From: Cyanobacteria bacterium P01_D01_bin.156
GTDB lineage: Bacteria; Cyanobacteriota; Cyanobacteriia; Phormidesmidales; Phormidesmidaceae
Length of the DNA stretch: 13,853 bases
Assembly (NCBI GenBank): GCA_039024555.1
Contig: JBCCQQ010000100.1
Location: 1-13,853, forward strand
Reading direction: 5' to 3'
The stretch's first letter is position 1. Every line of letters begins with the position of its first letter. Position numbers and translations under genes: made by a program. This document shows, one piece after another, positions 1 to 13,853 of this stretch. Below the pieces are notes generated by a model. It had not been told where the DNA came from. It did not search any database and saw only the letters and a list, made by a program, of their open reading frames with translations.

Positions 1-104
1 AGTGCCTGCATATGGGGGGTGGCAAACACATCTTCTAGGACTGCTTTCCAACTGGGTTCTAGCTTAATGGTGCTAGTGGAAGAAGGGTTGGCTTCTGCTG
101 TCAT
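1..104 (-). CDS. ung: Uracil-DNA glycosylase family 1, N-terminal part (runs off the left edge)
   Basis: Not in the ORF track. Manual translation from ATG at 104 gives MTAEANPSSTSTIKLEPSWKAVLEDVFATPHMQAL, matching the typical Ung N-terminus (KLEPSWK.L..EF..PYM..L). The catalytic GQDPY motif would lie outside the window. An in-frame GTG at 185 is an alternative start. Confidence 0.7.
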   Translation of the reverse strand, partial: MTAEANPSSTSTIKLEPSWKAVLEDVFATPHMQA

Positions 105-230
105 AGGAGGAGCTAGGGTTAAAGGGGGATGGGGTAATTTTAGTTCAGAAGCTAATCCAGTAATAGGTATGTCTCGTTTTGCCACCTATTTGAGACCGTG
201 ATAGAACTGCATCCGCAGGAGCCGAAGACA

Positions 231-322
231 CGTAGGCAACTACCGCCCATAATTCGAAAACCCGTAACAGCTTTAGCTCATAATCTCGACACTTTATCTG
301 CACTCAGTTCACTAGTTGGCAC
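231..322. other. Putative recombination (att-like) site at the 3' end of the VOC gene
   Basis: Bounded by GGCAACTA (235-242) and TAGTTGGC (313-320), i.e. AAC...GTT cores. The VOC stop codon directly follows the AAC (GCCAAC-TAG on minus). Internal imperfect direct repeat CATAATTCGA / CATAATCTCGA. No good attC hairpin. Confidence 0.3.
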
Positions 323-683
323 CATCTGAACCGGTAAATATAATCTTATTGCCAAAGGGATCAGTGAGCGCCATATCCCTGGTGCCCCAAGGCATCTTTT
401 GAATACCCGGCCTAGCATTTGGATACTTTTTCCCTTGCAGCTGCTTATGATAGTCTTCAAGATTATCGATTTCTATGCGCAGCGCCGCACCTGGGCAACA
501 GTCTCCATGGTGTTCCGAGATATGCAAAACACAATCGTCTTTTGAAACTTGCATGTAAAGGGGAAAGTCAGTTTCAAATCGATGTTCCCAATCTAGGTTG
601 AAACCCAAGAAATCCAGGTAGAACTCTTTAGTCTTAGTTTCATCAAAGCTTCTCAATATTGGAATCGTTTTTCCTAAACCCAT
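312..683 (-). CDS. VOC/glyoxalase/bleomycin-resistance superfamily protein
   Basis: 123 aa; TIPILR.FDE.K..EFY..FLGF..DWEHRF, LHISEHHGDC.PG and PWGTRDM.LTDPFGNKIIF are typical of this family. Confidence 0.88.
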   Translation of the reverse strand: MGLGKTIPILRSFDETKTKEFYLDFLGFNLDWEHRFETDFPLYMQVSKDDCVLHISEHHGDCCPGAALRIEIDNLEDYHKQLQGKKYPNARPGIQKMPWGTRDMALTDPFGNKIIFTGSDGAN

Positions 684-747
684 AGTCTTTGATTCCTGGT
701 GGCTACATTAGCAGAAAAATTAGTCAACCGTATTTAATTTTAAGCCA

Positions 748-823
748 TACGCCAACGCATAGCGAACCAGGTCAATACGACTGGCGTACCCCAGAAGAGA
801 AGATTTAGAAATGCGTAGGCAAC
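748..823. repeat. Imperfect inverted-repeat element upstream of the VOC gene
   Basis: GCCAACGCAT (751-760) pairs 9/10 with ATGCGTAGGC (811-820). TACGCCA (748-754) pairs with TGGCGTA (782-788). CGTAGGCAAC (814-823) is an exact direct repeat of 231-240. Confidence 0.4.
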
Positions 824-840
824 CGAGATTTTAAGAGCAC

Positions 841-1092
841 CTAGAAATTGGTGCGCAGGCATATTGTGAGTCCGACAGCTAGAAACCGTGAATACCTATG
901 GGAGGGTCCGATGAAAGAGGATATTGCAATTGTTGCTCCGAAGAGTAGGAGGAAAATTGGGTAGGCTATCCAGCTGGATCCCTCTGAAGGAGCATAGAAA
1001 AGTAGCAAGCCACCACAGAGTAGATCCTGTGTTGAAATGGCAATAAAGTATGAGCCAATAAGAAGTGTTATTATTCAAATAAATTTAGACAT
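841..1092 (-). pseudogene. Small hydrophobic (about 3 TM) membrane-protein gene with a premature stop at codon 6
   Basis: Manual translation: MSKFI*IITLLIGSYFIAISTQDLLCGGLLLFYAPSEGSSWIAYPIFLLLFGATIAISSFIGPSHRYSRFLAVGLTICLRTNF*. ATG at 1092, TGA at 1077-1075, TAG at 843-841. Confidence 0.45.
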
Positions 1093-1155
1093 AAGCGAAG
1101 TATAAGAGTAAGTTAAGCGGCTACAAACAATCTCTACCACAACACTAACCGCTCC

Positions 1156-2073
1156 TCAGTTTGCTCCTAACGATTTGTTATATGGCGTTATAAAATCAGG
1201 ATAGATAAGTGGCATTATTTTGTCTAATGTTATCCCCATCATCCGCGTACCATTGCCTGAATGCCACAACTGATCGATCTCATATACTTTGTGTGTTTGT
1301 ACCGCTTTAATTTGCTGCCAGATTCTATTAACACTAAGTTGTTTAGACAAAGAGGCTTTCGACGGTGAATAAGTCTGTACAAATATGACATCTGGATCGA
1401 CTTCTAAGATCTGCTGAAGAGAAATATTAGTTAATCCCGGTTCATTATTATGTTTCTCAGGCTCAACCCAGGGATAATGAGAAAATTTTCTCATTATGCT
1501 ACCAAAAGTTCCGATATTCGTCTCAATCATAAATTTACGGCTGAGATAATTGAGACTAGAACCACCCATAAACAAAACAGTTTTGTATTCTTGAGTAGGT
1601 ATGGCACTACAATAATTTTCTAGTCGATTTTCAAACTGGATGACCGCAGCTTCTGCTTGAGAAACACGATTGGTCAATTGGGCAACATCTCGTAGCCGTT
1701 GTAATGCAGCTTTATAGCCAGTACCACCCATTAGGTAAAGTGGAGCCGCATTGCCTAACCATCTACGATAAAATCGATGTGGAAATGACCAGCCTAGTAT
1801 TAAATCTGGGTTTAATTTACGGACAGCTTTCCAGTTTGGAGCAATCCAAGATCCAACAGGTTTAAACTGCTTTGCACGCTCTCCATAGAATTCTGGATTA
1901 TTTGCAACTCCTTTGGTCAGATAACCCACAGGTTCTAGATCAAGTTCCAGCAAGATGTCCAAACCTGCAGCAGTTAAGCACACAATACGACGTGCTGATT
2001 GAGCAAGTTTAATTTGTGTTCCGGTAAAGTCTACTACTCGCAATTGCTCCATCAGAATTAACCTTTTTGCCAA
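1156..2073 (-). CDS. Fe-siderophore/cobalamin-type (FepB/FhuD/BtuF, helical-backbone) substrate-binding protein lacking a signal peptide
   Basis: VVDFTG...L....RRIVCL, VGS...PNWKAVRKLNPDLIL, ISLQQILEVDPDVIFV and WQQIKAVQTHKVYEID are class III SBP motifs. Start is TTG 2073 or, more likely, ATG 2052. Confidence 0.85.
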   Translation of the reverse strand: MAKRLILMEQLRVVDFTGTQIKLAQSARRIVCLTAAGLDILLELDLEPVGYLTKGVANNPEFYGERAKQFKPVGSWIAPNWKAVRKLNPDLILGWSFPHRFYRRWLGNAAPLYLMGGTGYKAALQRLRDVAQLTNRVSQAEAAVIQFENRLENYCSAIPTQEYKTVLFMGGSSLNYLSRKFMIETNIGTFGSIMRKFSHYPWVEPEKHNNEPGLTNISLQQILEVDPDVIFVQTYSPSKASLSKQLSVNRIWQQIKAVQTHKVYEIDQLWHSGNGTRMMGITLDKIMPLIYPDFITPYNKSLGAN

Positions 2074-2099
2074 TTTTAGCGATGGTATTCAAAAGATGC

Positions 2100-2960
2100 T
2101 TAATTCTTTCTATATTTCTTCCTACTAATAGCACTGTTAAATACCTGGCCCAAATACCTCGCGCCAAACCATTCTCTCATCGGCAACACATTCGCCACCC
2201 ACAAATTATTATAAGTCTCTCCACCCAACAAACCTGTCGCCGGAAACTCTCCTCGTTGTGGATGCCAATAGGTGCCAAAAATAATATCCCACACGGGAAA
2301 AAACGCTGAGAAGTTCTTATCTAAATGTTCATCCTGAAACGAGTGATGAATGCGATGATACTGCGGCCCAGTTACCACCCGAGAAAACCAGCCCAAGTTC
2401 AACCGCAGATTCATATGAATAAACTGTAGCCACAACACCTGAGCAAATGCCAACAGCCCCAACGCCAGACCACTAAAATCAAACAAAATCCCCATGGGGA
2501 TCGCTAAAAAGAAGAGCAACAGCGGCTCTTCTAGCCAATGTACCCGACGAGTACTGGTTACATTCAACGACTGCTCACTGTGGTGAAACTTATGCTGCTC
2601 CCACAAAAACCCAGTCTTGTGCTGCCACCGATGAAACCAATAGTAGAAAAAGTCTGTTGCTAAAAGATAGAAGAGTGCTGCCAATCCATAGGTTATTGCA
2701 GTCTGCGGCACGGGTAGCTGAATCCATGGCCCACCGACCCAGTCTTGAACCAACGTCACAATTACACTAATGCCCGTCGCCTGGATCGCCAAACTTACCA
2801 CGCTATAAACTACATACCACCGCAGGTTAAACCACAGGTGCGACCAGGGCTGACGCCTCTCTACCGGACGGATGCGCTCCACTAAAATGAAGACACCGTA
2901 CATTAGAAAACCAGTCAACACATATTTCACAAAGCCCAGGGGGGCGGCAAGCCATTCCAT
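2100..2960 (-). CDS. Sterol desaturase / fatty acid hydroxylase family membrane di-iron enzyme
   Basis: His boxes DFFYYWFHRWQH, HKFHHS, FIHMN and HRIHHS; KNFS.FFP.WD.IFGT tail; several TM segments. Confidence 0.92.
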   Translation of the reverse strand: MEWLAAPLGFVKYVLTGFLMYGVFILVERIRPVERRQPWSHLWFNLRWYVVYSVVSLAIQATGISVIVTLVQDWVGGPWIQLPVPQTAITYGLAALFYLLATDFFYYWFHRWQHKTGFLWEQHKFHHSEQSLNVTSTRRVHWLEEPLLLFFLAIPMGILFDFSGLALGLLAFAQVLWLQFIHMNLRLNLGWFSRVVTGPQYHRIHHSFQDEHLDKNFSAFFPVWDIIFGTYWHPQRGEFPATGLLGGETYNNLWVANVLPMREWFGARYLGQVFNSAISRKKYRKN

Positions 2961-2975
2961 AGGAAAGTGGAGAAA

Positions 2976-4154
2976 CTAAGTTGGAGAAATTGAGTTAGGA
3001 AGTGGAGAGCAGCGAAGATTTATCAGTAGCCCTATCGCTATGATAGTCGTGATAACACTGAAATAAAAGGGCGAAGCTACCGACACCTGAGTATAAAGCC
3101 AGCCTGCAATTAAACTGGCGGGCAGCGTGGCTAGCCCCATTAGCATATAAAAGGTGCCCACCTCTGCTCCGCGCCGTTCTGGATGAACTAGATCAGCCAC
3201 AAAGGCTTTTTGTACCCCCCGCGTCAGGGTGGAATAGAGACCGTAAAACATGAACAGTCCCCAAACTAGTTCGGCACTATGGGCCAAGGCAAAGCCTAGA
3301 TAGACTAAAGCAAACACCCCATAGCCCGTGACTAATAAAGGCCGTCGCCCAATGCGATCTGATAGTCGACCCATTGCGAAGCCCAAGCAGGTCTCCACCA
3401 GATTGAATATTGCGTAGAGCAACAGTAGCTGGCTGCCGGTGAAGCCTAGATCCTGAGATCGCAACAGTAAAAATGCATCGGACGAATTCCCCAGGCTAAA
3501 TAGCCCCACCACCAGCAAAAACTGGCAATAGGCCGGACTCAGCCCCCGCAGCGTAAACTGTGGACGAGAACGCCGCTTTACAGCCAGCCGAGGTTCTTTC
3601 ACAAATTTTAGTAGGACCCATACGCCGAATAGGGCCGGAAGAAATGAGATCGCAAACACCCCCCGATAACCCAGCTGCCGTAATAACAAAAACCCCAGCA
3701 GCGGCCCCAGCACCTCCCCCACCGTTTCCAAACTATGGTGCAGCCCAAACGCCTGCCCCCGCTGCTCCAGCGCACAGTTTTCCGTAATCAACACATCCCG
3801 TGGGGCCGCTCTGAGTCCTTTACCCAATCGGTCCAGCAGCCGCGACCCCAGCACCGCAACCCAACTGGCCGATAACGCCAGCCCCAGCTTGGACAATGCC
3901 CCTAAACCGTAACCTGCGATCGCAAACGGTTTCCGCTGCCCCACCCGATCCGACAGCCAGCCCGAATACAGCTTTAACAGACCGGCGACACTCTCAGCAA
4001 TGCCTTCAATTACCCCCACCGTCCACACCGGAGCCCCCAGAGCTGAGGTCAGAAAAATGGGCGTAATCGGATACACCATTTTGCTGGCAAAATCACTACA
4101 GAGACTCACCCAACCAAGGGCACGAACCGTCGGCGTCAGCGTTGACTTAGACAT
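2976..4154 (-). CDS. Major facilitator superfamily transporter
   Basis: 392 aa, about 12 hydrophobic segments, motif A twice (GWLSDRVGQRK, GRLSDRIGRR). Its start overlaps the PPIase stop by 8 bp. Confidence 0.93.
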   Translation of the reverse strand: MSKSTLTPTVRALGWVSLCSDFASKMVYPITPIFLTSALGAPVWTVGVIEGIAESVAGLLKLYSGWLSDRVGQRKPFAIAGYGLGALSKLGLALSASWVAVLGSRLLDRLGKGLRAAPRDVLITENCALEQRGQAFGLHHSLETVGEVLGPLLGFLLLRQLGYRGVFAISFLPALFGVWVLLKFVKEPRLAVKRRSRPQFTLRGLSPAYCQFLLVVGLFSLGNSSDAFLLLRSQDLGFTGSQLLLLYAIFNLVETCLGFAMGRLSDRIGRRPLLVTGYGVFALVYLGFALAHSAELVWGLFMFYGLYSTLTRGVQKAFVADLVHPERRGAEVGTFYMLMGLATLPASLIAGWLYTQVSVASPFYFSVITTIIAIGLLINLRCSPLPNSISPT

Positions 4155-4947
4155 GCCCGGACTCCAATACGGGCAGACTTTGAGACGTTTCTTCCAGGGG
4201 TGTCTTCTGAGGTATCTTTTCAGGTATCTGCGGCAACAGCTTTACCGGACTCGCCTGCATTTTCTGGTTTAGCAGCGCTTGAAACTGTTCACTGAGCAAA
4301 CGCTGTCGCATGGCCTCATCAAACTTAGCTGGGATCATCTTTTCTAAGCGCACAATCACCAGCCAGTCCCCCACTTGATCGGGTGGCCACAGCTGCTGCG
4401 GCTCGCTGACCTGCAAGATTCGAACCAACGTGGGGTGAAGACTTCCCAGCTCAACAGGCCCTACCATCCCCCCAGTTTGGGCCTCTTTCCCTTGAGAATA
4501 TTCCTTAGCCACGTCCGCAAAGGATAGCTTGTCATCCCGCAAGCGAAAATAAAGTTCCTGAGCCAGGCCCGCATTCTTAATACGAATCATTGAATAGATG
4601 GCCCGATCGTACTTAGCCTTGTTCTGCATAAAATCAGACTGAATTTGGGTAGCCCAAGTATCTTCCTTAAATCTATGTAGCCGATAGGTACGAATCGCCT
4701 CAGCCATTAGGTGTTGGGGTTCCAACTGATGTTGCTGACACCAGGCCTGACGCTGTTCATCATTGAGCAAGTTGTGCTGAGTACAATAAAAATCATAGGC
4801 AACTTGCTGATCGCAGGGAATCCCATCAATCAGCTGATCAACCACCAGCTCTCGCACCAGCTGCGGTAGCAAACGATACTGTCTAATCTTCTTCACCAAA
4901 TCTGGAGTGTTAAGAATTTGGGGACCAACTTGCATAGCGGGTTCCAT
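4147..4947 (-). CDS. Parvulin/PpiC-type peptidylprolyl isomerase-like protein (cyanobacterial type usually next to type I secretion genes)
   Basis: Y.LLPQL.REL..DQ, YSMIR.....AQELYFR, SFADVAKEYSQG.EAQTGG.VGPV, W..IVRLEK..PA.FD..MRQRLL. ATG 4947 (or 4935) is preferred over TTG 4968. Confidence 0.88.
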   Translation of the reverse strand: MEPAMQVGPQILNTPDLVKKIRQYRLLPQLVRELVVDQLIDGIPCDQQVAYDFYCTQHNLLNDEQRQAWCQQHQLEPQHLMAEAIRTYRLHRFKEDTWATQIQSDFMQNKAKYDRAIYSMIRIKNAGLAQELYFRLRDDKLSFADVAKEYSQGKEAQTGGMVGPVELGSLHPTLVRILQVSEPQQLWPPDQVGDWLVIVRLEKMIPAKFDEAMRQRLLSEQFQALLNQKMQASPVKLLPQIPEKIPQKTPLEETSQSLPVLESGHV

Positions 4948-4972
4948 AGGCAAGATATACACTCTCAACTAC

Positions 4973-4994
4973 TATTAAAACTGAGTCTCAATAA
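4973..4994. promoter_or_regulatory. Putative Fur box upstream of the leftward operon
   Basis: ATTAAAACTGAGTCTCAAT (4974-4992) matches 14/18 positions of the Fur-type palindrome ATTGAGAATnATTCTCAAT (consensus recalled from memory), 27-45 bp upstream of ATG 4947. Confidence 0.5.
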
Positions 4995-5072
4995 GCTCAT
5001 TCAGTAGATAGCGTACCACTTCAAAAACCATGTCCGTCTTAGAACTATCTAAAAAAATGATTGGGCTAAGAT

Positions 5073-5165
5073 CGAATGGCACTGACGTAAGGCAAATTCC
5101 GGCGAAATTAGTACGAGATAGTAAGGCTTTCAGTCTCCACTTTATGCTTATGTCAGTGCCATTCG
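5073..5165. mobile_element. 93-bp MITE with 19-bp terminal inverted repeats and an 8-bp target-site duplication
   Basis: TIRs CGAATGGCACTGACGTAAG / CTTATGTCAGTGCCATTCG (18/19). Flanking direct repeat GCTAAGAT at 5065-5072 and 5166-5173. Termini resemble IS4-family ends (inference). Confidence 0.88.
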
Positions 5166-5318
5166 GCTAAGATCTGTCTTCTATAGCCGTCCTCCGAAAC
5201 GAACCTCTCTAATCTGAGGAAAGATTTATCATTTTTTTACTATTCCATTTTTTCAAGATATACCGTCCCATCAAAGAGGTTCGAAAGGGAGCAGTCTTAC
5301 CCAGGACGCCATCTAGCA

Positions 5319-5348
5319 TTGCACTTATTGAGAAGAAGTGGCAATAAT
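5319..5348 (+). promoter_or_regulatory. Putative Fur box overlapping a sigma70-like promoter for the rightward genes
   Basis: TTATTG-N11-CAATAA dyad (5325-5347); core ATTGAGAAGAAGTGGCAAT is 14/18 to the Fur-type consensus. It overlaps TTGCAC (5319-5324)-N18-AATAAT (5343-5348). Confidence 0.5.
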
Positions 5349-5383
5349 AAGACGACTCATCAATAGAGAGACCAAAAACAGGG

Positions 5384-5689
5384 ATGAACGAGATTCTCAC
5401 GACCTGTTCACTCGTAGCAGCTGTACTCCTGGGCCCTTTTTTACTATTGTGTTTGATGGCTTGGTTCATGGTGCAGGCTTTTGTGGATATCAAATCCAAA
5501 GTAATGCGTTTATATCAACAACGGGCCACACCCTGTGGGCATTGTGCTTACTATACGGGCTGTAAAGAATTGGCGTGTGCCGTACAGCCCTGTTTGGCCT
5601 TGACCTCAGCCGCTAAAGATTGCCGGGACTTTACCCCAACGGAAACACCTCATCCCATGGCCACGGATTCTTACAAGTATGATTACTAG
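5384..5689 (+). CDS. Small membrane-anchored Cys-rich hypothetical protein (cyanobacterial PCxxC...CAVxP...CxDF type)
   Basis: N-terminal TM helix followed by PCGHCAYYTGCKELACAVQPCLALTSAAKDCRDF; purine-rich GAGAG/AGGG upstream of the ATG. Confidence 0.75.
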   Translation: MNEILTTCSLVAAVLLGPFLLLCLMAWFMVQAFVDIKSKVMRLYQQRATPCGHCAYYTGCKELACAVQPCLALTSAAKDCRDFTPTETPHPMATDSYKYDY

Positions 5690-5754
5690 GGTGCTTACCA
5701 GGATTAACGTTAGGATACTAATCCTCACTCCCCACATCCTTAAATTCCTGCCCT

Positions 5755-6483
5755 ATGACTAGCTGGCTAGTCTGTCCAAAGCCGCGATCAAATCCAAAAC
5801 TTAGGCTGTTGTGTTTTGCCTATGCGGGCGGCTCTGCCTGGATATTTCGTACCTGGGCTGAACAACTGCCTGCAACCGTTGAACTCTGTGCCATTGAGCT
5901 ACCGGGGCGGGGCAAACGCATGGCCGAGCCCGCTCTGACTACAGTTGCTGCCATTATCGAAACGCTAGGTCCCGAACTGCGGCCTTATCTTAATTTACCC
6001 TTTGCCTGTTTCGGCCATAGCTTGGGGGCACTGATCGCATTTGAACTATGCCGCTGGCTCCGGCGCACTGTCCAGCTTACTCCCGATCATCTCTGGGTTT
6101 CAGCTGCCCAAGCCCCCCAGCTACCCATCGAGAAAGCTCCCATGCACACCCTTCCCGATGCCGCATTTATCAATGAGCTCAAACATTATCAAGGCACCCC
6201 CGATAGCATTTTGAATCATGCAGAAATGATGTCTTTAGTACTCCCCATCCTTCGTGCCGACTTTACAGTTTTAGAAACCTATCGATACCAACCCGGTGCT
6301 GCCATCGGCTGTCCCATCACCGGCTTTTGGGGCCAGCAAGACTCCATTGTCAGCCAAGAACATGTAGCTGCCTGGAACATCCACACCCAGGACTTCTCCC
6401 TAGAGGTTATCGATGGCGACCATTTTTTCGTACAACAGCCTACATTTTCTCAAAGGCTAGTATCAACGCTGACTAGCGTCTAA
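5755..6483 (+). CDS. Type II thioesterase (GrsT/SrfAD-like)
   Basis: LRLLCFAYAGGSA, IELPGRG.R, nucleophile motif GHSLG, LPILRADF, catalytic His motif GDHFF. Confidence 0.95.
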   Translation: MTSWLVCPKPRSNPKLRLLCFAYAGGSAWIFRTWAEQLPATVELCAIELPGRGKRMAEPALTTVAAIIETLGPELRPYLNLPFACFGHSLGALIAFELCRWLRRTVQLTPDHLWVSAAQAPQLPIEKAPMHTLPDAAFINELKHYQGTPDSILNHAEMMSLVLPILRADFTVLETYRYQPGAAIGCPITGFWGQQDSIVSQEHVAAWNIHTQDFSLEVIDGDHFFVQQPTFSQRLVSTLTSV

Positions 6484-7487
6484 CCTGCCTGTTCAGACAT
6501 ATAATCTATCGCTAAAGCTTCCACAGCAAGACCAGACGCTGCGATCGCACGCTGACATCGAAGTAAATCTCCGTCACCTGCATATATCTGCCGTCCCAGC
6601 CGATGAGCCAAATACAACATCTCAGGATGGGGCAACCAAGGCAAAATCACCTGATCTTGGGGGCTCGATAGCAGGCACAATAGCTGCTCTAGTTTTTCTA
6701 AGGAAAACTCATCCTGGGGCAACACCACCACATTATCCACCTGCTCCACCAGCCAGTCATGATCCCAATCATCTCCAGTAAATGAGATCGCAAGCTTAGC
6801 CGTCGGTGCGCCATCAATAAATGAGCATCCTGCCGTATCACCACAGAAAACAAGATGGTTTCCCCCCAGTCGATACCATCCTGGGGCAATGGTTAATGTC
6901 ATATTCTGCGAAGCCACAGCTGATGACTGTAGTGTGGTCTGTCTCGCCTTGCCAGGAATTATCCGAATAATTTCTGACTCAGTTATGGGCACCTCATCTA
7001 CTGTGGGAATCTCATCCGCAGTCTGCGCTTCCACAGCAGCAGACTTGAGCTGCTTAACTTTCTTAATAGCCGTCCTGAGCTCATTCGCCGTAATTTTTTT
7101 ACCCTGTTCTGCGGATTCTAAAACTTCATTCCGGAGGTCTTCTGGCACCGATGGTGATGCTAATTGGTACAGCAAAGACGTGGCGATATCGACTTTTGCA
7201 AGATTTGCAAATCTATCTCCAAAGGTTTCATACACCTTTATGAAGTTATAGGCCGTCCGCTGACTCCAGCCAAATTCTACCTTCAGCCAAGTTAGGAATT
7301 GACCATATTGCAATCGCGATCGCACATCCGATAGCTTTTCACCAATTTCCCAAACATCTTGAGCTGAACGACGTAGCCGTTCACGGATCTCCCCAGTACG
7401 CTGCTGAATAATCGAGCGTTTCGAAGCTTCTAGACTGTCATAATCAAATAACCCACTGATTGATGAAGCTTTAGAACCACGAACCAT
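6480..7487 (-). CDS. DUF3102 domain protein with a C-terminal degenerate DNA methyltransferase-like domain
   Basis: N-terminus FDY..L...QRT.EI...EIG.KL..V...L.YGQF..WL..EFGWSQRTAYNFIKVYETF is DUF3102-like. C-terminus GWYRLGGNHLVFCGDT ... SSPQDQVILPW ... LGRQIYAGDGDLLRC follows a beta-class MTase layout. Its stop overlaps the thioesterase stop. Confidence 0.8.
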   Translation of the reverse strand: MVRGSKASSISGLFDYDSLEASKRSIIQQRTGEIRERLRRSAQDVWEIGEKLSDVRSRLQYGQFLTWLKVEFGWSQRTAYNFIKVYETFGDRFANLAKVDIATSLLYQLASPSVPEDLRNEVLESAEQGKKITANELRTAIKKVKQLKSAAVEAQTADEIPTVDEVPITESEIIRIIPGKARQTTLQSSAVASQNMTLTIAPGWYRLGGNHLVFCGDTAGCSFIDGAPTAKLAISFTGDDWDHDWLVEQVDNVVVLPQDEFSLEKLEQLLCLLSSPQDQVILPWLPHPEMLYLAHRLGRQIYAGDGDLLRCQRAIAASGLAVEALAIDYMSEQAG

Positions 7488-7606
7488 AACTAAACCTATA
7501 GAACGTTAGTAATAAAAAGTTAATCACGCACACACAACAGAAACCTATTCGCCCATCAACTCTAGCTTAAATATTTATCTCAAGTCCACCTTTATGTAAT
7601 CCACTT

Positions 7607-7728
7607 AGCTTGACTTTACAGGACCAACATGAAAATTAATTTTCCTATAGTGGGTTGATAGGCAGACATAGTCAAGCTTGATAGGATTGATTCTGATCAA
7701 TTCCTACGATGGGCGATGGCCCATCGTA
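7607..7728. promoter_or_regulatory. Cluster of dyads in the divergent promoter between DUF3102 and the ABC pair
   Basis: AGCTTGACT (7607-7615) / AGTCAAGCT (7670-7678); perfect 14-bp palindrome GAAAATTAATTTTC (7631-7644); perfect 10-bp stem TACGATGGGC-GATG-GCCCATCGTA (7705-7728). Confidence 0.45.
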
Positions 7729-7765
7729 ACCATTTCCAAGGGTTCCAAAATTTGAGGTCTTATGA

Positions 7766-9448
7766 ATGCCGCAACTGTTTGAGCGCGTCCGTCAATCGCT
7801 CTGGCAAATAATTCAGTTTTACTGGAAGAATGCTTCTCCTAAGGAAAAAAGAACTACTAGCATTGGTATTCTTCTACTCACGGGAGTATCCATAATTAGT
7901 AGCAGCTTTTTGGTTGTTGAGAGCCTCCAACGGGGTGAATTTATTTCAGCCTTAGCCGCCCGCAGCCCACAGCGATTTCAAATTGCCCTAACTCTCTTTA
8001 TAGGTATCTTATTAGCATGCTCCCTACTGCTATCCATGGGTACCTACATTCGCGATCGCTTAGGGCTACATTGGCGGCGCTGGCTGACCCACTATGTGCT
8101 GTCATCGTATTTAAGCCAGCAACGATTCTATCGATTATCCACCGATATCGATAACCCTGACCAGCGCATGGCAGAAGATATCAAACAGGCCACCCAAACC
8201 TCTCTATTTATCTTAACCACACTTCTAGAGTCGGTGATTCAGCTGATTGGCTTTGTTGGGGTGCTGTGGTCAGTCTCCATGGGACTGACGGGCTTTTTGG
8301 TATTCTATGCTCTGGTGGGCAGTGCGATCGCAACATTCTTTTTTGGTGCTCGTCTTACCCGCATCAATAGAGAACAGCTTAAACGAGAAGCCAACTTTCG
8401 CTTTGGTCTCATTGACATTAGGGAGCACGGTGAATCCATCGCCTTTTACCAAGGACAGACCTATGCAAACAAGGACAGTCGCCAACGCTTTCGTCAAGTA
8501 GTCAATAACTTTAATCGCTTTATTCGCTGGCAGCTCGGCTTAGATTGTTTTCAAAACAGCTATCAATATCTTACATTTATTATCCCTAGCCTGATTTTGG
8601 CCCCACAGATCCTTTCAGGAGCCTTAGAAATTGGCTCTGTCGCACAATCCCAAGCCGCATTTGATCGCATTTGGCTATCCCTCAGTTTGGTCGTGGTCCA
8701 GTTTGAGAAACTCACTGCTCTAGCCGCCAGCATTGATCGCCTCAGTCATTTGCTTCAGGGATTGCAGGACACTGACACCTTGGAGCCCTCCATTAAGGTT
8801 CTCCCAAGTGCCCACGTAGCCACCCAAAATCTCACCTTAGAACTTCCAGCAGCACAGCGCAGCTTAGTCAAACAGCTCTCTTTTAGTGTCGAAGCAGGAC
8901 AGAATCTGCTTATTACAGGCCCCAGCGGCGTCGGCAAAAGTTCTCTTATCAAAGCCATCGCCGGTCTTTGGAGTAGCGGTCAAGGGACGCTCCAATGTCC
9001 CCCAGAAGATGTTTTATTTTTACCCCAACGGCCCTATCTGATCTCAGGTAACCTCCGGCAACAGTTGCTCTATCCGCAGCTAGGTACTCCCCCGCCGGAC
9101 CAACGACTCCTTAAGCTCCTCAAAACCGTACAGCTGGATGACCTCAAGGATCTAGACCAACAAGCAGACTGGTCTCAGCATCTATCGACAGGGGAACAAC
9201 AGCGATTAGCTTTTGCTCGACTCTTACTCGTCCAGCCCACCTACGCCCTCATCGACGAAGCCACCAGCGCCCTGCCCACATCCCAAGAACAATATCTGTA
9301 CCAACAGCTGGCAAAAAACAATACCACCTACATTAGCATCGGTCATCGCCCCAGCCTCTTGACCTACCATCAGCAAGTTTTAACCCTAAAAACAGACCAA
9401 AGCTGGGATCTACAATCGGCTAAAACCTATCAAGGGTTTGCCTTTTAA
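7766..9448 (+). CDS. ABCD/YddA/McyH-type fused permease-ATPase ABC half-transporter (paralog 1)
   Basis: DNPDQR loop, EAA-like EANFRFGL..IREHGESIAFYQG, Walker A GPSGVGKS, signature LSTGEQQRLAFARLL, Walker B YALIDE, H-loop SIGHR. Confidence 0.95.
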   Translation: MPQLFERVRQSLWQIIQFYWKNASPKEKRTTSIGILLLTGVSIISSSFLVVESLQRGEFISALAARSPQRFQIALTLFIGILLACSLLLSMGTYIRDRLGLHWRRWLTHYVLSSYLSQQRFYRLSTDIDNPDQRMAEDIKQATQTSLFILTTLLESVIQLIGFVGVLWSVSMGLTGFLVFYALVGSAIATFFFGARLTRINREQLKREANFRFGLIDIREHGESIAFYQGQTYANKDSRQRFRQVVNNFNRFIRWQLGLDCFQNSYQYLTFIIPSLILAPQILSGALEIGSVAQSQAAFDRIWLSLSLVVVQFEKLTALAASIDRLSHLLQGLQDTDTLEPSIKVLPSAHVATQNLTLELPAAQRSLVKQLSFSVEAGQNLLITGPSGVGKSSLIKAIAGLWSSGQGTLQCPPEDVLFLPQRPYLISGNLRQQLLYPQLGTPPPDQRLLKLLKTVQLDDLKDLDQQADWSQHLSTGEQQRLAFARLLLVQPTYALIDEATSALPTSQEQYLYQQLAKNNTTYISIGHRPSLLTYHQQVLTLKTDQSWDLQSAKTYQGFAF

Positions 9449-9498
9449 CAGTTCACATTTTCTCCTCATTCTCCACATTTACCATATATATCCCCTCT

Positions 9499-11193
9499 AT
9501 GCTTCAACCATCTTCGCTAAAATCAGTCATCCTTCCCTACTGGTTCTCCCGAGAGAAATGGGGAGCATGGAGTCTTTTCCTCCTTCTAATGGGTCTGCTT
9601 TTAATCCAAACTGGCCTTAAAGTTGTCTTTCTAATCTATGGCGGTGAAGTTACCTCCGCCCTAGCAGCTCAAGATACCGAACGATTCAGGCAAGCAATCG
9701 GTATTTTTTTACTGATTTTATTGATCGGTATTCCCTTTGCTTCCCTCAGTGGCTATGTTCGAGCTAAATTAGGCCTGTTCTGGCGTACCTGGCTCACCCA
9801 TTACTATCTAGCTCAATACCTAAGTAATAATAACTTTTATCTACTAAGACTTTATCAAACCCTGGACAACCCAGGGCAGCGCATCGAGGAAGATATTCGC
9901 ACCCTCACCCAAGAATCCCTTAAGTTCCTAGTTATCTTTCTAGAGTCAGGATTTCAGCTTCTGGGGTTTGCTGGCGTTCTCTGGTCTATTTCTCAGCCGC
10001 TCGTAGCTGTTTTATTAGTTTATGCTGTGGTAGGAACTGCGATCGCAACCCTCTATTTTGGAAAACCCCTCATCAGTATCAATGCCGAACAGCTCCAACA
10101 AGAAGCCACTTTCCGGTTCGATTTAGCCAGAATTCGTGAAAACACCGAAGCCATTGCCCTATACCGTGGAGAAGCACAGGAACTCTCTCAAACCTGGCAG
10201 CAGTTTACCTTAGTGCTTCAAAATTTCTCTCGCTTAATCCAATGGCAGCTAGGTCTTAACCTTTTTCAGAACCACTATCGCTACGCCACATTTATCATTC
10301 CTGGTATTATCCTAGCCCCTAAACTCTTTGTCGGAGACCTCGAAATTGGCGATGTCACACAGGCAGGAGCCGCATTTAACCTCATGCTAGGTGCTCTCGC
10401 CTTGATTGTTCTTCAGCTACAACAGCTTACCAATTTGGGCGCAGGCATCCAGCGTCTGAACCAATTCACCACTTCTCTTTTACAGCCTAGCAGCATTATT
10501 TTAGATCCTCTCAACCCCCAGAAATTTTCAACCGTTGAGCGACACACGGGAGCTAATCTCTCAATCAATAATCTGACACTCACCACCCCTATCGCAGACA
10601 AGATTCTCATTCAAGATCTATCCCTTACCCTCCCACCTCAACAAAGTTTACTCATTGTCGGCCCCAGCGGCATTGGCAAAAGTTCACTACTCCGGGCCAT
10701 CGCCGGACTCTGGCAAATAGGTAATGGCACCATCACCTGTCCAGCCTCGATTGCCTTCCTTCCACAGCAACCCTATTTACCACCTGGCACTCTACGGCAA
10801 CAGCTTTTATACCCCGATTCAGACTCTACCATTAATAATTCAAATCTCACTCAGATTTTAACTGCCGTCAATTTAGAACACCTATTAGCCACAGCAGATC
10901 AAACCAATACTCAAGAAAATCTCTTATCCAACACTCTTCCCAATCTATCATTAGGCGAACAACAACGATTAGCCTTTGCTCGCCTACTATTAAAAGCTCC
11001 TACATACCTTATTCTAGACGAAGCCACTAGCGCCCTAGATCTAGCCAATGAAGCTTTACTATATGAGCATGTAAAAGAGCTTGATATCGCTATCATCAGC
11101 GTTGGACATCGTCCCTCTCTAAAACAATATCACGACTATCAACTTGAACTTTCCCAACAGGGGCGATGGAAATACTCATCGATTCAGCTGTAG
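9499..11193 (+). CDS. ABCD/YddA/McyH-type fused permease-ATPase ABC half-transporter (paralog 2)
   Basis: PYWFS.EKW.AW N-terminus, DNPGQR, EATFRFDLARIRENTEAIALYRG, GPSGIGKS, LSLGEQQRLAFARLL, YLILDEATSALD, SVGHR. Confidence 0.95.
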   Translation: MLQPSSLKSVILPYWFSREKWGAWSLFLLLMGLLLIQTGLKVVFLIYGGEVTSALAAQDTERFRQAIGIFLLILLIGIPFASLSGYVRAKLGLFWRTWLTHYYLAQYLSNNNFYLLRLYQTLDNPGQRIEEDIRTLTQESLKFLVIFLESGFQLLGFAGVLWSISQPLVAVLLVYAVVGTAIATLYFGKPLISINAEQLQQEATFRFDLARIRENTEAIALYRGEAQELSQTWQQFTLVLQNFSRLIQWQLGLNLFQNHYRYATFIIPGIILAPKLFVGDLEIGDVTQAGAAFNLMLGALALIVLQLQQLTNLGAGIQRLNQFTTSLLQPSSIILDPLNPQKFSTVERHTGANLSINNLTLTTPIADKILIQDLSLTLPPQQSLLIVGPSGIGKSSLLRAIAGLWQIGNGTITCPASIAFLPQQPYLPPGTLRQQLLYPDSDSTINNSNLTQILTAVNLEHLLATADQTNTQENLLSNTLPNLSLGEQQRLAFARLLLKAPTYLILDEATSALDLANEALLYEHVKELDIAIISVGHRPSLKQYHDYQLELSQQGRWKYSSIQL

Positions 11194-11204
11194 GCTCAGG
11201 ACTG

Positions 11205-11319
11205 ATATCAAGTCAGATTGAATAACCACAATATACGACCAACTAAAATAAGCTGTAAGCCGTGTGAATTCAGAACTGTGCAGAAATTCATATTGTGGGC
11301 TTTCTCGATGACTTGATAT
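11205..11319. mobile_element. 115-bp MITE-like element with bipartite terminal inverted repeats
   Basis: ATATCAAGTCA-N10-CCACAATAT (11205-11234) is mirrored by ATATTGTGG-N10-TGACTTGATAT (11290-11319). TA at both ends could be a TA target duplication. Confidence 0.65.
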
Positions 11320-11384
11320 GAGACCCACATTCAGCTAATCCATACTCCTTATCAAGTGACAATTACATAGGCGATCAAAAATCC

Positions 11385-11445
11385 AGACGTCAATTAGATA
11401 GGGCTCTTCCGAGCTTTTGATACTGGTGGCGAAATATTCCTTAAC
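11385..11445 (+). repeat. Left arm of the 61-bp inverted repeat enclosing IS1182
   Basis: AGACGTCAATTAGATAGGGCTCTTCCGAGCTTTTGATACTGGTGGCGAAATATTCCTTAAC is 59/61 identical to the reverse complement of 13168-13228. Confidence 0.95.
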
Positions 11446-13194
11446 TAAATGGTCGGTTCCATGAGCTTGGTGAATTGAGAGGTCCGAGTAGCTTCATGAG
11501 GGAGTCCCTGGAGCCAACGATGAATACGCTTGCAGTTGATGGCTGTTGCTGTCATCAGATGTTGAAAATGGGTTTTGGCCAAGCCAATATAACGAGCCCG
11601 TCGTAGTCCATGCGCCCGAACACCTTCAGAAAGAGTACCCTCAATCCCAGAGCGTAGGGCATAGTCAGCCTGATAGTCGGCAGTTGGCTCTCGCTGTCTA
11701 GCGTTTTGTAAGGCTTTGTACTGCGCCTCTGGTCATAGTGTAATTGAACGACGCTGGCGTTCGCTACGAGTACATAACTTGAGGCTCGGACAAACAGAAC
11801 AATCGGCTGTGGAAAATTTGATTTTGATGACCTCATTGTCTCGACCATCGATAGCAGGTGTCCAGGAAACACTAGACTTTCCCTCTGGACAAATAGCCTT
11901 CTGATGTTGCCAATCTACCGCAAAATCATCCGCTGCATAGCCATTATCGGCCTTTGCCTGCCAGTGAAGATTGATCCGAGTTGGTCCTAATAAATCGACG
12001 TGATAGTTCTGTTCAGTGTTCACTAACAGTTCAGCGTCGAGATACCCAGTATCAACAATATGCTTGTTAGGCAGTAAATTATTGTTGTTTAGCGACTGGT
12101 GAATCGCTTCAGTCATATCTCCATCAGCTACAGGAGCTGGAGAGGTTTCTACATTCGTAATCAGATGCAAGTCTCCAGGTTCACACGTCTCACTAAGATG
12201 GACTTTATAGCCGACCCAGGACGTTGTATTTTTCTTAGCATAGTGTGCTATCCGGCTCATAAGGAGAGCTGATCATGATAGAGGCTGGAGGGGCCTCTGC
12301 TTGGGTGCGCCAGCGAATCTTGGTATTCTCACAATAATATTGTTGTATCCATACTTGCCGTAATGTTTCTACGGCTGGAATTTTCCGTAGCCAGGCTGGA
12401 CTACTGGCATCAAAAACAGCATTCAGCAACGTTATTCCATCTCGACCATACACTTCAGCTTGAATAATTCGTTGTTGCTTTGACTTGGGTAAGTGATAAT
12501 CTTCGATGCGCTCATTGTAGCGATCTATCCACTCAGCTTTACTATGAGCAACCGTCCAATTGGGAGCCGCAACCGCGAGTGCATTTAACGCGGCCCGCAA
12601 GGTCTCACCGGCACATTCTAGTCGAGTCACAGCAGAATGGCCGCTAACACATGAGTCGCATCTGTACGTTGGCGACAACGAGCTTTTAACCAGCCCTTAT
12701 CCTGGCAAAACTGTAGAAGTCTCTCAAAGATGAGACGTTCTGCATTTGCATCAACTAATCGGCGGCGGAACTCGCTGAGTACCGTATGATTAAACCCTGT
12801 ATCCGTTAGCTCCAGACATAATAAATATTTCCAGTCGATGCGACTACGGACGGCATCCGCTGTTTGACGGTCGCTTAAGCCTTCCACAAACTGTAGGATA
12901 GTCACCAAGGTTAGTCGCCAAGGCGATTCTGCCGGTTGACCCTTTGCCTCGAAAAGGTGGCTAAACGTCTCGTCATCGATAAACTTGCTCAGCCTCACGG
13001 ACATCGTCATACAGAGATTTCCGTGAGGAAAAACAGCATGAGCAACTTTGGCGGTCTCTAGAGGAACGGTATATTGGGCTTGTGGTTGTAACGACACGTG
13101 ACGCTCCCTGGTAGATTCAATAGCTGACCCTGTATGAGGATTATCTGACTGTGTAAGGCTTCCATGTGTTAAGGAATATTTCGCCACCAGTATC
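11419..13194 (-). mobile_element. IS1182-family insertion sequence (inactive), about 1776 bp
   Basis: Transposase remnants enclosed by a perfect 27-bp IR starting GATACTGGTGGCGAAATATTCC at 11419 and 13194. The exact end placement is inferred from resemblance to related IS1182 ends. Confidence 0.85.
11445..13097 (-). pseudogene. IS1182-family transposase pseudogene (two frameshifts and one nonsense codon)
   Basis: GTG start 13097; LQFVEGLSDRQ.ADAVR.RIDWKY.L.LEL.D.GF.HTVLSEFR.RL, QRTDATHV, WVGYKVHLSETC, VDTGY and RSGIEGTLS motifs. 1-bp deletion near 12635, 1-bp insertion near 12249, in-frame TGA at 11735-11733; the frame continues to TAG at 11447-11445. Confidence 0.92.
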
Positions 13195-13228
13195 AAAAGC
13201 TCGGAAGAGCCCAATCTAATTGTCGTCT
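13168..13228 (-). repeat. Right arm of the 61-bp inverted repeat enclosing IS1182
   Basis: Reverse complement of 11385-11445 with two mismatches, both in the outer 16 bp. Confidence 0.95.
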
Positions 13229-13853
13229 AATAGTCAGGATAGGTTCTTGCCCCGATTGCTCGTAACCGTGCTTTGACCTTAGACCAACAGTTTTCAATCG
13301 GCGAAAAGTCTGGAGAGTACGGCGGTAGATAAATTAACCGGGCTCCAGCCGCTTTAATCATGGCTGCCACATCCTTTCCAAGATGAATCTTGCAGTTGTC
13401 TAAGATGACACACGCGCCTTTCCACAGATTAGGGACCAGCTTTTGGGAAATAAATGCCTCGAAGGTAAGCCCGTCAACCGCTCCCAAAATAGGAAGTTGA
13501 GTAATCACACGATTCAGACTAATGGCTCCGATTAACGATACATTTTTGCCTCGTTTATTCGGACGGTTGCCCTGGGCTCGTTGACCTTTCGGCGCTCTGG
13601 CGAACAAGCGTGTCATCGCCAGGTTGACCCCGGCTTCATCGATAAAAATCAGGTCTTTCGCTAGAATCCCTTGCACGAGTTGCCAGTATTCAAAGCGTTT
13701 GCGCTGGACACGGTCGGTTTCCTTTTCACTCGGATGTAGTGTTTTTTTTGAGGGTCAGATTCAACCGTTTGACCATGCGGTCTACGGTAGAGCGCCCAAT
13801 GAGAACGCCAGTAGCGTTATGGAGTTTCTCACGCAACTCGGCCAGGGTCGCAT
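13227..13853 (-). mobile_element. IS630-family transposase, split by a -1 frameshift site, 3'-truncated, 5' end outside the window
   Basis: HTH part ATLAELREKL...GRSTVDRMVKRLNLTLKK joins via an A8 run (13749-13742) to KTLHPSEK...IFIDEAG...ILDNCKIH...YLPPYSPDFSPIENCWSKVK (DDE triad). It ends abruptly at ARTYPDY*. Confidence 0.92.

Follow-up and report, generated by a model that had tools for sequence, protein, structure and literature searches.

Gene content of the window

The window, a stretch of 13,853 nucleotides, begins within the 5' part of a gene (3..104, minus strand) that is truncated by the contig end and that we take to encode a uracil-DNA glycosylase-like protein (ung); it matches the orthologue at locus L017 by tblastn (91% over 34 aa), and it has DNA matches as well. 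Next on the same strand are genes for a glyoxalase-superfamily protein (312..683; Glyoxalase_7, 3e-44), a class III iron-siderophore-type binding protein (1156..2073; Peripla_BP_2, 3e-20; likely start ATG 2052), a His-box di-iron membrane hydroxylase/desaturase whose clade is associated with CmlA-type Dmaq clusters (2100..2960; FA_hydroxylase, 2e-29), an MFS transporter with 85% amino acid identity to the copy on contig C8 (2976..4154; MFS_1, 5e-46), and a signal-less parvulin-like protein (4147..4968; Rotamase, 6e-6). Diverging from these on the plus strand are genes for a small Cys-rich membrane protein with four invariant cysteines (5384..5689) and a type II thioesterase (TEII) with the motifs GHSLG and GDHFF (5755..6483; Thioesterase, 1.5e-44). 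Further right, a minus-strand gene encodes a fusion of DUF3102 to an N4/N6 DNA-methyltransferase fold that is catalytically degenerate (6480..7487; DUF3102, 1e-12, and fold alignment), and two ABCD/YddA-type half transporters follow on the plus strand (7766..9448 and 9499..11193), each with ABC_membrane_2 and ABC_tran domains. All nine genes listed by the initial annotation, from the binding protein to the second half transporter, are intact open reading frames, and eight of them have Pfam matches; the Cys-rich protein matches no Pfam family. The right end is occupied by an IS1182-family element with 61-bp inverted ends and a transposase in three frames (11385..13228, minus strand) and by an IS630-family transposase truncated by the contig end (13227..13853, minus strand). 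This IS block is an insertion unrelated to the pathway.

The binding protein had been described as signal-less and as part of the module. The first point was borne out: the class III binding-protein sequence was confirmed for 1156..2073, and it has neither a signal peptide nor a lipobox. The lipobox is absent in 12 of 12 members of its clade, compared with its presence in three of three outgroup proteins, and by its sequence the protein belongs to a signal-less cyanobacterial clade. In the clade member at L085, an uncertain upstream extension contains a hydrophobic patch. The gene lies 26 bp behind the hydroxylase gene on the same strand, a junction spanned by contigs in three of four sequencing runs. 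The binding protein and glyoxalase genes are absent from the orthologous modules of G015, G012, G004 and C8 and are thus regarded as a local insert, so that the binding protein was rejected as a core part; its G012 orthologue (84% identical) lies on another contig. The protein is a later insert and would likely act as a cytoplasmic holder of siderophore-bound iron.

Linkage to a FAAL-PKS-NRPS cluster

The initial annotation read the module as the accessory arm belonging to an iron-responsive lipopeptide/siderophore pathway, with synthetases beyond the IS block or elsewhere. No synthetase gene is found on the window contig, which ends within ung, and linkage is seen in orthologues only. A position beyond the IS block was rejected, since orthologous loci show unrelated genes after the second ABCD gene and carry the cluster on the ung side; the synthetases would lie past the left end, beyond ung. 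In G015 and G012, ung sits between the hydroxylase gene and the cluster tail. Orthologues of the module (81–93% amino acid identity) and the whole cluster are found on one contig in G015, a second module copy (73–76% identical) is located 9 kb from the aminotransferase gene on contig C8 of the window's own bin (G000), and the G227 module adjoins CmlA-R, MT, AmT and FbnM. In G012 the module is present, yet 20 kb of the cluster gave no match (genome 89% complete). No assembled contig, including those from reads at L053, bridged the window to a cluster.

The parent cluster is a FAAL-PKS-NRPS system of about 70 kb with Dmaq-chelator genes (fabrubactin/anachelin family). In G015 and on C8, the module adjoins genes for FAAL-ACAD-ACP, four PKS and seven NRPS proteins, an Atu3671-type monooxygenase (above the MupA/Atu3671 cut-off for the C8 protein), a CmlA beta-hydroxylase–reductase fusion, a methyltransferase, an aminotransferase, an FbnL/M-like pair, a TonB-dependent receptor, TonB and ExbBD. 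The C8 receptor is a TonB-dependent siderophore receptor (TIGR01783, 366 bits; cut-off 223.5). The terminal reductase, aminotransferase and methyltransferase were found in both clusters. The FbnL/FbnM split heme tyrosine hydroxylase pair is present on C8 and G015 and not on the window; C8:102681 matches the C-terminal half of heme peroxygenase 6vdp (E 1e-9) and is 50–58% identical to the Agrobacterium "siderophore biosynthesis protein," and the FbnL half had no solved-structure match. C8 proteins match the annotated Agrobacterium siderophore cluster at 32–62%. Other partners and product classes were also considered. The C34 NRPS cluster was set aside after 36 kb gave no receptor or Dmaq-gene match, and leptochelin was rejected because the accessible part of its description reports an isochorismate start and TE release (PMC11240249). 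For anachelin proper, no salicylate synthase-like ORF was present among the C8 cluster proteins scanned, where the start is FAAL-ACAD-ACP.

Co-occurrence in other genomes, a check called for by the initial annotation, was counted in a single draw of 400 genomes from the class and was found. An FbnM-like gene is present in 24 of the 400 genomes, the DUF3102 fusion in 20 (13 shared with the FbnM marker), and the hydroxylase in 9 (8 shared). The other seven DUF3102-fusion genomes lack the marker, and some copies lie by other PKS, iron-uptake or polysaccharide genes. ABCD-type transporters are found in 139 of the 400, so their presence alone says little. The block could instead be a generic iron-starvation island that merely travels beside the cluster, given that clusters are not the only places where the IsiE-like gene, the binding protein and the ABCD pair are found. 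This seems improbable, as TEII, the hydroxylase and the DUF3102 fusion follow the Dmaq marker through several families, and cluster genes were absent from the surroundings of more distant hydroxylase relatives in all 71 metagenome loci (many short). With the same genes adjoining a FAAL/PKS/NRPS cluster and its siderophore receptor in orthologous loci, the block very probably forms the accessory flank of a PKS-NRPS cluster that starts with FAAL and carries Dmaq-chelator genes, and it likely serves an iron-repressed lipopeptide siderophore pathway. The flank predicts genes that tailor and move the product of this cyanobacterial cluster family.

Origin of the contig

The window (contig C100) is 97.7% identical to G014 over 6058 bp, compared with a background identity to G014 of 71–75% for a 12-kb stretch of G000:C1 and 75–76% for the C8 cluster; the contig therefore probably derives from a congener closely related to G014 that was mis-binned into G000. 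Several small G000 contigs duplicate larger ones at 73–82%, and the one tested, C103, is 100% identical to G014:C126 over 11,963 bp while duplicating C48 at 74–79%. The G014 copy of the module is at its native locus, followed by the same neighbour gene as at the C8 locus, and the IS elements of the window have no close copy elsewhere in G000. These observations count against the less likely reading in which G000 acquired a genuine second copy by recent transfer, as an orphan accessory module that would serve the C8 cluster or foreign siderophores. Transfer would fit the IS elements at the contig end, the difference from G014 of about 2.3% plus inserts, and a tetranucleotide usage ordinary for G000; neither tetranucleotide nor HIP1 tests separated C100 from G000. 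Two nif contigs, C59 and the duplicate C71, are 70–84% identical to G014, and a G014-lineage source for the C71 nif duplicate was rejected on its 71–79% identity, which is a point against the mis-binning reading. If mis-binning is the correct reading, the apparent "orphan module" is a binning artefact.

Iron regulation and the DUF3102 fusion

As the initial annotation had noted, Fur-like boxes lie on both arms of the divergon. The box in front of the leftward operon (4974..4992) scores 12.7 bits, reached by 1.4% of the genome's upstream regions, and the box in front of the rightward operon (5327..5345) scores 14.9 bits, reached by 0.7% (block-shuffle p=0.004 for the region's best site). Both are kept in six of six aligned orthologous spacers and flank the parvulin/Cys-protein divergon. 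Direct matching to the published FurA consensus gave at best 13 of 19 positions in the window's spacers. The DUF3102/ABCD divergon (7488..7765) contains no convincing Fur box (7.0 bits, shuffle p=0.16). Among 34 DUF3102-gene upstream regions, some from close kin, 14 have a Fur-type site at shuffle p<0.05, the window's not among them; a separate autoregulatory motif upstream of DUF3102 genes was rejected after a de novo search returned only the Fur-like motif. At low iron, Fur would release both arms of the parvulin/Cys-protein divergon.

The "pseudoMTase" label of the DUF3102 fusion proved apt. Over residues 210–321 it aligns with beta-class N4/N6 DNA methyltransferases (Z 11.4, rmsd 2.1, 109 aligned), and the best eight alignments are all to beta-class methyltransferase folds (Z 9.4–11.4, rmsd 2.1–2.8, 108–120 aligned). 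A Foldseek search with the fusion gave no match at E<=0.001. The catalytic DPPY and the SAM-binding FxGxG are kept in 0 of 35 homologues of the fusion; in their place are the invariant D240-W-x-H-x-W245 and P283-W-L. The protein is likely a non-catalytic DNA-binding or ligand-sensing factor. With its presence in 13 of the 15 genomes of the CmlA-type clade, it is a usable marker for that clade; it is also a candidate regulator.

The other accessory proteins can be assigned putative roles. TEII would edit stalled carrier domains, and the MFS transporter would move the product or its breakdown pieces. A paralogue of the parvulin-like protein, C38:29629, precedes ORFs of 993 and 515 aa, which we take from their size and N-terminal sequence to be a type I secretion pair (HlyB/HlyD); giant RTX-repeat proteins are encoded at the other end of the cluster, and the window's parvulin would fold such proteins. 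A paralogue of the Cys-rich protein, C84:7492, comes after flavodoxin in an isiA-like operon, and homologues are found near an IsiC-like gene in L092 and L107, so by context the Cys-rich protein may be an IsiE-like metal binder. Both ABC halves keep Walker A/B, the LS(T/L)GEQQR signature and the H-loop, and their best solved matches are plant ABCD1, 6tqe (presumably Rv1819c) and ABCD4. The pair would likely move ferri-siderophore across the inner membrane, with import somewhat favoured over export.

A hydroxylase in place of a tyrosinase?

Among the 24 FbnM-marker genomes, eight have the hydroxylase only, nine a cluster-type tyrosinase only, none both and seven neither (Fisher p=0.009, in a post hoc test on kin that are not independent). 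Within the CmlA-type clade, eight of 15 genomes have the hydroxylase, six the tyrosinase, none both and one neither (post hoc p=0.0014), and the two enzymes were found together in 0 of 249 loci. The two states are scattered on the core-gene tree, with five changes among 18 labelled tips, and close relatives differ in their enzyme (G188/G198, G378/G322, and G000-C8 versus G015 and G004). Because the two enzymes do not overlap, the hydroxylase may stand in for a copper tyrosinase, and the pattern suggests non-homologous replacement. We infer that the hydroxylase performs an oxidative tailoring step on the product.

What that step might be can be read in two main ways, some other reaction being a third possibility. 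The hydroxylase may desaturate or hydroxylate the methyl-branched acyl/polyketide tail, its mutual exclusion with the tyrosinase being due to chance or lineage sorting. This reading, to which we give slightly less than an even chance, draws on membership of family PF04116, a weak OlsE match, and the position of the gene near FAAL-ACAD in five loci (head to head in G207 and G394, one ORF away in L174, L176 and L235). It leaves unexplained the 0/17 overlap with repeated swaps, and the G015 and C8 clusters, alike in starter and PKS genes, differ here: the hydroxylase is present in one, the tyrosinase in the other. The profile search found no solved-structure relative of the hydroxylase. Alternatively, the hydroxylase could be a non-homologous stand-in for the membrane-anchored copper tyrosinase that matures the catechol (Dmaq) end of CmlA-type siderophores. 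The lack of overlap in both the marker genomes and the loci, the scattered states and the differing close kin all favour it, but we consider it rather unlikely: the exclusion test has the limits given above, neither enzyme is seen in five anachelin-type clusters or in the Agrobacterium cluster, so that Dmaq as such requires neither, the G198 tyrosinase is on another contig away from the G198 cluster, and those FAAL-ACAD neighbours would fit an acyl substrate. Moreover, the tyrosinases carry an N-terminal hydrophobic anchor (9/9) and likely face the periplasm, whereas His-box active sites face the cytoplasm. A stand-in of this kind would mean that a His-box enzyme matures a catechol and that a siderophore can be made by a route independent of copper. 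More doubtful still is a broader proposal for cyanobacterial beta-hydroxylating Dmaq pathways: that their chelator is completed by a copper tyrosinase in some cases and by an unrelated membrane di-iron "fatty acid hydroxylase" in others, with repeated exchange of the two in evolution, and that a dead DUF3102-fused DNA methyltransferase serves them as dedicated regulator. If true, the His-box family would gain a reaction new to it, and pathway regulators a new type.

Comparison with known systems

The initial annotation did not recognise the combination as a described system. The pathway class, Dmaq siderophores, is described, and the accessory set was not found in the literature searched, though Vinnik 2021, Jeanjean 2008 or the supplements of PMC4247773 may already cover parts; the search also returned nothing tying a sterol desaturase to cyanobacterial siderophores and tyrosinase. 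In the accessible parts of the reports, all2641-all2649 of Nostoc/Anabaena PCC 7120 is an NRPS/PKS siderophore cluster bound by FurA and described as orthologous to that of Agrobacterium C58 (PMC4005646, PMC6562677, PMC4247773), and the product of this cyanobacterial family was reported as structurally unknown in 2019 (PMC6562677). As far as the accessible description goes, the Agrobacterium fabrum C58 fabrubactin cluster and its look-alike NZ_CP124965.1 share with the cyanobacterial cluster an AMP-ligase start, PKS, an Atu3671/FbnE-type monooxygenase, NRPS, a methyltransferase, an aminotransferase, the FbnL/M pair, a thioesterase and a TonB receptor, at 32–62% to the C8 proteins (PMC12971057). 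Beyond these, an ACAD domain, two C-methylating PKS modules and the CmlA beta-hydroxylase are found in the cyanobacterial cluster. In the incomplete Agrobacterium gene table, the thioesterase is the sole gene of the window set; the hydroxylase or tyrosinase, ABCD pair, DUF3102 fusion, parvulin and Cys-rich protein do not appear there, and FecCDE-type permeases and a ferric reductase are listed instead.

[quoted passage not shown] It differs in its salicylate starter in place of FAAL-ACAD and in its size (20 genes in 34 kb), and that part does not name the window's accessory set. IsiE of Synechocystis PCC 6803 is, according to the accessible text, a small Cys-rich protein of the Fur-controlled isiA-isiB operon, the kind of operon in which the window protein's paralogue lies; IsiE has 59 aa with CXCC/CXXC and the window protein 101 aa with a membrane helix, the likeness being one of context and cysteine pattern only (PMC8634477). 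The ABCD halves have the fused TMD-NBD arrangement in common with Rv1819c/YddA/ABCD4-type transporters, as these are presented in the accessible text (PMC3603451). The window pair differs from them in being encoded in tandem by halves that are 46% identical, and it is thus likely a heterodimer.

Gene content and Fur-type boxes

The window spans an entire contig of the assembly (G000:C100), and the nine genes named in the initial annotation are all intact ORFs of the families it had given (ORF and family searches). Its Fur-like boxes on both arms of a divergon were also recovered. A Fur-type weight matrix trained on 10 promoter regions of iron-uptake and iron-stress genes elsewhere in G000, none of them from the module, yields a ATTGAGAAT-N-ATTCTCAAT-like palindrome. 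The best two matrix sites in the window, 4974-4992 (12.7 bits) and 5327-5345 (14.9 bits), are predicted Fur-type sites, one ahead of each arm of the parvulin/Cys-protein divergon, and both are conserved blocks in 6/6 aligned spacers. The DUF3102/ABCD spacer also contains conserved blocks by alignment; the matrix scan and significance test gave no significant Fur-type site in it. Inserts of ~100 bp at window positions 5064-5164 and 11203-11318 vary among strains in metagenome runs.

A probable siderophore cluster adjoins the module in relatives

Condensation domains in G000 are confined to contigs C8 and C34. By homology to the window genes, seven of the nine module genes have a second copy on C8 (C8:111022-120260; MFS, parvulin, Cys protein, type II thioesterase [TEII], DUF3102 fusion and two ABCD; 73-85% at the amino acid level); a 9-kb interval separates them from the end of a FAAL–PKS–NRPS cluster recognized by domain content (C8:29135-103244). 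The cluster starts with FAAL-ACAD-ACP, two C-methylating reducing PKS, a PKS and a luciferase-like monooxygenase, and continues with seven NRPS genes plus one further PKS. The A-domain pockets, hand-read with codes that we presume to apply, suggest Asn, Gly, Val, Gly, Ala, a heterocyclised residue without assignment, Gly, Ala, Ser and an aromatic residue. The tail encodes a fusion of a CmlA beta-hydroxylase with a thioester reductase, together with a methyltransferase, an aminotransferase and two small ORFs, one of which matches the C-terminal half of heme peroxygenase 6vdp. The FbnL/M pair is described as a marker of biosynthesis of Dmaq, a chelator group of siderophores, and alpha-hydroxycarboxylate chelators are attributed to FbnE (PMC12971057). 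At the opposite end lie a TonB-dependent siderophore receptor, TonB, ExbBD-like genes, an EntS-like MFS and three giant RTX-repeat proteins. The latter (C8:1294-20785; 1393, 1645 and 3310 aa, one of them containing a beta-lactamase domain) are encoded behind the receptor with a Fur-type site upstream, and RTX genes are again found next to Dmaq clusters in other families. The second NRPS cluster of G000 (C34:26253-44351) includes ORFs that we take to be sulfotransferase-like and glycosyltransferase-like.

Long matches to the module were found in 4 of the 18 congeners searched. One of these, G015, has module and full cluster on a single contig, in the order cluster tail, a few small genes, ung, hydroxylase, MFS, parvulin, Cys protein, TEII, DUF3102, ABCD1, ABCD2. 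Because the left end of the window falls within ung, its synthetases should lie leftward. The proposal that they are off the contig thus stands, given the adjoining cluster in G015 and on C8, but they are expected past the left end and not past the IS block. Three genomes of another genus have MFS-parvulin-Suc_Fer / tyrosinase-TEII / DUF3102 / ABCD pair, once directly adjoining Dmaq genes. NRPS/PKS/FAAL genes are linked to homologous loci (on one contig in G015, and on C8), and linkage to a FAAL-PKS-NRPS-Dmaq cluster supports the earlier view of the module as the accessory arm of an NRPS/PKS lipopeptide siderophore pathway. In the 89% complete congener G012, the module is present (L053, G012:C306), yet 20 kb of the cluster is unmatched; either the cluster is unassembled or this is a non-producer retaining the flank.

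Co-occurrence was counted in a single draw of 400 genomes from the class, which is assumed to be the same set for every marker. The FbnM-like gene (the Dmaq marker) occurs in 24 of the 400, the full-length DUF3102 fusion in 20 (13 also with the FbnM marker), the hydroxylase in 9 (8 with the marker) and ABCD-type transporters in 139. The anticipated co-occurrence of module genes in other genomes is thus observed. Fisher values for such counts overstate the association, because kin are not independent. All 13 genomes with both DUF3102 fusion and FbnM marker fall within the CmlA-type clade of Dmaq clusters, and the fusion is in none of the 8 anachelin-type clusters. Other copies adjoin unrelated PKS, iron-uptake and polysaccharide genes. 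A ~245-aa Glyoxalase_3-like gene (L025:8600-9337; also beside DUF3102 in L105-L116 and L118) is divergent from the fusion in 12/20 loci, replacing or preceding the ABCD pair.

In the model of the DUF3102 fusion (mean pLDDT 80.9), a disordered linker joins a helical N-terminal domain to a C-terminal domain whose top 8 structural matches are all beta-class N4/N6 DNA methyltransferases. DPPY and FxGxG are lost in 35/35 homologues, with invariant residues in their place, which bears out the label of pseudo-methyltransferase. Both motifs are kept in 1 of 150 wider relatives (P0024), so an intact DUF3102-methyltransferase fusion exists. A weak alignment of residues 43-132 to Spo0J (Z 6.6) is no more than a lead. 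The fusion may have a non-catalytic regulatory role.

Hydroxylase and tyrosinase

The His boxes of the hydroxylase are invariant (12/12 aligned). C8 has a tyrosinase and no hydroxylase, and no tyrosinase match was found in the congeners G015, G004 and G014. With tyrosinases counted at ≥50% identity, which leaves out a 120-residue 47% match elsewhere in G207, the 24 FbnM-marker genomes comprise 8 with hydroxylase only, 9 with tyrosinase only, none with both and 7 with neither. It is possible, if doubtful, that the hydroxylase replaces the cluster tyrosinase in catechol (Dmaq) maturation. The zero overlap favors such a replacement, but neither enzyme is found in five anachelin-type clusters or in the Agrobacterium cluster, the tyrosinases carry an export anchor, and FAAL-ACAD often adjoins the hydroxylase.

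In a tree built from FbnM, FbnL, the aminotransferase and the methyltransferase (27 tips, without G258, whose gene is full-length and SfmD-like), 8 clusters are anachelin-type and the others form a CmlA-type clade, in most of which CmlA was observed (hidden by contig breaks in G207, G294, G430 and G378). The draw contributes 15 genomes to this clade: the hydroxylase occurs in 8, the tyrosinase in 6 and neither in one, the fragmented G294. The 18 labelled tips show 5 state changes; the hydroxylase state of G014 was inferred from the window, and the G198 tyrosinase is off-cluster. As 723 of 2000 label shuffles gave 5 or fewer, the states are scattered and do not form two lineages. The G198 tyrosinase (L159:202-1479, G198:C230) is 84% identical to that of C8, with core cluster genes at ~60%, and by these identities appears to be a recently moved gene. 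Close orthologues (57% or more) account for 9/80 metagenome hydroxylase loci: six near NRPS/PKS/FAAL, one near a TonB receptor and RTX genes, and two short, with tyrosinase in none of the nine. The 71 distant loci had no cluster genes. Four anachelin-type loci without tyrosinase (L142, L144, L145, L146) have a block after FbnM of a ~165-aa ORF, a stand-alone ~513-aa adenylation-like ORF, and ~440-aa and ~135-aa ORFs.

Binding protein, parvulin, Cys protein and transporters

The binding protein and a glyoxalase occupy a 1.8-kb gap between ung and hydroxylase, whose content is missing in G015 and G012; the G012 orthologue of the binding protein is on a different contig. Matches occur in 16/300 genomes. 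That the protein is signal-less was confirmed: no lipobox is present in any of the 12 aligned members of its clade, whereas 3/3 more distant proteins have one. Its neighbors presumably include class I aldolase, isiA-like genes, ABC half transporters, AraC regulators and TonB receptors. The most fitting reading is that of a cytoplasmic binder of iron-siderophores belonging to iron-stress islands, probably inserted here behind a putatively Fur-controlled operon. Two signal-less binding proteins (L065 and L069) share a C-terminal extension of ~60 residues.

A parvulin paralogue is followed by what we take to be a type I secretion pair, which fits a parvulin role for the RTX proteins at the far end of the cluster. 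McyH is an exporter precedent for ABCD transporters, and yddA is under Fur control. Import by the ABCD pair is somewhat favored by gene content, because no FecCDE-type permease was seen among the subset of C8 ORFs scanned and an EntS-like MFS is already there. A Cys-protein paralogue on contig C84 comes after flavodoxin in an isiA-like operon, the same setting in which IsiE is described (PMC8634477).

Provenance of the contig

Over 6058 bp the window shares 97.7% identity with G014; a stretch of G000:C1 is 71-75% and the C8 cluster 75-76% identical to G014. A homologue of C8:131401, the gene past the C8 module, also follows the G014 module, so these two copies are native to one locus. Several small G000 contigs (C103, C113, C121, C122, C129, C131) duplicate larger ones at 73-82%. 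Of two small duplicates tested, C103 is 100% identical to G014:C126 and C71 is not G014-like. Foreign DNA in G000 probably exceeds the 1.78% contamination given for the assembly. The window contig was probably mis-binned into G000; its arrival by recent transfer is rather unlikely. The sequence itself is real, being present in marine metagenome runs of two studies, with contigs bridging the binding-protein/hydroxylase junction in 3/4 runs. C71 and C59 carry two complete-looking nif clusters, 75-86% identical to each other; C71, 81-91% identical to G016, is either a second foreign contig or a genuine second nitrogenase set.

Comparison with known systems

The search found no literature description of the flank or the exclusion, within a coverage that did not extend to Vinnik 2021 and Jeanjean 2008. 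The ABCD halves resemble Rv1819c, YddA and ABCD4 (PMC3603451). The C8 proteins are 32-62% identical to those of the annotated Agrobacterium cluster. The pathway class, Dmaq siderophores, is already known; the novelty lies in which genes form the flank, and chiefly in the mutual exclusion of hydroxylase and tyrosinase and in the pseudo-methyltransferase as a marker.
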